Assembly: GCA_037144045.1 (NCBI GenBank)
Contig: JBAWXN010000001.1
Coordinates: 203,752 to 267,751, forward strand
Length of the DNA: 64,000 bases
Source: a bacterium
Lineage (GTDB): Bacteria; Patescibacteriota; Minisyncoccia; Phycocordibacterales; UBA1006
Reading direction: 5' to 3'
Within the stretch, counting starts at the first letter, position 1; each line of letters starts with the position of its first letter. The notes beneath the pieces are model-generated. The model did no database searches and was not told the DNA's origin. It saw only the letters and a program-made list of their open reading frames with translations. The position numbers and the translations under genes are program-made. Below, in pieces: positions 1 through 64,000 of this stretch.

Positions 1-165
1 GATCCAGAACCTACAATTATTCCTCAACAACCAGAAGAAGTCCCAATGATTCAAGAACCCGAACCGGCTCCTATTCCGCAAATACCTAAGCGTTCACCAG
101 TTACATCATCGAATACGGTTCGTGAAGTACCCGAAGACATTTTAAGGAAGGTACTTGAGGAATAG
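1..165 (+). CDS. 3' end of a proline-rich protein; the CDS continues upstream of the window
   Basis: Frame 1 is open from base 1 to TAG at 163-165. Translation is DPEPTIIPQQPEEVPMIQEPEPAPIPQIPKRSPVTSSNTVREVPEDILRKVLEE. No domain recognised. Confidence 0.4.
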   Translation, partial: DPEPTIIPQQPEEVPMIQEPEPAPIPQIPKRSPVTSSNTVREVPEDILRKVLEE

Positions 166-216
166 TTGAATAATAATTAGTGAATTATTTATAGCTTATA
201 TGAAAAAATACTTATT

Positions 217-1368
217 ATGAAACGAATAAGTATTTTTTTATTGTTATTTTTTATTATTGGAATTAAAACTGCGTTCGCGCAAATTATTATTAACGAAGTT
301 GCATGGATGGGAACTACAACATCTGCTAATGCAGAATGGATCGAGTTGTATAATACAGGCACTGAATCAGTGGTACTGGATGGGTGGACATTAAAAGCCA
401 TTGATGGTTCGCCAAGTGTTTTACTTACAGGTAGTATTGGCGCTCAAGGGTATTTTCTTCTTGAACGTACATCTGACGAGACAATTCCTCAAATTTCTGC
501 AAACCAGATATATTCAGGATCACTAGGAAATAATGGGGAATACTTAGTACTTAAAGATAAAGATGGAAATAGTATTAATGAAGTCGAACAGGTCTCCGGA
601 TGGCTTGCCGGTGATAATACCACTAAACAAACAATGCAATTTGCGGGTAGTAATTGGATTACAGGAATAGGAACTCCTGGGACCCAGAATAACAGCAGTG
701 GAACTCAAGATTCGGAAACAACTACTGCGATAAGTAGTACTACTACTGCAACGAGTAGTGATCCAGTACCAGATGAAACAAAAAAAGATTCAGATGTCGA
801 AATAATCCCTGTGAATCCAGATCCTCGTTTTTCTGCAAAAGTGGCCAGTCCCACTTTTAGTATGGCAGGGGTACCGGTACCGTTTTCAGTGCAAGTAAAG
901 CAGGGAACAAAGAAAGATTTAGTTACGGGAAGGTTTGAATGGTACCTTGGTGATGGGACAGCGCGGCGCTACTTTAAAAACACATCATTTGAACATGTTT
1001 TTTACTACCCTGGTAATTATACTGTTGTTATGGAATATTATTCGGATGCATTTCGCGATGAGCCAGATTCTATCCATAAAAAAACTATTGCTATTGTTCC
1101 TGATGCGGTAGCTATTCAAGAATTGACCGATGATGGTGGTATTGTTATTTCGAGTGAGGCGTCTCGTGAAATAGATCTTTATAATTGGACGATTCATTCC
1201 AATGCAATAACTTTTACATTTCCTAAATATACTCTCATTCCGAAAAAGGGGACACTAGCTATTTCCGGTAATGTATTAGGTTCTGATCTAAGGAATAGTT
1301 CAGAGGTGGTTTTAAAAAACCCGAATAATAAGGCAATAAGTTTATTCAACCTTCAAAAGGTTGAATAA
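217..1368 (+). CDS. Secreted lamin-tail-domain (LTD) protein with a central PKD-like domain and a second C-terminal LTD-like segment
   Basis: N-terminal signal peptide MKRISIFLLLFFIIGIKTAFA. LTD signature IINEVAWMGTT...AEWIELYNTG...GWTL. PKD-like motif FEWYLGDGT...HVFYYPGNYTVVMEY. The C-terminal ~100 aa are again LTD-like. Confidence 0.7.
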   Translation: MKRISIFLLLFFIIGIKTAFAQIIINEVAWMGTTTSANAEWIELYNTGTESVVLDGWTLKAIDGSPSVLLTGSIGAQGYFLLERTSDETIPQISANQIYSGSLGNNGEYLVLKDKDGNSINEVEQVSGWLAGDNTTKQTMQFAGSNWITGIGTPGTQNNSSGTQDSETTTAISSTTTATSSDPVPDETKKDSDVEIIPVNPDPRFSAKVASPTFSMAGVPVPFSVQVKQGTKKDLVTGRFEWYLGDGTARRYFKNTSFEHVFYYPGNYTVVMEYYSDAFRDEPDSIHKKTIAIVPDAVAIQELTDDGGIVISSEASREIDLYNWTIHSNAITFTFPKYTLIPKKGTLAISGNVLGSDLRNSSEVVLKNPNNKAISLFNLQKVE

Positions 1369-1385
1369 TATGGTATGCTGGTGGC

Positions 1386-1967
1386 ATGAATTATTTAGTT
1401 GTTGGTCTTGGAAATCCAGGAAAAGAGTATCAAAAAACACGTCATAATGCCGGCTGGGTAGTTATAGACTCCGCATATCCTGATTTGTTTTGGGAGCGTG
1501 ATAATTATGCGGTCGCAGACATTGCAAAGCAAGATGCAATTATTTTTGCCAAACCTGCTACGTTTATGAACCTTTCGGGTGAATCTGTAGGATATCTTAC
1601 TAATAAAAAAGACATTGATCCTGATCAGTGTATTGTTATTTATGATGATATTGATTTACCTCTTGGTAAGCTAAAAATTTCTTATGATCGTGGATCAGGT
1701 GGTCATAACGGCATTAAATCAATTCAGGACCATTTGGGTACTGCAGAATTTATTCGTATTCGAATTGGTATTTCAAAACTTATGGAAAACGGGGAATTAG
1801 TGAAACCAAACGTTCTTGGAAAATTCGAACCCGAAGAACTTGAAATACTTGAATCGGTTGCACAAAGAGTTAAACTTGCAATACATACTATTATTAAAGA
1901 TGGAAAAGAATTCACCATGACTGAATTTAATTCACTAGATCCTCATATAAAACTTTTGAAGCAATAA
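1386..1967 (+). CDS. pth: Peptidyl-tRNA hydrolase
   Basis: N-terminus MNYLVVGLGNPGKEYQKTRHNAGW and conserved FAKPATFMNLSGESV. 193 aa, typical Pth length. Confidence 0.9.
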   Translation: MNYLVVGLGNPGKEYQKTRHNAGWVVIDSAYPDLFWERDNYAVADIAKQDAIIFAKPATFMNLSGESVGYLTNKKDIDPDQCIVIYDDIDLPLGKLKISYDRGSGGHNGIKSIQDHLGTAEFIRIRIGISKLMENGELVKPNVLGKFEPEELEILESVAQRVKLAIHTIIKDGKEFTMTEFNSLDPHIKLLKQ

Positions 1968-1970
1968 AAA

Positions 1971-1992
1971 ATCCCCAAAAGGGGATTTTTTA
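1971..1992. terminator. Rho-independent terminator between convergent pth and the S1-domain gene
   Basis: Hairpin atcccc-aaaa-ggggat followed by a T-run. Confidence 0.6.
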
Positions 1993-1999
1993 TTGAGAA

Positions 2000-3112
2000 C
2001 TATTTTACAAATGACAAGGTCATTTTGTGTTCTTTTGGATCGAAGAGAGTAATTTTGAATGAGTATGACTTTCCAAGTGAAAGCGCTTCCTTCAATTTCT
2101 TATCGTCTCCGAATTCTGAAACATGAACCAATCCTGCAACACCTTCCTCGATTGATACCAAAGCCCCGTGTTTGTTGAATTTAATCACCACACCGGTTAC
2201 TTCGTCATCTTTCTTGTACTTGTTTGCAACACGATCCCAAGGATTTTCTTTCAAAGCCTTGATTGAAAGAGAGATTTTTCCATCCTTGATTTCAATAATT
2301 TTAGCTTTTACTTTGTCTCCTAATTTGTAGAGAACGCGAGGATCGTCAACGAGTGACCAGTCAATTTCAGAAATGTGTACTAACCCTTCAAGGCCGTCTT
2401 CAACTTTGAGGAAGATTCCGAAGTCTACAACCCCAGTTACTTCACCGTTGATTTCATCACCCACCGAGTATTTAGTAACCATTTCTTTCTTGTCTTCTTT
2501 AGTGTTTCCTTTTTCGCTGAAGATTAATTTACCTTCTTTAGGATTTACACCAATAATGGTAAGAGCGAGTTTCTTTGAAACCAATTTCTTGAGTTCTTTA
2601 AGAATTTCGTCTTTGTTACCATCGTCAACACGAGGATAGTTTTCTGCTCGGAGTTGTGAAGCAGGTAGGAATCCTGCGATTCCTTGCCATTCCACAATAA
2701 GTCCTCCTTTGTTGGCTTCTTTAATAGGAAGTTCAAGAACTTGTTCAGACTTCATTGCTTTTTCAGCATCTGACCAAACCAATGCTTGGCGAGCTTCTTT
2801 GAGTGAGAGTTCAATGTATCCATTGTTGTTTTCTCGTTCAACGATTTTCGCTTTAACAGAATCTCCAACATTAATGTTTTTGATCATGTCTCGAGCATTG
2901 ATGTATTCTTGCCCGTAGATAATACCGGTTCCATAGAGTGGAATTTCGATATACATTTCCATACTATCAATTGTTAGTACGGTTCCTTCTACGAGTTCTC
3001 CGATTTCAAGAGGTTTGATTACTTCGTTAAGAACTAATCCCTTCATTGAATCTGAGAGTTCTGCTCCCTCAAAAGGGGTAACAGAATTTTTTGTCATTTC
3101 TTTTTTAGACAT
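2000..3112 (-). CDS. rpsA: Ribosomal protein S1-like protein with multiple S1 RNA-binding domains
   Basis: Four tandem S1-like repeats (e.g. GTVLTIDSMEMYIEIPLYGTGIIY, VEWQGIAGFLPASQL, GEVTGVVDFGIFLKVEDGLEGLVHISE, VTGVVIKFNKHGALVSIEEGVAGLVHVSE). At 370 aa it is shorter than E. coli S1. Confidence 0.8.
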   Translation of the reverse strand: MSKKEMTKNSVTPFEGAELSDSMKGLVLNEVIKPLEIGELVEGTVLTIDSMEMYIEIPLYGTGIIYGQEYINARDMIKNINVGDSVKAKIVERENNNGYIELSLKEARQALVWSDAEKAMKSEQVLELPIKEANKGGLIVEWQGIAGFLPASQLRAENYPRVDDGNKDEILKELKKLVSKKLALTIIGVNPKEGKLIFSEKGNTKEDKKEMVTKYSVGDEINGEVTGVVDFGIFLKVEDGLEGLVHISEIDWSLVDDPRVLYKLGDKVKAKIIEIKDGKISLSIKALKENPWDRVANKYKKDDEVTGVVIKFNKHGALVSIEEGVAGLVHVSEFGDDKKLKEALSLGKSYSFKITLFDPKEHKMTLSFVK

Positions 3113-3218
3113 AGTGTTGAGTAGTCCAAACGCTTGCTTTCCGCCGTGACTGAATGATCAAGGAAAGGGGTTAGGCGAGGGGACTGGGCTAATAAAACAA
3201 CTTGACTAAAATAACATA

Positions 3219-3248
3219 AAAACCCTGCTTTCGCAAGGTTTTTTATTC
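3219..3248 (-). terminator. Putative terminator downstream of rmuC
   Basis: Imperfect hairpin aaccctgc-tttc-gcaaggtt flanked by T-runs on the minus strand. Confidence 0.4.
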
Positions 3249-4322
3249 TTCGTCTCGTTCCGGTTTTGAAACTTCAATTAGTTCAACATTAATAGCGGTC
3301 TCAGTGATACGCATAATATCTTTATCGATTTTTTTGAATTCTTTTCCTGATGCAGTGTAATGATTTACTACTGTATCAAGTGAAGTACCAAGTTTATTAT
3401 GATAGGTCTGGTACGCACTCAAGTGCTTACCAAGTTCGTCTACACGTTTGATAATGTCTTTCGCAGTTTCTTCGATCTGCATTGCCTTGAGTCCTTGAAG
3501 TACGGTCTGTAAATATGCTAGGAACGAAGTTGGGGAAACGATGATTACTTTATACTTTGAAGCAGCACGTTGAATAAGGTTTTCGGATTCTTCTTGGAGT
3601 GCGCCAACTTTGTTTGTGAGTAGGTCATAGTAGATCGCCTCGTGAGGAATAAACATAAAGGCAAAGTCCATAGTATTTTCCGTTGGGCGAATGTACTTTG
3701 ATGTTTCTGAGATACGGTTCTTTAAATCATTTACAAATGTTGTTTCAAGGCGTTTCTTCTCAATGGGATCTTGCATTTCAACCATCTTGTTATAATTTTC
3801 CAAACTAAATTTTGAGTCTACGGGAATAATCTTGTCTTTAATAAACACTACAGCGTCTACTATTTCGCCGTTACTAAATCCGTACTGCATCTGAAACGAA
3901 TTAGGAGGGAGCACATTCTTCAAAAGAGTTTCCAGATAATATTCACCAAGTACTCCTCGTTGCTTGGGATTTTTTAGAATATCTTGTAATGACTGCAATT
4001 GATCTGCAAACGACATTACTTGTTTTCCGGTTTCTTTTACTTCGGTAAGCTCACGAGTAATTTCTCGGATGAGTTTTTGAGATTCAGAAAATTGAGTCTC
4101 CAAGGATTTTTGCACAACATCAGACGATCGATTCATTTTAATATCAACCGTTTCAGACATCTTATGCATGCGGTCATCTACGGTTCGCGACACCTCGTTG
4201 AGTTGTTGCAAAATAAGCTTAAGTCCGGTATCGTCTTGTTTTACTTCATTTTTTTTAAAGAAGCTTACATACACCAAAAGCATAGCTACTACTATTAAGA
4301 GAAAAATAATTGCGAATTCCAT
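3243..4322 (-). CDS. rmuC: DNA recombination protein RmuC
   Basis: N-terminal transmembrane helix MEFAIIFLLIVVAMLLVYV, then a long coiled-coil, then a conserved RmuC C-terminal region (FAFMFIPHEAIYYDLL...KYKVIIVSPTSFLAYLQTV). Start chosen at the internal ATG (cat at 4320-4322) to avoid overlap with the downstream yqeY-like gene. Confidence 0.8.
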   Translation of the reverse strand: MEFAIIFLLIVVAMLLVYVSFFKKNEVKQDDTGLKLILQQLNEVSRTVDDRMHKMSETVDIKMNRSSDVVQKSLETQFSESQKLIREITRELTEVKETGKQVMSFADQLQSLQDILKNPKQRGVLGEYYLETLLKNVLPPNSFQMQYGFSNGEIVDAVVFIKDKIIPVDSKFSLENYNKMVEMQDPIEKKRLETTFVNDLKNRISETSKYIRPTENTMDFAFMFIPHEAIYYDLLTNKVGALQEESENLIQRAASKYKVIIVSPTSFLAYLQTVLQGLKAMQIEETAKDIIKRVDELGKHLSAYQTYHNKLGTSLDTVVNHYTASGKEFKKIDKDIMRITETAINVELIEVSKPERDEE

Positions 4323-4347
4323 AGGCTTTATGATACCATGACAACAT

Positions 4348-4803
4348 ATGTCACTACAAACAACCATTAAAGACGGCGTGAAAGACGCTATGAAAAATAA
4401 AGACATGGCGCGATTGACGGTTCTACGAGGACTTTCAAGTGCGTTTATGAATGAGGCAGTTAATCTTACTCGAGGACCGCAAGGTGAACTTTCAGACGAA
4501 GAAGTAATTGCGGTTATTACCCGAGAAGCAAAACGACGTAAAGATTCAATTAATCAATACACCGAAGGAGGTCGTGAAGACTTAGCTGCTGACGAAAAAG
4601 CTGAGCTTGCTATCCTTGAAGAATTCTTGCCAACTATGATGTCTATTGATGAAATTCGACCTCTTGCAGAAGCTAAAAAGGCTGAACTGGGCGCTGACGA
4701 CAAAACAAAACTTGGACAATTAGTGGGTGCGCTTATGAAAGATTTGAAAGGGAAGGCAAATGGGGATGATGTAAAAACAGTTGTTGAATCATTATTTAAC
4801 TAA
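4348..4803 (+). CDS. GatB/YqeY domain protein
   Basis: MSLQTTIKDGVKDAMKNKDMARLTVLRGLSSAF... and ...SIDEIRPLAEAKKAELGADDKTKLGQLVGALMKDLKGKANGDDVKTVV match the YqeY family. Confidence 0.8.
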   Translation: MSLQTTIKDGVKDAMKNKDMARLTVLRGLSSAFMNEAVNLTRGPQGELSDEEVIAVITREAKRRKDSINQYTEGGREDLAADEKAELAILEEFLPTMMSIDEIRPLAEAKKAELGADDKTKLGQLVGALMKDLKGKANGDDVKTVVESLFN

Positions 4804-4815
4804 TCTATAAAATTC

Positions 4816-5160
4816 ATGTTTATTATTAAATGGATCATTAAATGGATCATACTATCAGCTGCTGTAGTATTAGCTGCTAATATTATTCCAGGAATTGCGG
4901 TAACCACGTGGACAGTAGCTCTCGTTGTGGGACTTGTACTTGGTTTCATAAACACATTTATAAAACCAATTCTTAGTATTCTCGCTATTCCAATTAATAT
5001 TTTAACACTGGGATTGTTTGGACTCGTACTTAACGCATTATTGTTCTGGGCTGCAGCATACTTCGTAACTGGATTTTCAGTTGCAACATTCGTAGCTGCG
5101 CTACTCGGATCAATTTTGGTTTCAATAGTTATGTGGTTCGCACATTTCTTCATAGACTAA
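4816..5160 (+). CDS. Small 3-4 TM membrane protein (DUF360 / phage-holin-4-like family)
   Basis: Hydrophobic 114-aa protein AANIIPGIAVTTWTVALVVGLVLGFINTFIKPILSILAIPINILTLGLFGLVLNALLFW. Follows the yqeY-like gene on the same strand. The antisense ORF 4800-5153 was rejected. Confidence 0.55.
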   Translation: MFIIKWIIKWIILSAAVVLAANIIPGIAVTTWTVALVVGLVLGFINTFIKPILSILAIPINILTLGLFGLVLNALLFWAAAYFVTGFSVATFVAALLGSILVSIVMWFAHFFID

Positions 5161-5169
5161 TCAATATAA

Positions 5170-5198
5170 AAAATCCCTCACGGGATTTTTTATTTTTT
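5170..5198. terminator. Bidirectional rho-independent terminator
   Basis: aatccc-tcac-gggatt hairpin with A-run upstream and T-run downstream. Sits between convergent genes. Confidence 0.6.
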
Positions 5199-6287
5199 AA
5201 GCAAATTATTTATTACTGATCGAGTTGCAGGACCAACACGACCATCAGAATTTAGCCCATAAGCTTGTTGAAACTCTTTAACCGCTGAATGTGTCATGTT
5301 TCCAAATTTCCCGTCTGCTGTACCACCTAGGAAGCCCATATCAATTAAAAATGATTGTAGGACTTTGACTTGATTCGACTGAACTCCTTTATAAAGTTTT
5401 TGAGTTAACGGCCCAGAGTATGTAGTATCTGCTCCTGGTGTGGTAAACATCCAAGAAGTGTTGCTATACACAGGTTCATAGGGACCTGGTGATAGTGTAC
5501 AGTAACCACTACAAGGTTGTGGTGCTGGCCAGTATCCAATCCATACTCGATATTGTGTATTTGGTTGCAAATTACTTAGATACAAGGGAAGCGGACTGAA
5601 GACATCATCTGAATAAGTAAAGTTTTGTGTCATGTAGTTCGGACTCTGCGCATAAGCATTATAAGAATAATTTACAGAATCTGTTATGTAACGAACGGCG
5701 AGTTTTAATCGTTGTTGTACGTAGTTTTGGTATTCATCGTTTCCAATAGATGCGGTTACAGTCGCATTAGTAGCTCGAATATTTGAAAACTGGAGCTTTG
5801 TTTGATTCAATTGTTGTCCATCACCTTGGGTTGTTACAAGAATTCGATTATTAAATTCGTCAGCGGTTGAAGGACAGGGAGTAGTAATACATACAATTCC
5901 TGTGTCATAAGATAACCAGAGTGTGTATCCTGTATTTGGAGTAAGATTGGTTAAGTAGATAGGAATCAAGGTAGGAGTAGGGCTTGGAGAATAACCAAAT
6001 GTTACAATTGTTGGCATTTGATAGATAGCAGGACAATTAACAATGGCTGCAGTAGATGGATCATCACCACACATAGTTGGTCGATAATTCAAGAAAACTC
6101 GTCGATGATTATTAATGGCTTCTGATAGTCCTTGAGAGAATGGATAGGCATTAACAGTCATACTTGTTTGAGTCATCGACGTGACTGATAAATTATAAGG
6201 CACAGGAGTAAGAGCTTCCGCGCTAGGACTAGAAGCTAGACTACCCACGAGTAAGGCTAAACTAAGTGTCAGGGTTAATTTTTTCAT
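5190..6287 (-). CDS. Secreted protein with fibronectin-III-like repeats and a C-terminal peptidoglycan-binding (PG_binding_1) domain
   Basis: Signal peptide MKKLTLTLSLALLVGSLASSPSAEA. FN3-like motifs YLTNLTPNTGYTLWLSY and YLSNLQPNTQYRVWIGY. C-terminus LYKGVQSNQVKVLQSFLIDMGFLGGTADGKFGNMTHSAVKEFQQAYGLNSDGRVGPATR matches the PG-binding domain 1 consensus. Confidence 0.7.
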   Translation of the reverse strand: MKKLTLTLSLALLVGSLASSPSAEALTPVPYNLSVTSMTQTSMTVNAYPFSQGLSEAINNHRRVFLNYRPTMCGDDPSTAAIVNCPAIYQMPTIVTFGYSPSPTPTLIPIYLTNLTPNTGYTLWLSYDTGIVCITTPCPSTADEFNNRILVTTQGDGQQLNQTKLQFSNIRATNATVTASIGNDEYQNYVQQRLKLAVRYITDSVNYSYNAYAQSPNYMTQNFTYSDDVFSPLPLYLSNLQPNTQYRVWIGYWPAPQPCSGYCTLSPGPYEPVYSNTSWMFTTPGADTTYSGPLTQKLYKGVQSNQVKVLQSFLIDMGFLGGTADGKFGNMTHSAVKEFQQAYGLNSDGRVGPATRSVINNLLKK

Positions 6288-6361
6288 GTTTTAAGCATAC
6301 CATGGTATACTGCAGGTCTCAACTCGGCTGAGAAATTACTCAATTAGACTATTTATTTTTT

Positions 6362-7258
6362 ATGAAGACTATCGTGGTTCATAACGGCATATTTCATCCT
6401 GATGATGTTTGTGCTGCAGCTACACTCCAATTATTATTGGAATCTCAAGGTGGAACGGGGACATTTATTAGAACTCGTGATGAAGCAGTCATCGAAACTG
6501 CTGATTTTGTATGTGACGTAGGCGGTATTTTTGACCCTGCAAAAAATAGATTCGACCATCATCAATTAGGTGGTGCAGGGGCTCGCGCTAATGGTATTCA
6601 GTACGCATCTTTTGGATTAGTTTGGAAAACGTATGGATTAAGTCTTTGTGGTAATAATCAAGGAGTTGCAGATTTCATTGAACTGAAATTAGTAGCAGGA
6701 ATTGACGCTACAGACAACGGTCAGGCGGTAACTGAAAATAAATATGAAGACGTAAAATCATACGGTTTCGTAGATATTATTTTTTCTTTGCTTCCCACAT
6801 GGCAGGAAGAATCAGCAGAGGAAGTATTGCTACAGAAGTTTAACGAGGCAGTACTACTTGCGCGGAATGTTATTACGAGAGAAATTAAAAAAGCTACCGA
6901 TATTGTAAACGGGGAACTTGAGGTTGAAAAAATTTACAACAAAACAGAAGATAAGCGCTTGATTGTGTTGAATAAATACTTGCCATGGAAAAAGAAAATC
7001 GAATCGTTTCCAGAGCCTCTTATTACCGTGTTTCCAAATACAACAGGTGGGTGGGTGGTTTATTGTGTTCCAGAAGACATAAGTGCTTTTACAAGTCGAA
7101 TCAAGCTACCAGAAACTTGGGCGGGTAAAAATGACGATGAATTAGCGAGTATTACAGGAGTCGCTGATGCGGTATTCTGCCACAGAGCTCGTTTCATGGC
7201 CGCTGCAAAGAGTCAGAAAGGTGCTGTAGCACTTGCTAAACAAGCACTTTTAATGTAG
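6362..7258 (+). CDS. MYG1/UPF0160 family metal-dependent phosphoesterase
   Basis: N-terminus MKTIVVHNGIFHPDDVCAAATL (HxGxFHxDD signature of MYG1/GAMM1). About 300 aa. Confidence 0.8.
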   Translation: MKTIVVHNGIFHPDDVCAAATLQLLLESQGGTGTFIRTRDEAVIETADFVCDVGGIFDPAKNRFDHHQLGGAGARANGIQYASFGLVWKTYGLSLCGNNQGVADFIELKLVAGIDATDNGQAVTENKYEDVKSYGFVDIIFSLLPTWQEESAEEVLLQKFNEAVLLARNVITREIKKATDIVNGELEVEKIYNKTEDKRLIVLNKYLPWKKKIESFPEPLITVFPNTTGGWVVYCVPEDISAFTSRIKLPETWAGKNDDELASITGVADAVFCHRARFMAAAKSQKGAVALAKQALLM

Positions 7259-7277
7259 AGTTTTCAAAAATATTCTT

Positions 7278-8297
7278 ATGACATCATCATTAATTATTAC
7301 AGAACAACACAGGAGTGTGTTTCAACAAATACTCAATGCAGGTAAATCATATCTTCTTTCATTTCATTTAAGTCCTGATCCGGACAGTATTGGAAGTAAT
7401 TTAGCCTTGGCGCAGTTTTTGCGAAATCAAGGTAAACAAGTGACAGTCCTTTGGGGTGCTACTGGTGTAGTTCCAGAGTATGATTATTTAGTTCGTGGAC
7501 ATGAAGTACTTGATACGCCAATTTCAAAATTAGATGCAAATGTTTATGATGCGTTAGTAGTCCTTGATACCGGTTCGCCTTCACGGTCACCAATCGTGTC
7601 AGATGAAGAGCAAGCACGCTGGAAAAATATTATTATCCTTGATCATCATATTGGAAACAATTGGGAACAAGTACAAGGTAAATTAGTAGATTCCAATGCA
7701 ACATCAACCTGCGAACTTTTAGCTGATTTGATTATTGACCATGACGCATCGCTTATTACACCAGGCATTGCTGATATGCTCAAAATTGGTATGTGGAGTG
7801 ATACGCGAGGATTTACTCGTAGGGCAACTGCTGCAGTGTTTACGCTGTATGCGCAATTGCTTACTATTAATCCAAGTTTGGAATTAATACAGCGATTTGA
7901 GCAATCACTTAAGATTGCAGATATTCCTGTATTTCAAGGAATGCTCGAAACAGTGCACATGGTCAAGCATAATGGTCTAAAATATGCGCTGGTATTTTTA
8001 CCGCAGCTCGCTGGTCGTATTGCTAGTACCCATTTAGCTACAGATTTCTTTGGACGATTTTCTGAGGTTGATGTTACTTGTGTAGTAGTGGCTCAGCCTG
8101 ATGAAGCAATTTCAAAAGAGCTCATGAGGTTCCGTATTTCAGTACGGTCAAACACAGCACGCGCTGCAGGACTTGCTCGAAAAATTGCTGAACAACTAGG
8201 GGGCTCAGGTCACGACAACGCATCAGGAGCCCGAATGGATGCTCACAATAAAGAATCTGTGATGGAGCAAATCCAGCAGGCAATAAATGCATTATAG
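7278..8297 (+). CDS. nrnA: DHH-family phosphoesterase (NrnA-like oligoribonuclease/pAp phosphatase)
   Basis: DHH motif IIILDHHIGNN. DHHA1-type C-terminus GGSGHDNASGA. N-terminal HLSPDPDSIGSNLALAQFL. Confidence 0.8.
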   Translation: MTSSLIITEQHRSVFQQILNAGKSYLLSFHLSPDPDSIGSNLALAQFLRNQGKQVTVLWGATGVVPEYDYLVRGHEVLDTPISKLDANVYDALVVLDTGSPSRSPIVSDEEQARWKNIIILDHHIGNNWEQVQGKLVDSNATSTCELLADLIIDHDASLITPGIADMLKIGMWSDTRGFTRRATAAVFTLYAQLLTINPSLELIQRFEQSLKIADIPVFQGMLETVHMVKHNGLKYALVFLPQLAGRIASTHLATDFFGRFSEVDVTCVVVAQPDEAISKELMRFRISVRSNTARAAGLARKIAEQLGGSGHDNASGARMDAHNKESVMEQIQQAINAL

Positions 8298-8308
8298 ATT
8301 ATTACTAG

Positions 8309-8347
8309 GCAGTTCCTCGCAAGAGGAGCTGCTATTTGATTTTTCCT
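8309..8347 (+). terminator. Possible terminator after the nrnA-like gene
   Basis: Imperfect hairpin cagttcctc-gcaa-gaggagctg followed by tatttgatttttcc. Confidence 0.35.
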
Positions 8348-8372
8348 GAAAATATGTTATTGTAATATCCTT

Positions 8373-9347
8373 ATGGCATTACTCGATGAAGTACAATTAT
8401 ATATTAAAGCAGGTCGTGGGGGTGACGGAGTAGTACGTTGGCGTCAAGAAAAAGGGAAACCATTATCAGGTCCAGGAGGTGGAAATGGAGGAACTGGAGG
8501 TGACGTATTCGCTTATGCAGTACCAGATATTGGATATTTGGACTTTTACCGTACCAAGAAAAACTTTGCAGCAGAAAATGGATTTCCTGGCGCAAACTGG
8601 GGACGAAAAGGTGCAAATGGTACCGACTTAGTATTGAGTTTTCCAGTAGGGTCTCGACTCATTAACAAGGAAACCGGAGAAATTTTTGAACTTGAAGAAG
8701 TGGGACAAAAAACACTAGTACTCAAAGGAGGACGTGGAGGATTGGGAAATGAATACTTCAAGTCATCACGAAATACAACTCCTAAGGAATGTACTCCAGG
8801 TAAAATCGGAGAAGATGCAACATTTGATATTGAATTGCGACTCGTTGCGAACCTAGGACTCGTTGGGCTTCCTTCAGCGGGAAAATCAAGTCTCTTGAAT
8901 GCGCTCACTAATGCAAAATCAAAAGTTGCAAGTTATCACTTTACAACACTCGATCCACACTTGGGAGCATTTTACGAATTTATCATTGCTGACATTCCAG
9001 GAATTATTGAAGGGGCGTCAGAAGGGAAAGGGCTTGGAGTTAAATTCTTGAAACATGTTTCTAAAACAAAAGCACTTGCGCATGTGGTAGCACTTGATTC
9101 GGACGACCTCGTTCGTGATTATCAAACCATTCGAACTGAAATTGAAAACTATGGTCAAGGATTGCAACATAAAGACGAGGTAATCATTTTCTCGAAGTCA
9201 GATATTATTGAAGATGATGAACTCAAGGCGAAGTTAAAATCAATGGCAAAAATTACACAAGGTAAACTATTCTTTGTGGTTTCTATTGAAAATCCAGAAC
9301 AAATGAAAGAACTTTCAGATGGTTTAGTGAAATATTTACGCCAATAA
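8373..9347 (+). CDS. obg: GTPase Obg
   Basis: Glycine-rich Obg fold [35 protein letters not shown]1 motif [27 protein letters not shown]. Confidence 0.9.
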
Positions 9348-9349
9348 AA

Positions 9350-9374
9350 ATCCCCGAACGAATCGGGGTTTTTG
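9350..9374 (+). terminator. Rho-independent terminator after obg
   Basis: ccccga-acgaa-tcgggg hairpin plus T-run. Confidence 0.6.
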
Positions 9375-9431
9375 TATGAAATTAACACTAAAAATTAAAG
9401 TGTCAAGTTATAAAAAACCTTATATTTTGCT

Positions 9432-10871
9432 ATGATAGGGCACATGATTGAATCTAACGGAAAAAAATATTATCCAACCATTGGTCTTGAAATTCATGCA
9501 GAACTTGCTACAGAAACCAAGATGTTTTGTGCATGTAAAAATAACCCCGACGAAGAACAACCTAATGTAAATACGTGTCCGGTATGCATGGCGCATCCTG
9601 GAACACTTCCCGTACCCAATAAAAAAGCTATCGAAAGTGTTATTAAAGTTGGGCTTGCAATTGGTGCCAACATTGCAAACTTTTCAGAATTTGATCGTAA
9701 AAATTATTTCTACCCCGATATTCCAAAAGGATATCAGATTTCACAGTATAAATATCCTATTGTTTCCAATGGTAACCTTGCTGGTGTAGACATTACTCGC
9801 ATTCACCTCGAAGAAGACACGGCAAACAGTAAACACGACCGAGGAAATTTCTCGCTCGTGGATTTTAATCGTGCTGGAGTACCACTTATGGAATTAGTTA
9901 CCGAACCCATTATTCATGATGCTGACACAGCCATGAAATTCGCTAAGGAATTGCAGTTATTGTTACGCACATTAGGTGTGGCCCATGCGAATATGGAAAA
10001 AGGTGAAATGCGTGTAGAGGCAAACATTTCAGTATCAGATGTTTTCGAAAACTTTGGAACTAAGGTTGAAGTAAAAAACCTCAATAGTTTTTCTGTAGTT
10101 GGTAAGGCAATTGATTATGAAATTAACCGCATGATTGGATTGTATGAAGCAGGACGTAAAGACGAAATTGTCCAGGAAACTCGTGGTTGGGATGAACAAA
10201 AACAAGCAACCTATTCACAACGCCGTAAAGAAAACAGCAATGATTATCGTTATTTCCCCGATCCTGATATTCCTAAGTTTCACCTCCATGAATTGTTTGA
10301 CTTAGAATCCTTGAAAAAAAACCTGCCCGAATTACCAGACCATAAACGAAACCGTTTTGCATCAAAATACGGCATTAAGGCTGAAGACATTGAGGCGTAT
10401 GTTACTGACCCAGATTTAGGAAATTATTTTGAATCAGTTGCAGAAATACTTGGATCAGGTGATGTACTAAAAACAGCTTCTAACTACATTACCTCAGACT
10501 TACTCGGACTCCTTGCTAAAAATACAGAAGCTAAGCGGCCAAGTATTACTCATTTTGCAAAACTCATCGAGATGAATGCTGATAGTAAGCTTAACTCTCG
10601 AGGAGTAAAAGACATTCTTGCAATGATTGTTATTGCTGACAAAGACCCAGAAGCTATTGCTCAAGAAAAAGGATTGATTCAGCAAAATGATGAAGGCGCG
10701 CTTAAGGCTCTTGCTCAGAAATACGTCGATGCACATCCAAACGTTGTTGCAGAGTACAAAGCTGGTAAAGAAGCGTCACTTATGTTTTTTGTTGGACAGA
10801 TCATGAAAGAAACAAAAGGTTCAGCTAATCCTGCCATGGTTCAGAAAATACTCAAAGACATATTGTTGTAA
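9432..10871 (+). CDS. gatB: Asp/Glu-tRNA amidotransferase subunit B
   Basis: YYPTIGLEIHAELATETKMFCAC, NTCPVCMAHPGTLP and RIHLEEDTANS, with a C-terminal YqeY-like tail. 479 aa. Confidence 0.9.
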   Translation: MIGHMIESNGKKYYPTIGLEIHAELATETKMFCACKNNPDEEQPNVNTCPVCMAHPGTLPVPNKKAIESVIKVGLAIGANIANFSEFDRKNYFYPDIPKGYQISQYKYPIVSNGNLAGVDITRIHLEEDTANSKHDRGNFSLVDFNRAGVPLMELVTEPIIHDADTAMKFAKELQLLLRTLGVAHANMEKGEMRVEANISVSDVFENFGTKVEVKNLNSFSVVGKAIDYEINRMIGLYEAGRKDEIVQETRGWDEQKQATYSQRRKENSNDYRYFPDPDIPKFHLHELFDLESLKKNLPELPDHKRNRFASKYGIKAEDIEAYVTDPDLGNYFESVAEILGSGDVLKTASNYITSDLLGLLAKNTEAKRPSITHFAKLIEMNADSKLNSRGVKDILAMIVIADKDPEAIAQEKGLIQQNDEGALKALAQKYVDAHPNVVAEYKAGKEASLMFFVGQIMKETKGSANPAMVQKILKDILL

Positions 10872-10873
10872 TA

Positions 10874-10902
10874 AAAAAGCCGAACACATGTTCGGTTTTT
10901 TG
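10874..10902 (+). terminator. Rho-independent terminator after gatB
   Basis: gccgaaca/tgttcggt inverted repeat followed by ttttttgg. Confidence 0.6.
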
Positions 10903-10911
10903 GTAGTTCTA

Positions 10912-11193
10912 TTATCTTTTATTTCCATAATATCCAATAATGAGCGATAAAAAAACTCCAAAGAATGCACCATAGAATATTCCGATAGCTAAGCCGATAC
11001 TTAAGAAGGCAATTAATGCAACTAATGCACTCAAGATACCAAATGATACTAAAAAGGATTTAATGAAGGTGGTATATTTTGCGTGAGTGATTGAACCTAT
11101 GATGAACCCAACGACAAGACTTCCCATGATAGTGAAAGCAAGTTGCTGATCACCAGACATTGAGGTGGCACCACGAAGGAGTATTAACAGCAT
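10912..11193 (-). CDS. Small two-TM membrane protein
   Basis: 93-aa hydrophobic ORF between two terminators. No family recognised. Confidence 0.4.
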   Translation of the reverse strand: MLLILLRGATSMSGDQQLAFTIMGSLVVGFIIGSITHAKYTTFIKSFLVSFGILSALVALIAFLSIGLAIGIFYGAFFGVFLSLIIGYYGNKR

Positions 11194-11276
11194 GGGTTAC
11201 GTTTCAAAGTATTTTACACGTAAAAATAAATTAGTCAAGTCCCTGAAAATAAAAAAATGATGTATTCTAAGGGTCT

Positions 11277-11975
11277 ATGGAAACACCTCAAGGAACATTA
11301 CACCCGTTAACACTCGTCATGAACGATATGGTGCGTATTTTTGAAGGTCTTGGGTTTAGTGTGGCAACCGGACCAGAAATGGAAGATGAATGGCATAATT
11401 TCGATGCGCTCAATGTGCCTGCAGGGCATCCTGCGCGTGATATGCAGGACACATTTTGGATCCGTGGCGAACAAGGAAAGTTATTGCGCACCCATACCTC
11501 ACCAGTTCAAATTCGCTATATGGAAAACCATGATATTACTCAGAGACCGGTAGCTATTATTTGTCCTGGGAAAGTATTTCGTAACGAAGCAACTGATGCG
11601 ACCCATGAAATGCAATTTCATCAAATGGAAGGGTTATTAGTTGGTGAAAATATTTCCATTGCTCATTTGAAAGGAGTACTCCTTGAATTCTTTAAGCAGT
11701 TCGTGGGGCCTGATACTGATATTCGACTGCGTCCGAGTTTCTTCCCATTCGTAGAACCTGGACTCGAAGTGGATGTGAAGATGGGTGATAAATGGGTTGA
11801 AGTCCTCGGTGCGGGACTCGTTAATCCAGTAGTACTCAAGAATGTCGGATTTGATCCTCAAAAAGTGTCTGGATTCGCATTCGGGATGGGGATTGATCGT
11901 CTGGCGACTCTTAAATTTGGGGTGCCTGATGTTCGTTTATATTATCAAGGTGATGTGCGACTTAATCAGTTTTAG
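11277..11975 (+). CDS. pheS: Phenylalanine-tRNA ligase alpha subunit; minimal form, catalytic core only
   Basis: Class II motifs FDALNVPAGHPARDMQDTFWI, HTSPVQIRYM, FRNEATDATHEMQFHQMEGL, FFPFVEPGLEVDV and GFAFGMGIDRLA. Only 232 aa, so it lacks the usual N-terminal coiled-coil tRNA-binding arm. Confidence 0.85.
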   Translation: METPQGTLHPLTLVMNDMVRIFEGLGFSVATGPEMEDEWHNFDALNVPAGHPARDMQDTFWIRGEQGKLLRTHTSPVQIRYMENHDITQRPVAIICPGKVFRNEATDATHEMQFHQMEGLLVGENISIAHLKGVLLEFFKQFVGPDTDIRLRPSFFPFVEPGLEVDVKMGDKWVEVLGAGLVNPVVLKNVGFDPQKVSGFAFGMGIDRLATLKFGVPDVRLYYQGDVRLNQF

Positions 11976-11978
11976 AGT

Positions 11979-13166
11979 ATGAAATTTAATTATAAAAAAC
12001 TCCAAAACCACATCGTAGAACCATTGCCAGCAGTGGACGTTTTGAAGGAGAAAATTATTTTTCATGCGTTCGAAGTTGAGTCAGTAGAAGATTTAGGTAA
12101 TGGTGATTATGAACTCGAAATTAAAGTACTGCCCGATCGTGCATTTGATGCCAAGGATGACCGTGGTATGGCGCGGGAAATTGCAGCACTATTTGATTTA
12201 ACATTGGTTGACCCTGATAGTTACGATGCAGCAGCATCAACTGAGTTGGTATTTTCACTAAATCAAGTTTCAACTCTTCTTGGACGCGTTATTACTACTA
12301 TTAATATTGAAAAGATGTTTAATGCATACCATTATGTATTCAGTATTTCAGGTGACCAGGTATCACTGGCTATACCACCGTGGCGTAGTGATATTGTGCA
12401 CATTTACGATATTGCTGATGAAATTGGTCGTTATTTAGGATACGAAAGTGTTACTCCAGTGCTTCCTCAGTTATCAGCTTCTGTGTCACACGACAAAGAA
12501 TTTCAATCGATTGTTACAAAAAAACAAGAACTTATTTCAAAAGGGTACCACGAGGTAATGACCTACTCATTAACCAAGAAAGGGGATTACCAAGTCGCAA
12601 AAGGTCCTAAAGGAAAAGATTTCTTGCGAACAAATCTCCTTGATGGGATGCGAATCGCATACGCCGTGAACAAGCAAAACGAAGAATTACTTCCTAATGC
12701 TTCAGCAAAGATTTTTGAAATTGGAAAAGTGTTTCTTACAACAGGTGAAGAACTCCATGTTGCATGGATTGATGCGAAAGACGAACATGAAGAAGTGCTC
12801 ACTATAGATGAGACCCTTTCCACGATAGTGGAAAGGGTGGTCACCGAAGGTGACCGGGTGAGGACCAGTACAGAATCGAGATTCCATATGTGGTCTGAGT
12901 ACCCATTCATGACTCGAGACATTGCAGTATGGCTCCCTGAATCAGTTTCAAATAATGAATTAGTTTCAATTATTAAGAAAAATGGAACCGAACTACTCCA
13001 AGGTGAACCGAGACTTTTTGATCAGTTTACTAAAGACGGACGTACTTCATACGCATATCGAATAGTGTTTCAGGCATTCGACCGAACGTTAACCGATAAT
13101 GAAGTTAATCCCATTATGGATATGATTTATTCTGAATGTAAGAGTAATAGTTGGGAAATTAGATAA
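11979..13166 (+). CDS. pheT: Phenylalanine-tRNA ligase beta subunit, strongly reduced (395 aa versus about 800 aa in typical bacteria)
   Basis: Starts 4 nt after pheS. Contains a B5-like region and a C-terminal FDX-ACB-like anticodon-binding segment (AYRIVFQAFDRTLTDNEVNPIMDMIYSECKSNSWEIR). Lacks the N-terminal tRNA-binding and editing-domain length. Confidence 0.7.
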   Translation: MKFNYKKLQNHIVEPLPAVDVLKEKIIFHAFEVESVEDLGNGDYELEIKVLPDRAFDAKDDRGMAREIAALFDLTLVDPDSYDAAASTELVFSLNQVSTLLGRVITTINIEKMFNAYHYVFSISGDQVSLAIPPWRSDIVHIYDIADEIGRYLGYESVTPVLPQLSASVSHDKEFQSIVTKKQELISKGYHEVMTYSLTKKGDYQVAKGPKGKDFLRTNLLDGMRIAYAVNKQNEELLPNASAKIFEIGKVFLTTGEELHVAWIDAKDEHEEVLTIDETLSTIVERVVTEGDRVRTSTESRFHMWSEYPFMTRDIAVWLPESVSNNELVSIIKKNGTELLQGEPRLFDQFTKDGRTSYAYRIVFQAFDRTLTDNEVNPIMDMIYSECKSNSWEIR

Positions 13167-13171
13167 ATAAA

Positions 13172-13195
13172 AAACCTCATTGAGGTTTTTTATTT
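13172..13195. terminator. Bidirectional terminator between pheT and the convergent epimerase gene
   Basis: aacctca/tgaggtt inverted repeat with flanking A- and T-runs. Confidence 0.55.
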
Positions 13196-14253
13196 TGCAC
13201 GGTGTCTGCAATACAATTCGCAATGAACATGGTCATTTTTATATCGCCATAAGGAAATTTCCAAGTACGTTTATTTTTATTTGTTCGATAGATCGCTTTT
13301 TCAAGTTCTTCACGAAATTTCTTCTTATCGGTATTTGGATTTACGAGAATGTTTGCTCCAATATCAATGGTTTCTTTACGATTAGTGTGACTCGCGATAG
13401 TAATGCAAGGAATACCCAGAAAACATGCTTCTTCTGCAAGAGTACTTGAATCAGTGATTACATAATGCGCCTGTGCTAGTTTTTTAATAAATAATGCATA
13501 CGAAACAGGATTGGTGTGCATAGTGATATATTTCGATCGTGGAGATTTCACTTGAGTGAGTTCATGGTGAATGATACAAGTAGCGGTAATTTTTTTCTGG
13601 GCAAGGGTATGAAAAATGGCCTCCATGGTTTGTTTACTATCAAGGTTTGATTTTCTGTGTAGTGATACGAGCACGGTTCCTTTTTCGTCACGTCTAAAAA
13701 ATTGACTCCGGAGGGTTTCGTGAATATGCCAGATAAGCGTACTTCCCGAAAGGATTATTTTCTTTTCAGGAACTCCTTCGGCAATGAGGTTTTTTCGTGC
13801 GTCTTCGGAAAAGCAAAACAGATTAGTTGCAAGGTGGTCAGTAAGGATGTCATTTTTTTCTTCGGGTGCGTTAAAATCGCCAAGGCGAAATCCTGCACCA
13901 ATTTTAGAAATAGGAATCATGCGCTGTTGAGCTGCAAGGCAAGCCGCTACTGCAACGGTAGTATCCCCAGAAACAAGAATGGTTTGCGCTCCAATGATAT
14001 CCAATTTTTTCTGAATCGTTTGAATCAGAGTGTCGATTGATCCTGCCTTACGCTTATTAAAAAGTTGTGAAAAAGTAAACGAGGTAATTCCTGACTGACT
14101 GAGCATTTCCTGAGCGTCTGGGTCTCTTTTTTGTGGAATATAAAGTATGACCGGCTGCTGACTACGCCGTTTTAGCTCATGAAGCACAGGAATAACGCGC
14201 TGTAATTCAGGTCGCGTTCCGATAATACTTACAATAGCGTGGTGTTGAGACAT
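13177..14253 (-). CDS. UDP-N-acetylglucosamine 2-epimerase family protein (WecB-like)
   Basis: N-terminus HHAIVSIIGTRPELQRVIPVL (GTRPE signature). ILVSGDTTVAVAACLAAQQ. 358 aa. Confidence 0.75.
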   Translation of the reverse strand: MSQHHAIVSIIGTRPELQRVIPVLHELKRRSQQPVILYIPQKRDPDAQEMLSQSGITSFTFSQLFNKRKAGSIDTLIQTIQKKLDIIGAQTILVSGDTTVAVAACLAAQQRMIPISKIGAGFRLGDFNAPEEKNDILTDHLATNLFCFSEDARKNLIAEGVPEKKIILSGSTLIWHIHETLRSQFFRRDEKGTVLVSLHRKSNLDSKQTMEAIFHTLAQKKITATCIIHHELTQVKSPRSKYITMHTNPVSYALFIKKLAQAHYVITDSSTLAEEACFLGIPCITIASHTNRKETIDIGANILVNPNTDKKKFREELEKAIYRTNKNKRTWKFPYGDIKMTMFIANCIADTVQNKKPQ

Positions 14254-14368
14254 ACTTGACTTATACCATGATAATGATTTAGAGGGGAACGAGTATTATT
14301 TTAAGCAATAAATATTTTGGAGTGTCTATGTATCTGTAAATACGGCCATTGCTATAGTAAAAGAAAAA

Positions 14369-14731
14369 ATGAAAAAAGAATTAATTGCGCGCCTTGTTAC
14401 ACTTACTCAAACGGCTCGGGAAAATACCGAAAATAAAAGTAGGTTGAAACGGATGCAGAGAGATGAAGTAGAACAAGAAAGGCAACGTGCTGAGGCAGTC
14501 GCGTTTATTCAAAATATTGATGAAAAACTGATTACTGCAGCAAGTGAAGGTAAAAATAGCTTTGAAGTATGTGATGCTATGCATTACGATTACGAAAAGT
14601 TAAGCATGTTTCAAAAGACAGTGCTTGACGAACTTAAAACAGGTGGATACCCCGTTAAGGTTTGCACTTTGTATGGGTATGACGGTTCTAGTCAGGAATT
14701 TCCCTATTACAAAATAATAATAACTTGGTAG
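14369..14731 (+). CDS. Hypothetical charged/coiled-coil protein
   Basis: 120-aa ORF with a downstream terminator. No family recognised. Confidence 0.4.
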   Translation: MKKELIARLVTLTQTARENTENKSRLKRMQRDEVEQERQRAEAVAFIQNIDEKLITAASEGKNSFEVCDAMHYDYEKLSMFQKTVLDELKTGGYPVKVCTLYGYDGSSQEFPYYKIIITW

Positions 14732-14741
14732 ACAACGTACA

Positions 14742-14762
14742 AGACCTTAGGGTCTTTTTTTT
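14742..14762 (+). terminator. Rho-independent terminator
   Basis: agacc-tta-gggtct followed by a T8 run. Confidence 0.55.
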
Positions 14763-14801
14763 ACTTGCAAAATTTATAAAAATCTGTATAGTAGTACAAC
14801 T

Positions 14802-15443
14802 ATGACACAACTACAAGTATCACTACGAACAGCGGAAGAAAGTGCAGAAGCGCTGCGTTCAGCTGGGAAAATTCCAGCAGTAATCTACGGAGCAGGGGTT
14901 AAAGAAACTATTTCTGTTTCAGTAAACCGAGAAGACTTTAAAAAAGCTTGGGGAGCAGCAGGATCATCAACTTCAGTTACCCTTTCCGGAGCAAACGGTG
15001 ACCACGACTGTATTATCCACGATTTCCAAATTGATCCTCGAACCGACCAAGTAATTCACGCTGACTTCCTTGCGCTCGATAAGAACACCAAGGTAACCGT
15101 ATCAGTAGAACTTGAGTTCATCGGAGAATCACAAGCGGTTAAAGACGGATTTGGTATTCTTGAAAAGGCACTTCATGAAATTGAAGTTGAAGCACTCCCA
15201 GCTAACCTTCCAAAATCAATTCCGGTAAGTGTTCACCTTCTTGAAACAGCGGATTCACAGATTCACATCAAGGATCTTCAATTACCAGCAGGAGTAACTA
15301 TTAAGGGTCATGACCCAGAAGACGTAGTTGCACTCGTTGCGGAAATTAAAGAAGAATCTGAAGAACCAGCAGGGCCAATCGACTTTGCTTCAATCGAAGT
15401 AGAAAAGAAAGGTAAAAAGGAAGAAGAAGAATCTGCAGAATAA
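14802..15443 (+). CDS. rplY: Ribosomal protein L25 / general stress protein Ctc
   Basis: MTQLQVSLRTAEESAEALRSAGKIPAVIYGAGVKETISVSVNREDFKK. Two-domain Ctc form with an acidic tail. Confidence 0.85.
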   Translation: MTQLQVSLRTAEESAEALRSAGKIPAVIYGAGVKETISVSVNREDFKKAWGAAGSSTSVTLSGANGDHDCIIHDFQIDPRTDQVIHADFLALDKNTKVTVSVELEFIGESQAVKDGFGILEKALHEIEVEALPANLPKSIPVSVHLLETADSQIHIKDLQLPAGVTIKGHDPEDVVALVAEIKEESEEPAGPIDFASIEVEKKGKKEEEESAE

Positions 15444-15452
15444 TATTCAAGA

Positions 15453-15478
15453 AAGCTCGACTTCGGTCGGCTTTTTTT
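15453..15478 (+). terminator. Rho-independent terminator after rplY
   Basis: agctcgac-ttcg-gtcggct hairpin plus T7. Confidence 0.5.
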
Positions 15479-15494
15479 GATATAATATAAGTTC

Positions 15495-16874
15495 ATGATA
15501 AGAAAATTAACTTCAATGATTATTGTTGTCGCAATAATACTCAACATGGTTGCTTTGTTCCCGTATCCCGTTTTTGCAGCAAACGAATGTCTCACTTTTA
15601 ATCTTTCAGGACAATCTGACGACATGCTTCGTCAGATGCTGGCTATTTGTGATGCTGAAAGTAAAGAAACCCAAACCCAGCTTGAGGCTCAAAAAAACAA
15701 GTCGTCGACTATTGCAGGTGATGTAGCACTTCTTGATTCATTAATTAAGAAGGCGGCTCAACAAATTGAAATCAAAAATCAAATCATTGCGCAGCTTGGA
15801 AAACAGATCGTTCAGAAAAATGATAAAATTCAAACATTGTCTGGAAAACTTGAACGTGAATATGACTCATTAGGTCAAATTCTCCGCAAGAAAAATGAAA
15901 TAGACAACACGACCCTCACAGAAATGTTATTGTCGCAGTATCGTATTTCAGACTTTTTTCTTGATATTGATAATTTTCATACGGTAAATCAGGCACTTCA
16001 AGACTCGGTTGATACCGTTAAAGGTGTTCGCACCGAAACAGCCGGCGAAAAAGCAGCTTTGGAGCAGAAAAAACTCGAACAGGCTCAGCTTAAGTTACAG
16101 ATCGAACAAGAAAAAAAGAAGACTCTGGCCCAACAAGCTGATAAAAAAGAGCTCCTTGCCTCAAGTAAGGCTCAAGAAAAATCATACACGGACCTCCTTG
16201 AGCAAAAAAAAGCTCAAGCCGGTAAAATATCAGCAGCACTTTTTAAATTTAAAGGAGGACAAGGAATTCCCTTTGGTGATGCATACCGCTTCGCAAAAGA
16301 GGCAAGTGATGCGACCGGGGTAAGTCCTGCATTTATTCTTGCAATTCTTAAGCAGGAGTCAAACTATGGAAAATATGATGGAGGTTGCGTACTTATCGAT
16401 AAGCAGGGAACCGGTAAACGATTGCGTAACGGAGAAATTATTCCAAACGTTATGAAGCCGACTCGTGACCTTCAGCCGTTTATTCAAATCGTTGAGGACC
16501 TTGGGTTTGATGTTTCTAGTCAGCAGTTCTCGTGTCCTATTACTGCAAAAGTAAACGGTAAGTATTCAGACTATGGAGGTGCAATGGGGCCGTCCCAATT
16601 TATTCCTTCAACATGGAATATGTTCAAGGCAAAAATTGAAGCGGTACTTAACATTCCTCATGCAAACCCTTGGAACCCTGAACACGCAATTATGGCAACA
16701 GCGCTCTACATGAAAGAGTTAGGTGCTCAGGATAGCAGCCAAGAACGCGACGCTGCATGTAAGTACTACTCTGGGCGTTCCTGCCGGGCAAATAGTAATT
16801 TCTACGGCAATTCAGTAGTAAAATTAAAGGCTCAAATTCAAAAAGATATCGATATTATTGAGTCAGCCCGGTAA
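15495..16874 (+). CDS. Secreted coiled-coil protein with a C-terminal lytic transglycosylase (SLT / lysozyme-like) domain
   Basis: Signal peptide MIRKLTSMIIVVAIILNMVALFPYPVFA. Long coiled-coil. C-terminal GVSPAFILAILKQESNYGKY (catalytic E-S motif of SLT) and ...GPSQFIPSTW. Confidence 0.65.
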   Translation: MIRKLTSMIIVVAIILNMVALFPYPVFAANECLTFNLSGQSDDMLRQMLAICDAESKETQTQLEAQKNKSSTIAGDVALLDSLIKKAAQQIEIKNQIIAQLGKQIVQKNDKIQTLSGKLEREYDSLGQILRKKNEIDNTTLTEMLLSQYRISDFFLDIDNFHTVNQALQDSVDTVKGVRTETAGEKAALEQKKLEQAQLKLQIEQEKKKTLAQQADKKELLASSKAQEKSYTDLLEQKKAQAGKISAALFKFKGGQGIPFGDAYRFAKEASDATGVSPAFILAILKQESNYGKYDGGCVLIDKQGTGKRLRNGEIIPNVMKPTRDLQPFIQIVEDLGFDVSSQQFSCPITAKVNGKYSDYGGAMGPSQFIPSTWNMFKAKIEAVLNIPHANPWNPEHAIMATALYMKELGAQDSSQERDAACKYYSGRSCRANSNFYGNSVVKLKAQIQKDIDIIESAR

Positions 16875-16915
16875 CTTGATATTTTCGGCAGCTTATGCTA
16901 TAGTTCAAAAACATT

Positions 16916-17179
16916 ATGAAAACAGATATTCACCCAAAAAATTATCGAATGGTGATCTTCAAAGATGCTTCAAGTGATGCGCAATTTTTGATTGGATCTA
17001 CTGTAGAAACAAAGGAAACTGCAACATGGACAGATGGTAAAGAATACCCACTGTTTTCAGTAGAAATTTCAAGTAAATCTCACCCGTTCTATACTGGTCA
17101 AGACAAGGCCCTTGATACTGCTGGACGAGCTGAAAAGTTCAAAGCTCGCGTTGCTAAAAAAACCACTTCAAAGAAATAA
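16916..17179 (+). CDS. rpmE: Ribosomal protein L31
   Basis: [21 protein letters not shown]...HPFYTG. Confidence 0.85.
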
Positions 17180-17236
17180 CTTTGAACTAGAAAAAGTCAT
17201 GACCGAAACCGGCGTGGCTTTTTCTATTAAACTATT

Positions 17237-18199
17237 ATGAACATTGATGAACTTAAAAAAAATCCTCGTACGCATTATCTAGCTTTAGAGCTGGAGCGTT
17301 TACAGGTGCAAGAATTCGAAACTCAGGCCCTTGCAAATGATCCTGAAATGGCAGCACTCGCTACAGATGATCTAAAAAATATCGCGGAACAAATTAAAAA
17401 CCTCAGTGAACAAATTCAAGAAATTCTTGATAAAGAAAAAGAGGAAGAAGAGTTTCCTAACGAACTCATTCTTGAAGTACGAGCAGGTGCTGGGGGTGAT
17501 GAAGGATCATTATTTGCAGCAAACCTTGCAGAAATGTACCAACGCTTTGCAGAGAAAAAAGGATGGATATGGAAAAAAGTTGATGCCTCAGAAAACGATA
17601 TCGGTGGGTACAAAGAAGCCACATTCGAAATTAAAGGACAAGATTGTTACAAATTATTGCAATGGGAAACCGGAGTACATCGGGTGCAACGTATTCCTGC
17701 AACTGAAAAACAAGGTCGCATTCATACCTCGACCGCGTCAGTTGCTATTATGCCGGTACGACAAAAGTTTACGGTAGAGCTCAACCTGTCAGAATGTGAA
17801 TTCGAAACGTCGCGATCAGGAGGCGCAGGAGGACAAAACGTAAACAAGGTAGAAACGGCCGTGCGTATTATTCATAAACCTACCGGATTATCATTTCGCT
17901 CAACGGTAGAACGTTCACAGATTGCAAACAAAGAACGAGTTATTGCATTACTTAAATCTAAACTCCAACAGATGCATGACGAGGAGGAAGCAAAAAAACA
18001 TGCTGATACTCGCAAGAATCAAATTGGTTCTGGAGATCGTTCAGAAAAGATTCGAACCTATAACTATCCTCAAGACCGTATTACTGACCACCGTATTAAA
18101 CAATCATGGTCAAATATTCCCGGATTTATGCTTGGGAACATTGATAAGATGATCGATGCGCTTGCAGCAGGTGAAGTAGGGGAATCTGATGATGAGTAA
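17237..18199 (+). CDS. prfA: Peptide chain release factor 1
   Basis: GGQ motif [24 protein letters not shown]. The tripeptide discriminator region reads [14 protein letters not shown] (PxT type, i.e. RF1). Confidence 0.85.
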
Positions 18200-18200
18200 T

Positions 18201-18234
18201 ACATTAAAACCCTCAGCGCTGAGGGTTTTAATGT
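18201..18234. terminator. Perfect 17+17 nt palindrome serving as a bidirectional terminator
   Basis: acattaaaaccctcagc/gctgagggttttaatgt. Lies exactly between convergent prfA (stop 18199) and the IMPase-family gene (stop 18236). Confidence 0.6.
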
Positions 18235-18235
18235 A

Positions 18236-19180
18236 TTAGTTCAGTTGTTGCTGCCAGGTCATTAATTTTTCAACTAATGATTCATTAATTATCAATGTTT
18301 CTTTTTGGGGAATATAGTCACGTGTCGAAATTACCTTAAACTCTCCTTGTTCATAGCGCCCAGTTGTCTCATTAAGCTCCATAGGAACAAAACCGAGCTT
18401 TTTACAGATACCTACTATTGGTGCAGTGTCCCAAACGGTAGTCTTTCCTGGTTTGAGTAACAACCCTCCATATTGTCCCTTCCAAAGTTTTGCAAAGGAA
18501 ATACCAATGGATCCTCCTTGTAGTTCATAGTCCTTAAAGAAGCTTTCTGGAGAACTTCCATTACACATTTTACGACCAATACCTGAAAAATTATCTGGAT
18601 TATCACGTATATGTACGTATATTGATTTTGGATCAGTGGTTATATCAAATGACAGTATTTCGCGTTCTCGTGAATACTGATCAAGCTGATGTACTCGGAG
18701 CGATCCCGGACGAGTATAAAACAATTCATTGGTCATTGGATCACCAATACATGCTCCAATTACTTCACAAATTTCAAGCTTGGGACAATAATGAATGAGC
18801 CCTAGCATACTACTAAACCCATCTGATTGTTTGCGTTTAAATGCTTTTGTTCCATCAAGTGGATCGATAGTGAAAAAATAAAAGTGGTCAATATCGGTAT
18901 TTGGTTCGCGATAAGGAGCCGCATCGGTAAATAGGTCATCTTCTTCAGCAATAATACCAAATCCAGGAAAATTATTCTTAAGAAATTCAAGATATATTTC
19001 TTGAGCTTTTCTATCTGCACTGGTTACATAATCAATATCAGATTTGTATTCTACGGTTTTTTCCTCGGAGGTAAATGAAAACCGTTGTGCGCGTATTACC
19101 GCACAAGCGCGTAATACCGCATCACGCATAAGGCTTCCAATGTTATGAGCATTAAGTGGTCCAAAGTGTTCTGTGTTCAT
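18236..19180 (-). CDS. Inositol monophosphatase / CysQ / FBPase family phosphatase
   Basis: FFTIDPLDGTKAF (DPxDGT metal-binding motif) and WDTAPIVG (WD motif). Start placed at the internal ATG giving MNTEHFGP. Confidence 0.75.
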   Translation of the reverse strand: MNTEHFGPLNAHNIGSLMRDAVLRACAVIRAQRFSFTSEEKTVEYKSDIDYVTSADRKAQEIYLEFLKNNFPGFGIIAEEDDLFTDAAPYREPNTDIDHFYFFTIDPLDGTKAFKRKQSDGFSSMLGLIHYCPKLEICEVIGACIGDPMTNELFYTRPGSLRVHQLDQYSREREILSFDITTDPKSIYVHIRDNPDNFSGIGRKMCNGSSPESFFKDYELQGGSIGISFAKLWKGQYGGLLLKPGKTTVWDTAPIVGICKKLGFVPMELNETTGRYEQGEFKVISTRDYIPQKETLIINESLVEKLMTWQQQLN

Positions 19181-19244
19181 AGTTAAGAATGGGTTATAGC
19201 TACTAATACACAAAGTATACCATACCCAAATAGCACGTTTTCAT

Positions 19245-19273
19245 TTGCCATTTTTGCCATTATTTGCTATAGT
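19245..19273 (+). promoter_or_regulatory. Sigma70-like promoter for the tRNA-Ile gene
   Basis: TTGCCA (19245-19250), 17-nt spacer, TATAGT (19268-19273). About 25 nt upstream of the tRNA 5' end. Confidence 0.4.
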
Positions 19274-19297
19274 TTCAGAGCCAAAAACAGCAATCAT

Positions 19298-19371
19298 GCG
19301 CGTGTAGCTCAGATGGCTAGAGCATTCGACTGATACTCGGAGGGTCCCTGGTTCGAATCCAGGCACGCGCA
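19298..19371 (+). tRNA. tRNA-Ile (anticodon GAT)
   Basis: Cloverleaf read by eye: acceptor GCGCGTG/CACGCGC, D-arm GCTCAGATGGCTAGAGC, anticodon arm TTCGA-CTGATAC-TCGGA (anticodon GAT), T-arm CCTGGTTCGAATCCAGG, discriminator A. CCA is not encoded. Confidence 0.8.
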
Positions 19372-19382
19372 CCGAATCCAAA

Positions 19383-19407
19383 AAATCCCTGTACGGGGAT
19401 TTTTTGT
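19383..19407 (+). terminator. Rho-independent terminator after the tRNA
   Basis: aatccc-tgtacg-gggatt followed by tttttg. Confidence 0.6.
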
Positions 19408-19464
19408 GATATACTTACTTACGTAATTATTAATAATAATCTTCCTCATTATGAGGGAATCATC

Positions 19465-20175
19465 ATGAAATTTTCATTTAAATCAGTACTTCTCACAGGG
19501 TGGCACACCTTTAAGAACAACTGGAAATTTATTATTCTCTTGGGTCTTGCGACAGTATTTGCACAAATAATTGTTCGAGGCGCAGAACAAGCTGCTATTG
19601 ATCGCAGCGCTATTCTCAGTCTTGCACTCTGGCTCGTAAGTACTATCCTTGCGGTTATTATTAGTCTTGGCTGGTCTAAAGTTTTCCTAAACCTATTGCG
19701 CCATAATCACGCTGATTGGAACACATTTAAAACTGAACCTAAGCAATGGCTCTTGTACATAAAGTCATCACTCTGGCTTGTGGCATACAGTTTTGGATAT
19801 ATGATTATTGCAGCACTGCCATTTATTATCTTAGGAATTATTGGTTCATACGCAGATGTCTACTGGTTACAAATCGCTTCCGTTATTGCTGGAATTGTTT
19901 CAGTCACTGTAGTTGCAGTGTATATGGCTATTCGCTATCAATTCCTTGCATTCAGTGTCATTGATGCGACCTCTTCTGGTTCTCGGGAACTTTATAATAA
20001 GTCAGGATCATTAACTAAGAATGCTTGGTTTCAATTGTTTGGATTTGCGTTAGTAAGTATACTTCTTGCAATTATTGGAGTACTCTGTTTAGTAGTAGGA
20101 CTTATTATTGTGATTCCAGTAGTATCTATTGCACAAGCAAAGATCTACGACATGTTGAAATCACATCACGCATAA
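19465..20175 (+). CDS. Polytopic membrane protein (possibly DUF975-like)
   Basis: 236 aa, about 5-6 TM segments. No catalytic motif seen. Confidence 0.45.
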   Translation: MKFSFKSVLLTGWHTFKNNWKFIILLGLATVFAQIIVRGAEQAAIDRSAILSLALWLVSTILAVIISLGWSKVFLNLLRHNHADWNTFKTEPKQWLLYIKSSLWLVAYSFGYMIIAALPFIILGIIGSYADVYWLQIASVIAGIVSVTVVAVYMAIRYQFLAFSVIDATSSGSRELYNKSGSLTKNAWFQLFGFALVSILLAIIGVLCLVVGLIIVIPVVSIAQAKIYDMLKSHHA

Positions 20176-20201
20176 ACCGCTTTGCAAAAATGCGGTTTTT
20201 T
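20175..20201 (+). terminator. Rho-independent terminator
   Basis: aaccgc-tttgcaaaaat-gcggtt followed by a T-run. Confidence 0.5.
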
Positions 20202-20215
20202 GCTACCTTGGCATT

Positions 20216-20941
20216 ATGCGGCTTGATACGTATCTCGTACAACGCCATAATTATTCACGGAGCAGAGCCCAGCTGCTTATTGATGATGGATCAGTTTTAA
20301 TTAACGGTGTTGTTGCTACAAAAGCAAATAAAACCGTGCAACTGAATGATCACGTAGCAGTTACTGATACTATTAAATTTGTTTCGCGAGCGGGACTTAA
20401 GTTAGCGTATGCGCTCGAGGCGTTTACTATTAATGCAAGTAATAAAATCTGCTTAGATATTGGATCATCAACAGGGGGATTTACTGACTGTTTACTGCAG
20501 CAAAGTGCACTACATGTTGATGCGGTTGATGTGGGAACTGATCAATTGGTTGATGTGCTCAGACTGAATCCCCGGGTTAGCGTGTATGAACAAACTGACA
20601 TTCGAGTTTTCAATAACTCGCAACGCTATGACCTTATTGTCTGTGATGCTTCATTTATTTCACTCCTTAAAATAATTCCCGAATTGCCACGATTTTCTAA
20701 AGAATTTACTGAAGTACTCTTACTCATTAAACCTCAATTTGAAGTAGGCAAGGAGTACCTCGGTAAAGGAGGGATTGTGAATGATGAGATGCGTGTTGTG
20801 GAAGTAATTACTGATATTGTTACTGCGGCGCAGACTCTTGGATATCGCATTAATAATGAAGTAAAACTTTGCCCAATCAAGGGTGGTGACGGAAATCAGG
20901 AGTACATCGCGTGTTTTACATATGTGAAAAAATCAGTATAA
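20216..20941 (+). CDS. tlyA: TlyA-family rRNA 2'-O-methyltransferase (S4 domain plus FtsJ-like methyltransferase)
   Basis: S4-like N-terminus MRLDTYLVQRHNYSRSRAQLLIDDGSVLINGV. SAM-binding motif LDIGSSTGGFTDCLL. Confidence 0.85.
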   Translation: MRLDTYLVQRHNYSRSRAQLLIDDGSVLINGVVATKANKTVQLNDHVAVTDTIKFVSRAGLKLAYALEAFTINASNKICLDIGSSTGGFTDCLLQQSALHVDAVDVGTDQLVDVLRLNPRVSVYEQTDIRVFNNSQRYDLIVCDASFISLLKIIPELPRFSKEFTEVLLLIKPQFEVGKEYLGKGGIVNDEMRVVEVITDIVTAAQTLGYRINNEVKLCPIKGGDGNQEYIACFTYVKKSV

Positions 20942-20954
20942 TTCACGTTATTCT

Positions 20955-21908
20955 ATGCAAATACCTTTTGAAACAAAACCTATCATTAAGGACTGGAAGT
21001 ACGTTATCGTGCTGTTTTATAAATATGTAGCCATTGCTGACCCTGAATTATTCAAGGCGGAACATCACGCCTTGTGTGAGCGACTTGGTATCAAGGGGCG
21101 GTTTATTGTCGCCCATGAAGGACTTAATGGAACCTGCGAAGGAACACCAGAAGCTATTAATGAATACATTAAAGAACTCACTTCTGATCCAAGGTTTGCA
21201 GAAACTCATATTAAATACAGCGAAGGAACCGGAGCTTCATTTCCAAAAATTAAAATCAAAGTTCGCCCAGAAATTGTAAACCTCGGCCTCGGCGATGAGG
21301 ATTTCAATCCGAATGAATTTACCGCACCCCATTTAAAACCCGCAGAGCTTGATGCATGGTTTGAACAAAACAAGGACTTTGTCGTTGTAGATATGCGAAA
21401 TGATTACGAACATCAAGTAGGACACTTTCCGAATTCAGTACTTCCAAATATGCGCTATTTCCGTGAACTCCCTAAAATCCTTCCTGAGCTTGAGCACCTT
21501 AAAGACAAGACGGTGCTTACGGTATGTACCGGTGGTGTACGTTGTGAAAAGGCGAGTGGCTACCTCCTTAAAAAGGGATTTAAAGATGTACATCAATTAG
21601 ACGGAGGAATAGTTTCGTATATGGAACAGTACCCTGGAAAAAATTTCCTCGGGGCTATGTACACATTCGATGGGCGTGTAGTTATGGATTACGATCACGG
21701 TAATCATCCAGTAATTGGAATATGTAAAAATTGTGGTGTGGCCACTGAACAGATTATTGATTGTAAAAATGAATCCTGTCACGGACAAATGTTGCTCTGT
21801 GAATCATGCTTTGCCGAACATGGAAAAATGTATTGTCGCGACCGATGCACGATGCACCTGAGTCCATTTCAGCGTTTTATAACAAGTATTAAAAAAGCGT
21901 TCAAGTAA
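20955..21908 (+). CDS. trhO: Rhodanese-domain tRNA uridine(34) hydroxylase (TrhO/YceA, UPF0176)
   Basis: UPF0176 N-terminal domain, rhodanese active-site loop CTGGVRCEKASGYL and a C-terminal Cys-rich tail. Confidence 0.8.
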   Translation: MQIPFETKPIIKDWKYVIVLFYKYVAIADPELFKAEHHALCERLGIKGRFIVAHEGLNGTCEGTPEAINEYIKELTSDPRFAETHIKYSEGTGASFPKIKIKVRPEIVNLGLGDEDFNPNEFTAPHLKPAELDAWFEQNKDFVVVDMRNDYEHQVGHFPNSVLPNMRYFRELPKILPELEHLKDKTVLTVCTGGVRCEKASGYLLKKGFKDVHQLDGGIVSYMEQYPGKNFLGAMYTFDGRVVMDYDHGNHPVIGICKNCGVATEQIIDCKNESCHGQMLLCESCFAEHGKMYCRDRCTMHLSPFQRFITSIKKAFK

Positions 21909-21931
21909 AAAACCCTCTGAAGGGTTTTTTA
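21908..21931. terminator. Bidirectional terminator
   Basis: aaccct-ctga-agggtt followed by a T-run. Between convergent genes. Confidence 0.6.
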
Positions 21932-23173
21932 CTTGGTAATATGTATTGAATTTCCAGCAACGAATCCAGTAGTCCAACAGAGTTGTAAACTATAACCACC
22001 GGAAGGGCGGTCAATATCAATCAGGTCTCCGATAATATATACACCAGGCACTATTTTTGACTCCATGGCCTTAGTAGTTATTTCAGATAATGGAATACCA
22101 CCACTGGTTATAATAGCCTTATCAGTTCCCATGAGCCCTGATACACGCATTACTAGTGATTTAACTACAGTAATAAGAGTAATACGCTGGTCACGAGTAA
22201 TACTATGACAGGGTGTCTCAGGTTTGATTGCTGCGACTTCAAGGATATGGTCAACGAGTTTTACCGGAATACTATTTCCTAAAATATTTTTAATGTGTTT
22301 GTTTGAATTACTGTGAAAAAGTTCAGTAAACCGTTTATTTATTGATCCGAGGTCTACACCAGGAAACAAATCGAGTGTAATATCTACGGGGCCATATTTC
22401 AAGTATTCGCCAATATCTCGACTCATATTAAGAATGGTGGGCCCACTTAATCCAAAATGAGTGAAGAGTAATTTACCTATTTTTGCTCCTTGCTTTTGAT
22501 TGTTCTGCACGATAGTAATGCGAACTTTTTCTAAGGTTAATCCTGAGAGTTCGTGCACCCACGCGTCGTTAACAATAATAGGTACTAATGACGCTTCTGG
22601 TTCACGGACAGCATGACCTAATGATTCAAGGATTTTAAAACCGTCTCCGGTTGATCCTGTTTCTGGGCGTGATTTTCCGCCAGTTGCAAGTATTATCGAT
22701 TTAGAATGATATGTCTGTTTTTGAGTTGTTACTAAAAATAAATCATCATGTATAGTAACTGTTTTAACCGCTGATTCATAATGAATAACTACGCGAGTAT
22801 CTTTTAAATAATCATTAAGCACATTCCATACTGACTGAGCCGAATCTGAAACAGGAAACACACGCCCCTCGTTTTCGATTTTCGTAGGCATACCGTGACT
22901 GTTAAAAAAAGAAATCGTGTCAGTATTATTCCACTGTGAAAAAGGCGAGTGCAAAAATGGCGCTGCTGCTTTAAATTTATCAAGTAATGTCCTCAGATCA
23001 GATTCAGCGCTAGTAACATTGCACCGACCACCTCCAGTAATGAGGAGTTTTTTTCCAAGATTTTCATTTTTTTCAAGAATAAGTACCCGTGCGCCACGTT
23101 CTGCAGCACGCCCAGCAGCCATCATTCCTGCAGGTCCACCACCAATAATAATTACGTCAAAAAAGTCCTGCAT
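21929..23173 (-). CDS. HI0933-like FAD-dependent flavoprotein (YhiN/aminoacetone oxidase family)
   Basis: FDVIIIGGGPAGMMAAGRAAERGARVLILEKNENLGKKLLITGGGRCNVT. Confidence 0.8.
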   Translation of the reverse strand: MQDFFDVIIIGGGPAGMMAAGRAAERGARVLILEKNENLGKKLLITGGGRCNVTSAESDLRTLLDKFKAAAPFLHSPFSQWNNTDTISFFNSHGMPTKIENEGRVFPVSDSAQSVWNVLNDYLKDTRVVIHYESAVKTVTIHDDLFLVTTQKQTYHSKSIILATGGKSRPETGSTGDGFKILESLGHAVREPEASLVPIIVNDAWVHELSGLTLEKVRITIVQNNQKQGAKIGKLLFTHFGLSGPTILNMSRDIGEYLKYGPVDITLDLFPGVDLGSINKRFTELFHSNSNKHIKNILGNSIPVKLVDHILEVAAIKPETPCHSITRDQRITLITVVKSLVMRVSGLMGTDKAIITSGGIPLSEITTKAMESKIVPGVYIIGDLIDIDRPSGGYSLQLCWTTGFVAGNSIHITK

Positions 23174-23181
23174 AAGCGGTA

Positions 23182-23994
23182 CTACATTGATTTAAGCTTT
23201 TCGACATCTTTAGGACTTACTGATTTCACATTTCCAGCAATCATTGATGCTGCTTTAAGGTGTCCAATACGAATTCGAGTAAGAGTAGTAATGGTAAGGT
23301 GACAGGCGTCACACATACGACGAATTTGGTGTTTGCGTCCTTCTTGAAGCACTATAGAAAACACACTACGTCCGCGACGTTCAGTAATGGCTGGTTTTGT
23401 AATAATACCATCAAGCATAATTCCTTGAGCCATACGGCGAAGGTGTTCATCTGAAACTTGTTCACGAACGGTAACCAAGTATTCTTTTTCAACGGTTGAG
23501 TCTTCTTTAGTGAGCGCACGTGCGAGTGATCCATCATTTGAAAGTAAAATGATTCCTGTAGAATCTTTATCGAGTCGTCCAATAGGTGATAGATGTGCAA
23601 CACGAGGATACCGACTTTTAATATCAGTATTTGCAGAATTTGTCGCACTGGTTTCAATACCACGAGGCTTGAAGAGGAGCACGGTTTCTTTTTTGGGAAG
23701 GGAAGCACCGTCTACGGTTACTACATCTTTATCAGGATTAATACCGTATCCCGGTTCAAGTACTCTTTTTTTATTTACAAAAACAAGACCTTGGGTAATC
23801 AAACTCTTTGCTTCACGTCGAGAAGCGAGTCCACTACGTGCCATATGACGCTCCAAACGCTCCATTCCAGGCTTTAAAGTACTTACTGGTGCAACACGAG
23901 GTTTGGGAGCTTGCGGAGCAGGAATAAAGGTTTTTGAGAGTTTTTTAGCACGGTTAGGTGACTTACGGGGTCGCCGAGGTGAAGAAATTTTCAT
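23182..23994 (-). CDS. Pseudouridine synthase, RsuA/RluB family, with a basic N-terminal tail
   Basis: S4 domain LERHMARSGLASRREAKSLI. Catalytic motif IGRLDKDSTGIILLSNDG. Start chosen at the ATG giving MKISSPRRPRK. Confidence 0.8.
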   Translation of the reverse strand: MKISSPRRPRKSPNRAKKLSKTFIPAPQAPKPRVAPVSTLKPGMERLERHMARSGLASRREAKSLITQGLVFVNKKRVLEPGYGINPDKDVVTVDGASLPKKETVLLFKPRGIETSATNSANTDIKSRYPRVAHLSPIGRLDKDSTGIILLSNDGSLARALTKEDSTVEKEYLVTVREQVSDEHLRRMAQGIMLDGIITKPAITERRGRSVFSIVLQEGRKHQIRRMCDACHLTITTLTRIRIGHLKAASMIAGNVKSVSPKDVEKLKSM

Positions 23995-24128
23995 AAAAAT
24001 ACTATAACATAGAAATTTAAATAAGTAAAATAAAGAAACAATAAACATTCTGTAGCGTCCTCGTTGCGGAAATATCCTGGAGCATTATAATCTGATCATT
24101 ATTTATTAATCTAATCTACATCATTCCT

Positions 24129-24458
24129 ATGAAAGAAGTTACTTTTAAAATAGACATGACCGAATTTGCAACCAAGAAAGACCTTGAACAATTCGCTACT
24201 AAAAAAGATCTTGAATCATTTGCAACTAAGAAAGACCTTGAGCGTTTTGCAACAAAAGAAGATCTTGCAAAACTTGATGATACGCTCCATTATTTCATGG
24301 ACAAAGTAATGACTACACTGGATAGGATTGAATCAACCATGGCCACCAAAGAAGACCTTAACAAACTACGCCACGATCATGGTACCCGCATAGAACTTCT
24401 TGAGGATGAAGTAAGGAATATTAATAAGAAACTCGAGCACGTACATCTAGGAGTGTAA
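24129..24458 (+). CDS. Small coiled-coil protein with four tandem 9-aa FATKKDLEx repeats (DUF1640-like?)
   Basis: MTEFATKKDLEQFATKKDLESFATKKDLERFATKEDLAKLDD..., then a C-terminal coiled-coil. The family assignment is tentative. Confidence 0.5.
   Translation: MKEVTFKIDMTEFATKKDLEQFATKKDLESFATKKDLERFATKEDLAKLDDTLHYFMDKVMTTLDRIESTMATKEDLNKLRHDHGTRIELLEDEVRNINKKLEHVHLGV
24165..24272 (+). repeat. Intragenic 27-bp tandem repeat, 4 copies
   Basis: Units tttgcaaccaagaaagaccttgaacaa / ttcgctactaaaaaagatcttgaatca / tttgcaactaagaaagaccttgagcgt / tttgcaacaaaagaagatcttgcaaaa. Confidence 0.7.
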
Positions 24459-24476
24459 TATGCTAGAATACTCGAT

Positions 24477-26162
24477 ATGACACAGCGAGACGCGCTCACA
24501 ATCATGAAAATGGGGAATAATGTCTTCCTTACTGGAGGTGCAGGATCTGGAAAAACCTACGTACTTAATGCATACATTAAGTACCTTAAAGAACATGATG
24601 TTGAAGTAGCTATTACTGCATCAACAGGAATCGCGGCGACTCACATGGGAGGAATGACAATTCATGCATGGTCAGGAATGGGAATTCGTGATTTTATTTC
24701 TGATTACGATATTGATCAAATGGAAGAAAAAAAGTACCTCTGGGATCGCTACGACAAAGTGAAAGTACTTATCATTGATGAAATTTCAATGCTTTCAGGA
24801 GGATTCCTTGATAACCTCGATAGAATATGTAGGTCGTTTAAAAGAAATCCTGAAGTAGCTTTTGGCGGTATTCAGGTTATTTTGTGTGGAGACTTATTTC
24901 AGCTACCACCTATTTCAAGAAATGAAGCATCATCGGGACTTGTCATTGATTCATTGGCTTGGAAGAATTCAAACTTTGTAGTGTGTTACATTACTGAACA
25001 ACACCGTCAAGACGATTCTCGATTCACAGAAATACTCAACGCGGTGCGTACTAACAGTCTCTCTAATGATCACTTCGAAATACTTGAATCACGCATGCGT
25101 GAATTTGACGACGATTTTTTTGCCTCCATGACAAAGCTGTTTACTCATAATTCAGACGTCGATGTAATTAATAATCGTGCACTCATTCAAATTGACGAAG
25201 AAGAACATGAATACCTCATGACTGCAAAAGGTAAATCAAACCTCATTGAAACCCTAAAGAAAAGTTGTTTAGCACCCGAGAAACTTATTTTGAAAATTGG
25301 AACAGAGGTAATGTTTGTTAAAAATAACTACGATAAGGGATACGTAAACGGAACGCGAGGTATCGTTATTGATTTTGATGAACTCGATCAGCCTATTATT
25401 GAACTACGCAATGGTGATAAGGTAACCGTTGGCACAGAAACATGGGGAATTGATGATGAAGGCAAAGTACTTGCATCGATTACTCAGATGCCTTTGCGTC
25501 ATGCGTGGGCTATTACGGTGCACAAAAGCCAGGGAATGAGTCTTGATGAGGCAGTTATTGATCTGTCACGTTCGTTCACGTATGGAATGGGCTACGTTGC
25601 GCTATCGCGAGTACGGAGGCTCGAGGGGTTGCATCTTATTGGTTTTTCGCGAGAATCATTAGACCTTGATCCGCGCATGTATATAGTTGACCAAGACCTT
25701 CAAAAAAGGTCAGAGCGTGCTGCGGAACGACTCAAGGAAATTGATCTCGACACGCTTGAAAAGCGACACGCTGACTTTATAACAAAATCAGGAGGTTCTC
25801 TTGAGATTAAAGTTCAGTCAGTAAAAAACAAACTTTCAACCCAAAAAACACACGAACAAACCTATGACCTTATTAAATCAGGAAAAACTATCGATAGTGT
25901 AGCAAAAGAACGCGATCTGGTAGTAGGTACCGTCATTGATCACCTCGACAAAGCACGACAACTCGGTTGGGATATTTCATTCAAGCATATCAAACCAAGT
26001 AAAACAGAAATGTCTGCAATCAAGGCAGCATTTCAAGAAACAAAGGAGCGGGGTACCGACATTCACGAGGCAAAGCTTACTCCTGTAAAACGATACCTTG
26101 ATAAAGCCGGTGCAGACTATAGTTTTGACACTATTAAATTAGTAAGGTTGTTTTTGAAATAA
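24477..26162 (+). CDS. Pif1-family SF1B DNA helicase with a C-terminal HTH domain
   Basis: Walker A GGAGSGKTY. Motif II LIIDEISML. Pif1 signature motif LDRICRSFKRNPEVAFGGIQVILCGDLFQLPPIS. Motif VI VHKSQGMSLD. C-terminal HTH segment TYDLIKSGKTIDSVAKERDLVVGTVIDHL. Confidence 0.85.
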   Translation: MTQRDALTIMKMGNNVFLTGGAGSGKTYVLNAYIKYLKEHDVEVAITASTGIAATHMGGMTIHAWSGMGIRDFISDYDIDQMEEKKYLWDRYDKVKVLIIDEISMLSGGFLDNLDRICRSFKRNPEVAFGGIQVILCGDLFQLPPISRNEASSGLVIDSLAWKNSNFVVCYITEQHRQDDSRFTEILNAVRTNSLSNDHFEILESRMREFDDDFFASMTKLFTHNSDVDVINNRALIQIDEEEHEYLMTAKGKSNLIETLKKSCLAPEKLILKIGTEVMFVKNNYDKGYVNGTRGIVIDFDELDQPIIELRNGDKVTVGTETWGIDDEGKVLASITQMPLRHAWAITVHKSQGMSLDEAVIDLSRSFTYGMGYVALSRVRRLEGLHLIGFSRESLDLDPRMYIVDQDLQKRSERAAERLKEIDLDTLEKRHADFITKSGGSLEIKVQSVKNKLSTQKTHEQTYDLIKSGKTIDSVAKERDLVVGTVIDHLDKARQLGWDISFKHIKPSKTEMSAIKAAFQETKERGTDIHEAKLTPVKRYLDKAGADYSFDTIKLVRLFLK

Positions 26163-26190
26163 CTTATTAAAATGTGTATACTTAACTCAT

Positions 26191-26880
26191 ATGAAAAAAC
26201 TCTATTTTGATATTGAAACCATTCCTGCTGATGAATCATCCCACGAAGCATTACGGTATTTATATAATCGTAAGATCGAGAAAAAGATGAAAGAAAAGGG
26301 AATTGATCACACTGAGGCCGTTGCAGAATTTGGAACGTTTGAAAAATTTGTTGATGGAACCGGTTTTGATGGATCATTCGGACGAGTACTATGTATTGCA
26401 TATGCCGTAAATAATGAAGAAACGCGCGTTATTTGTAACGATGGTAACGAAAAAAAGACCCTCGAGGATTTCTGGTTTGTTGCAAAACAAATTGATCTGT
26501 TTGTCGGGCATAACATTATGGAATTTGATCTTAAATTCCTCCTGCAGCGATCAATCATGCTTGGAGTAAAACCAACTTGGACACGATTCATGGAACCCGG
26601 TAAAAAACCATGGGACATGATTAAACATCTCGATTTTGCTCGGTATAAGAGTCTTCCTATATTCGATACGATGCATGAATGGTCAAACTGGGGGAATCCC
26701 AAGGTTGGGCTTGAACATCTCGCACTTGCTATGGGTATTCCAACACCTAAAGAAGGCATTGATGGATCTGAAGTTTGGAATTTCTACAAAGCTGGAAAAG
26801 TGAAAGAAATTTGTGAGTATTGTATGCGCGACGTAGAAACTACTCGAGCAGTATATAAACGCATTGCATTTGAAGACTAG
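26191..26880 (+). CDS. RNase H-fold 3'-5' exonuclease (YprB/MrfB-like, PolB-exonuclease-related)
   Basis: Exo I-like motif LYFDIETIP. Later acidic motifs (FVGHNIMEFDLKFL, YCMRDVETT) are consistent with a DEDD-type fold. Starts 29 nt after the helicase. Confidence 0.6.
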   Translation: MKKLYFDIETIPADESSHEALRYLYNRKIEKKMKEKGIDHTEAVAEFGTFEKFVDGTGFDGSFGRVLCIAYAVNNEETRVICNDGNEKKTLEDFWFVAKQIDLFVGHNIMEFDLKFLLQRSIMLGVKPTWTRFMEPGKKPWDMIKHLDFARYKSLPIFDTMHEWSNWGNPKVGLEHLALAMGIPTPKEGIDGSEVWNFYKAGKVKEICEYCMRDVETTRAVYKRIAFED

Positions 26881-26897
26881 TAAGTAGTCTTTTTTTG
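26873..26897 (+). terminator. Rho-independent terminator after the exonuclease gene
   Basis: aagact-agtaagt-agtctt followed by a T7 run. Confidence 0.5.
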
Positions 26898-26918
26898 TAT
26901 CCGTGATATTATTACGCT

Positions 26919-27335
26919 ATGGATAAAATGTTTGATATATTTCAAGTAAAAAACTGGCATCAATCAGACCAGGCGAACCGTAGCTACGCTGATCGCCTTG
27001 CTGATGTTATTGCAGAGTTCGTAGGTTCATGGATGTTTGTAATTATTCACATTATTTGGTTTAGTGTTTGGATTATTACCCCCATAGAACCGTTTCCTTT
27101 TGGATTACTCACCATGGTAGTGAGTCTCGAAGCGATTATGTTGTCAACATTCATTATGATGTCTCAAAATCGGCAATCAGATCGCGATCGAGCCCAAGCA
27201 CAAGCTGATTACGAAACGAACGTTACTGCAAAACAGGAAATTGAAGAACTTCAGGCGCGTTTAGCTCGCATTGAAATTGACAAACTAGACAAAATTCTTA
27301 AACTACTTGAAGACCAAAAATCTAAACGATCGTAG
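26919..27335 (+). CDS. DUF1003-family membrane protein
   Basis: DRLADVIAEFVGSWMFVIIHIIWFSVWII...LSTFIMMSQNRQSDRDRAQAQADYETNV. Confidence 0.7.
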   Translation: MDKMFDIFQVKNWHQSDQANRSYADRLADVIAEFVGSWMFVIIHIIWFSVWIITPIEPFPFGLLTMVVSLEAIMLSTFIMMSQNRQSDRDRAQAQADYETNVTAKQEIEELQARLARIEIDKLDKILKLLEDQKSKRS

Positions 27336-27350
27336 ATTTAGTCTCACCTT

Positions 27351-28406
27351 ATGAAGCACCCTCTTTCACAGTATCATTATTCAATTTCTGAAAAAAATAT
27401 TGGGAGAACACCGAAAGAACCTCGCCATGATGCGAGGCTTTTCGTGTACAACACTACGACAGACACGATTACTTTCGATACATTCTTAAATATTGATACC
27501 TACCTACCAAAGAGTAGTCTTGTGGTACTTAACAATACTGGCGTGATTCCGGCTCGTGTAGTATTTACCAAGGATACCGGAGGTAAAATAGATGGACTCG
27601 TACTTATCAATGAAGGATTTGATACTGAGGGAGCCTTGCCTGTAATTGTAGATAAAAATATGTTTCCAGGACGAAGGATTGCCTTGGGTGATTATTGGTT
27701 CACGATTACTCGACAACGTGACCAGCGATTTTACATAAAACCAGATAGCAACCCCGAACGAATTTCAGAGATTCTCGAACAGTTGGGAACTACTCCGACA
27801 CCTTACTACTTAGGTGATTTAAATATGACCGAATCACAATTGCGAGATCGATATCAAACAACTTTTGCACAAAATAAAAAATCTGTAGCAGCTCCTACAG
27901 CGTCGCTCCACATCACCCCAGAAGTACTTAACCGATTACAGAACCAGGGGATTATTATCACGGAAATTACCCTCGACGTGGGACTAGGAACATTTGCAGA
28001 TATTGAACAAAAAAATGTCGACGAAAAATTCTTGCACAGCGAACTCCTCTTTATTTCATCTGAATCACGTAAAAAAATTTACGATACGAAACAAGCAATG
28101 GGTCCTGTCGTTGCAGTAGGAACTACCGTAGTGAGGACTCTTGAATCACAAAGCAGTCAATTACTCACGGAAGGTGAAGACGCTCTTGCAACGGAAACTA
28201 ATATTTTTATTTTGCCTGGGTATGATTTTAAAATAGTAGATCACTTAGTGACTAATTTCCATGTACCGGAATCAAGCCTTATGGCACTGGTTGATGCGTT
28301 CTTAATTCATAAGAAATCACGGCGAAATTTGGTTGAGTTGTATCAAGTAGCGATAGATAATGGGTTTATGTTCTATTCATTCGGGGATAGTATGCTTATT
28401 ATTTAA
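27351..28406 (+). CDS. queA: S-adenosylmethionine:tRNA ribosyltransferase-isomerase
   Basis: LSQYHYSISEKNIGRTPKEPRHDARL..., VTNFHVPESSLMALVDAF. Confidence 0.85.
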   Translation: MKHPLSQYHYSISEKNIGRTPKEPRHDARLFVYNTTTDTITFDTFLNIDTYLPKSSLVVLNNTGVIPARVVFTKDTGGKIDGLVLINEGFDTEGALPVIVDKNMFPGRRIALGDYWFTITRQRDQRFYIKPDSNPERISEILEQLGTTPTPYYLGDLNMTESQLRDRYQTTFAQNKKSVAAPTASLHITPEVLNRLQNQGIIITEITLDVGLGTFADIEQKNVDEKFLHSELLFISSESRKKIYDTKQAMGPVVAVGTTVVRTLESQSSQLLTEGEDALATETNIFILPGYDFKIVDHLVTNFHVPESSLMALVDAFLIHKKSRRNLVELYQVAIDNGFMFYSFGDSMLII

Positions 28407-28464
28407 TTAGGAAGGTGTTGTTTTTCCATGAGCTATGCTATATTTTGCGTATTAAATTCCACGT

Positions 28465-29181
28465 ATGTCAACAATTCTCGGAAAACTCTATATCGTCGCG
28501 ACCCCTATTGGAAACCTTGCCGATATGACGTTTCGTGCGGTTGAAACACTGAAATCCGTTGATACTATTTTGTGCGAAGACACACGCACCACTGGAAGTC
28601 TCCTTAAACACTACGAGATTACGAATAAAAACGAGGCAGGTCACAGTAAACTTATGAGTTTCCATAGTCATTCTAAACTCACTAAGGTTTCGCAAATTAT
28701 CGATATGATTCAAGTAGGGAAGAATCTTGCACTTGTTTCCGATGCGGGAACCCCATGCATTTCAGATCCCGGCGTTATCCTGGTTCAAGAACTCCGTAAA
28801 AATTTTGCAAATGATATTGAAATTATTGCCGTGCCTGGCGCGAGTGCTATGATCTCAGCTATTTCTATTTCAGGACTTCCAGCGCATGAATTCACTTGGC
28901 TTGGATTCGTACCCCATAAAAAGGGTCGAGAGACATTCTTTACTACCATAGCAGAAACTGACCACACGGTAGTATTTTACGAATCAGTGCATCGGTTTTT
29001 GAAAACTATTGAATCACTCAACGAAAAAATACCTGGACGACCTATAGTGATAGCTCGAGAACTTACTAAATTATTTGAGCAGGTCGTATCGGGAAACTCT
29101 TCTGAAATCCTTGACTATTTTACGAATCATCCTGATAAAGTACGCGGGGAATTTGTAATCATTGTAGGCCCAAAGAAATAA
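28465..29181 (+). CDS. rsmI: 16S rRNA (cytidine1402-2'-O)-methyltransferase
   Basis: LYIVATPIGNLADMTFRAVETLKSVDTILCEDTRTTGSLLKHYEI. Confidence 0.85.
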   Translation: MSTILGKLYIVATPIGNLADMTFRAVETLKSVDTILCEDTRTTGSLLKHYEITNKNEAGHSKLMSFHSHSKLTKVSQIIDMIQVGKNLALVSDAGTPCISDPGVILVQELRKNFANDIEIIAVPGASAMISAISISGLPAHEFTWLGFVPHKKGRETFFTTIAETDHTVVFYESVHRFLKTIESLNEKIPGRPIVIARELTKLFEQVVSGNSSEILDYFTNHPDKVRGEFVIIVGPKK

Positions 29182-29198
29182 TGTATAATTAAGCGCAT

Positions 29199-30431
29199 AT
29201 GAAACGCTTTTTTATTTTTATCGCAATTTTATTAGTAGTTATCATTGGTGGCACCGTTGTGTATGCTGCACTTAAACCTACTACCAGCAAACCCTTATCT
29301 ACACAACCCACTCCTCCTGCATCAAGTACTTCCGAAGTAGTTGTACCAGAAAAACCGCTCGTAACTCATATCGAGACCCCGAAACCCCTCAAGGCTCTTT
29401 ACATCTCGAGCTGGGTTGCTGCAAGTCCGAAACCGCTTGCGCACGTAATGGACATTATTGAATCTACAGAAATTAATGCTGTAGTAATTGATATTAAAGA
29501 CTCAACAGGAAAAATCTCGTTCCTTGTAGATGATCCAATTATTACTGCAACTAAATCTCCTGAGAACCGCATCAAAAATATTCGAGAATTCATTAATACA
29601 CTTCATGAAAAAAATATTTACGTAATTGGACGTGTTTCAACGTTTCAAGACGACTTTGTTGCAAAGTCAAAACCCGAATGGGCCCTTAAGAAAAAAAGTG
29701 ACGGATCAGTATGGAAAGATCGAAAAGGACTCCCGTTCCTCGATCCAGCAAACCCTGATGTTGTTAACTACCTTATCGCTATTGGACGTGCCTCGTACAA
29801 CGTAGGTTTCGATGAAATTAACTACGACTATATTCGGTACCCATCTGACGGAAATATTAAGGATATCGACTACAAATTAGCGCCAGGTAAAACTCGCGCT
29901 GATAATATCACAGCATTTGCAGAAAAATTGCATGATGAACTAAAAAAAGAAGCTGGAATTAAAATTTCAGCAGATGTATTCGGTCTCACAACAACAGAAA
30001 CTACTGACATGGGTATCGGGCAGGTATTCGAACGAATGCTTCCATACTTTGACTATATAGCACCTATGATCTACCCGTCACACTATGCAAATGGCGAATA
30101 CGGTATCAAAATACCTGCAGAAAAACCTTACGAAACGATCATGAAGGCGCTTGCTGGTGCTAAAAAGAAAACTCGCGAACTTGCTACAACTCGTAATTCT
30201 GAAGTTTCGGGAACGAGTACAGTTCAAACCAATGTGGTAGACGAAGCGAAAGCTGATGAACTATACGCAAAAGTACGTCCTTGGCTTCAAGATTTCTCAA
30301 TTGGTAAAACAAAGTATGATGTTACTAAAGTAGTAGCACAGATTAAGGCTACTAACGACTCGGGACTTGATTCATGGATGATGTGGGATCCAAGTAATCG
30401 TTATACAACAGGTGCTTATCAAAAGAACTAA
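29199..30431 (+). CDS. Secreted or membrane-anchored putative glycoside hydrolase (DUF4015-like TIM barrel)
   Basis: N-terminal TM/signal segment. KALYISSWVAASPKPLAHVMDIIESTEINAVVIDIK...LDPANPDVVNYLIAIGRASYNVGFDEINYDYIRYP. Confidence 0.55.
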   Translation: MKRFFIFIAILLVVIIGGTVVYAALKPTTSKPLSTQPTPPASSTSEVVVPEKPLVTHIETPKPLKALYISSWVAASPKPLAHVMDIIESTEINAVVIDIKDSTGKISFLVDDPIITATKSPENRIKNIREFINTLHEKNIYVIGRVSTFQDDFVAKSKPEWALKKKSDGSVWKDRKGLPFLDPANPDVVNYLIAIGRASYNVGFDEINYDYIRYPSDGNIKDIDYKLAPGKTRADNITAFAEKLHDELKKEAGIKISADVFGLTTTETTDMGIGQVFERMLPYFDYIAPMIYPSHYANGEYGIKIPAEKPYETIMKALAGAKKKTRELATTRNSEVSGTSTVQTNVVDEAKADELYAKVRPWLQDFSIGKTKYDVTKVVAQIKATNDSGLDSWMMWDPSNRYTTGAYQKN

Positions 30432-30452
30432 TATATGGTATAGTAATTACCT

Positions 30453-30779
30453 ATGAAATACAGCACATGGATTATCGTATTAAGTATTGTTAACATCATT
30501 ACAATATTTTCAGGATTCCCGACTGGTACTAAAAGGGGTATTATTGTCGCAACTACGCTGATCTTTATCTTTATAGGACTCATTTTACGAGCTATCGAGA
30601 AAAAGCAAGCAGCACGCATTAAACAAAAAAAGCAGGTCATTGAACAGACTTACGACCATTCACTTGATCAAGTAGCCAAGGCTATTGCCGAAGACATTCA
30701 TGAGCAAGTAGAAGAAGAAATTAAAGAGATTACTCATCAAGAAGCTATTACACATCATGATAAAGAAACTATCTCATAA
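30453..30779 (+). CDS. Small membrane protein with a charged C-terminal tail
   Basis: Two TM helices, then KQKKQVIEQTYDHSLDQVAKAIAEDIHEQVEEEIKEI. Confidence 0.4.
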   Translation: MKYSTWIIVLSIVNIITIFSGFPTGTKRGIIVATTLIFIFIGLILRAIEKKQAARIKQKKQVIEQTYDHSLDQVAKAIAEDIHEQVEEEIKEITHQEAITHHDKETIS

Positions 30780-32001
30780 TCGATATTACTATCATGTACT
30801 CAAGGGAACAGGAATCACCGTTCTTGTTTTTTTGGTTTTTACCCTCGGAGTAATTGCAGGAACGAAGCCAGGAATTGCTAAGATAGTAGGTGCAAACAGT
30901 ATCGTAAATACAGAACCTCTTACCGCACAAAATAAGGATTTGTCTGAATTTTGGTATGTATGGAATTTAATGCAAGAAAAATATCCTTTCAAGGAAAAAA
31001 CTCCTGACAATACTGCTAAAATTTATGGAGCCATTTCAGGAATGGTAAGTTCGTACAAAGATCCTTATACGGTATTTTTCCCACCTCAAGAAGCAAAACT
31101 GTTTGGTGATCAAGTAAAAGGATCGTTTGGTGGTGTAGGTATGGAAGTGGGTATTAAAAAAGGATTTATTACCGTAGTAGCACCTATGAAAGGTTCTCCC
31201 GCAGAAAAGGCTGGGATCAAAGCTGGTGATATTGTTACAGAAATCAACGGTAAAAAAACGGACGATATGGATATTGATTCAGCAATATCGCTTATTCGCG
31301 GGGAGGTGGGAACCATGGTTGACTTGAGTGTGGCTCGTAGCGGGTCACTAGAATTCCTTCATTTTAAAATTATTCGAGATATTGTAAAAGTCCCTGTTAT
31401 CGAAACCAAAGAACAAGGTGATGTATTTATTATTAGTTTCTATAGTTTCTCTGAGGACTCGGCTGAACTCTTTACTCAAGCTTTAGAAAAATTCGTTGCG
31501 TCTGGCAAAACAAAACTAGTAATAGACCTACGTAACAACCCAGGTGGATACCTTGATGCTGCTGTAGACATCGCAAGTTATTTCCTTCCTCGTGGTGCAA
31601 CCGTAGTAAAGGAAAATGCAGGTACTCAGGCTTCCGAAGTACTTCATGAAAGTAAAGGATACAGCCTCCTGAGTCGCATGCCAAAAATAGTTGTGCTCAT
31701 TAACAACGGATCTGCATCGGCTTCTGAAATTCTTGCCGGCGCTCTTTCGGAAGCTCAAGTAGCAACCCTCGTTGGGACCACTTCATTCGGAAAGGGTTCA
31801 GTACAGCAGGTAATCAACCTTGATGGGGGATCAGCTATTAAAATTACCGTAGCTAAATGGTTTACCCCTAAAGGAGTTTCTATTTCAGAAAAGGGAATTA
31901 TGCCAGGAGTAATCATAGAAGACAAACCAATACTTAATAAAAAGACGCAAAAATATTCAGATCCTCAACTTGAAAAAGCGATTGAAATTCTTGATAAGTA
32001 A
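30757..32001 (+). CDS. Carboxyl-terminal processing protease (S41 family, PDZ domain)
   Basis: PDZ region GGVGMEVGIKKGFITVVAPMKGSPAEKAGIKAGD. Catalytic region LRNNPGGYLDAAVDIAS and NNGSASASEILAGAL. N-terminal TM anchor. The 5' end overlaps the previous ORF, so the start is uncertain. Confidence 0.8.
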   Translation: MIKKLSHNRYYYHVLKGTGITVLVFLVFTLGVIAGTKPGIAKIVGANSIVNTEPLTAQNKDLSEFWYVWNLMQEKYPFKEKTPDNTAKIYGAISGMVSSYKDPYTVFFPPQEAKLFGDQVKGSFGGVGMEVGIKKGFITVVAPMKGSPAEKAGIKAGDIVTEINGKKTDDMDIDSAISLIRGEVGTMVDLSVARSGSLEFLHFKIIRDIVKVPVIETKEQGDVFIISFYSFSEDSAELFTQALEKFVASGKTKLVIDLRNNPGGYLDAAVDIASYFLPRGATVVKENAGTQASEVLHESKGYSLLSRMPKIVVLINNGSASASEILAGALSEAQVATLVGTTSFGKGSVQQVINLDGGSAIKITVAKWFTPKGVSISEKGIMPGVIIEDKPILNKKTQKYSDPQLEKAIEILDK

Positions 32002-32009
32002 CAACACGT

Positions 32010-32453
32010 ATGAAAGTAGTATTTAGAAAAAATGTAAAAGGTATAGGAAAGATTGATGAAATTAAAGAAGTAGCTGATGGATACGCTTTGAACTTTTTAA
32101 TCCCGAGCGGCTCTGCGGTACGTGCTACCGACGAAGTAATAGCTGCTATCGCCGCTAAAAAAGCAGACCAACAAAAATATGAGGTTATCAAAGACACTCA
32201 ATTAAAAGAGTTATTGAATACCTTAACTCGTGCTGGCGGTGTGACTATCCATGGACATCCTCATAGTAAAAATAATCTCTATCAATCAATCACCGTACAA
32301 GAAATCGTGCACGCTATTAATGAACAGCACCATATCTTTGTACCGAAGGATTTAATTATCGATTATAAACCCATCAAGGAAACAGGCGATCACCTACTGA
32401 CTATTGGTACCAAAAAGCACTCAATACCTTACACAATAAAAATTCCCTCATAA
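32010..32453 (+). CDS. rplI: Ribosomal protein L9
   Basis: MKVVFRKNVKGIGKIDEIKEVADGYALNFLIPSGSAVRATDE. Confidence 0.85.
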   Translation: MKVVFRKNVKGIGKIDEIKEVADGYALNFLIPSGSAVRATDEVIAAIAAKKADQQKYEVIKDTQLKELLNTLTRAGGVTIHGHPHSKNNLYQSITVQEIVHAINEQHHIFVPKDLIIDYKPIKETGDHLLTIGTKKHSIPYTIKIPS

Positions 32454-32467
32454 GAGGGAATTTTTAT
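32443..32467. terminator. Terminator between convergent rplI and rpmA
   Basis: tccctc-ataa-gaggga followed by atttttat. Confidence 0.55.
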
Positions 32468-32477
32468 ATGCTTCGTA

Positions 32478-32750
32478 TTAGATAACGTTAGCAACTTTTT
32501 TGTTTGAAGTAGTACCATCAAACTTCATTTTTCGTTTTGTAGTAAATTTTACTACACCTGTCTTGTCAGCATAGAGCGTGTGATCTTTCCCGACACGAAC
32601 GTTTTTACCAGCCAAGATACGAGTACCTCGTTGGCGAATGATCACAGAACCAGGTTGAGCGGCTTGCCCGTCATACAATTTGGTTCCCAAGTATTTAGGA
32701 TTTGAATCTCGAAGGTTTCGTGCGGTTCCTCCAGCTTTTCTATGTGCCAT
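32478..32750 (-). CDS. rpmA: Ribosomal protein L27
   Basis: [29 protein letters not shown]...[15 protein letters not shown]. Confidence 0.9.
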
Positions 32751-32843
32751 AGTGTTAATCGTTGAGCACAGAAGGCTTTGAGTTATTCCTTATAAATAAC
32801 TGAACCCCTGTTGCTATACTTTTTTTATTAATAATTAAGTTCT

Positions 32844-33275
32844 ATGAGTATACAAGAAATCGTTTTAAAAATCAAGGGCTTAGCAGGGAAGCGGGACCTC
32901 GATAAGCTCTATACCGTCGTCCAAGCCGTACTATTAGGTCTTTTAGGGCTTTGTTTTGGCCTTATAGGCTTCTTTATCGGGTCAGTGCATCAATTTAAGC
33001 TCCAAAAACAACCGAGCCCCATATCGGTGATTTATCCACCACTACCGACTACTCCTTACACTGAATCCAAAGGACAGGGGACCGTGAAATCACCACAAAC
33101 CCTATCACCAACACCTGATGGGAACTATATTGGATCTAAAACAGGGAAAACGTATTACACCAAAGATTGTAAAGGAATCAATCGCATAAAACCGGAAAAT
33201 CGAGTATACTTTATTACACAACAGGAAGCACAATCCCAAGGACGCTCCTTATCCAAGACCTGTACTTCTTCTTGA
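32844..33275 (+). CDS. Membrane-anchored small protein with a C-terminal Ada-like Zn-binding motif
   Basis: TM helix LLGLLGLCFGLIGFFIG. C-terminus YYTKDCKGINRIKPENRVYFITQQEAQSQGRSLSKTC resembles the Ada metal-binding pattern (C...I...N...F...A...G...C). Confidence 0.45.
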   Translation: MSIQEIVLKIKGLAGKRDLDKLYTVVQAVLLGLLGLCFGLIGFFIGSVHQFKLQKQPSPISVIYPPLPTTPYTESKGQGTVKSPQTLSPTPDGNYIGSKTGKTYYTKDCKGINRIKPENRVYFITQQEAQSQGRSLSKTCTSS

Positions 33276-33281
33276 TTATTT

Positions 33282-34187
33282 ATGAACGAATCAAAATCAG
33301 CACTTTTCTTTGTATTTCTCGTGACTGCACTTATTGTTGCAGGGTACATTTTGTATACCAAACAAACAGCAACTCCCTCAAGTATTGTTTCTGATCCAAT
33401 CGTTAACACAGGACAAGAAGTAAAAGGTGAGAGTGTTAATAGTACTAATACTGCAGCAATAACCAAAACAGTAACCGGCTCCGAGTTCACAAAAAAGAAT
33501 GCTTCGCTGCGTACAAAAATCAACCGTGAGAACATTATTTGGTTTACCAACTATGAACGTGCAAAAGTGAACCTACCACCACTCACAGCTTCAGCCCAAC
33601 TCAATACTTCAAGTTCTCGTAAAAACGATGACATGTTCGTACATCAATATTTTAACCATACCCGAGCAGCAAATCCACCAATCGGTTTTGATAGATTCAT
33701 TGACGATCAAAACTACACATTCATTAAGATAGGCGAGAACCTTGCTATGGGTGACTTTAGCAGCAGCGCTGAAATCGTGAATGCATGGATGAAAAGCCCT
33801 GCACATAAGAAAAACATACTTGATCCGATCTATCGCGATATTGGAGTAACGGCAACCCTTGGCACCATGAATGGCAAGGAAGTGTATCTTATTACTCAAC
33901 ACTTTGGCGATCCTCGCAGTAGTTGTCCAAGTATCAATGCAACTACTAAAGAGGCGATTGATGCTCTTAAAAATCATATTACTGAACTTCAGACAACCAT
34001 CAACGAGAAGCAGCAAGAGGTGACTCGAAGCAATCATACACTTGATCCACATTACGATTCATTAATCGAAGAATATAATTCATTTGTAACTTTGTACAAC
34101 AATGCTATAAAACAAATGGCATCACTTGTGAGTACGTATAACAAGCAAGTGCAATCATTCGATCGCTGTGTTCAAGGGAAGGGGTAG
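33282..34187 (+). CDS. CAP/SCP/PR-1 family secreted protein with an N-terminal TM anchor and a C-terminal coiled-coil
   Basis: NYERAKVNLPPL...GENLAMGDFSSSAEIVNAWMKSPAHKKNILDPIYRDIGV...YLITQHFG (CAP signatures). Confidence 0.75.
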   Translation: MNESKSALFFVFLVTALIVAGYILYTKQTATPSSIVSDPIVNTGQEVKGESVNSTNTAAITKTVTGSEFTKKNASLRTKINRENIIWFTNYERAKVNLPPLTASAQLNTSSSRKNDDMFVHQYFNHTRAANPPIGFDRFIDDQNYTFIKIGENLAMGDFSSSAEIVNAWMKSPAHKKNILDPIYRDIGVTATLGTMNGKEVYLITQHFGDPRSSCPSINATTKEAIDALKNHITELQTTINEKQQEVTRSNHTLDPHYDSLIEEYNSFVTLYNNAIKQMASLVSTYNKQVQSFDRCVQGKG

Positions 34188-34307
34188 TAATCAAGTACTG
34201 AGGCGCCCCATATATAGATATAGAAGGTTTAATTATGATAATGTCGCACAATATATCTTTTACGACATAGTCTATTATATAAACCATAGAATATATACTC
34301 CCAACAC

Positions 34308-34332
34308 AAAAGCCCGTCTCTAGGGCTTTTGT
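34308..34332. terminator. Terminator between the convergent CAP and ABC-F genes
   Basis: agccc-gtctct-agggct followed by ttttg. Confidence 0.5.
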
Positions 34333-34346
34333 TATAGATAGATAAC

Positions 34347-35846
34347 CTATTTACCTAAGTCGAGTACTTCATCAATGCGGATCTTCTCTACGAAGTCTGG
34401 TACGTGTGATACGACAATCATCGCTCCGGTAAATTTATTTAATGCTTCTGCAATTACAGGTAAATGTCTAAAGTTAATATGGTTGGTTGGTTCATCTAAA
34501 ATGAGCAAACCTGGTTTTTGTAGCACTAATCGTGCAAATGCTACCAACCCCTTTTGACCTTCTGATAAGACTCCAATTTTAGTGTACATCAGGTCTCCGG
34601 TGATCAAAAAGCTCGCGGCCGTTGCTCGCATGCGTTCTTCATCTAATTTCCCTTCGACTTCTTTAACCATGGCTGAAAGCGACTCATAAACGGTTTGATT
34701 GAAATCAAGCGTCGAGAAATCTTGACGGTAGTAACCAATACGGATACCTGATTGAATTGAAACTCCTTCGGCATTGTTTGATGCAAGGCGTTCGAGGAGT
34801 GTTGATTTCCCAATTCCATTAGGTCCTGCAAGTTGCAAATGTTGGTTTTTACGCAACTTCACTTTTACTTCTTTTTTCTTAGGTTTATGCGTTTTAAAAT
34901 CAAGTACCGACAGTGATTCAATAGTTACAATATCACCGTTAATATTTTCTTGAGCTGGAATAATGAATGCGCGAATGGTTTTGTCTTCTTTACGCACATC
35001 TACTTTTTCTTCTTCCATTTCGGCAGCGTCATCACGCATCCGTTTTGCAACGGCACGTAAATTCCCTCCTTTCATGGCGAATTTATTTGCCTGATCTTTC
35101 TTAGCTTGAATTTCTTTTGCGAGCAATGCGTTCTTACGATTTTCACGTTCAATACGCGCAGAAATGTCTTTAACTACATCGTAGTAGTTCCCTGTGTACT
35201 GTTCAATTTTTTTTGTATACACATCGAGGTACAACACACCTTCCGTAAATGAATTAAGGAACTCAGCATCATGGGAAATTACGACTACTGTTTTTTTGTA
35301 GTTCACCAAAAATTCAGTAAGGTGTTCAATTCCTGCATGATCAAGATTGTTGGTTGGTTCATCTAACAATAAAATATCAGGATTTTGAATCAAGGCTGAT
35401 GCAAGCAATAGTCGTGCCTGCTGACCCCCTGAAAACGATTTAATAATGCGATCATGAGGTGCATGGAGTCCAACCACTTCGAGGATGGCATCTATTTTAG
35501 GATCAATATCATATACTTTTTGAGTAAATGATTTTTCAAAAAACTCACGTACCGTAAGGTCAAGCTGGTCTCGTGGAATTACTTGTCGCGAAATAGCAAC
35601 AGTAGCACCTTTTTGAATATGGATTTCCCCCTCGGTTGGCTCATGGAGACCAGTAATCAATCCAAAGAGTGTCGACTTCCCTGCTCCGTTTTGACCCATG
35701 ATGGTAATTTTAGAGCCTTTGCGAATATTAAAAGACACCTCCGTAAGGATGGGTTTAATGTGACTGTATTCGTAACTCACTTCATCGAATCGTACAATAA
35801 CTTCATTCTTTGACATTAGGAATAGAGTGTACTCTATTTTAGACAA
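34347..35846 (-). CDS. ABC-F family ATPase (two tandem ABC cassettes, no TM domain)
   Basis: Two Walker A boxes (GQNGAGKST, GPNGIGKST). Two signature/Walker B boxes (SGGQQARLLLASAL...LLLDEPTN, SEGQKGLVAFARL...LILDEPTNH). Inter-domain linker. Confidence 0.8.
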   Translation of the reverse strand: MSKIEYTLFLMSKNEVIVRFDEVSYEYSHIKPILTEVSFNIRKGSKITIMGQNGAGKSTLFGLITGLHEPTEGEIHIQKGATVAISRQVIPRDQLDLTVREFFEKSFTQKVYDIDPKIDAILEVVGLHAPHDRIIKSFSGGQQARLLLASALIQNPDILLLDEPTNNLDHAGIEHLTEFLVNYKKTVVVISHDAEFLNSFTEGVLYLDVYTKKIEQYTGNYYDVVKDISARIERENRKNALLAKEIQAKKDQANKFAMKGGNLRAVAKRMRDDAAEMEEEKVDVRKEDKTIRAFIIPAQENINGDIVTIESLSVLDFKTHKPKKKEVKVKLRKNQHLQLAGPNGIGKSTLLERLASNNAEGVSIQSGIRIGYYRQDFSTLDFNQTVYESLSAMVKEVEGKLDEERMRATAASFLITGDLMYTKIGVLSEGQKGLVAFARLVLQKPGLLILDEPTNHINFRHLPVIAEALNKFTGAMIVVSHVPDFVEKIRIDEVLDLGK

Positions 35847-35955
35847 AAAGAAAAGGCTACTTCTTAGCCTTCTTTGGTTTCTTCGCGTCTTTCTTTTGAC
35901 TATTGTTTCCTTTCGCCATAGAGTTATTGGATTAGTTTGTAATACCTAAATTGTA

Positions 35956-36609
35956 TCACAGCTTATTCATGTATGCATTCCATAACGGATCATTATCAGC
36001 ACGATAGCCCCGCGCGCGACCTTCCTTACGACCATATTCTTTAATGGCATATCCTGCCGCGTTCCAATATTTTTGTGGAATTATTTCAAGGAGGTCTTGT
36101 TCAATTTTCGACGCATCAGTGTGTCGCGATAATTTAAAACGCTTTGCAAAACGAATCACATGCGTATCAACTGGAATTCCTACAAATATATTAAATCCAT
36201 TTGCAAGAACTGCAACAGCTGTTTTGCGCCCAACCCCTGGCAAGGTTATCAATTCATCAACGGTATGAGGAACCACACCATTAAATTCATTAATAACAAT
36301 GTGAGCCGTGCGTTTAATGTACGACGCCTTGGCACGAAAATAATTTACCCCAGAAACCATTTTTTGAATTGATGTAATATCGGCTTTTGCGAGCGCCTTG
36401 GGCGTTGGATATTTTTTAAATAATGCAGGCGTAATTTTATTAACCCCTTCATCAGTCATTTGCGCTGATAAAATAACTGCGACCAATAATTCCCAAGTAT
36501 TTGTATAATTCAAAAACGTAGCACTACGTTTATAGCGCTTCAAAAGAATAGGACCTATCGTTTTCCAGGTATTTTTTCGAGTTTCGAGTACCGACATATC
36601 CCCTATCAT
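35956..36609 (-). CDS. nth: HhH-GPD DNA glycosylase (endonuclease III-like) lacking the C-terminal 4Fe-4S Cys cluster
   Basis: LVAVILSAQMTDEGVNKITPALFKKYPTP, and HhH LITLPGVGRKTAVAVLANGF with catalytic K and D (VDTHV). The C-terminus ...YGRKEGRARGYRADNDPLWNAYMNKL has no CxxxxxxCxxCxxxxxC motif. Confidence 0.75.
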   Translation of the reverse strand: MIGDMSVLETRKNTWKTIGPILLKRYKRSATFLNYTNTWELLVAVILSAQMTDEGVNKITPALFKKYPTPKALAKADITSIQKMVSGVNYFRAKASYIKRTAHIVINEFNGVVPHTVDELITLPGVGRKTAVAVLANGFNIFVGIPVDTHVIRFAKRFKLSRHTDASKIEQDLLEIIPQKYWNAAGYAIKEYGRKEGRARGYRADNDPLWNAYMNKL

Positions 36610-36694
36610 AGCAGAATGCTAAGGTGTTGACATAATTTTAATTATAGGCTATTATTGTATTTGTTCATTTTTATAACACAAAATATTCTAAGAA

Positions 36695-37234
36695 ATGGGA
36701 ACACCAAAAGCCCTAAATCCGGACCTGTTAAAAGGCACCGAAGGTACGCTCTTACACGAGGTACTATCTACTACTAACGAAGAAACAGCTGCGTTCTTGC
36801 AGGAGGTTGGCAATGCGCCTACCGATACCGACAAGAAAGTAACCGACATTCTGCCGTTGGAAGCAGCCCTATTCCTGCATGCCAAAACTAATGGTGTTGC
36901 TGCCGAAAAACTTATTGATGATTTCAACACTGAAGTTGAAGCAAAGAAACAGGAAAACGGCAAAGAAATACCTGAGGGCGAGCGCGAGGCATTCTTCGAA
37001 AAACGTAAGCAGGTGAAAGCCGCAGCGCGTAAATTGAAGAAGAAAGCTGAGCTGTTTGCAGAAGTAGCCTGGGGCTCTATCCGCAGCCGCATAGAAGACA
37101 TTGAATCGCTGGAAATTCGTAATGGCGGAGCCATAATTGATGTTACAGCTGCAGAAGGTGAAAAATGCCCGAATTGTGGTAAGGTACACGGGAAAGGTGG
37201 CCTGGTAGAACTACTCGAGTTAGTACTCAGTTAA
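36695..37234 (+). CDS. Orphan acidic protein with a C-terminal CPNCGK zinc-ribbon-like motif and atypical composition
   Basis: 179-aa ORF. Local GC about 47% against about 38-40% in flanking genes. Codon choice enriched in ctg/gcc/ggc/cgc/ccg. Followed by its own strong terminator. The antisense ORF is low-complexity. Confidence 0.45.
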   Translation: MGTPKALNPDLLKGTEGTLLHEVLSTTNEETAAFLQEVGNAPTDTDKKVTDILPLEAALFLHAKTNGVAAEKLIDDFNTEVEAKKQENGKEIPEGEREAFFEKRKQVKAAARKLKKKAELFAEVAWGSIRSRIEDIESLEIRNGGAIIDVTAAEGEKCPNCGKVHGKGGLVELLELVLS

Positions 37235-37262
37235 TAACCAAAAAAACATTTCTTAATTCATT

Positions 37263-37293
37263 GAGTCTTGCTACCTGCAAGGCTCTTTTTTTG
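37263..37293 (+). terminator. Rho-independent terminator of the atypical orphan gene
   Basis: gagtcttgc-tacc-tgcaaggctc (one mismatch) followed by a T7 run. Confidence 0.6.
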
Positions 37294-37310
37294 GACAATT
37301 TACCAATATA

Positions 37311-37337
37311 AAAAACACCTTTTTGAGGTGTTTTTTA
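37311..37337 (-). terminator. Terminator downstream of the giant GLUG-repeat gene
   Basis: aaaaaacacctttttgaggtgtttttt (palindromic stem cacct/aggtg with A/T runs). Immediately 3' of the stop at 37340 on the minus strand. Confidence 0.6.
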
Positions 37338-37339
37338 TA

Positions 37340-40300
37340 TTACTTACTGATAAGCGCCCACGTTTTAGGACCTACTACCCCATCAGTTTTCAATTTATTT
37401 TGTTTTTGGAATCGTACTACAGCAAGTTTGGTTTTTACCCCAAACAGAGTTGATTCTTTTCCTGGCGAACCAGCACCTGTTTTAGCAATAATAAACCCTT
37501 TCTTGTTTAATGCCTGTTGTAATAATTTTACATCAGCACCCTTCAAACCTTGCTTAAGGGTTCGTTGTACTGTTGTAGTTGGTTGAGTATTTTTTACAGG
37601 GTCATTCACGGGTTGTGAAGACCATGCTTGCCCAACACCTCGATACGAACCTGATGATGAGCCACCGCCTGTAGATGTATCAATCACAGTAAACGGCCCA
37701 ACCATTACTGTATTTGAATCATTATTATTTGCGTCACGACATCCGAAACTAAATGAATACGTACCACCAACCTTGAGCCCTGATACATATGCCGTCTGTT
37801 CAGTATTACTATCAGTTATATCGCTAATATGTAGTTCTGCACTATCACTTACCGACGACTGAATTGGATATGCAAATGGTGTACACACTTCTGAAACAGT
37901 GAACTTGTATGTCGCATTAGCAATCGTTGTCTGCGCTGCAATTGATTTTACCTCGGTAATAATAGGAGCCGTCACGTCAGTTATTTCAAATGTTGTACGC
38001 AAGACAGGATAACTATCTGTCACCGTGCTCCAAATATCTGTGAAATTCCAACTACCTTCACCAGAAGCAAATACTGGCTTCGTTGCGTTGTTGAAGAAAT
38101 AAGCCGTGTCTGGATCTGCGATCGTATTTACCGCAGTACAATCTGAAGCACTTTGATCGTCAACACATCCAAGCGAATTCTTTTCTTCGTCATAATATAC
38201 CTCTCCAAAAACGAGTGTTGCACCCATGTTATTACTTCCCACAACTGAACCCTTGGCATGATCTGCAACCATGGTATTAGCTACAAAAGAATTGTAGATG
38301 TACAGCGACCCTTCATCATTGCGACCAACAAGTCCTCCTGCGTCTCCACCATTTGCGTATGCCGCAACACTTCCTGCTGCATATACCTCAGCGATAAACA
38401 CCGTACCACTGTTACCAGCACCTGACACACCAATGATTCCTCCGACACCACCAGTTGAACCAAGGGTTCCGTTAAAATATGAGTTAGTGATATTCAACGT
38501 ATGATTTCCAATATACGTTGATCCAATTAAACCTCCAACATATCCACCGTTTGCGCCAACGCTTCCTGTCGCATAGTTTTCTGACATTGTATTAATAAAC
38601 TCACCGCTACCATCGCGATAGTTACCAATATACCCGACGAGGCCTCCTGAATAACTTCCTGAACCTACTGATGCAAGTGACCGGTTTGCGGTAATGGTAA
38701 TATATGCGGTTGAATCGTCCCCATAAGTACTGATGTTCTGATACCCAATAAGCCCACCTGCATAGTAACCCCCTGAAGCAATTACACCCTCAACACTATT
38801 GCCATTGACTGTAAAATGGAAACTCTCATCATCATCGTCCATACTATGATACATATAACCAATAAGTCCTCCAGCTGCTGAATCTGTTGCTTCAACTTCA
38901 GCACTTACCCTATTGTTTGCAATAGTAATATTGTTTACATCGTTATTGTAGTAGGTGTATGAATCAATATACCCAATAAGTCCTCCAACATTTTCTGTTC
39001 CGTAAATATTACCACTAGTAACAGTATTACCTGAAACAGTTAAGTTTATAGTTGTGTCATCATCCTGGTCTCCGTCTAACTCAACCTCGCCAATAATTCC
39101 TCCAACATCAGAACCGCCATGAGCGCTGTCACCAGCGACTGTTCCTGTAAATGAGTTATTGGTTAATGAAGTTAAAACACTATATCCTTCCTCGTCTGGG
39201 TATGAATAGAGGTAGCCGACAATACCTCCAACCTTGCTATTTCCAGAAACAACACCACTTGACGAACTATTTGAAATACTTGAACTATGAATCGTTGCAC
39301 CATCAGAGTCCATATAACCAACCAATCCTCCAACATCATTACCTCCCCATCCATAGTTAGGATTGTATAGCCCGTTTACCGCAAGATCACTACGTACATT
39401 TGAAATTGTTGTGTGATATGCATATCCAACAAGTGCCCCTACTTCATAGAATCCTGTAACAGAACCGGTATGCAATGTAACGTTTTTAATAGTGGCTCGA
39501 TCGGTCATCTTGAAAAGACCAACATCACCTTCTTCTGGCAGGTTAATAGTTAAATTACTAATAGTATATCCACGTCCATCAAACACTCCTCGGAAAGTAT
39601 TGTTCCATCCTCCGTTTCCAAGCGCTCGGAAGTTTGGAATTCCCGAACAGTCAATATTTTGAGTTAAATTAAATGTATGTGTATAGGTGTCTGCTTCGGT
39701 ATCCATTGCTTGTAGTTGTGCACAACTACTGATCTCATGTACGGTAGAATTACCAACTGTAAATTGAACTGGGTTAGAGTACTCTCCGTAACCAAGCCAA
39801 TTTTCTGCAGAGATTCTGACATCGTATGTCTGGTCATAATCAAGCTTATTATCGTTATCATCGTATGACAAACTTGTCGTTGTAGCCTCAAGAGCCAGAG
39901 GATTATCCCAATTTGCTGTTGAAAGTTTTACTTGAATGCGATAGCTACTAATTGGAAGTCCGCCATCTGAGAGTGGCACTTCCCACGTAAAGTCAGGATT
40001 TAGGCCATTTACTTGTGCAGTAACATTTTGAGGTTCTGCTGGAGTTGAGATTGCATCTATTGGAATCAGTGTTGGATAATCACCGTCTTCCTGATGCCAA
40101 ACATTTGTAAAATTCCACTGCGTCATCGGAGCTGAAGTTGGTAACAGGAAATAGAATCCTGCGCTCGATGCTCCAGTACATCCATCACCCACTTCGGCAC
40201 CCGAAGCAATACATGAATCGCTTCCATTCGCGGTTGAATCGTAATAATTATTAGTAATCGTTACAGTACTTTGCCTTCGCCCCATAAATGCTCCGTGATT

Positions 40301-42424
40301 ACTTCCACCTGAAACAGTAGTTGCAGCAAAATTGTTGGCAAAAACTACATCGGATCCTCCTTCAGCATATCCTACAAATCCACCAACATCGCCACCCTGG
40401 CCCGTGACATCACCCACTGCATAGTTACGAAGTAAATAAGTACAACAATTTCCTGTTTCTCCAACAAAACCACCGACAGCATAGCTACCCCCATTTACCG
40501 TAGCTCGCGCATAACTATCAGAAATAGTTGTATTTACTGCGTACCCAGTGAATCCTCCAGAAGAAGAAACTCCTCCTGTTACTGTTCCTACGAAACTACT
40601 TTTTGAAACTCCATTCGACGATTGGATAAGTCCAGCAAATCCTCCGACTCGTCCAGCACTTGCGTTTATTGTTCCTGATACGTGAACACCAACAACCGTT
40701 CCATAGATAGTTCCGGCAAGTCCTCCAACATGATCATCACCGCCGGTGACCGTCATATTAGTAAGATTAAAACCATACACAAGAGCACTACCATCAATCT
40801 GAGTAAAAAGTCCTCCCTTACCTGTTGGACCAAGATTGATAGTAATCCCTGAGATAGTATGCCCTCCTCCAACAAATATTCCATCAATACCTTCAATCGG
40901 TATAAATCCAAAATACTGTCCTGGATTTTGAGGATCTTCGTTCCATGTTGCAGTTGCCGAACAATCAATATCATTCCCAAGCGTTACATGTACCCCTTGC
41001 CCAACATTTCCTTGAAGCGACTGAAGCTCTTCACAGGTAGTAACCAAGTAAGGAGTGTTCTCTGACCCATCACCTGCACCCAAGAAACTGTGATCTACAG
41101 TAAATGACGGAATGTTAATTGTATTTGAAAGATTTCCTCCGGCATCACGAACACGAACGGTACAATCTGAATAGGTACCAGTATCGAATCCAAAACTAAT
41201 AGTATTTGAACCAACCGTTGCTGGTACTTCTTCACCACTACATGCACCACCAGTGACGATAGTTCCCGCCTCATCTGTGGTAAATATATAATTTTGAGTA
41301 TATGCACGGGTTGGTGTTGTGATTGCCGTTATTTCTGAAATAACAGGAGCCGTAACATCTGGATCATCATTTACCACACCACCATCAGCGGTGATTGCGC
41401 GCAACGACGGATACTCATCAGTATTTGTTTCCCAGATTGTAGTAAAATCCCATGACGTAAGTGGTGCATTTGCTGCATCGTCTTTAAAATAGTGGATATT
41501 TGTGTTTCCGGCATTTACCCCTTCACACTGACCTATAACAGGTATAATCACCGCTCCATTGTTGTTGTATCCACACATAGTTCGTGTCGATCGGGAAATA
41601 TCAAAAAAGTTATTAGTAAGTCCTGCCGATGGTGTACTTGTTCCGTCTTGGTCATTTCCCCACAGACCTCCAAAGAAGAACGTATTTTGACCAGACAAAA
41701 CTGCTCCCGCATTAAAACTATTAGTGATAATACTTCCTGTTAAGCGCCAACCTGTCAGACCTCCCAGGTGATAAATAGCATCCGTATTTCTTCCGACCTG
41801 CCCGCGATTATATGAATTTATAATACTTGCATAACTCGTCATAAAGCCGGTAATACCTCCAATTTGAGATCCACTAGCAGAGGAAACCTCTCCTGTGTTG
41901 TATGAATTCGTAATAGTAGCATCAGCAAGAAATCCTACAAGACCACCAACATACGAACGCCCCCGAACACTTGCCTCGTTTACGACACGCTCAATTACAG
42001 TAGCTCCGTCAGCAGAAGCCACAACACCTGCAACATAATCACCGGTTGCAGAAACAGATCCAGTAACTCGTACGTCATGAATATGTGCACCGGTAACCTT
42101 ACCAAAAACTCCAACATACTGTGCACCAACATTGGAAATATTTACATCAATCGTATACCCTTGACCATCAAAATCACCTGTGAACGGATCGTTTACAGCG
42201 CCCATAGATAGGAAACTTGTTCCTGAACAATCAATATTATTTGCCAGTTTATATGAAGCCCCTGTATTGAAAGAAATTTCAGTAAGCTGAACACAGTCAG
42301 TAATCATATAAGGATCCCCAATAGTTCCGGCACCTGAACCAGTAAACGCGAACGCATGGCTTGCAGTAACCAAGCTCATTATGAGCAGTGCAATAATTGA
42401 TGCAGTTTTTTTAAAGTAATTCAT
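37340..42424 (-). CDS. Giant (1694 aa) secreted surface protein with many GLUG-motif Gly-rich repeats, an FN3 domain and a C-terminal peptidoglycan-binding domain
   Basis: Signal peptide MNYFKKTASIIALLIMSLVTASHAFA. Tens of GLUG-like repeats (VGGLVGY..., GGLIGY..., VGGFVGY...NSYA.G.V). FN3-like PQNVTAQVNGLNPDFTWEVPLSDGGLPISSYRIQV...YDVRISAENWLGYGEYS. C-terminal LKQGLKGADVKLLQQALNKKGFIIAKTGAGSPGKESTLFGVKTKLAVVRFQKQNKLKTDGVVGPKTWALI (PG_binding_1). Confidence 0.75.
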   Translation of the reverse strand: MNYFKKTASIIALLIMSLVTASHAFAFTGSGAGTIGDPYMITDCVQLTEISFNTGASYKLANNIDCSGTSFLSMGAVNDPFTGDFDGQGYTIDVNISNVGAQYVGVFGKVTGAHIHDVRVTGSVSATGDYVAGVVASADGATVIERVVNEASVRGRSYVGGLVGFLADATITNSYNTGEVSSASGSQIGGITGFMTSYASIINSYNRGQVGRNTDAIYHLGGLTGWRLTGSIITNSFNAGAVLSGQNTFFFGGLWGNDQDGTSTPSAGLTNNFFDISRSTRTMCGYNNNGAVIIPVIGQCEGVNAGNTNIHYFKDDAANAPLTSWDFTTIWETNTDEYPSLRAITADGGVVNDDPDVTAPVISEITAITTPTRAYTQNYIFTTDEAGTIVTGGACSGEEVPATVGSNTISFGFDTGTYSDCTVRVRDAGGNLSNTINIPSFTVDHSFLGAGDGSENTPYLVTTCEELQSLQGNVGQGVHVTLGNDIDCSATATWNEDPQNPGQYFGFIPIEGIDGIFVGGGHTISGITINLGPTGKGGLFTQIDGSALVYGFNLTNMTVTGGDDHVGGLAGTIYGTVVGVHVSGTINASAGRVGGFAGLIQSSNGVSKSSFVGTVTGGVSSSGGFTGYAVNTTISDSYARATVNGGSYAVGGFVGETGNCCTYLLRNYAVGDVTGQGGDVGGFVGYAEGGSDVVFANNFAATTVSGGSNHGAFMGRRQSTVTITNNYYDSTANGSDSCIASGAEVGDGCTGASSAGFYFLLPTSAPMTQWNFTNVWHQEDGDYPTLIPIDAISTPAEPQNVTAQVNGLNPDFTWEVPLSDGGLPISSYRIQVKLSTANWDNPLALEATTTSLSYDDNDNKLDYDQTYDVRISAENWLGYGEYSNPVQFTVGNSTVHEISSCAQLQAMDTEADTYTHTFNLTQNIDCSGIPNFRALGNGGWNNTFRGVFDGRGYTISNLTINLPEEGDVGLFKMTDRATIKNVTLHTGSVTGFYEVGALVGYAYHTTISNVRSDLAVNGLYNPNYGWGGNDVGGLVGYMDSDGATIHSSSISNSSSSGVVSGNSKVGGIVGYLYSYPDEEGYSVLTSLTNNSFTGTVAGDSAHGGSDVGGIIGEVELDGDQDDDTTINLTVSGNTVTSGNIYGTENVGGLIGYIDSYTYYNNDVNNITIANNRVSAEVEATDSAAGGLIGYMYHSMDDDDESFHFTVNGNSVEGVIASGGYYAGGLIGYQNISTYGDDSTAYITITANRSLASVGSGSYSGGLVGYIGNYRDGSGEFINTMSENYATGSVGANGGYVGGLIGSTYIGNHTLNITNSYFNGTLGSTGGVGGIIGVSGAGNSGTVFIAEVYAAGSVAAYANGGDAGGLVGRNDEGSLYIYNSFVANTMVADHAKGSVVGSNNMGATLVFGEVYYDEEKNSLGCVDDQSASDCTAVNTIADPDTAYFFNNATKPVFASGEGSWNFTDIWSTVTDSYPVLRTTFEITDVTAPIITEVKSIAAQTTIANATYKFTVSEVCTPFAYPIQSSVSDSAELHISDITDSNTEQTAYVSGLKVGGTYSFSFGCRDANNNDSNTVMVGPFTVIDTSTGGGSSSGSYRGVGQAWSSQPVNDPVKNTQPTTTVQRTLKQGLKGADVKLLQQALNKKGFIIAKTGAGSPGKESTLFGVKTKLAVVRFQKQNKLKTDGVVGPKTWALISK

Positions 42425-42435
42425 AGATGTAATAA

Positions 42436-42876
42436 TTATTTTTTGACCGGATATACCGTGACACGGTCTGCAGTTACTGTTCCTGGTTCTTGTTCATTAC
42501 CAACAATAGTAATTCGCTGACCTACACGTACCTGAACTTTTTCCTTGCTTGCCTTAGAGGGCGCCCGGTTACTTTTTTGTTTTTGAGTAGATGCCAGTAA
42601 AGTTTTTTTAGCACCTTGGTTAGATGATACCCCGTTAGTAATTTTTGCACCTGTTAATGAAACAGAAATTTTTTGATTTCCATCATCAACTACTGCCGTT
42701 GTACCTGTGATACTCAGTACAATACCAGAAATAATTGTACGGGTTTCATCAGATGCAAAACTTGCACGAGGAGCTATTAAAAAAATGCCCACGATGAGTA
42801 AAAACGTAGACACGAAAAAAACATTGCGGGCCGATTGAATGGTAAATAGAATACTCATAAAAAACAGACAGTCCAC
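42436..42876 (-). CDS. Small membrane-anchored exported protein
   Basis: N-terminal TM helix, then a Ser/Thr-rich beta region. The gene immediately precedes the giant gene on the same strand. Possibly DUF5666-like. Confidence 0.4.
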   Translation of the reverse strand: MDCLFFMSILFTIQSARNVFFVSTFLLIVGIFLIAPRASFASDETRTIISGIVLSITGTTAVVDDGNQKISVSLTGAKITNGVSSNQGAKKTLLASTQKQKSNRAPSKASKEKVQVRVGQRITIVGNEQEPGTVTADRVTVYPVKK

Positions 42877-42946
42877 TTAAATAATAATACTTCTATTGTA
42901 TCAATGAATATTTTTAAATACAAGATAAAAACACCCGAAGGTGCTG

Positions 42947-43069
42947 TTATCGATGCGGATTTTTCTTCATTCGAGCTTGCTTTGCGGCAACCTTGATTGC
43001 AATGCGTTTCTTGGTCTTTTTAGAGTGAGACGCCTTGTTTTTGATTCCTTGATTTAATCGTTTTGCCAT
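42947..43069 (-). CDS. Possible 40-aa lysine-rich basic peptide
   Basis: MAKRLNQGIKNKASHSKKTKKRIAIKVAAKQARMKKNPHR. Too short for the ORF track. The composition is ribosomal-protein-like but no confident family match. Confidence 0.25.
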   Translation of the reverse strand: MAKRLNQGIKNKASHSKKTKKRIAIKVAAKQARMKKNPHR

Positions 43070-43109
43070 ATAGACCTAGTATAGACTAAATTGACAAATA
43101 AGGCAATGA

Positions 43110-44255
43110 TTACCGTTCAATGTATTTCATAGTTCCCCATCCAATGAATCCAAGTATTCCTGCAATAAGGAACGGCGCACCTGGATGTGACGCATAGGTA
43201 ACCGTTGCAATGAGTGGTCCTACAATCATTGATAGTGACATGATCGATGCCGAAATTCCTAAATATTCACCACGCTTGTGTTCGTTATGTCCCGCAATAA
43301 TACTTCCGAAAACGGTACGCAAGTTTCCTTGACCAAAAGTAGTAAGAATAAGTCCAATAAAAAATGATACCATCAGTGGTACTGATTGAAACACCATTCC
43401 AACCCCAAACATTACTAACATAATTAATGCAAGCGTTCGCTGTTGAAAATGCACTAGCCAAAACTTTTTAAGCAGTACGAGTTGGTTAATCACAATGAGT
43501 AATCCCACCCCTGCAAATAGTAATCCTGTCGTTTGTGCATTCATACCAAAGACATCCTGCACATATAACGAAAAGGTTCCCTGTTGTACTGATAATGCCG
43601 TTCCAAATAAAAACCAAACAAAGAATATCCATCGCATCTCGTGATTTTTGAATCCATCAATAATAGGCGTAAATGGATTGTACGATAGTTTCTTGTCTTG
43701 AATGCGTACATGATGTGTTTCCGGAAGGAAGAAATATGCAAGGACTGCATTAACGGCAGCAAGGATTCCTACGAAATAAAACGGCGCATGAGTACCCAAA
43801 AGCGCAATAAATCCACCTAGCGCTGGACCAATAATAAATCCAATTCCAAACAAAGCGCCGAATAATCCCATATTTACAGCGCGTTCTTTTGAATCTTTAG
43901 CAATATCTGCAAGCGCACTTTGTGCAGTCGTAATGTTCCCTGCGGCGAGCCCGTCGATAATGCGACCAATAAAAAGAAATGCGACACTCCATGCCTGAGC
44001 AAACACAAACCACCCTATTGCACTAGAAATAATACTTATAATAAGAACGGGTCTGCGACCAATACGATCTGAAAGCGCCCCTAGATAAGGCGCAGAAAAA
44101 AATGAAAATAGTGCATATACTGCAAACAAGAGCGTCACCACTGCCGGTGACACGCCAAATGATTGTACATACGTAGGCAAAATAGGAATAATGATTCCAA
44201 GACCTACAATATCAATAAATACCGTAAATAATACTAATGCTTTAACATTTTTCAT
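43110..44255 (-). CDS. MFS transporter
   Basis: VLFTVFIDIVGLGIIIPILPTYVQSFG, motif A-like LGALSDRIGRRPVLII. About 12 TM segments. Confidence 0.8.
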   Translation of the reverse strand: MKNVKALVLFTVFIDIVGLGIIIPILPTYVQSFGVSPAVVTLLFAVYALFSFFSAPYLGALSDRIGRRPVLIISIISSAIGWFVFAQAWSVAFLFIGRIIDGLAAGNITTAQSALADIAKDSKERAVNMGLFGALFGIGFIIGPALGGFIALLGTHAPFYFVGILAAVNAVLAYFFLPETHHVRIQDKKLSYNPFTPIIDGFKNHEMRWIFFVWFLFGTALSVQQGTFSLYVQDVFGMNAQTTGLLFAGVGLLIVINQLVLLKKFWLVHFQQRTLALIMLVMFGVGMVFQSVPLMVSFFIGLILTTFGQGNLRTVFGSIIAGHNEHKRGEYLGISASIMSLSMIVGPLIATVTYASHPGAPFLIAGILGFIGWGTMKYIER

Positions 44256-44275
44256 AGGTCGTTATAGTATCACAA

Positions 44276-44983
44276 TTAGTGAGTAATAGCTTCAGGTGTG
44301 TTCTGAACTAATATTGCTTGCAAGTACGGAATAATACGATCCGCCATTTTTACATATCCTGCATCATCAGGATGCAGGGGGTCAAACTTATTAGTAATCG
44401 TCCAAAAAACTCCTTGCATGAGTTGAGGTACGTAGACAATTCCATACTTATCAGCAAGTGCACGTAGCTGCTTATTTCGGTTCGCATACAACACATTGTC
44501 AGTCACTTCACCAAAGATAGTAACGATACCCCGCTCTGAAAGTTGTTTGAATAACGATTCCGTATTCGCCAAAAATTCAGATTCCGGAACGAGATGGATA
44601 GCATCATTGCCGCCAATAACTAAAATAACAACCTTAGGATGATAGGTGAATACATCAGCATCAATGCGTTTGAGTAAATCTGCCGTTTCATCGCCACGGT
44701 GACCCTGGTTTAAAATAGTAATTCCGAGACGTGATTCGATAATGCTGACGAATCCGTTCAACTGTGCAGCACCCAGGCCTTCAACAAGGCTATCACCAAA
44801 TGCGATCACATCGTATTGATCCTTATCAGGTGTTACTATCCGGGACACATACCGTTTATTATTCACCGCATCATAGGCCCAGAGTACCATCCATAATACT
44901 ATTGCAAGTAATATAATGCGCCCAATATAATAGAATATTTTTTTAAATCCTTGTGACTCCTTCATAATCATTAGTATACGCAA
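44276..44983 (-). CDS. SGNH/GDSL-family hydrolase, membrane-anchored
   Basis: VIAFGDSLVEGLGA (block I, catalytic Ser), VVILVIGGNDA (block III), DPLHPDDAGY (block V, DxxH). N-terminal TM helix. Confidence 0.7.
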   Translation of the reverse strand: MRILMIMKESQGFKKIFYYIGRIILLAIVLWMVLWAYDAVNNKRYVSRIVTPDKDQYDVIAFGDSLVEGLGAAQLNGFVSIIESRLGITILNQGHRGDETADLLKRIDADVFTYHPKVVILVIGGNDAIHLVPESEFLANTESLFKQLSERGIVTIFGEVTDNVLYANRNKQLRALADKYGIVYVPQLMQGVFWTITNKFDPLHPDDAGYVKMADRIIPYLQAILVQNTPEAITH

Positions 44984-45013
44984 AAATACCCCCTTGCGGA
45001 AGTAGTATGCTCG

Positions 45014-45547
45014 TTATTTTGTAAATACGATTTGTCCTCCGTTATCCTTGATTGAAATAATAAGACTTCCGGTTGTATCAATTTTCACCTGAGTTCCATC
45101 CATAAGGTATTTAGTGAAGTCTTGTTCCTGTGAACCTTCGCAATACATTTGAGTACTCATGAATGGGCCAAATGAGATAATTCCATCAGAACCGAATACG
45201 TATTCCCCACCAAATCCGTTACAATCCGTAGTTCCTTGTACCCGCCCATCAGCTCCTAATGTTACCGAAAAAGCATCCGATCTTTTAGGATTAATCACGG
45301 TTCCATCAGCAAGTACTGTTGTTTTCCAAATCCATTTTACGCGAGTAACCTCTGAAGCACGCGGTGGCGGCGTTGAACCTGGAGGTAATTTAGCACTGGG
45401 TACTAGTACTGATGAGGTTACCGAACCAGAAGAAACGTTTCCAGAGTCAATCGGTGTTGCACCATTATAGAGAGCCATTAATGTAATGAGCCCAACGAGC
45501 AATGCCAGACCAATAACGATACGGATGGTTTGTTGATGTTTATTCAT
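45014..45547 (-). CDS. META/HslJ-like (DUF306) domain lipoprotein or secreted protein
   Basis: TDCNGFGGEYVFGSDGIISFGPFMSTQMYCEG is the META-domain pattern. N-terminal TM/signal segment. Confidence 0.6.
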   Translation of the reverse strand: MNKHQQTIRIVIGLALLVGLITLMALYNGATPIDSGNVSSGSVTSSVLVPSAKLPPGSTPPPRASEVTRVKWIWKTTVLADGTVINPKRSDAFSVTLGADGRVQGTTDCNGFGGEYVFGSDGIISFGPFMSTQMYCEGSQEQDFTKYLMDGTQVKIDTTGSLIISIKDNGGQIVFTK

Positions 45548-45556
45548 AGGTAATTA

Positions 45557-45808
45557 TTATAGCATAGTCGTAGCTATTAATTGTTGTTTTTCATTACGCG
45601 TCATACGTTTTAACACTGCTTCACGGGATCGTACCGTTGCATAATCAGTACATTCCTCTGAATATACCAACTGCACGGGGCGACGAATTTTCGTGTAATG
45701 TGCTCCGGATTTTAAATGATTGTGTGCATGAAGCCTTTTTTCAAGGTCTAATGTAGAACCTACATAGAATGTTCCATCATTACATTTTAGGATATACGCA
45801 AAAAACAT
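45557..45808 (-). CDS. GIY-YIG nuclease-superfamily small protein (UPF0213-like)
   Basis: FFAYILKCNDGTFYVGSTLDLEKRLHAHN...RREAVLKRM. Confidence 0.7.
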   Translation of the reverse strand: MFFAYILKCNDGTFYVGSTLDLEKRLHAHNHLKSGAHYTKIRRPVQLVYSEECTDYATVRSREAVLKRMTRNEKQQLIATTML

Positions 45809-45844
45809 ACTCCTACTGTAGCATGTTTTTGTAAGTCCAATCTG

Positions 45845-46105
45845 TTACATTTTTTTGCGCAAGAATTCAGTACGGAGGATAATTCCTTTCATGTCCTCAT
45901 AACGACACTCGATTTCTTCTTCATCGCCGGTCAATCGAATATTTTTAATTACGGTTCCCTTTTTAATCGTGAGTTTAGTACCTCCTACTTTAAGGTCCTT
46001 AATGACCTGCACGGTGTCACCACTGGCAAGTTCTGCTCCTTGTGAATCAACCACTTTATATGCGTCTTCTTGTTCGTCATGTTCCATATACGGCGAGTGT
46101 AGCAT
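45845..46105 (-). CDS. PhnA C-terminal-domain-like small protein (YjdC-like)
   Basis: VVDSQGAELASGDTVQVIKDLKVGGTKLTIKKGTVIKNIRLTGDEEEIECR matches the PhnA C-terminal domain pattern. Confidence 0.6.
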   Translation of the reverse strand: MLHSPYMEHDEQEDAYKVVDSQGAELASGDTVQVIKDLKVGGTKLTIKKGTVIKNIRLTGDEEEIECRYEDMKGIILRTEFLRKKM

Positions 46106-46129
46106 ACTATCTTATAAAATAAAAAAACC

Positions 46130-46366
46130 TTATTCAGGCTTTTTACTCTGCATCATAGGCAAGCTATCGATATACAATCGTTCTACTTTGGTGCGTGCCC
46201 AAGGAGTTCTTCGTAGAAATACGAGACTTGATTTAATACTTGGGTCTACTTGAAAACAATTAATGCGCACATACTGCCCTAATGGTTCCCAACCATAATG
46301 AGCGACTAATTCGTTCAAAATCATTTCTAATGTTTTCCCTTGGAGCGGATTGTTACCATTATTCAT
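46130..46366 (-). CDS. Small conserved protein (VF530/DUF2132-like)
   Basis: [61 protein letters not shown]. Family assignment from memory only. Confidence 0.45.
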
Positions 46367-46398
46367 GACTCATATGTACCATAATTTGTAGTAAAAGA

Positions 46399-47316
46399 CT
46401 ACTTAATTTCTGCGCAGTCTTTTTGATTCATTTGAAATCCTGGAGTCAATTTTTCAGGATGCGCATAGACATAGCTCCCGTCTTCACTATCCTTCATTTC
46501 ACCAAAAAATGCGACTGCAGATCCTTCTCCAAACTGAATTTTCAATTGTTCTGTTGCCTGCATTCCTTCTGCCATTACATTCCACCATACATCAGCGGTA
46601 CGTGAAGAAATCTTTGGATTCATAGGTCCCACCACTCCTTCAAAAGTTCCTGTTTTAGAATCCTTTTCTGCGGGTAAATTTTTATACTCACCAGAAATTG
46701 TATTACCTAAGATAGTCATGTTCAATATGGCTCGATCAAAAAATCCAGCAGGCGTTTTCTTTTCATACGAATAACACATGGCAATAGGTTTTACACACTC
46801 TGTAGCAACATATGAACGTACCTTGTATTCTTTGGTAGTATCTGGAACGAGTCCGTCTTTGTAGTTATCAATTAATGAATACTGTAGTTTATCAATTCCT
46901 GTTTTTGTAAATTTGTAAATTTCTTGTTCGATGTTTTTTGAACCCTCAACAGTATAGGCGTAGTCTGCCGTAATCGTATCACCTGCAATGGTACCCGTGA
47001 GATTTCCAGAGTATCCATTCGTCATATCAGGACCTGACTGACTCCCTTTTTTATTACCCGTTACTTGGGTTCCGTTTATGGTAAAGGTAAGATATTCGTC
47101 GACGGCATACGGCGCATCTTGAGTAGCTACCTGATGATACGCATAGCAACGGGTTCCTGTGGTTTGATCAAGTATCGTCTCAACCGGTGATACGGTGAGT
47201 GCCTGTGGCTGTGTTACTACTAATATCGCAACAACCCCTCCAACTAACACGATTAATGTTCCGATAATGATAATTATTTTTTTCATGAACTCATTATACC
47301 ACAATAAAAGACCCAC
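46399..47316 (-). CDS. Hypothetical secreted or membrane-anchored protein
   Basis: N-terminal TM helix KKIIIIIGTLIVLVGGVVAILVV. No recognised domain. Confidence 0.45.
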   Translation of the reverse strand: MGLLLWYNEFMKKIIIIIGTLIVLVGGVVAILVVTQPQALTVSPVETILDQTTGTRCYAYHQVATQDAPYAVDEYLTFTINGTQVTGNKKGSQSGPDMTNGYSGNLTGTIAGDTITADYAYTVEGSKNIEQEIYKFTKTGIDKLQYSLIDNYKDGLVPDTTKEYKVRSYVATECVKPIAMCYSYEKKTPAGFFDRAILNMTILGNTISGEYKNLPAEKDSKTGTFEGVVGPMNPKISSRTADVWWNVMAEGMQATEQLKIQFGEGSAVAFFGEMKDSEDGSYVYAHPEKLTPGFQMNQKDCAEIK

Positions 47317-47339
47317 CTCCGTGAGTCTTTTATATTCGA

Positions 47340-50300
47340 TTACTGAGCTAAACCATTAGCTCCGCATGACTTATTAATGAGTCCTCTCGTTACAGGTCCT
47401 ACCATTCCGTCTTGGTCAGTTCCTAAATACTTCTGCATGCGCTTGATCGCACCATCAGTGATTTTTCCAAGGATTCCATCAACAGGTCCAGAATTAAATC
47501 CAAGTCGGTTCATATGTCCTTGAAGTATTTTTACTTCTTTAACCATCGCTTTGGTGTACGGATGATACTTACCATTGCGTGCACCTGCTTTTAGATTTTG
47601 AGTAAGGATTTGATCGGCAGGACAGGTATCTAGGGAAGGCGTATTTGGTATTGCCGTTGCAGATGCTGTGTTTTGTGCAACCGGTGTCCAAGGTCTTCCT
47701 TGACCCGACGAAATTGTTGGTTGAGTAGTAGCTACCCCTGGCACATATTCAGGTTCGGTTGGCGCAAATCTAAATACTGGATAATTTGCGGTTGCCTGCC
47801 AAATCGTATCAAAATCCCAATCAGTCATCGGGGCACTAGTATTATTTGCCTTGAAATAATTAACACCTGATACCTTGGTTGGTTGAGGATTTGCATAGCT
47901 ACCATCTACCCCAATACTTGCAGCACTATACCAATAGTTACCCGTTGCGGCATAATCTAACATATTACTTGAGCCGGCATATCCACCAATAACAGCACCG
48001 CCAGTTGTCGGTTCACTTACCGTAAACGAATCATAAGTTCCTTTAGGATCAGAACCCCAATCGGCACCCGTTATTCCTCCAGTATAGTTTCCTGTACTGT
48101 GAACAGTACCTGATGAATATACCCGTTCAATGGTTCCATAGTTAATCCCCGTAATACCACCCACATAACTATCTCCCTCGATGGTTGTTGCCGCGTAACT
48201 ATCGTGAATCCAACCATTGCCCTGGTTTGCACCAGCAATTCCACCAGCAATTCCACCACCCGCTATGGTACCTGTAAAATACGACCGTCTTATTTCTTTA
48301 TTATTGTTACCAACCAATCCTCCCACATGACTATTTCCTGTCACGTCTGCGGTTGAATAGGATTCAATGATCGTACTTCCTCCACTGCGAAGCGCATCAG
48401 GAAATGGTCCTGGTACTACTCGAGTATTCCAAGTGTTGATGTAAGAAGTATTTTCTGGAGTCATTGGATACGGTGCCATACCTGGACCATATTTAGTCAT
48501 GCCACGATACGGTAAATAATCTGCTGACTGACTATATTCGCCCATACCTTGATAGGTTGCGTGTTTATAGAGCGCATCGTTGTACAGTACAAAACTTCGT
48601 TCCATACCCTCTACAGGTGCAATGTATGGGAATTCAACAGACAACTGGTCTCCATAACGCATTACCACAAATTGATCATCCGAATCATTTAGGAGCGGCG
48701 TCACGTCACCATATTTGGTAAATTTTCCGTATTGGTTTTTAAATATTCCTCTTGGTAGCGGACTTGCTTTTGAATAATCGTGATCATAGAAATGACTGCG
48801 ATCAATCTCGCTGAATCCATAGTATCCCAAGTCAACCGATTCTGGTTGGTAGGTATTCGCCGTGAAAGGAACTTGGGCTGAAGTATCTACGGCAAAATAG
48901 TTTGCATTGAATGTATCAAAGGCAACTTTTACACGATAATCATTCGTCAAGAATTTCCCCGTCAAATCAACGGTTCGCAATCGCGCTGTTCCATCTGAAC
49001 CTAATTGATTTTTGTTATAAATTTCAACCCAGTTTCCGTTTGCATCTTTTACTTGGATTGATCGCGCTGAGTTTCCTGGATATTGTGCACTGGCTGCGTA
49101 ATCACGCGCACCACGGATCACTAATTGAATTGAATTAGCTTCTGACAAATCACCAAAATCTAGCACGAAACTTTTCTTGAGATTTGCCGGGTTATAATTA
49201 CCGCCTTGATTTGTAAAGCTCCACTGATCGTCATATGCCTTGAGTGCATCGGTACAATTGGTACCCTTTTCGTCAACACATGATACCAATTGATGGGTAG
49301 GTGTGTCACTTACCGTACGCAATCCATCAACACCCGCAGTACTTGTAAGCGGTTCTACTACTGAATATCCTGGTGCATGATCAAATGTCATCAATGCTAA
49401 TTTATCATAATACACGGTTTCGTTATATTCCTCGGTAATCTTCATGGAATATTTACCGTCTTTCGGTGCAAGATTATTCGCATCAATTGTCGCCAAGTCT
49501 ATTCCACTTAAGTCCTTAGGGAGTAATCCTCCTACGTCATTCGTATACACATATTTTGATCCGTTCCAGGTATAGACCAATGGACTTGAATTGGGAAAAT
49601 TATTTGCATCTACATGGGATCCAACCAATCCTCCAACATTTTCTTGTCCCTGTACGGTACCACTACTGCTTACATTAGTGAGTGTACCTGAAAGCCCTCC
49701 AGCGAATGCACCTATATTTTTTCCGGCAGCAGTTATATTCACATTTTCAAGCTCGAGGTTCTTTACCTCAGCACCTGCGGCAATCGTTCTGAAAAGCCCG
49801 ACATAGTATCCGTCCAACTCACTGTTATTTACTCCACGATTAATATACAGACCGCTGATTTTATGATTTTGCCCATCGAAAACACCCGTAAAACTCTGAT
49901 GATTAAATCCTGAACTAATATTATTCCCATTAACAGCAATTTCACCAAGTGGCCTGAACCCCTTGCCACTGTTCCAATTAATAGTATCCGAACAATCAAT
50001 ATCACTTGCTAATGCATAATACTTATCAAGGGTTGAAACATCATTTCCAACTGCCTGAAGTGCCACACAACTTGAAATCATATACGGATCAAGTTCTGTT
50101 CCTGTTCCAGTAAGAGTGATTTCGTTTGAAGCAGGTCCGTATTTCATAACCTTAGCCTTGTTTTGTAACCCTGTGAATCCAACATAGAGGGTGTCGTTCG
50201 GTGCAACAACAAGTGAGACAAAAGCGCCGGAACGCTCTGAAAAATCTGCGGCGCCTACAGAAATCCATCCATCACCGTTATAAGTCACGACATTTACCTT

Positions 50301-51251
50301 GTTATTGTTATTACTATTCGTATAGGCAAGATATAAATTATTTTCTGAATCAATAGCAAGTGACGTGAAATGTACATCAAATTCGGTAAATCCTGGTGTG
50401 CTGACACTTTCCCAGGCGGTACCATTAAAATGCATTACCGTTGCCTTGTGGCTGTTTCCACCGTCTTCATATGCCAGGTATAATTCTCCGTTTGGTGCAA
50501 ACGCAAGAGAGTTAAAATCCGCCGAACCCGCAGAAAAACCAGGGTCACCAACGTTCTCCCAGATCGTACCGTTGAATCTCATAACAGTTGCCTTGTAATC
50601 TCGGGTAACGTCCTTGATCGCAACATAAGGTACATTCGCGGAACTGATGGCAAGCGTAATCGTTTCGACTTCTCCATCAGAAAAACCTGCCGTTCCTACG
50701 AGTTCCCAGGCCGTACCATTAAATTTCATCACGGTTGCCTTGTTGCTATTTGAAGCGTCTCGGTAGGCAATATAAGGAGTCGCATCGGGAGCAATCTTAA
50801 GAGAAGTATACTCTGCAGCGCCACCAGAAAAACCTGCCGTTCCTACAGCTTCCCACGTGGTACCGTTAAATTTCATCACGGTTGCTTTTTCGCTGTTTGA
50901 AGCATCCGCAAAACCAATATACGGGGTACCGTTTGGAGCAATCGCAAGCGACGTATATGCAGTACCACCACCTGAGAAGCCAGCCGTGCCAACCGCCTCC
51001 CACGAAGTACCGTCGTATTTCATCACGGTTGCCTTGTTCCCCGCATTACCGTCATTGAACCCGATGTATTGAGTACCATCAGGAGCCACCGCCATAGATG
51101 TGAAATAACTGCTGTTTATCGATATACTTTGATCACCCAGCAATCCCCAGGCGTCAACTGCAAATACATGATTCGCACTAAAAATAATTCCGACCACGAG
51201 TAATGGTAATAAAAAAGCAATCCGCATCACACGGCGATTTAATAGGTTCAT
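47340..51251 (-). CDS. Giant (1303 aa) secreted surface protein with seven N-terminal propeller-like repeats (about 49 aa each), a GLUG-like Gly-rich region and a C-terminal peptidoglycan-binding domain
   Basis: Signal peptide MNLLNRRVMRIAFLLPLLVVGIIFSANHVFA. Repeats of W..VGTAGFSGG..Y.SLAIAPNGTPYIGF.D.SN..KATVMKFNGT. NVGGLVGSH and GGLVGNNN stretches. C-terminal ILTQNLKAGARNGKYHPYTKAMVKEVKILQGHMNRLGFNSGPVDGILGKITDGAIKRMQKYLG. Confidence 0.75.
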   Translation of the reverse strand: MNLLNRRVMRIAFLLPLLVVGIIFSANHVFAVDAWGLLGDQSISINSSYFTSMAVAPDGTQYIGFNDGNAGNKATVMKYDGTSWEAVGTAGFSGGGTAYTSLAIAPNGTPYIGFADASNSEKATVMKFNGTTWEAVGTAGFSGGAAEYTSLKIAPDATPYIAYRDASNSNKATVMKFNGTAWELVGTAGFSDGEVETITLAISSANVPYVAIKDVTRDYKATVMRFNGTIWENVGDPGFSAGSADFNSLAFAPNGELYLAYEDGGNSHKATVMHFNGTAWESVSTPGFTEFDVHFTSLAIDSENNLYLAYTNSNNNNKVNVVTYNGDGWISVGAADFSERSGAFVSLVVAPNDTLYVGFTGLQNKAKVMKYGPASNEITLTGTGTELDPYMISSCVALQAVGNDVSTLDKYYALASDIDCSDTINWNSGKGFRPLGEIAVNGNNISSGFNHQSFTGVFDGQNHKISGLYINRGVNNSELDGYYVGLFRTIAAGAEVKNLELENVNITAAGKNIGAFAGGLSGTLTNVSSSGTVQGQENVGGLVGSHVDANNFPNSSPLVYTWNGSKYVYTNDVGGLLPKDLSGIDLATIDANNLAPKDGKYSMKITEEYNETVYYDKLALMTFDHAPGYSVVEPLTSTAGVDGLRTVSDTPTHQLVSCVDEKGTNCTDALKAYDDQWSFTNQGGNYNPANLKKSFVLDFGDLSEANSIQLVIRGARDYAASAQYPGNSARSIQVKDANGNWVEIYNKNQLGSDGTARLRTVDLTGKFLTNDYRVKVAFDTFNANYFAVDTSAQVPFTANTYQPESVDLGYYGFSEIDRSHFYDHDYSKASPLPRGIFKNQYGKFTKYGDVTPLLNDSDDQFVVMRYGDQLSVEFPYIAPVEGMERSFVLYNDALYKHATYQGMGEYSQSADYLPYRGMTKYGPGMAPYPMTPENTSYINTWNTRVVPGPFPDALRSGGSTIIESYSTADVTGNSHVGGLVGNNNKEIRRSYFTGTIAGGGIAGGIAGANQGNGWIHDSYAATTIEGDSYVGGITGINYGTIERVYSSGTVHSTGNYTGGITGADWGSDPKGTYDSFTVSEPTTGGAVIGGYAGSSNMLDYAATGNYWYSAASIGVDGSYANPQPTKVSGVNYFKANNTSAPMTDWDFDTIWQATANYPVFRFAPTEPEYVPGVATTQPTISSGQGRPWTPVAQNTASATAIPNTPSLDTCPADQILTQNLKAGARNGKYHPYTKAMVKEVKILQGHMNRLGFNSGPVDGILGKITDGAIKRMQKYLGTDQDGMVGPVTRGLINKSCGANGLAQ
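50126..51155 (-). repeat. Intragenic tandem repeat of about 147 bp in roughly 7 copies, encoding the propeller-like blades
   Basis: Periodic protein repeat KATVM.FNGT.WE.VG..GFS. The antisense ORFs 50365-50598 and 50857-51072 show the same periodicity. Confidence 0.6.
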
Positions 51252-51303
51252 ATGCAGATAGTATATAAAATATAAAAAGTATTATCAATTACAACTCTCG
51301 TTT

Positions 51304-52212
51304 TTATTTACCTAAAAAAGTTTCCATCGCCTCATCAATGGTTTTGTATGTGAACTCAAACCCTGTTACTTGTAATTTCGCAGGTACGGCACGCGTGCTT
51401 GCAAGTACTGCTTTGGCAAATTCGCCCAGAATAATGCGCAATGCAAATGCTGGAATAATCAAGAACGCCGGACGATGGAGTGCCTTACCAAGTGATTTTG
51501 TAAACACCCGATTCGTCACGGGTTCTGGTGCGGTCGCATTCACAGGACCTGACAATTGCATATTCGTAATCGCCTCGTAGTAAATTGCAATGAGATCATC
51601 AATATGAATCCATGAAAACCATTGATTTCCATTTCCCAATCTTCCTCCTAATCCCCACTTGAATATCGGAAGTAGTTTTGACATCATGCCACCTCCGGGA
51701 CCCAGCACGATTGCCGTACGCACAGAAACCCGACGAATTCCGAGTTCCTCAATTTTTTGTGCAGCAGATTCCCACGCAACACAAACATCTGATAGAAAAT
51801 CCGTTCCCGTTGTTGGCGTAGATGCAGATTCGTCGAGTATCCGATCAGTTTGATCGCCATAATACCCAACTGCTGATGCACACACGAATACAGTCGGTTT
51901 GATTTCAGATGCACGGCACGCGTCCACAATGGACGCCGTGCTTTTCGTACGACTCTCCATGATCTGTTGTTTATATTCTGCCGTCCACCGTTCGTAAATA
52001 CTCACGCCTGCCAAATGCACAATAGCATTGTGATTTGCGATACTTGTCGGTGCAGCATCGGTTACCAAATTCGCAGAAACAAATTGCATACGTTCATGCG
52101 AAAACCGCGGCGCTACGCGATCGTAAATAGTTACCTGATGACCAGCATCTAATAATTTATGTGCAAGGGCCGTTCCGATAAATCCGGAACCGCCAGTAAT
52201 AGCAATGTTCAT
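51304..52212 (-). CDS. NAD-dependent epimerase/dehydratase family protein of the YfcH type (TIGR01777, C-terminal DUF1731)
   Basis: MNIAITGGSGFIGTALAHKLLDAGHQVTIYDR. C-terminal region consistent with DUF1731. Confidence 0.75.
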   Translation of the reverse strand: MNIAITGGSGFIGTALAHKLLDAGHQVTIYDRVAPRFSHERMQFVSANLVTDAAPTSIANHNAIVHLAGVSIYERWTAEYKQQIMESRTKSTASIVDACRASEIKPTVFVCASAVGYYGDQTDRILDESASTPTTGTDFLSDVCVAWESAAQKIEELGIRRVSVRTAIVLGPGGGMMSKLLPIFKWGLGGRLGNGNQWFSWIHIDDLIAIYYEAITNMQLSGPVNATAPEPVTNRVFTKSLGKALHRPAFLIIPAFALRIILGEFAKAVLASTRAVPAKLQVTGFEFTYKTIDEAMETFLGK

Positions 52213-52264
52213 GAAAATAGTATATCAGAAAATCGTTCCTTGTTTTGATATTTCAACAATGTGA

Positions 52265-52681
52265 TTAAAATGCTTTTCTATACTTTGCTGTCTTCTGTGC
52301 AATCTTGGCCGGCTGTTTTACCCACTGAGCCCCCTTTTTAGTTCCAAGGTTTTTTGCACGATCCGTTGCAATTTTTTCACCGACGGTTAGATGTTCGCGA
52401 GCTTGTTTCGGTAAATAGCGACTATGATTTGGTTCGGCAACATAGCCCCAGTCCTCCTTGGTCCATTTCACTAAACTATTCCGATCCGTTTTCTTGCCCA
52501 CATACCCACCACCGCGCTCTTTGTATAATTTCACAGCATACTGCATCGCGCGCGCAGAAAATTTTCCCATCTTCTCGACAGCTTCCTGTTTGCAATAGCC
52601 CCACAAGGGTTCGTTATCGCGCTCTGCTGTTTTACCAGAAGTTTTCTTTGCAGTAACTTTTTTTCCTGTGGGTTTGTTCAT
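52265..52681 (-). CDS. Hypothetical basic protein
   Basis: 138 aa. WGYCKQEAVEKMGKFSARAMQYAVKLYKERGGGYVGKKTDRNSLVKWTKEDWGY. Lys-rich termini. GC higher than the genome background. Confidence 0.45.
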   Translation of the reverse strand: MNKPTGKKVTAKKTSGKTAERDNEPLWGYCKQEAVEKMGKFSARAMQYAVKLYKERGGGYVGKKTDRNSLVKWTKEDWGYVAEPNHSRYLPKQAREHLTVGEKIATDRAKNLGTKKGAQWVKQPAKIAQKTAKYRKAF

Positions 52682-52723
52682 GCAAATAGTATATCAAAAA
52701 AACCGCACAACGTGCGGCTTTTC

Positions 52724-53815
52724 TTACTGATACTGAATATAAATCGGAATAGGTTGTAACTTCAAAATTTCTGCCGGTGTTATCAAACGCGTACTTGGTT
52801 TGAGCATGTCGTTTCCATAAAATATTTTAAGTCCTGCAAACTGTACTGGTTCAGGATAGATCACATGTTTGTACGTGGTTTTTTTATGATCAGGGCTTCC
52901 CCATCCATCCATATGAATAACAATTTGAACTTCAGGAAGGGGCTTTATCTGATCATAATTCATAACTCCATCCTGGGTAAATCGATGGATTACTAATATT
53001 TTCGGAGGCAAATTATTTTCGCGTACCAATTTTGCCAAATATTCCATTGCCCAATTAATCTCACTGGCATCCAGACTTCCTACTACGGTTCCAGGAACCT
53101 TGCCATTTTTCATGGCAAATTCTGGATCAATACCCAGATGCACCGTAGGTTGTTTCAAGTATTCCTCGAGTCTTGGAATTTCTTCTTGTACCGTACTGTG
53201 CCCTATTTGAATATCTAAAAAGGTAATTGCTTTCGCCTTGTCTGCTAAATCAAGCGCTTTTTGTATTTGCTCCTTAGGCATGCGAAAAGTGTATTTCTTA
53301 TCAGCTCCAGGGTCTTTTTGTGCAGTACTTGCAATGTAATGAATTGCAGGCATGGCGGGAATACTCGGATCAGCAGCGTTCCAATCCTTCACATTCTGCG
53401 CTAATTTTTCAAGCACCACATCTGCAGGATACTGCCCCAAGATTCCCATTTTTTTAGAATAGAAATTTCCATAGAATGCGATAATGCGATGGTATGGTAA
53501 TAACGCACCTTCGTACGGATACGGAAGTCCTTCTACTGGCCATCCTGTTTTTTCAATTACAGGCTCTGTGGTTGTAGTTGAGGTACTTGATGCTGGCACA
53601 GGAACCGGTTCTGGATTATTAGCCAAAGCTTCCATTTTTGCATCATATGCTGCCTTATCAACGAATTGTCGTGACTTGGGCTTTTCATCCACAACTGAAT
53701 CGGTAATTGTTAATGATGAGTCATTTTTGTGAATCACTGATCTATTGATAAAAAAAGCAGCAGCACCACCTATAACGACGATTCCCATTATTGCGGCAGT
53801 AATTGTTTTGTTCAT
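52724..53815 (-). CDS. Membrane-anchored or secreted hypothetical protein
   Basis: Start taken at the ATG giving MNKTITAAIMGIVVIGGAAAFFI. The large C-terminal domain has no recognised motif. Confidence 0.45.
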   Translation of the reverse strand: MNKTITAAIMGIVVIGGAAAFFINRSVIHKNDSSLTITDSVVDEKPKSRQFVDKAAYDAKMEALANNPEPVPVPASSTSTTTTEPVIEKTGWPVEGLPYPYEGALLPYHRIIAFYGNFYSKKMGILGQYPADVVLEKLAQNVKDWNAADPSIPAMPAIHYIASTAQKDPGADKKYTFRMPKEQIQKALDLADKAKAITFLDIQIGHSTVQEEIPRLEEYLKQPTVHLGIDPEFAMKNGKVPGTVVGSLDASEINWAMEYLAKLVRENNLPPKILVIHRFTQDGVMNYDQIKPLPEVQIVIHMDGWGSPDHKKTTYKHVIYPEPVQFAGLKIFYGNDMLKPSTRLITPAEILKLQPIPIYIQYQ

Positions 53816-53965
53816 GAGGATTATTATATCATCTGATTTTTTAATCTTGCAAGGTATGGGTGTTTTGTGTAACCAAGCATCATCCTTGCCCACTAAAATA
53901 GAGCCTGCTATACTAGAAGTACAAATGTCCTTCGGGATTTCTCCCTTTACCGAGAGGGAACAAAG

Positions 53966-54000
53966 CAAAAACTCACAGAATTGTTTCTGTGAGTTTTTGT
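53966..54000. terminator. Rho-independent terminator downstream of the DoxX-like gene
   Basis: aaaactcacagaa-ttgt-ttctgtgagtttt. 13-bp stem flanked by A- and T-runs. Confidence 0.6.
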
Positions 54001-54008
54001 TTAATGAG

Positions 54009-54392
54009 TTACATCGCGAGGTACGCTACCGCAACCGCCATCGCAAGCATTAACAATGCTGGCATCATGCGAATACATGCATCACGCACTTTGATGTGCA
54101 TAGACACCGCTCCTACCATGAGAACCGCAAGCACAGCTGCTGCAGGTAACACTACTACTGGAATCCAGAGTCCAATAACCAACAATACTGCAATAATCAT
54201 CTTTGCAGCACCAATTAAATACATGAACCATGTTGGTAATCCGTATGCACGAAATTCCTGTTCCATATTCGCAGCTCCCTTGCCTCGGTATTTTGTTGGT
54301 TTACGAAATCGCACAAGCCAAACATTGATGAGTCCGAGAGCAAGGATGATTTGTAATACATTTATAATGTACAGTTCTGTGATGAAATTCAT
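54009..54392 (-). CDS. DoxX-like small membrane protein
   Basis: 127 aa, 4 TM segments, GLPTWFMYLIGAAKMIIAVLLVIGLW. Confidence 0.5.
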   Translation of the reverse strand: MNFITELYIINVLQIILALGLINVWLVRFRKPTKYRGKGAANMEQEFRAYGLPTWFMYLIGAAKMIIAVLLVIGLWIPVVVLPAAAVLAVLMVGAVSMHIKVRDACIRMMPALLMLAMAVAVAYLAM

Positions 54393-54442
54393 AGATAAAA
54401 AATTAGATTACTATACTTATAGTGTATCACGACACCATCGTA

Positions 54443-54706
54443 TTACAGCGCACCTTCTGCGCGTAGTTTTCTCACCTTCTCCTCACGTCCCCTATTATAT
54501 TCCCCCGCTATTCCATCTGACCTAATCACGCGGTGACACGGAATTGCCGGAACATAGTTCTTTTTAAGTATCGAACCCACGGCCCGCGATGCACCAGGAC
54601 TCCCTGCTTGTGTTGCGACTTGTTGGTACGTCAAAACCGATCCTTTGGGGATTTTTCGGACGATGGAGAGGACTTTGAGAGTGAAGGGGGTCATGGAAGT
54701 GTGCAA
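54443..54706 (-). CDS. Minimal MGMT-fold protein (O6-alkylguanine-DNA alkyltransferase C-terminal domain only; active-site Cys retained)
   Basis: 87 aa. IVRKIPKGSVLTYQQVATQAGSPGASRAVGSILKKNYVPAIPCHRVIRSDG contains the PCHRV active-site motif. Confidence 0.65.
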   Translation of the reverse strand: MHTSMTPFTLKVLSIVRKIPKGSVLTYQQVATQAGSPGASRAVGSILKKNYVPAIPCHRVIRSDGIAGEYNRGREEKVRKLRAEGAL

Positions 54707-54759
54707 TGAATTCGTTGAGGATCAAGGGTTTTGTTTTGGAGTGGGTTGGGCATGATTAG

Positions 54760-56610
54760 TTAAATATGTAGTCTTTTATTAATTTCATCTACCAATTGAT
54801 CTAGCAGCTGATAATCATTAGATAAGGTAGTTCGTGTTGGCTTGAAATCATTTGAGATGTTCATTTTTAATTTTTCTAAAAACTCAATTGAAAATTTATT
54901 ATTTTGCTGTAAATATATTTTGATTTGATCAATCAATGGACTAGTTTCAATTAAGGAAAAGTTGAGTACGTCAGCTCCAAATTCTTTTTTATATAAAGTT
55001 TTAAACTTACTTTCAATAAAAGGTTTTCGAAGGAAGTCTTCAATTGTAGCCCCTGCTGAAATTTGTCCTATTAAATCCCGAATAGTGACGACATTATTTG
55101 TATTAAAAACTCCTCCAATACTGAGTATTTTGTCTCTATATCCAATTCCTTCCTTGTCATCGTCAGTAAGAACCATAACATCAATCTCGTCACTGTTTAA
55201 TTTTGTAGCAACTTGAACAATATTACTACCTGTTCCATTAGTAATTCCGAAATCAAAACTTTTTAAAGTAAAGATTTTTTGTAATATTATTTTATCGCTT
55301 GCCCCTTCAACTAAAATTCTGTATGGTGAAAACAGGTCACGATATACACTTAAACCAAACGCTATATCAAGTACCTCGTCACCAGTAATATCATCTGTCG
55401 GCCCGACCAGTATTTTTTCTGTTATAGCTGATTTATTTTTTTTAATTATAATATTTCGTTCTTTATTTTTTCTGTCAACGAGAAAAGGAGAATGTGTAGA
55501 TACAAACAAATAGTTAGTTTTACCAATTTCTAATAACTCATCTCGCAAGTCTCTAATTCCTGAAGGATGTAGATGTGTTTCTGGTTCGTCTATCAAGATA
55601 AGATTGTTCTTTTTTCCCATTTTTTTGGCTTCAATAGATAAGGATAGGATAAGAGAAATAAACTGCTTAAAACCTTCGCTGCGTGATGTCATTTTATGGT
55701 AATTGTGCTCATTGTTTTTACCGTCATCTTTTATAGACACTACAATTTTTTTAGTGTCTGAAATCTCTATGTCAAAATTAATATCATGATCCCAGACATT
55801 TTTTACATAATTTGTTGCATTGTCAGATAGTCTTCCCATCAGCTTTCTTCGCAAATTATCATTTGAAGTTTCATCGATTTTCTCCTTTATTTGCTTTGAT
55901 CCAATAAAGCCCGATAATGCAAATATGTTCCTCAGTGGAATATTAGAAGAAGGCTTTTCTCTGAATTCTGTTAAATCGACAGACCCTAGTAAGTATTTAT
56001 CGGAAGGTTTCCAAAAAGAAACTTGGGGCTCGAACTCTTTAATTGAATTAACAATTGCCTCATTAAAATTCTCTATAACAAAAGCCTCATCTACTGGACT
56101 ATATGTTTCATCAGCGTCCGGTTTCTTCTTAATATCAAAACTATCCACGGTCTTACTCTCCGTTCCCACTGTTATGGTTTTTTGTATTTTTTTAGCAACT
56201 AATCCCTTTTTAACATTATTAATATCATATTCGTAGGATTCAGAGAAAAACTTTGTATCTTTTTGAAGATATACATTTTTGCAAATATTCTTGATATTAA
56301 AATCAAGAATATTGTTATCGTCACCAATTTCCGCTCGCACAAAATCCAGCCACGACTCCTCTTTATCAAAATCAAGATAAAACCATAAATCAATAGGGTT
56401 GCCCTCCTCGTCTTTTTGGTTATGAAGAGAGTGGTAATCAAATTCTTCAGTAGGTGTATTAAGGTATGATATTGCATCAAGAATATTACTTTTTCCAGAC
56501 TCATTTACACCAAGAAATACTGTTGTGTAGCTTGGTCCATATTTTTTAATGTCGAGTTCAATTTTCTGAATTGATTTGTAATCCTCAATTATTATTTTTA
56601 TTAATTTCAT
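54760..56610 (-). CDS. OLD-family nuclease: N-terminal ABC-type ATPase (AAA_15/21-like) plus C-terminal TOPRIM domain
   Basis: Walker A GVNESGKSNILDAI. Signature-like TSRSEGFKQFISL. Walker B/H-loop LILIDEPETHLHP. TOPRIM Glu motif ILVEGASDKIIL and DxD motif VMVLTDDDKEG. The gene is extremely AT-rich, roughly 28-30% GC. Confidence 0.8.
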   Translation of the reverse strand: MKLIKIIIEDYKSIQKIELDIKKYGPSYTTVFLGVNESGKSNILDAISYLNTPTEEFDYHSLHNQKDEEGNPIDLWFYLDFDKEESWLDFVRAEIGDDNNILDFNIKNICKNVYLQKDTKFFSESYEYDINNVKKGLVAKKIQKTITVGTESKTVDSFDIKKKPDADETYSPVDEAFVIENFNEAIVNSIKEFEPQVSFWKPSDKYLLGSVDLTEFREKPSSNIPLRNIFALSGFIGSKQIKEKIDETSNDNLRRKLMGRLSDNATNYVKNVWDHDINFDIEISDTKKIVVSIKDDGKNNEHNYHKMTSRSEGFKQFISLILSLSIEAKKMGKKNNLILIDEPETHLHPSGIRDLRDELLEIGKTNYLFVSTHSPFLVDRKNKERNIIIKKNKSAITEKILVGPTDDITGDEVLDIAFGLSVYRDLFSPYRILVEGASDKIILQKIFTLKSFDFGITNGTGSNIVQVATKLNSDEIDVMVLTDDDKEGIGYRDKILSIGGVFNTNNVVTIRDLIGQISAGATIEDFLRKPFIESKFKTLYKKEFGADVLNFSLIETSPLIDQIKIYLQQNNKFSIEFLEKLKMNISNDFKPTRTTLSNDYQLLDQLVDEINKRLHI

Positions 56611-56640
56611 ATATATTTACTAAATATTACCCTATTGTGT

Positions 56641-57003
56641 TTAATTAATCTTTTCTAGAAAATTTCCAAGCGACCCTTTAATCAAATTCCTCAACGTCTC
56701 ATCACTAATATAAATATAAGCCCCCTTGATTCCTCTCGTAAGCAAGGTCTTATAAATATTGATAATATATCGTTTCAGCTCTTCAGGGTCACTTATTCCT
56801 CGACCACCATTGATATCCTTATATTTTTTCGGATCAATAACTAACTGTTTAGTTTCAAGATCGTAAGAAATCTCCGGACCAACGATTACGCCTACATAAT
56901 TCAAATCATATCCCTGAACTGTGTGAATACACCCAACCTCGTTTACTGAATTTGGTGAGTTTACCCAATCCTGAGCAACACTATTCCAAACCAGTTTCGT
57001 TTG
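56641..57003 (-). pseudogene. C-terminal fragment of a DUF2075-type (SF1 helicase-related) ATPase gene, N-terminally truncated
   Basis: The frame translates ...NEVGCIHTVQGYDLNYVGVIVGPEISYD..., which is the helicase motif VI-like T.QG plus the DUF2075 C-terminal signature. It continues upstream of the listed ORF and hits a stop at 57004-57006. There is no in-frame ATG at the listed start (codon 56902-56904 is TTG) and no N-terminal ATPase domain anywhere upstream. Confidence 0.55.
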
Positions 57004-57107
57004 TTACGGAAATTAACCACTCGTTTAGTGAGGTCTTTCATATCTGACATAAGTCCGTTATATCATGTTTTTCTTTATTTTTCCATGATATTTTATTTAT
57101 TGTATTT

Positions 57108-57407
57108 TTACGTTATCTTCACCCGTACCTTTACCTCATCCCCCGCCATCAACCCCTCCGCCTTGCGTACTTTGGCCTTGATACAAATCATGAGCGAGCG
57201 GTCTTTGACCAGCGGAAACAATGATGTATCCCATTGTGTCTTACCTATCTTAGCCGAAACCTTGATCATACCCTTGCCATATTTCGTGCGAATCGGTTCG
57301 AAATAGTCACGCGGAAGATGCACAAAATGCCACGTGCCCGCCGAAGAGGCGGGGCCCATGCCAGGCCATTTCCAGATGGTTGCCGTAAACGAAAACGTAG
57401 ATTTCAT
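57108..57407 (-). CDS. DUF1905-family small protein
   Basis: MKSTFSFTATIWKWPGMGPASSAGTWHFVHLPRDYFEPIRTKYGKGMIKVSAKIGKTQWDTSLFP...IKAKVRKAEGLMAGDEVKV. Higher GC than the neighbours. Start placed at the internal ATG. Confidence 0.55.
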   Translation of the reverse strand: MKSTFSFTATIWKWPGMGPASSAGTWHFVHLPRDYFEPIRTKYGKGMIKVSAKIGKTQWDTSLFPLVKDRSLMICIKAKVRKAEGLMAGDEVKVRVKIT

Positions 57408-57727
57408 ACTATTATTTATTATAACAAAAACCCCAATATGGGGTAATTGTTTTGAGTGATTGCTGTTGTTTTGAATTAAACCAGGTCGTATTACGTGAGC
57501 GGATTGCGTCCTTGAATAATACGAATCAAGAACATCACAATAGCAATAACAAGGAGGATGTGGATGAACCAACCAATAGAATAGATTCCAATGACTCCAA
57601 GGAGCCACAGGATGAGTAAGATAACACCAATAGTAACGAGCATAACAGTAATTGATTACGGTGGATAAGGCGACTTACTGAGTAAGTTCCTATCGGTACT
57701 ATTAAGCAATAGCAAAGGTACTATGTG

Positions 57728-58216
57728 TTATTTGAGGTAACTATCGAACCAAATCGCATGACACGTATATCCGTTGGGATTTTTCTGTAAATAATCCTGA
57801 TGGTATTCTTCAGCTTTCCAAAATTTGGTAAACGGCTCAAGCGTTGTCACCACAGGTCCCGGCCAACGTTTTGAATCATTTACGATCTTAATGAAGTCTT
57901 CTGCTTGTTTCTTTTCAGATTCGTCTTGGTAAAAAATAGCGGATCGATAGGAAGTTCCGATATCATTTCCCTGCTGATTAAGCGTTGTAGGATTATGAAT
58001 TTGGAAGAAGAAATCAAGGATCGCCTGGTACGAAGTTTTCGTATCATCATATTCAATATCTAATGCTTCTGCATGGCCTGGATGATTATTATAATCTGGA
58101 TTTTCATTCGTCCCGCCGGTATATCCTGCATCTACATTAATAACTCCAGGTTGGGTTCTCAGTAATTCTTCAAGTCCCCAGAAGCATCCCCCGGCTAAAT
58201 AAGCGTGTTGTATCAT
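57728..58216 (-). CDS. msrA: Peptide methionine sulfoxide reductase MsrA
   Basis: [15 protein letters not shown] (GCFWG active site)...[12 protein letters not shown]. Confidence 0.9.
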
Positions 58217-58231
58217 CGTATTTCTTAATTA

Positions 58232-58435
58232 TTATTCAATCGGACAAGTATTTTTCCCAATTAATTGATAGAACAAACACCAACTCATGAGTGCTTGGAA
58301 GAAGCAAAAGAGTGCCACAATCCCAAGAATTATTTTTGTCCACAGCGGCATAACAACGAATACCATTAAGGCAACTAATATCATTCCTGTAAGTGCACGC
58401 ATTACTCGATCAAATGTTCCAATATTTTTTTTCAT
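58232..58435 (-). CDS. DUF2892 (YgaP-like) small membrane protein
   Basis: MKKNIGTFDRVMRALTGMILVAL is the DUF2892 N-terminal pattern. Start taken at the internal ATG. Confidence 0.55.
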   Translation of the reverse strand: MKKNIGTFDRVMRALTGMILVALMVFVVMPLWTKIILGIVALFCFFQALMSWCLFYQLIGKNTCPIE

Positions 58436-58464
58436 AGTGTTATAGATTATGTATAAATTAATAA

Positions 58465-58863
58465 TTACCAATTCATAACAGTCACTGTAATTTGAAGCAC
58501 TGTTGCAAAACATACCCAAGCCAAGTACGGAATATTTACATACGTTACCCACGGCACATATTTATAAATTGCCGCAAGTGCCCAGATCAGGGTTCCGAGC
58601 ACGAGCAGAATATCAATCATAGCAAGCAGATTATTCTGAAGTCCAAACTGAAGTGGAGTAAACAGTGCGTTAAAAATAATATTAAGGATAAACGGTAGTA
58701 CTACAATAAATGGAATTTTTTTAAGTACAAAGAGATATCCAACATACCCATACGAAGCTGCAATAATTGCATACAGTACCGTCCACACCGGACCAAAGAG
58801 CCAACCTGGCGGTGCCCATGACGGTTTGAGTAATGCGCTATACCAGGTGTAAGAAGTATTCAT
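58465..58863 (-). CDS. tspO: TspO/MBR tryptophan-rich sensory protein
   Basis: WYSALLKPSWAPPGWLFGPVWTVLYAIIAASYGY is the classic TspO N-terminal signature. 5 TM segments. Confidence 0.8.
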   Translation of the reverse strand: MNTSYTWYSALLKPSWAPPGWLFGPVWTVLYAIIAASYGYVGYLFVLKKIPFIVVLPFILNIIFNALFTPLQFGLQNNLLAMIDILLVLGTLIWALAAIYKYVPWVTYVNIPYLAWVCFATVLQITVTVMNW

Positions 58864-58905
58864 AAAAGAAGTATAGCACTATATCTTTTTTAAAGAAAAA
58901 CCAAC

Positions 58906-59130
58906 CTATTTAGGTCGGTTGATGGGTTTTTTACCGTTGGGTTTATGAGGTCGCCCGTTGGCTTCTTTGAATTTAGAAATCGTTGCAGAAAGCCTATCCG
59001 CAGAAAATATCGTTGATCGCCCCATAGTTTGTGCTTTAAGCAAGTCCCATGCTTTTCCCTTTTCGATACGCGCAGATTTACCTGGCATATTACGATGACG
59101 CCCCTTTTTATTAGACGTAGGGTTTTTCAT
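58906..59130 (-). CDS. Small basic hypothetical protein
   Basis: 74 aa, Lys/Arg-rich (KKGRHRNMPGKSARIEKGKAWDLLKAQ...). Its 5' end overlaps the PspC-domain gene stop by 4 nt. Confidence 0.35.
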   Translation of the reverse strand: MKNPTSNKKGRHRNMPGKSARIEKGKAWDLLKAQTMGRSTIFSADRLSATISKFKEANGRPHKPNGKKPINRPK

Positions 59131-59399
59131 AGTAATTCTGTTTCTGAACTCGTTGAATCAGGTTCAGGTTCTGATTCTTTCGCTTTATGTTCTGTGTGGT
59201 GCACGACATTTTTTGGATTTTCAGGAACAATGAAATATGCAATAAGGTATGCTAATACCCCAGGGAAAAATCCTGTTATAAGTACAAAAAATACAAACGC
59301 AAGGCGCATGAGTGTGGAATCTACTTGGAAATAGTCCCCGAGTCCACCAATAATTCCGAAAACATACTTGTCTGTGACTGATCGATATAGTTTTTTCAT
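59127..59399 (-). CDS. PspC-domain membrane protein
   Basis: KKLYRSVTDKYVFGIIGGLGDYFQVDSTLMRLAFVFFVLITGFFPGVLAYLIAYFIVPE. Confidence 0.7.
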   Translation of the reverse strand: MKKLYRSVTDKYVFGIIGGLGDYFQVDSTLMRLAFVFFVLITGFFPGVLAYLIAYFIVPENPKNVVHHTEHKAKESEPEPDSTSSETELL

Positions 59400-59474
59400 A
59401 TAATACAGTATATCACATTATTGACACAACACATAAATAGATGGATTACCCTCGGCAAGCAAGTTTCTCAATGT

Positions 59475-59503
59475 TTGACATATATAAAATTGAGTGCTAT
59501 TAT
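59475..59503 (+). promoter_or_regulatory. Near-consensus sigma70-type promoter
   Basis: TTGACA (59475-59480), 17-nt spacer, TATTAT (59498-59503). About 24 nt upstream of the ATG at 59527. Confidence 0.5.
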
Positions 59504-59526
59504 CACAAAAAACCACAACTAGATAT

Positions 59527-60864
59527 ATGACGATAGAACTTGGACTCTTGAAAGAAACATTACTCCTTTGGGAAGATCTAAACAAAGCTACTGAATTTGA
59601 CTACCGTATTGGTGCGATCAGTAAGGGATTAGGTATTACTCCTGAGGAACGTAAAACCCTCGATGATTTTGAAGTAATTCACGGATCGGAAGTTTCAAAA
59701 AACTTTCAACTGAGCAAACCAATTACGAACTACGAACAATTTGGAGAACTCCTTACTCATGGAACCGCTCAAGAACTCATACAAGCAAATGCTGATGATT
59801 TTTTAGTTTCTGTTCCCACATCAATGGTAACGGACTTTAGCTCGAAATTCGATTTCACTGCTAAAAAGGTACCCACCCTATTGCTTGCACCTCATTATTT
59901 ACTTAATTGGGCCATTTACAAGAAAGTGTGTATTGTAAAAAATCGCAAACTTCTTGAACAACAAGGGCGTACTACCGAACTATCGTTTGTGCGACAGCTT
60001 CCCTACGATTGTTTTTTATTGAAATGTGAAGAACCTTTCATATTTGATATTATGGACAGTGATACTGCCTACCATTTTGAACTTGCACATATCATTGTTT
60101 TGAAACAAGACGGAGAAGTTAACTTGTTTGGTATTCCCAACGAGGTTGCAGATCGTTCTTTTGATGAAGATGAAGTGAAGCTGGTTGATGGAATTATTGA
60201 TTCAGTAAAAAGAATTCCTCTCAAGGAAGTACTACACGAAGTTACCCGCAATCCAACGTCACGCAAGTCTCGTAAAGCAGCAGAACAAATGCGTAAGATT
60301 TTTAAAGAGCTCGATCGTGTTCCTAAGGGAATGTTTGAGCGCATTTACGATGCGCACCTTATGTTCTTTCATTACTCACTTGATGCGACTACTGGCGAGA
60401 ATACTCGCTGTAGCCCTAGTCATTTTGTTGCCGGATGGGAAGTAAACGAAAGTAAGTATGCTGCGTTTATTGAAAGCATACTCCTTACCTTAGATGGTAT
60501 GTGTGTTGCTCTTCAAGAAAGTCGCCCCACTGAATTAGTAACCATTATCGAAAACAACATGAATCCATTACACGATTCAGTTGCCACAGTAGTCATTCCT
60601 AATTCTGGAATTACTGCATTGGAATGGTACGAAGTACCTGAACAAGGAGTGGATTTCTTCACTTCGTACAAACACAAAGGTGCCGTTAAAGTACGTGTCA
60701 CTCGAGGATCTGAAAAGAGTCCCCACGTGAGACGTAGTCACACCCGTAACAGATACGACAAGGATGGTAATATTATTAAAAGCTTTCAGGTAAAATCTGC
60801 TGTAATACGAAAAGACCTCCTTGAAAAAGGGGTCGGTTCTCGCAGTGGTACCTTAATTGTCTAA
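59527..60864 (+). CDS. Orphan 445-aa soluble protein, no recognisable domain
   Basis: Long clean ORF with a promoter and a strong terminator. The ORF-track start at 59494 is GTG. The first ATG at 59527 gives MTIELGLLKE.... Basic C-terminus HVRRSHTRNRYDKDGNIIKSFQVK. Confidence 0.45.
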   Translation: MTIELGLLKETLLLWEDLNKATEFDYRIGAISKGLGITPEERKTLDDFEVIHGSEVSKNFQLSKPITNYEQFGELLTHGTAQELIQANADDFLVSVPTSMVTDFSSKFDFTAKKVPTLLLAPHYLLNWAIYKKVCIVKNRKLLEQQGRTTELSFVRQLPYDCFLLKCEEPFIFDIMDSDTAYHFELAHIIVLKQDGEVNLFGIPNEVADRSFDEDEVKLVDGIIDSVKRIPLKEVLHEVTRNPTSRKSRKAAEQMRKIFKELDRVPKGMFERIYDAHLMFFHYSLDATTGENTRCSPSHFVAGWEVNESKYAAFIESILLTLDGMCVALQESRPTELVTIIENNMNPLHDSVATVVIPNSGITALEWYEVPEQGVDFFTSYKHKGAVKVRVTRGSEKSPHVRRSHTRNRYDKDGNIIKSFQVKSAVIRKDLLEKGVGSRSGTLIV

Positions 60865-60873
60865 CACTTACAT

Positions 60874-60907
60874 CACCCTAAGCATTTCATGCTTAGGGAT
60901 TTTTTAT
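60874..60907. terminator. Bidirectional rho-independent terminator
   Basis: ccctaagcat-ttc-atgcttaggg (10-bp stem) followed by attttttat. Confidence 0.6.
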
Positions 60908-60911
60908 ACCA

Positions 60912-62273
60912 TTAATCTATACGCAACCCCCACGGACTTGCATCAGGAAGGCGTTCCTGCCGTGCGAGGAAAAATTGCCAGACACTAAATATCATAAGTC
61001 CAATAAGAACGATAAATTTATATGTCACCCACTGTTCCGGGGTAAAATAGACACGTGCCCATTCATTAGTTGCCGCAATTGCAATCATGATTACCATCCA
61101 ACGAATCGATACAATTTTCCATCCTCGATCAGTAATAGCAAATATAGTTCCAAATAATGATTTTAATATAAGTTTTCCAAACAGGAGCGGCACGAGAATA
61201 ATTAATCCGAATCCTCCAAAATAGAGCGTGTCCTTGAAAATAATATATTGAGGATTATGAAGCACAATCGTGAGCGCTCCAAAAATAATTACCGTAAGGC
61301 TTGCAAATAATGGAAACAGCGCAAGTTTTTTATAGAGGCGAATACTTGCAAATAATGTTATTACCATTGCGACTACTAAAATTGCAACCGACGTCATGAA
61401 ATTAAAAATTTCAAACGTGATGAAAAAAAGTACCAGTGGCCCAAATTCAATAAGTATCGCTGCGACGGTCTTTGGTGATGCATTCCGAGTAATCCATACT
61501 GGAATAGGAATAAGTGCACTCGTTCGTTTTTTATATTCAATAAATTCCGGATTGGCCACCATTGATGACTCTGCAAGTGGAATTCCTGATACAAACACAA
61601 TAAGTCCTGTGATAATCAAAGGACCAATAATCCCCAAAACACCATACGGAACCCCTAGCGCTATTACCCACAATCCCCACCATTGGGTAACTTCACCAAA
61701 ATAGTTCGGGTGTCGTGAATATTTCCATAATCCCGATTGCATAATATGACCCTTGTTTTCAGGAATGGAAATAAATGCCTTGAGTTGACGATCTGCTACT
61801 GATTCACTTATGAATCCAATCAACCAAATAATGACCCCTGCAATCATCCAGCCAAACGAACCATATACGGGCGATTGCATCAGAATAATTACAGGACTCA
61901 CAATGATTACTGCCAATAACGCTTGTAAGAGAAATACTTGAACAAACGATCGTACATAAAAATACCAACCGTTCCCCCATTGATTTCGCCATGCAACATA
62001 CCGACGGTCTTCGGGTGATTTTTGATGACGTTTAAAAATATGCCACGACAGACGCATTCCCCAAATAGCAACGAGGCCAAGAGGTATGAGGCGTACATCA
62101 AATCGAGGAACATGCATCAGGAATGTCACTAATGAAATTCCTATAAAATACGTTCCCCATCCAATATCAGCAACGTCGTTACGCGCACGAATAAGACTTA
62201 CCCCATACCAAAACACCGCAAGGACTGCGGCGGTTATGAGTGCATATACAAAAGAAGGGAGCAATAATTGCAT
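60912..62273 (-). CDS. Polytopic membrane fusion protein: N-terminal DUF1295 / ICMT / steroid-5alpha-reductase-like domain plus C-terminal YciB (intracellular septation protein A)-like domain
   Basis: N-terminal half contains YSRHPNYFGEVTQWWGLWVIALG (the RHPNY.GE signature). C-terminal half FGPLVLFFITFEIFNFMTSVAILVVAMVITLF...LHNPQYIIFK...AIAATNEWARV resembles YciB/IspZ. Confidence 0.55.
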   Translation of the reverse strand: MQLLLPSFVYALITAAVLAVFWYGVSLIRARNDVADIGWGTYFIGISLVTFLMHVPRFDVRLIPLGLVAIWGMRLSWHIFKRHQKSPEDRRYVAWRNQWGNGWYFYVRSFVQVFLLQALLAVIIVSPVIILMQSPVYGSFGWMIAGVIIWLIGFISESVADRQLKAFISIPENKGHIMQSGLWKYSRHPNYFGEVTQWWGLWVIALGVPYGVLGIIGPLIITGLIVFVSGIPLAESSMVANPEFIEYKKRTSALIPIPVWITRNASPKTVAAILIEFGPLVLFFITFEIFNFMTSVAILVVAMVITLFASIRLYKKLALFPLFASLTVIIFGALTIVLHNPQYIIFKDTLYFGGFGLIILVPLLFGKLILKSLFGTIFAITDRGWKIVSIRWMVIMIAIAATNEWARVYFTPEQWVTYKFIVLIGLMIFSVWQFFLARQERLPDASPWGLRID

Positions 62274-62275
62274 AA

Positions 62276-62707
62276 TTATTTAAGAATAAAGTAAGCAACA
62301 GTACTTGCAATAGACGTAAGTACGGTTCCCCAAATCATGTCTACTACGGTAACAATCATGGGCCAGTTCGTAACAGTTGCGTGATTGGTGAGGTCATACG
62401 TTGCGTATGCAACCAACCCAAATAATGCACCTCGTAACGCTACCTCGTACCACGGAATCGCTCCAGCAAGCGCAGGACTTACAATAAGCACCGCTACCCC
62501 AATAGCGTAAATAACATAAAAAATTCCAGCGGCAATCCAAACAGGATGCGCCGACATGATCGATGCAAGGTATTTAGCATAGAATGGCTTATTCATAGCT
62601 GTAAGCCAAATCGCATCAAGAACTAACATAGGAACGGCAACTGCAAAAAAAACTTTAAGGGTGTTGATCATAGTGTTATGCAATCCAGAAGCCAAGAATG
62701 GCTCCAA
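62276..62707 (-). CDS. DUF2177-like membrane protein
   Basis: 143 aa, 4 TM segments, FAVAVPMLVLDAIWLTAMNKPFYAKYL. Confidence 0.45.
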   Translation of the reverse strand: MEPFLASGLHNTMINTLKVFFAVAVPMLVLDAIWLTAMNKPFYAKYLASIMSAHPVWIAAGIFYVIYAIGVAVLIVSPALAGAIPWYEVALRGALFGLVAYATYDLTNHATVTNWPMIVTVVDMIWGTVLTSIASTVAYFILK

Positions 62708-63092
62708 AGATTATAAATAGTATTAATTGATATCCTGATTGAATAAGAAATCGAGTCCACGCGATTTTACGTGAATCATTATTCCACATTGCCGTTGCAG
62801 CAATCGTAGGCATAATAAATGCTGACCAAGTAATAAATGCGTTAAAAATTCCAGCTTTTCCAAATCCGGCCGTCATATCAGTAAGAACAAATACTTGATA
62901 TAACACCAGTACAAACTGCAATGCATACAATGGCAATGCGTCACGCTGCATTTTCTTACGCGCTTCTGCATCGTGATGATTTACACCAATTACCTGCATC
63001 CATTTTTTACCAAACAATGGACCGTACCAAATCGCTCCGATAACCATCGCAATTACTGCACACCACACCACAGCTAATAGATTTATTTCCAT
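62676..63092 (-). CDS. DUF1761-like membrane protein
   Basis: LLAVVWCAVIAMVIGAIWYGPLFGKKWMQVIG. 32-nt overlap with the downstream gene. Confidence 0.5.
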   Translation of the reverse strand: MEINLLAVVWCAVIAMVIGAIWYGPLFGKKWMQVIGVNHHDAEARKKMQRDALPLYALQFVLVLYQVFVLTDMTAGFGKAGIFNAFITWSAFIMPTIAATAMWNNDSRKIAWTRFLIQSGYQLILFIIFGAILGFWIA

Positions 63093-63204
63093 AGATTAAT
63101 GATACATTACTAAATTTAAGACACTTAAGTATACCAAATGGGGACATTAAGGTGGTACTTGACTTAAGTTTTAAGGTATGCTAATGTGTTTTCAAATCAA
63201 GTGA

Positions 63205-63525
63205 ATGAGACTAATTGTAGTTGGTTATGCCGCGGCAGGATTGATTGCAGCGTTAAGCTCAGTCACCCTACCCCAAGATATCATTATCGTAAGTAAACCA
63301 GAGGAAGACATAGCAACCCTCCACTCCTTTGAGCAAGTACTCCTTGCAAAAACAATTTCTGATATTAATCGACTTGAGGCAACCCTTGCTTCAAGTAACG
63401 AATACGTTCTTTATGACTTTTTACGAGCTACTGGATTCCCTGCGTGTTCCAACACAGGTACCAGGCTCATCAGCAACATTGTATGTTGCAAACATAACGT
63501 GCGGCAATCGCAGCACCCACCCTGA
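63205..63525 (+). CDS. Hypothetical protein, possibly a gene remnant
   Basis: 106-aa ORF, no motif recognised. Weak support. Confidence 0.3.
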   Translation: MRLIVVGYAAAGLIAALSSVTLPQDIIIVSKPEEDIATLHSFEQVLLAKTISDINRLEATLASSNEYVLYDFLRATGFPACSNTGTRLISNIVCCKHNVRQSQHPP

Positions 63526-63568
63526 GTGGATGATCCCTTCTCGTTAGAGGAGGGATTTTTTTATACAA

Positions 63569-63598
63569 AAAAAACCTGGACGAACCAGGTCTATTTAT
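63569..63598. terminator. Putative bidirectional terminator
   Basis: cctgg-acgaa-ccagg flanked by an A-run and tctatttattt. Confidence 0.45.
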
Positions 63599-63602
63599 TT
63601 AA

Positions 63603-64000
63603 TTAATCTAATCCTTCATACTGCAAATCATTAAAAGGAAATTCATCCGTTTTAGGATTTACCTGAGAAGCACCATCATGATCTGTGCGTTGCTTATGAG
63701 GTTTACCTACCCCTGCGCGTATAAACATCCGAGGAGTCCTCACGATTCCCTGTTCTGCATTGCGACTACGATAATTCGCATAATCACGAAATGCTTTTTC
63801 AAGAAATAATCGATGTTCATCGGACAAATTTTGATAGAGCCAAGTTTTGGGTAGTCGGTGTTTATTCGGACATGTGAAGGCGTACTGCAATAATTCATTA
63901 CCGGGAACATTCCGAATGGTCGGTTCCTGATTGCACGTAGCGCACGGATCAGGCCATGCAGTAACGAGTGCAATAAATGCGGCAATATACTTTTCAAATC
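63603..64000 (-). CDS. Cys-motif-containing hypothetical protein; 5' partial, continues beyond the window end
   Basis: The frame is open from the window edge to the stop at 63603: ...FEKYIAAFIALVTAWPDPCATCNQEPTIRNVPGNELLQYAFTCPNKHRLPKTWLYQNLSDEHRLFLEKAFRDYANYRSRNAEQG.... The ORF track lists only the part after its first Met. Confidence 0.45.
   Translation of the reverse strand, partial: FEKYIAAFIALVTAWPDPCATCNQEPTIRNVPGNELLQYAFTCPNKHRLPKTWLYQNLSDEHRLFLEKAFRDYANYRSRNAEQGIVRTPRMFIRAGVGKPHKQRTDHDGASQVNPKTDEFPFNDLQYEGLD

What the first reader, a model, noticed from the sequence alone, without database searches (positions are those of the whole stretch)
54443..57407. AT-rich OLD-family (ATPase+TOPRIM) nuclease gene beside a decayed DUF2075 helicase-like gene: candidate defence islet, possibly the remnant of a two-gene system
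The 616-aa protein at 54760-56610 has all the OLD-family hallmarks, as listed in the feature entry. Its GC (about 28-30%) is far below its neighbours, which suggests horizontal acquisition. Immediately upstream on the same strand is a 120-codon C-terminal fragment of a DUF2075 / SF1-helicase-related ATPase with no N-terminal part. Two-gene OLD systems (class 2 OLD, Gabija GajA/GajB) pair the OLD nuclease with a UvrD-like helicase. Here the helicase-like partner is a different family (DUF2075) and is decayed. That is consistent with either a degraded two-component system of a previously uncharacterised architecture or a class-1 OLD inserted into an older defence locus. The flanking small genes (minimal MGMT-fold, DUF1905, DoxX) are compositionally heterogeneous, as expected for an accessory island.
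Basis: partly seen in the sequence, partly recalled or inferred. Interest (0 to 1): 0.7.

Follow-up and report, generated by a model that had tools for sequence, protein, structure and literature searches.

The report
Solitary OLD nuclease beside dead genes
An intact, horizontally acquired OLD-family ATPase-nuclease (a known kind of anti-phage gene) sits next to the wreck of an unrelated two-gene module (MazG-like plus DUF2075 helicase-nuclease), so this is an ordinary small defence patch and not the remnant of a new OLD-plus-helicase system.

Summary
Window 54760-56610 (-) encodes an intact 616-aa OLD-family protein (ABC ATPase plus TOPRIM). It is the lowest-GC gene in the window (31.1% against 39.6%). 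Thirty nt upstream lies a roughly 115-codon C-terminal piece of a DUF2075 (PF09848) protein.

The proposed pairing does not hold. None of the roughly 31 loci with full-length OLD relatives has a DUF2075 gene nearby. None of 82 loci with close DUF2075 relatives has an OLD gene within about 5 kb. Instead, 66 of those 82 carry a MazG-like pyrophosphohydrolase gene directly upstream of a roughly 520-aa GIY-YIG-like/DUF2075 gene.

The window keeps the first 20 codons of that MazG-like gene (57050-56991), joined out of frame to the DUF2075 tail (56997-56641). A deletion of about 1.5 kb therefore destroyed a separate two-gene module.

About half of the OLD relatives lie inside or beside type I, II or III restriction-modification or BREX operons. 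No annotated neighbour is a UvrD-like helicase. No relative of those partner genes was found in the window.

A syntenic Parcubacteria-type relative lacks the whole 5.3-kb segment that holds the islet.

Verdict: a new member of the standalone (Class 1-type) OLD nucleases beside a pseudogene. Interest is modest.

The parts
54760..56610 (-). Intact OLD-family gene, 616 aa: N-terminal ABC ATPase (about aa 1-400) and C-terminal TOPRIM plus helical tail (about aa 426-616).
   Evidence: ORF. Pfam AAA_15, AAA_21 and OLD-like_TOPRIM. PADLOC Old at 1.1e-31. Full-length alignment (98-100% query coverage) to most of the 120 listed homologs at 47-61% identity. AF2 model with mean pLDDT 85.3. Best PDB fold match is the Thermus scotoductus OLD 6p74 at 4.1e-14.
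56488..56511 (-). Walker A / P-loop, G34-VNES-G39-K40-S41.
   Evidence: Read directly from the translation. N36, E37, K40 and S41 are invariant and G34, S38 and G39 nearly invariant in the 26-sequence family alignment A1.
55579..55602 (-). Walker B, L337-ILIDEPE-344, followed by HLHPS. The signature-like R310-S-E-G313 and the H-loop S371-T-H373-S lie nearby.
   Evidence: L337, I338, I340, D341, E342, P343, E344, H346-S350, R310, S311, E312, T372, H373 and S374 are invariant in A1.
55021..55335 (-). TOPRIM nuclease core: E435 (VEGASD), D439, D483-D484-D485 (DxD motif), E524-D525.
   Evidence: Pfam OLD-like_TOPRIM covers aa 426-485. All the listed acidic residues are invariant in A1. The GajA alignment runs through the LVEGASD motif.
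56611..56640 (-). 30-nt spacer between the DUF2075 remnant stop codon and the OLD start codon.
   Evidence: Coordinates. No promoter-like or terminator-like site was reported in it.
56641..56997 (-). C-terminal remnant (about 115 codons plus stop) of a GIY-YIG-like/DUF2075 (SLFN-g3 helicase, Nhi/AbiO-related) gene. This is a pseudogene that lacks about 400 N-terminal codons, including the P-loop.
   Evidence: PF09848 positions 251-354 of 354 at 1.4e-27. 73% identity to the C-terminus of the L082 homolog, starting at 'KLVWNS'. Full-length relatives are about 520 aa. Their N-terminal part hits PADLOC Nhi at 2.8e-13 and AbiO at 1.1e-12, with a weak Pfam GIY-YIG match.
56991..57050 (-). N-terminal remnant (20 codons, MSDMKDLTKRVVNFRNKRNW) of a MazG-like nucleotide pyrophosphohydrolase gene. 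It is joined out of frame to the DUF2075 tail. The deletion junction lies within AAACTGG (56997-56991). The remnant frame runs on to a stop codon at 56963-56961.
   Evidence: A profile HMM built from 60 MazG-like partner proteins gave one hit below the inclusion threshold in the six-frame translation of the whole window (E = 8.5e-4). That hit is here and aligns to profile positions 2-21. tblastn shows 10 of 17 identities to L082 MazG residues 9-25. Coordinates.
57108..57407 (-). DUF1905 gene, the upstream flank. It is not part of the OLD unit.
   Evidence: Pfam DUF1905 at 9.5e-23. Gene call in L001. GC 50.5%.
54443..54706 (-). Small MGMT-family gene (DNA_binding_1 domain, with a PCHRV cysteine motif), the downstream flank. 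It is not part of the OLD unit.
   Evidence: Pfam PF01035 at 2.6e-26. GC 51%.
53816..59126 (.). Lineage-specific variable segment that contains the islet. It lies between the conserved 363-aa gene and pspC.
   Evidence: The syntenic relative L170 keeps DUF1295 (79%), PspC (68%), the 363-aa protein (72%) and the PG-binding protein (62%) in the same order. It has a single unrelated gene in place of this segment.

Best explanation
The locus holds two unrelated accessory elements that lie side by side in a variable segment of a Parcubacteria-type genome.

(A) An intact, horizontally acquired, standalone OLD-family nuclease. By genetic context it is Class 1-type: ATPase and TOPRIM are fused, and there is no helicase, reverse-transcriptase or AriB partner. 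It belongs to a widespread clade of about 615-aa proteins that is often nested in restriction-modification (RM) or BREX operons. In this window it has no such partner.

By analogy with characterised OLD proteins, it most likely works as follows. The protein forms a homo-oligomer. Its ABC ATPase senses a phage-derived cue, plausibly an anti-restriction or anti-recombination factor. The ATPase then licenses a two-metal TOPRIM nuclease to nick or cut nucleic acid (DNA, or tRNA as for P2 Old). This stops phage replication and may cost the host cell. These mechanistic steps are inferred, not shown here.

(B) The upstream 'helicase fragment' is not a partner of OLD. It is what remains of a separate two-gene module: a MazG-like NTP pyrophosphohydrolase followed by a GIY-YIG-like/DUF2075 helicase-nuclease related to Nhi. 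An internal deletion of about 1.5 kb joined MazG codon 20 to roughly DUF2075 codon 410, out of frame. That module is dead.
For: OLD identity:
- Pfam and PADLOC hits.
- Walker A and B, H-loop, the TOPRIM glutamate, the DxD motif and the ED pair are all invariant across 26 family members, including this one.
- The AF2 model has pLDDT 85, and its best PDB fold hit is the Class 1 Thermus scotoductus OLD, followed by GajA.

Foreign and accessory:
- It is the lowest-GC ORF of 67, z = -3.07.
- Relatives at 35-56% identity are scattered across Patescibacteria, Proteobacteria, Bacteroidota, Melainabacteria, Spirochaetia and archaea.
- The syntenic relative L170 lacks the whole segment.

Context class:
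- No DUF2075 homolog in 79 genome loci.
- Neighbours of relatives are hsdM/hsdS/hsdR (8 loci), N6_N4 or EcoRI-type methyltransferases with Tsp45I, BsoBI or GmrSD-HNH nucleases, a type III mod-res pair, and BrxL.
- Other relatives lie among housekeeping genes: L003, L005, L017 and L173.
- No annotated neighbour is a UvrD-like helicase.
- No relative of those RM or BREX genes is found in the 64-kb window.

Fragment origin:
- 66 of 82 close DUF2075 relatives have a MazG-like gene directly upstream; most of the rest are cut by contig ends. None of the 82 has an OLD homolog.
- The MazG N-terminus is present in the window at exactly the expected place.
- The same gene pair occurs on Bacillus cereus-group megaplasmids.

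Mechanistic analogies come from the literature: class definitions (PMC10568477); the Vibrio cholerae Class 1 OLD nickase that defends alone (PMC12392090); P2 Old cutting tRNA (PMC12445682); ABC-ATPase/TOPRIM genes embedded in other defence systems and triggered by anti-defence proteins (bioRxiv 10.1101/2024.01.29.577857).
Against: - There are no expression or activity data. The trigger and the substrate of this OLD clade are unknown.
- The protein is 616 aa, longer than the Class 1 references (the TsOLD chain is 528 aa). By sequence alone GajA scores better than TsOLD in the PDB search (6e-9 against 1e-4). The class assignment therefore rests on gene context rather than on sequence.
- The 30-nt spacing and shared strand with the DUF2075 remnant are compatible with co-transcription, so a local, lineage-specific association cannot be strictly excluded.
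- Roughly half of the relatives are RM-linked, so the clade does not fit the review's description of Class 1 genes as 'not proximal to other defence genes'.
- No close strain-level relative was found, so the order of the events (OLD arrival and the deletion) is unknown.
Confidence: 0.8

Rival explanations
1. One reading: DUF2075 and OLD formed a two-component OLD system. It would be an analogue of Gabija with a DUF2075 helicase in place of GajB, and its helicase gene has since decayed.
For: The two genes share a strand and are separated by only 30 nt. Both families are defence-related: PADLOC Old for one and Nhi/AbiO for the other. Class 2 OLDs do pair with an SF1 helicase (PMC10568477).
Against: No DUF2075 homolog was found in the 79 loci fetched from genome contigs or in the neighbourhoods of the six closest OLD homologs. 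0 of 82 DUF2075-relative loci have an OLD within about 5 kb, while 66 of 82 have a MazG-like partner. The window itself keeps the N-terminus of that MazG-like partner. In Gabija the helicase lies downstream of gajA, whereas here the fragment lies upstream.
Confidence: 0.04
2. The OLD gene is the orphaned accessory of an RM-OLD cassette. This clade would need an adjacent methyltransferase or restriction system as guard or partner, so the solitary copy here is non-functional or on the way to decay.
For: Four of the six closest homolog neighbourhoods examined (59-60% identity) place the OLD gene directly after a methyltransferase gene or an RM gene pair. Eight more distant relatives are nested in type I RM operons. 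Two 86%-identical methyltransferases are each followed by an OLD gene in different surroundings. No RM relative is present in the window.
Against: The ORF is full length and keeps every family-invariant residue. Several orthologs are solitary among housekeeping genes: L003, L005, L017 and L173. Class 1 OLDs such as Vc OLD defend on their own (PMC12392090).
Confidence: 0.15
3. The protein has a housekeeping, non-defence role, as reported for the archaeal Class 5 OLD Cran1.
For: An OLD family member with a cell-cycle role exists (PMC12796447). Some orthologs sit among housekeeping genes.
Against: The gene is absent from the syntenic relative. It has the lowest GC in the window. Its distribution is patchy across phyla. 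It is often embedded in RM or BREX operons. It has no conserved operon partner of the kind Cran1 has.
Confidence: 0.03

Closest known systems
Class 1 OLD family nucleases (P2 Old, Thermus scotoductus OLD 6P74, Vibrio cholerae Vc OLD, E. coli YbjD)
   Same: [quoted passage not shown] There is no dedicated helicase, RT or AriB partner. The best PDB fold match is TsOLD. The best PADLOC model is Old. The catalytic acidic residues are conserved.
   Different: Sequence similarity is only remote (15% identity to TsOLD in the fold alignment). The protein is longer, at 616 aa. Members of its clade are often nested in RM or BREX operons, unlike the 'isolated gene' description of Class 1 (PMC10568477).
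Gabija GajA (Class 2 OLD)
   Same: The same two-domain architecture. It is the best sequence match among solved structures (6.3e-9) and a high-ranking fold match.
   Different: No GajB/UvrD-like helicase lies downstream, either here or in any annotated relative locus. PADLOC GajA models score far below the Old model.
ABC-ATPase effectors embedded in RM and other defence systems (PrrC in EcoprrI; HEC-04 ATPase-TOPRIM in Hma; PARIS)
   Same: Relatives of this gene are nested between hsdS and hsdR, between mod and res, after methyltransferase genes and after brxL. This is the layout described for second-line defences triggered by anti-restriction proteins (bioRxiv 10.1101/2024.01.29.577857).
   Different: The window copy is not embedded in anything. 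Its flanks are a pseudogene and an MGMT-family gene. No functional link to RM has been tested for this clade.
Nhi / AbiO-type DUF2075 helicase-nucleases
   Same: Full-length relatives of the fragment hit PADLOC Nhi (2.8e-13) and AbiO (1.1e-12) and carry PF09848. The helicase motifs of Nhi overlap DUF2075 (bioRxiv 10.1101/776245).
   Different: Relatives have a GIY-YIG-like N-terminus (a weak Pfam match plus a PADLOC PDC-S14 hit), and the Nhi preprint discusses a different nuclease group. Relatives also come with a MazG-like partner gene. In the window only the last roughly 115 codons survive.

Membership tests
OLD family (ABC ATPase + TOPRIM nuclease) | N-terminal ABC-type ATPase with Walker A, Walker B and H-loop | tested here: met
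   AAA_15 at 5.6e-25 and AAA_21 at 3.1e-18. GVNESGKS, LILIDEPE and STHS are present and invariant or nearly invariant in A1. Fold hits to TsOLD, GajA, Rad50 and SMC heads.
OLD family (ABC ATPase + TOPRIM nuclease) | C-terminal TOPRIM domain with the conserved glutamate and DxD acidic metal-binding residues | tested here: met
   PF20469 OLD-like_TOPRIM scores 24.4 bits against a cutoff of 23.2. E435, D439, D483-D485 and E524-D525 are invariant in 26 sequences.
OLD family (ABC ATPase + TOPRIM nuclease) | ATP hydrolysis and metal-dependent nuclease activity | not testable with these tools
   This needs purified protein.
Class 1 OLD | Standalone gene with no conserved UvrD/PcrA/Rep-like helicase, retron RT/ncRNA or AriB partner | tested here: met
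   The window neighbours are a DUF2075 pseudogene and an MGMT-family gene. Relatives' neighbours were annotated, and none is a UvrD-like helicase or an RT.
Class 1 OLD | Not found proximal to other defence genes (as worded in PMC10568477) | tested here: not met
   About half of the roughly 31 relative loci are inside or next to type I, II or III RM or BREX operons. The window copy lies next to a dead Nhi-like module.
Class 1 OLD | Shorter protein that lacks the Class 2 helical insert in TOPRIM | tested here: inconclusive
   At 616 aa it is longer than TsOLD (528 aa). The model shows a helical C-terminal region (aa 523-615), but I made no residue-level comparison with the Class 2 insert.
Class 2 OLD / Gabija | GajB (UvrD-like helicase) gene immediately downstream of the OLD gene | tested here: not met
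   The downstream gene is an 87-aa MGMT-family protein. No helicase partner was seen in the relatives.
Class 3 OLD (retron effector) | Adjacent reverse transcriptase and ncRNA | tested here: not met
   No RT among the immediate neighbours: DUF1905, the pseudogene, MGMT and DoxX. I made no ncRNA search. The RVT_1 gene in L083 lies about 4 kb away, with unrelated genes in between.
Class 4 OLD / PARIS | ATPase (AriA) and TOPRIM (AriB) encoded as separate genes | tested here: not met
   Both domains lie in one 616-aa ORF.
DUF2075 / Nhi-like helicase-nuclease (the upstream fragment) | P-loop helicase core with an N-terminal nuclease domain in one intact ORF | tested here: not met
   Only PF09848 positions 251-354 remain. 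Relatives are about 520 aa and carry the P-loop at about residue 180. The window copy is a pseudogene.
MazG-like NTP pyrophosphohydrolase (remnant) | Four-helix MazG-like domain (PF12643) | tested here: not met
   Only the 20 N-terminal residues that precede the Pfam domain survive.

The most novel reading that the evidence does not exclude
The roughly 615-aa clade to which this gene belongs could be a distinct, RM/BREX-associated class of OLD nucleases. Such a class would act as a second-line effector that fires when a phage disables restriction, in the manner of PrrC. The window copy would then be an orphan of such a cassette. A separate point concerns the destroyed neighbour. It belongs to a widely conserved pair, MazG-like gene plus GIY-YIG-like/DUF2075 gene. 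No paper in the searched library mentions both family names, so the pair may be an undescribed two-gene defence system.
Probability: 0.3. Interest if true: 0.55.

Novelty: new member of a known kind. Interest (0 to 1): 0.3.

Why it matters
For this window the result is mainly a correction. The apparent 'OLD plus decayed helicase' pair is a chance neighbourhood of one live and one dead accessory element. It should not be counted as a new OLD system architecture.

Two by-products may be worth a systematic survey.

(1) A specific OLD clade recurs inside type I, II and III RM and BREX operons across phyla. This bears on an open question raised in the 2023 review (PMC10568477): what standalone OLD proteins sense.

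(2) A MazG-like plus DUF2075 gene pair is conserved from Patescibacteria-type metagenome contigs to Bacillus megaplasmids. I found no literature on it.

The locus also shows that small-genome Parcubacteria-type bacteria gain and lose defence genes at a variable site.

Tried and rejected
- Flanking direct or inverted repeats that would mark a mobile cassette: only short AT-rich matches of the kind the tool warns are often chance.
- Promoter and terminator scan across 54300-57500: site counts were no higher than in shuffled sequence and nothing useful lay near the OLD start. Co-transcription with the remnant remains open.
- NCBIfam: no model reached its cutoff for the OLD protein. The best hits were partial ATPase matches to MAD3, a restriction-associated AAA ATPase, retron Eco8 and PtuA.
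- Phage and plasmid collections: no phage hit. Plasmid hits reached only about 27% identity over at most 59% of the OLD protein, so no vehicle was identified.
- Pfam on the 29-aa MazG remnant alone gave nothing. It needed a custom profile built from the partner genes.
- The word-indexed protein search with the 114-aa fragment listed only proteins under 200 aa, many from contigs under 2 kb. The real full-length relatives were recovered through contig look-ups and the metagenome scan.
- The closest relative of the flanking marker protein (86% identity, L168) lies on a contig that starts about 200 nt upstream of the marker gene, so it does not cover the islet side. The synteny argument therefore rests on the more distant L170.
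- L002 (Peribacteria, alternative genetic code) could not be interpreted with table 11 ORF calls.
Full report
**1. What is in the sequence**

On the minus strand, window 54760-56610 is a 616-codon ATG-initiated ORF. Pfam assigns it AAA_15 (5.6e-25), AAA_21 (3.1e-18) and OLD-like_TOPRIM (PF20469, 4.4e-5, above its cutoff). The best PADLOC model is 'Old' (1.1e-31), well ahead of the AriA, GajA, PtuA and HEC-01A models.

The translation carries these motifs:
- Walker A, GVNESGKS, at residues 34-41.
- A signature-like RSEG at 310-313.
- Walker B, LILIDEPE, at 337-344.
- An H-loop, STHS, at 371-374.
- TOPRIM acidic residues E435, D439, D483-D485 and E524-D525.

The catalytic residues K40, D341, E342, H373, E435, D439, D483-D485 and E524-D525 are invariant in an alignment of 26 family members that includes this protein. 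The other motif positions are invariant or nearly invariant.

An AlphaFold2 model built on that alignment is confident (mean pLDDT 85.3). Its best match among solved structures is the Class 1 OLD of Thermus scotoductus (6p74, E = 4.1e-14). GajA, the retron/Septu PtuA ATPases and Rad50/SMC heads follow. By sequence alone the order is GajA (6.3e-9) and then TsOLD (1.4e-4).

The protein is therefore an intact OLD-family ATPase-nuclease.

**2. Composition**

The gene is 31.1% GC against 39.6% for the window. It is the lowest of 67 non-overlapping ORFs, z = -3.07.

The neighbours differ in the opposite direction: MGMT 51%, DUF1905 50.5% and DoxX 43.5%.

**3. The upstream fragment**

The frame that ends at 56641 matches the last 104 positions of PF09848 (DUF2075, now named SLFN-g3_helicase) at 1.4e-27. 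It ends 30 nt before the OLD start codon.

While reading the other frames I saw 'MSDMKDLTKRVVNFRNKRNW' just upstream. It looked like the start of a MazG-like protein.

The contig look-ups for the two closest fragment homologs confirmed this lead. In L082, a 120-aa MazG-like gene (PF12643, 7.9e-15) directly precedes a DUF2075 gene. L081 has the same order, though its genes are broken into pieces.

A metagenome scan with an alignment of fragment homologs returned 80 more loci at 56-74% identity. Across all 82 loci:
- 79 show the N-terminal part of the DUF2075 gene upstream of the fragment-like region.
- 66 show a MazG-like gene directly upstream of that.
- Most of the loci without MazG are cut by a contig end. 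L133 and L165 are the exceptions.
- None contains an OLD homolog within the fetched flanks.

A profile built from 60 of these MazG-like partners was searched against the six-frame translation of the whole 64-kb window. It gave a single hit below the inclusion threshold (E = 8.5e-4). The hit lies at 57050-56991 and aligns to profile positions 2-21, which is the protein's N-terminus.

MazG homology ends at the TGG codon 56993-56991. DUF2075 homology ('KLVWNS') begins at 56997, in a different frame.

The simplest reading is one internal deletion of about 1.5 kb. It removed MazG codons from 21 onward and roughly the first 400 codons of DUF2075. The breakpoint lies inside AAACTGG. The module is dead. 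The 87-aa TTG ORF that gene callers report is a remnant.

Full-length relatives carry a weak GIY-YIG match at the N-terminus. They hit PADLOC Nhi (2.8e-13), AbiO (1.1e-12) and PDC-S14. The lost module was thus itself of a defence-like type. The helicase motifs of Nhi overlap DUF2075 (bioRxiv 10.1101/776245).

**4. Is DUF2075 a partner of this OLD?**

The test also fails from the OLD side. The protein has 996 homologs at E <= 1e-5. Most of the 120 best are about 600-630 aa and cover 98-100% of the query, at 47-61% identity.

A scan of one genome per species returned 79 loci. About 25 of these are full-length relatives at 35-56% identity. They come from Peribacteria, Falkowbacteria, Minisyncoccia, Gammaproteobacteria, Methylophilaceae, Sulfuricurvum, many Bacteroidales, Melainabacteria, Spirochaetia, Methanococcoides and Aenigmatarchaeota.

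tblastn with the fragment found nothing in any of these loci.

Clustering and Pfam annotation of the neighbours showed recurrent hsdM, hsdS and hsdR genes. In eight loci the OLD gene lies inside or beside a type I operon, for example between hsdS and hsdR in L015 and L016. In L010 it follows brxL.

The six closest homologs whose contigs I could inspect (59-60% identity) gave these layouts:
- mod - OLD - res, a type III system (L083).
- A 407-aa N6_N4 methyltransferase followed by OLD (L084/L085).
- Tsp45I, then an 86%-identical methyltransferase, then OLD, in different surroundings (L086/L087).
- An EcoRI-like methylase, a GmrSD_N/HNH protein and then OLD (L171/L172).
- One contig with an unannotated 987-aa upstream gene.
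- One contig in a housekeeping context (L173).

Further relatives sit next to a methyltransferase plus BsoBI (L024), in a methyltransferase-containing island (L011), or two genes from a DpnI-like nuclease (L009). Others lie among housekeeping genes (L003, L005, L017).

No annotated neighbour is a UvrD-like helicase or a reverse transcriptase adjacent to the OLD gene. By the context-based scheme (PMC10568477; PMC12796447) this is Class 1-type. One caveat applies: the clade is often embedded in RM or BREX, which does not match the review's wording that Class 1 genes are not near other defence genes.

tblastn with ten RM and BREX proteins taken from these loci found nothing in the 64-kb window. 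No partner of the kinds seen beside its relatives is therefore present there.

**5. Genomic setting**

The exact protein occurs on one Logan contig and in an NCBI MAG labelled only 'bacterium'.

Homologs of the flanking 363-aa protein are named Pacebacteria, Paceibacterota, Kaiserbacteria or Parcubacteria group.

The relative L170 keeps DUF1761-DUF2177-DUF1295 ... PspC on one side. On the other side it keeps the 363-aa gene, the large PG-binding protein and VF530-YjdM-GIY-YIG-META-lipase. The shared proteins tested by tblastn are 60-79% identical. Between PspC and the 363-aa gene L170 has a single Cu-oxidase_4 gene.

In the window the same interval (53816-59126) holds a 74-aa ORF, TspO, a YgaP-like gene, MsrA, DUF1905, the MazG/DUF2075 wreck, OLD, MGMT and DoxX.

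The islet therefore lies in a lineage-specific variable segment. I found no flanking repeats, no informative promoter or terminator signal, and no close relative on sequenced phages or plasmids.

**6. How it most likely works**

This part is inferred. The conserved Walker and TOPRIM residues and the TsOLD-like fold predict an ATP-binding, probably oligomeric ABC ATPase that controls a two-metal TOPRIM nuclease.

Characterised standalone OLDs behave as follows:
- TsOLD and P2 Old cut DNA non-specifically in vitro.
- Vc OLD nicks DNA and defends on its own (PMC12392090).
- P2 Old cleaves the anticodon stem of tRNA-Thr after ATP hydrolysis (PMC12445682).

Half of this clade is nested in RM or BREX systems. 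This fits the idea that embedded ABC-ATPase effectors fire when phages disable the first-line system (bioRxiv 10.1101/2024.01.29.577857).

I rate 'active standalone anti-phage OLD nuclease' as the most likely function. The substrate and the trigger are unknown.

**7. Verdict**

This is a new member of a known kind. Interest is modest at 0.3. The more interesting leads are side products: the RM-embedded OLD clade and the conserved, apparently undescribed MazG-like plus DUF2075 pair. No paper in the searched library contains both of those family names. The pair also occurs on Bacillus cereus-group megaplasmids, where it is annotated as 'nucleotide pyrophosphohydrolase' plus 'DUF2075 domain-containing protein'.

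Noticed in passing
L082:574-2496; L089-L167 (for example L089:2008-3908); L175:2422-4581; remnant at window 56641-57050: There is a tightly linked two-gene module: a gene for a MazG-like NTP pyrophosphohydrolase of about 115 aa, followed within about 10 nt by a gene for a GIY-YIG-like/DUF2075 (Nhi/AbiO-related) protein of about 520 aa. It is present in 66 of 82 metagenome loci and on Bacillus cereus-group megaplasmids. No paper in the searched library contains both 'DUF2075' and 'MazG'. It is a candidate undescribed defence pair.
   Followed up: partly
L015, L016 (hsdS-OLD-hsdR); L018, L019 (OLD-hsdR); L004, L006, L007, L013; L083:3746-10554 (mod-OLD-res); L084-L087, L171-L172, L024 (methyltransferase or restriction-enzyme neighbours); L010:4517-7818 (brxL-OLD): The OLD clade of this gene is repeatedly nested inside or directly beside type I, II and III restriction-modification operons and a BREX locus, across distant phyla. 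Two 86%-identical methyltransferases are each followed by an OLD gene in different surroundings, so the pair may move as one cassette.
   Followed up: partly
window 53816-59126, compared with L170:7207-8000: This is a 5.3-kb lineage-specific segment between pspC and a conserved 363-aa gene. It is filled with small stress or repair-type genes (TspO, YgaP-like, MsrA, DUF1905, MGMT-family, DoxX) plus the defence islet. The syntenic relative has a single Cu-oxidase_4 gene there. The DUF5872 and epimerase genes at 51304-52681 gave no tblastn match in that relative's locus either.
   Followed up: partly
window 54443-54706 and 57108-57407: The MGMT-family and DUF1905 genes are about 51% GC in a 39.6% GC window. 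The extended DUF1905 ORF has a GC3 z-score of +3.3. They may also be foreign, from a source different from that of the AT-rich OLD gene.
   Followed up: no
L002:6001-7833: The Peribacteria ortholog (56% identity; its cluster representative P0016 is labelled 'gcode 4') breaks into several short ORFs under table 11. This is consistent with stop-codon reassignment in that lineage.
   Followed up: no
L024:5458-7869: In a Spirochaetia chromosome the longest ORF that contains the OLD homolog is 803 aa. It has an N-terminal extension of about 180 aa with no Pfam hit. A methyltransferase and a BsoBI-type endonuclease follow it. The extension may be real or may come from my longest-ORF start choice.
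   Followed up: no
L012:442-2755 and L014:1625-3938: In two Prevotella MAGs a conserved pair precedes the OLD ortholog: a 679-aa protein with a weak PHP-domain match (E = 5.5e-5, below the Pfam cutoff) and a P-loop-like GKT motif, followed by a 97-aa protein. This may be another accessory defence gene pair.
   Followed up: no
L081 (whole locus): The genes on this JGI contig are broken into many short ORFs, including rpoC, the MazG-like gene and the DUF2075 gene. That points to an error-rich assembly rather than real pseudogenes. Many of the short 'DUF2075 fragments' in the protein database come from contigs under 2 kb and may likewise be assembly or contig-end artefacts.
   Followed up: partly

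What the first reader, a model, noticed from the sequence alone, without database searches (positions are those of the whole stretch)
56641..57006. Listed ORF 56641-56904 has no in-frame ATG and is really the tail of a truncated helicase-family gene
Reading the minus strand by hand, the codon at 56902-56904 is TTG, not ATG. The frame stays open upstream to a stop at 57004-57006 and encodes ...IHTVQGYDLNYVGVIVGPEISYD.... This contains the motif-VI-like TVQG and the YVGVI.G signature found near the C-terminus of DUF2075 proteins. No ATPase core (Walker A/B) is present anywhere upstream, so this is a gene remnant, not a small protein.
Basis: seen in the sequence. Interest (0 to 1): 0.5.

Follow-up and report, generated by a model that had tools for sequence, protein, structure and literature searches.

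The report
Deletion remnant of a helicase operon
The small listed ORF is the leftover last fifth of a nuclease-helicase gene: a deletion of about 1.5 kb removed the rest of it and most of the gene in front, so this is an ordinary dead gene fragment in a variable region that looks like a defence island.

Summary
On the minus strand the frame is open from 57003 to the stop at 56643-56641 and is bounded upstream by TAA at 57006-57004. It holds no ATG; the first start-like codon is TTG at 56904-56902. The 120 residues match only the last 30% of Pfam PF09848 (DUF2075 / Schlafen group 3 helicase; profile positions 250-354 of 354, E 1.3e-27).

Relatives in 141 of 145 informative loci, mostly Patescibacteria, are intact proteins of 520-700 aa: a GIY-YIG-like N-terminus, the DUF2075 helicase and often an S24 peptidase. 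In those 141 loci a 115-aa MazG-like gene lies directly upstream on the same strand.

The window keeps codons 1-20 of that MazG-like gene (57050-56991), joined out of frame to helicase codon ~411 onward (from 56997). The two overlap in 7 bases, AAACTGG. About 1.5 kb is missing, and no other piece of either gene lies in the 64 kb.

The event was an internal two-gene deletion, and TVQG is SF1 motif V, not motif VI. The tail keeps 51 of 52 family-conserved positions, so the loss looks recent. This is an ordinary pseudogene of low interest. The conserved MazG-like/helicase cassette is a side lead.

The parts
56641..57003 (-). Open frame of 120 codons plus stop: the 3' tail of a GIY-YIG/DUF2075 (Schlafen group 3-like, SF1) helicase gene. 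It corresponds to residues ~411-525 of intact relatives and holds no ATG.
   Evidence: sequence and translation; PF09848, profile positions 250-354 of 354, E 1.3e-27; tblastn with 15 full-length relatives, 66-80% identity, E 1e-43 to 1e-49; 51 of 52 positions that are >=90% conserved are kept.
56641..56904 (-). The listed 87-aa ORF, which starts at TTG inside motif V. It is a mechanical ORF call within the tail, not a supported gene start.
   Evidence: (ORF list). Among the 47 ORFs of >=150 aa listed for the window, 40 start with ATG. The lone tails in other genomes have different break points, and gene callers gave them TTG or GTG starts.
56905..56928 (-).
   Evidence: H27, T28, Q30, G31, Y32 and D33 are invariant or nearly invariant in alignment A1. 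The motif name is from my own knowledge of UvrD/PcrA/RecD-type helicases.
56731..56754 (-). YKTLLTRG, SF1 helicase motif VI-like (arginine finger region).
   Evidence: Y84 and R90 nearly invariant. The motif name is from my own knowledge.
56991..57050 (-). Stub of a MazG-like pyrophosphohydrolase gene: ATG at 57050-57048 plus 19 further codons (MSDMKDLTKRVVNFRNKRNW), homologous to residues 1-20 of the 115-aa gene that directly precedes the helicase gene in relatives.
   Evidence: tblastn of the peptide hits the position ~300-350 bp upstream of the helicase gene in about 20 loci; 47 upstream ORFs, 115 aa; PF12643 MazG-like, E 4e-16; full-length MazG-like queries match the window only at 57050-56991, E 1.2e-4.
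56961..56990 (-). Nine out-of-frame codons (FGIVLLRIG) plus TAA. They end the 29-aa stub ORF and are helicase-tail DNA read in the wrong frame.
   Evidence: translation; codon alignment.
56991..56997 (-). Deletion junction. The 7 bases AAACTGG fit both parents (MazG-like ...CGA AAC TGG; helicase ...AAA CTG GTT TGG AAT), so this may be microhomology.
   Evidence: Relatives L080 and L029 read AAC TGG at MazG-like codons 19-20. L006, L010, L013, L017, L021 and L003 read AAA CTx at the helicase site (L008 reads AAG CTT). The distance between the two sites in 16 relatives is 1510-1552 nt. The microhomology is inferred, because no near-identical intact allele was found.
57004..57006 (-). TAA that closes the tail's frame upstream. 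It lies inside the MazG-like stub, read in another frame.
57057..57065 (-). TGATATAAC, an extended -10-like element 6 nt before the stub's ATG. It is probably the retained promoter of the former operon (inferred).
   Evidence: the MazG-like genes of relatives carry TAGAAT, TATAAT or GATAAT 6-9 nt before their ATG; 22 of 37 long ORFs in the window have TAnnnT ending 4-12 nt before the start, and only 2 of 37 have an SD-like motif.
54760..56610 (-). Neighbour, not part of the remnant: an intact 616-aa OLD-family ATPase-Toprim gene that starts 30 bp after the tail's stop. Low G+C; probably acquired horizontally.
   Evidence: AAA_15 over residues 1-378, OLD-like_TOPRIM over 426-485; PADLOC Old, E 1.1e-31; GC 31.1% against 39.6% for the window; no homologue next to the cassette in 160 relative loci.

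Best explanation
This is a non-functional remnant left by one deletion of about 1.5 kb inside a two-gene operon.

The ancestor carried a 115-aa MazG-like nucleotide pyrophosphohydrolase gene, followed directly by a gene of about 525 aa for a GIY-YIG-like nuclease fused to a DUF2075 (Schlafen group 3-like, SF1) helicase. That is an Nhi-like nuclease-helicase architecture.

The deletion joined MazG-like codon 20 to helicase codon ~411. It probably happened by slippage or illegitimate recombination at a 7-base microhomology, AAACTGG.

The joint is out of frame. The old promoter and ATG can now give only a 29-aa peptide. The helicase tail has motifs V and VI but no nuclease, no Walker A or B and no ATG, so it cannot make a working enzyme.

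Shown: the homology of both pieces, their order and strand, the absence of the rest from the window, and the intact state of the cassette in relatives.

Inferred: the microhomology mechanism, the recency of the loss, continued transcription of the remnant, and a defence role for the ancestral cassette.
For: - Tail: it matches PF09848 profile positions 250-354 of 354 only. tblastn with 15 full-length relatives hits only their residues ~411-520, at 56997-56662, and nothing else in the 64 kb.
- Stub: residues 1-20 match the start of a gene directly upstream of the helicase gene in relatives. That gene is MazG-like, PF12643. Full-length MazG-like queries hit the window only at 57050-56991.
- Cassette: among 145 informative loci from genomes and metagenomes, 141 have the intact helicase ORF with the MazG-like gene directly upstream on the same strand.
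- Junction: the codon-level alignment shows that AAACTGG fits both parents, with 1510-1552 nt between the two sites in relatives.
- Independent assembly: a Logan contig from run SRR12676975 is 100% identical over 16,990 bp, junction included.
- Synteny: MsrA, DUF5670, DUF1905 and an MGMT-like gene flank the intact cassette in L001, L007, L010 and L013 as they flank the remnant here.
- Decay is recurrent in this family: L075, L079, L082, L084 and L169, plus lone tails in L083, L170 and L171.
Against: - No near-identical genome with the intact cassette was found. The best relative is 80% identical at the protein level. The ancestral sequence, and so the microhomology, is inferred and not observed.
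- The tail has no frameshift or internal stop over 120 codons and keeps 51 of 52 strongly conserved positions. That fits a recent deletion, but it would also fit purifying selection on an expressed fragment.
- The rest of the genome beyond the 64-kb window could not be searched for a relocated 5' part.
Confidence: 0.87

Rival explanations
1. The tail is a real small gene of 87 aa from the TTG (or somewhat longer from a non-canonical start). It would be kept by selection, for example as a helicase C-terminal module that acts with or regulates the adjacent OLD-family nuclease.
For: - The frame is intact and 51 of 52 conserved positions are kept.
- AlphaFold2 models the 120 residues with mean pLDDT 84.
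- The tail ends 30 bp before an intact OLD-family gene, with no terminator-like site between them.
- Lone tails of similar size occur in other defence islands: L083, L170, L171.
- Gene callers did call it as a gene (P0001).
Against: - There is no ATG in the frame. The TTG cuts through motif V. ATG is the start of 40 of the 47 ORFs of >=150 aa listed for the window.
- The four lone tails break at different family positions (~390, 411, 415, 430). All have TTG or GTG as the called start, and one (L171) has lost conserved residues. That is the pattern of decay, not of a conserved small gene.
- The fragment is only about 30% of one Pfam domain and lacks the ATP site.
- Foldseek finds no autonomous fold; the best hit is the C-terminal piece of PcrA, E 0.3.
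- The OLD homologue is next to the cassette in none of the 160 relative loci.
- The search that found the lone tails used the tail as query and listed only proteins of <=210 aa, so their recurrence is partly an effect of how they were found.
Confidence: 0.05
2. The deletion is an assembly artefact, or a minority variant that the assembler picked. The real genome, or most cells, would carry the intact MazG-like/helicase cassette.
For: The source is evidently a metagenome-assembled Patescibacteria genome, and strain mixtures are common in such data. Only one other contig carries these proteins, and it may come from the same sample.
Against: - Two assemblies of different length (the 64-kb window and a 33.9-kb Logan contig) give the same junction at 100% identity.
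- The only repeat at the joint is 7 bases, far shorter than assembler k-mers, so a collapse is not expected (inference).
- The joint lies cleanly inside two coding sequences, and both flanks continue into syntenic genes.
Confidence: 0.05
3. The gene was split by a rearrangement (inversion, translocation or insertion) and not by a deletion, and the 5' part survives elsewhere in the genome.
For: Only 64 kb could be searched. Split but otherwise complete copies exist in other genomes: L084 with 406+130 aa and L169 with 388+164 aa.
Against: - In those split copies the two parts stay adjacent. Here no part of residues 1-410, or of MazG-like residues 21-115, is found anywhere in the window.
- The joint unites two points of the same operon in the same orientation, at the spacing expected for a simple deletion.
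Confidence: 0.03

Closest known systems
Pfam PF09848, SLFN-g3_helicase (formerly DUF2075): the helicase domain of Schlafen group 3 proteins and of many bacterial proteins
   Same: The tail matches the C-terminal 105 profile positions at 97.5 bits. Intact relatives match the whole profile (positions 2-354, E 1e-65 to 1e-69).
   Different: The window copy lacks profile positions 1-249, which include the P-loop and the DExx box. It is a fragment of a family member, not a working one.
Nhi (S. epidermidis SERP2475) and the 'Nhi-like' anti-phage proteins: an N-terminal nuclease plus a DUF2075 helicase (bioRxiv 10.1101/776245; 10.1101/2022.05.11.491447)
   Same: The intact relatives share the nuclease-then-DUF2075 layout. 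Their helicase core hits the PADLOC Nhi and AbiO models (E 4e-16 and 8e-14).
   Different: - Nhi carries a nuclease of the broad metal-dependent superfamily that includes restriction enzymes and Holliday junction resolvases (10.1101/776245; PD-(D/E)xK-type, from my own knowledge); these proteins have a GIY-YIG-like N-terminus with only weak Pfam support.
- The PADLOC hits cover only part of the models.
- These proteins come with an obligate MazG-like partner gene, and 89 of 144 carry a C-terminal S24 peptidase. Neither is described for Nhi.
- No defence activity has been tested.
PADLOC candidate system PDC-S41
   Same: It is the only PADLOC model that the tail itself hits (E 2.4e-5, model positions 539-624 of 657). 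Relatives also hit its C-terminal part.
   Different: The hits are weak and partial. PDC-S41 is an unvalidated candidate, and the N-terminal two thirds of the model are not matched.
Pseudogene remnants in bacterial defence islands (gene turnover by deletion)
   Same: It is a truncated, start-less fragment. It sits beside an intact, low-G+C, horizontally acquired defence-type gene (OLD family). Comparable lone tails lie next to type I R-M, methylase/Z1 and OLD+UvrD genes elsewhere.
   Different: Nothing substantive. Here the deletion end points can be placed to within 7 bases, because a stub of the upstream gene survives.

Membership tests
PF09848 SLFN-g3_helicase / DUF2075 | Profile match above Pfam's gathering score | tested here: met
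   97.5 bits against a cut-off of 24, E 1.3e-27, but only profile positions 250-354 of 354.
PF09848 SLFN-g3_helicase / DUF2075 | Walker A P-loop (GxPGTGKT) and Walker B / DExH box of the ATPase core | tested here: not met
   Relatives have GKPGTGKT and LIVDE(S/A)HR. tblastn finds no counterpart in any frame of the window.
PF09848 SLFN-g3_helicase / DUF2075 | C-terminal SF1 motifs V (IHTVQGxD) and VI (LLTRG) | tested here: met
   both are present and identical to the family consensus.
Nhi / Nhi-like anti-phage nuclease-helicase | N-terminal nuclease domain fused to the DUF2075 helicase | tested here: not met
   It is absent from the window. In intact relatives a GIY-YIG match is seen only below Pfam's cut-off (E 8e-4 to 4.5e-3).
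Nhi / Nhi-like anti-phage nuclease-helicase | Match to the Nhi family model over its full length | tested here: inconclusive
   relatives hit PADLOC Nhi at E 4e-16, but only over model positions 182-374 of 470. The window tail does not hit Nhi at all.
Nhi / Nhi-like anti-phage nuclease-helicase | Protection against phage when expressed | not testable with these tools
   This needs an experiment with an intact relative. The window copy is truncated.
PF12643 MazG-like pyrophosphohydrolase (the stub) | Four-helix MazG core with the metal-binding E-x-x-E / D motifs | tested here: not met
   The Pfam domain covers residues ~31-115 of the relatives' proteins. The window keeps residues 1-20 only, and the stub alone gives no Pfam hit.
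Functional small protein-coding gene | A credible start codon, and conservation as a free-standing gene with the same ends in other genomes | tested here: not met
   There is no ATG in the frame. Other lone tails have different 5' ends and TTG or GTG as the called start. In 141 of 145 informative loci this region is the end of a 520-700-aa ORF.
Gabija-like pair (OLD-family GajA plus helicase GajB) | An OLD-family ATPase-Toprim gene paired with an intact UvrD-type helicase gene in conserved adjacency | tested here: not met
   The helicase piece is DUF2075-type and truncated. The OLD homologue is next to the cassette in none of the 160 relative loci.

The most novel reading that the evidence does not exclude
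Two linked readings remain open.

(a) The MazG-like gene plus the GIY-YIG/DUF2075 helicase (with or without S24 peptidase) is an undescribed two-gene, Nhi-like immune or DNA-damage-response module. It is widespread in Patescibacteria and also present in Actinobacteria. In this reading the window records its recent inactivation, right next to a newly acquired OLD-family nuclease, as a snapshot of defence-gene turnover.

(b) More boldly, the tail is kept because it is still expressed from the retained MazG-like promoter, either as a stand-alone helicase C-terminal module or as the leader of the OLD transcript.

The probability given is for (b), which is the reading that would change the verdict on this finding. 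I would put (a) at roughly 0.4.
Probability: 0.05. Interest if true: 0.5.

Novelty: new member of a known kind. Interest (0 to 1): 0.2.

Why it matters
For annotation: the 87-aa 'SLFN-g3_helicase' ORF, which automatic pipelines call as a gene (P0001 in the public protein collection), should be marked as a pseudogene fragment. The 29-aa stub upstream explains how it arose.

More broadly, it is one small documented case of defence-type gene loss by a short deletion in a reduced Patescibacteria genome.

The more useful by-product is the cassette. The MazG-like gene and the nuclease-DUF2075 helicase (often with an S24 LexA-like peptidase) are tightly linked in 141 of 145 informative loci. No paper in the searchable library holds both 'DUF2075' and 'MazG'. 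This cassette would be a reasonable candidate for testing as a defence or DNA-damage module.

Tried and rejected
- Frameshifted N-terminal parts: tblastn with 15 full-length relatives and 4 MazG-like proteins against the whole window found none.
- A near-identical genome with the intact cassette, to read the ancestral junction: genome contigs, metagenome contigs, and exact-protein look-ups of the DUF1905 and OLD neighbours were tried. The closest relative is 80% identical at the protein level, and the only exact match is one Logan contig with the same deletion.
- Viral contigs: no relative found, so there is no sign that the cassette is phage-borne.
- PDB by sequence: no significant hit.
- AlphaFold2 model of the tail plus Foldseek against the PDB: nothing significant. 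The best hit is the C-terminal fragment of PcrA, 2pjr_B, at E 0.3, so structure gave no independent support for the motif assignment.
- Promoter and terminator scan: the number of promoter-like sites equals the chance expectation, and there is no terminator between the stub and the OLD gene. This is not informative on expression.
- OLD plus helicase as a Gabija-like pair: rejected, because there is no conserved adjacency.
- An N-terminal resemblance between the stub and the helicase's own N-terminus (MSDIK...): rejected in favour of the MazG-like start, which matches over all 20 residues at the right position in many loci.
- dN/dS on the tail: not attempted, because the nearest relatives are only ~70-73% identical at the DNA level, so synonymous sites are probably saturated.
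- Tool caveat: the search for homologous proteins listed only proteins of <=210 aa for this query, so it could not supply full-length relatives. Those came from the loci.

Full report
**1. The observation**

Reading the minus strand, the codon at 56904-56902 is TTG. The frame is open from 57003 down to the stop at 56643-56641, and TAA at 57006-57004 closes it upstream.

The product is QTKLVWNSVAQDWVNSPNSVNEVGCIHTVQGYDLNYVGVIVGPEISYD...GNFLEKIN. It has 120 residues and no methionine. There is therefore no in-frame ATG, and no GTG or TTG lies before 56904. The mechanical ORF list gives 56641-56904 as an 87-aa TTG ORF.

The 120 residues hit Pfam PF09848 (SLFN-g3_helicase, the former DUF2075) at 97.5 bits, E 1.3e-27, but only over profile positions 250-354 of 354.

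**2. What the intact gene looks like**

A scan of one genome per species returned 80 loci, mostly Patescibacteria/CPR (Saccharibacteria, Paceibacteria, Nomurabacteria, Gracilibacteria and others). They are 59-80% identical to the tail at the protein level. A metagenome scan gave 80 more.

In these loci the matched region is the end of a long ORF of either 520-570 aa or 650-715 aa. The proteins have these parts:
- an N-terminal GIY-YIG-like segment, which is weak in Pfam (E 8e-4 to 4.5e-3, below the cut-off);
- a complete PF09848 helicase domain with GKPGTGKT and LIVDE(S/A)HR;
- in the long form, a C-terminal S24 LexA/UmuD-like peptidase (PF00717, E 1.3e-19).

The tail corresponds to residues ~411-525, that is, the last fifth of the short form.

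**3.

tblastn with 15 full-length relatives against the whole 64-kb window matched only their residues ~411-520, at 56997-56662 (E 1e-43 to 1e-49). Every other hit had E >= 0.09. No nuclease or ATPase part exists in any frame of the window. Only about 100 bp separate the frame from the end of the next gene, DUF1905, at 57108.

**4. What lies in those 100 bp**

Another frame holds a 29-codon ORF at 57050-56961, MSDMKDLTKRVVNFRNKRNWFGIVLLRIG*. Its first 20 residues match the first 20 residues of an ORF that sits directly upstream of the helicase gene, on the same strand, in many relatives. The full list of these upstream ORFs, almost all 115 aa, is.

That upstream gene is a MazG-like nucleotide pyrophosphohydrolase (PF12643, E 4e-16 and 2.5e-12). 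Used as queries, full-length MazG-like proteins match the window only at 57050-56991, through their residues 1-20 (E 1.2e-4).

Of the 160 loci, 15 are cut by contig ends and so are uninformative. The other 145 break down as follows:
- 141 have the intact helicase ORF with the MazG-like gene directly upstream;
- one has the intact helicase ORF with no MazG-like gene detected;
- three have shortened frames. Two of them (L075, L079) still have the MazG-like gene at the expected distance upstream; the third (L163) lies at a contig end.

**5. The junction**

Aligned codon by codon, the window reads ...AAT TTC CGT AAC AAA CGA AAC TGG | TTT GGA ATA GTG. Relatives continue after TGG with AAR CAR TTY CAY (KQFH).

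In the other frame the window reads ...ACG AAA CTG GTT TGG AAT AGT, which equals the relatives' ...AAA CTx GTT TGG AAT (KLVWNS). MazG-like-derived sequence therefore runs to 56991 and helicase-derived sequence starts at 56997. The 7 shared bases, AAACTGG, fit both parents.

In 16 relatives the two points are 1510-1552 nt apart. The simplest history is a single deletion of about 1.5 kb within the operon, at a short microhomology. That last point is an inference, because no near-identical intact allele could be found. The joint is out of frame by one base, which explains both the 29-aa stub ORF and the start-less tail.

**6. Is it real, and how old?**

A Logan contig from run SRR12676975 is 100% identical to the window over 16,990 bp, junction included. 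A 7-base repeat is too short to cause an assembly collapse (inference).

The same neighbours (MsrA, DUF5670, DUF1905 and an MGMT-like gene) surround the intact cassette in L001, L007, L010 and L013. The cassette is therefore probably ancestral at this place.

The tail keeps 51 of the 52 positions that are >=90% conserved among 80 relatives, and its one difference (S for A) is also seen in six relatives. With no frameshift or stop in 120 codons, the loss looks recent. Selection on the fragment cannot be strictly excluded.

**7. Could the tail be a working small gene?**

The evidence is against it.
- There is no ATG. The TTG lies inside motif V. Of the 47 ORFs of >=150 aa listed for the window, 40 start with ATG.
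- This organism shows almost no Shine-Dalgarno motifs (2 of 37 long ORFs). A -10-like TAnnnT ends 4-12 nt before the start in 22 of 37 ORFs, against 34% in shuffled upstream regions. That points to leaderless-type starts, which favour AUG (my own knowledge).
- The fragment is about 30% of one domain and lacks the ATP site.
- AlphaFold2 gives pLDDT 84, but Foldseek finds no autonomous fold in the PDB. The best hit is the C-terminal piece of PcrA, E 0.3.
- Other lone tails exist: L083 next to methylase/Z1 genes, L170 in a type I R-M cluster, and L171 near OLD+UvrD genes. Their break points differ (family positions ~430, ~415 and ~390, against ~411 here). All have TTG or GTG as the called start, and L171 has lost conserved residues. 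That is decay, not a conserved small gene.
- Other decayed copies include an in-frame TAA split (L084, seen on 13 contigs), a many-fragment copy (L082), and a 388+164-aa split in a complete Curtobacterium genome that also has the MazG-like gene upstream (L169).

**8. Context**

Thirty base pairs after the tail's stop begins an intact 616-aa OLD-family ATPase-Toprim gene, 54760-56610. Its G+C is 31.1%, against 39.6% for the window and 50% for the flanking DUF1905 and MGMT-like genes. No homologue lies next to the cassette in any of the 160 relative loci. It is probably a separate horizontal acquisition.

In relatives, the gene right after the cassette varies: Abi_alpha in L013, an unknown gene followed by a zeta toxin in L010, and an unknown gene followed by RNase H in L001. 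PemK and NYN genes lie upstream in L001 and L013. The cassette thus sits at a variable spot with defence and toxin-type genes.

A -10-like TGATATAAC lies 6 nt before the stub's ATG, where relatives have TAGAAT or TATAAT. No terminator-like site lies between the stub and the OLD gene. The remnant may therefore still be transcribed, possibly together with the OLD gene. This is inference only.

**9. Comparison with what is known**

DUF2075 helicase domains fused to N-terminal nucleases define the anti-phage protein Nhi and the 'Nhi-like' proteins (10.1101/776245; 10.1101/2022.05.11.491447). Fusions of DUF2075 to GIY-YIG or PD-(D/E)XK domains have been noted in defence islands (PMC6765204).

The intact relatives hit the PADLOC Nhi and AbiO models only partially (E 4e-16 and 8e-14). 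The tail hits only the candidate PDC-S41, and weakly.

No paper in the searchable library holds both 'DUF2075' and 'MazG', or both 'MazG-like' and 'Schlafen'. MazG domains are listed among predicted but unvalidated defence domains (PMC13092281).

So the ancestral gene works like an Nhi-type nuclease-helicase, but membership in the Nhi family proper is not established. The window copy fails every feature required of a functional member.

**10. Verdict**

This is an ordinary pseudogene remnant, now explained in more detail as a two-gene internal deletion, with a motif label corrected. Interest is low. The tightly linked MazG-like/nuclease-helicase(-S24) cassette is the item worth following up.

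Noticed in passing
L001-L080 and L089-L168 (for example L006:4421-6795, L010:4412-6783, L029:4427-6351): A 115-aa MazG-like gene directly precedes a GIY-YIG-like/DUF2075 helicase gene in 141 of 145 informative loci. 89 helicase ORFs are long forms with a C-terminal S24 LexA-like peptidase and 55 are short forms. No paper in the searchable library holds both 'DUF2075' and 'MazG'. The S24 fusion suggests control by RecA/ssDNA-type self-cleavage (speculation).
   Followed up: partly
window 54760-56610 (-): An intact OLD-family ATPase-Toprim gene (PADLOC Old, E 1e-31) starts 30 bp downstream of the remnant. Its G+C is 31%, against 39.6% for the window, and no homologue lies next to the cassette in 160 relative loci. 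It is probably a recent horizontal acquisition of a single-gene defence nuclease.
   Followed up: partly
whole window, upstream of 37 long ORFs: Shine-Dalgarno-like motifs are nearly absent (2 of 37). A -10-like TAnnnT hexamer ends 4-12 nt before the start codon in 22 of 37 ORFs (34% in shuffled upstream regions, 17% at random positions), with a peak at 6-9 nt. This suggests that many mRNAs are leaderless or nearly so.
   Followed up: partly
L083:5001-5348; L170:4001-4363; L171:4001-4426: Three further lone C-terminal DUF2075 tails (115-141 aa as called, with TTG or GTG starts) have no N-terminal part nearby. Their break points differ. Each sits among defence-type genes: methylase/Z1/HATPase, type I R-M, and OLD+UvrD with a Macro-domain gene.
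   Followed up: partly
L084:3741-5758 (same arrangement in L085 and L086): A DUF2075 helicase gene is split by a single in-frame TAA into 406 + 130 aa. The arrangement is seen on 13 contigs from several samples, and here the MazG-like gene lies downstream of the helicase instead of upstream. It could be a fixed nonsense mutation or a read-through site.
   Followed up: no
L169:2477-4495 (Curtobacterium sp., complete genome CP151474.1): The MazG-like plus DUF2075 pairing also occurs in an actinobacterium, so it is not confined to Patescibacteria. There the helicase is split into 388 + 164 aa.
   Followed up: no
L013:6800-7615; L010:6797-9095; L001:3853-4245: Genes flanking the intact cassette differ between related genomes and include Abi_alpha, zeta toxin and a PemK/MazF toxin. 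The position behaves like a small variable islet of defence and toxin-antitoxin genes.
   Followed up: partly
(tool behaviour): For this 120-aa query, the search for homologous proteins listed only proteins of <=210 aa, mostly contig-end fragments. Full-length relatives of 520-700 aa with equal or higher identity exist in genome contigs but were not listed. Counts of 'short homologues' from that search are therefore biased.
   Followed up: yes
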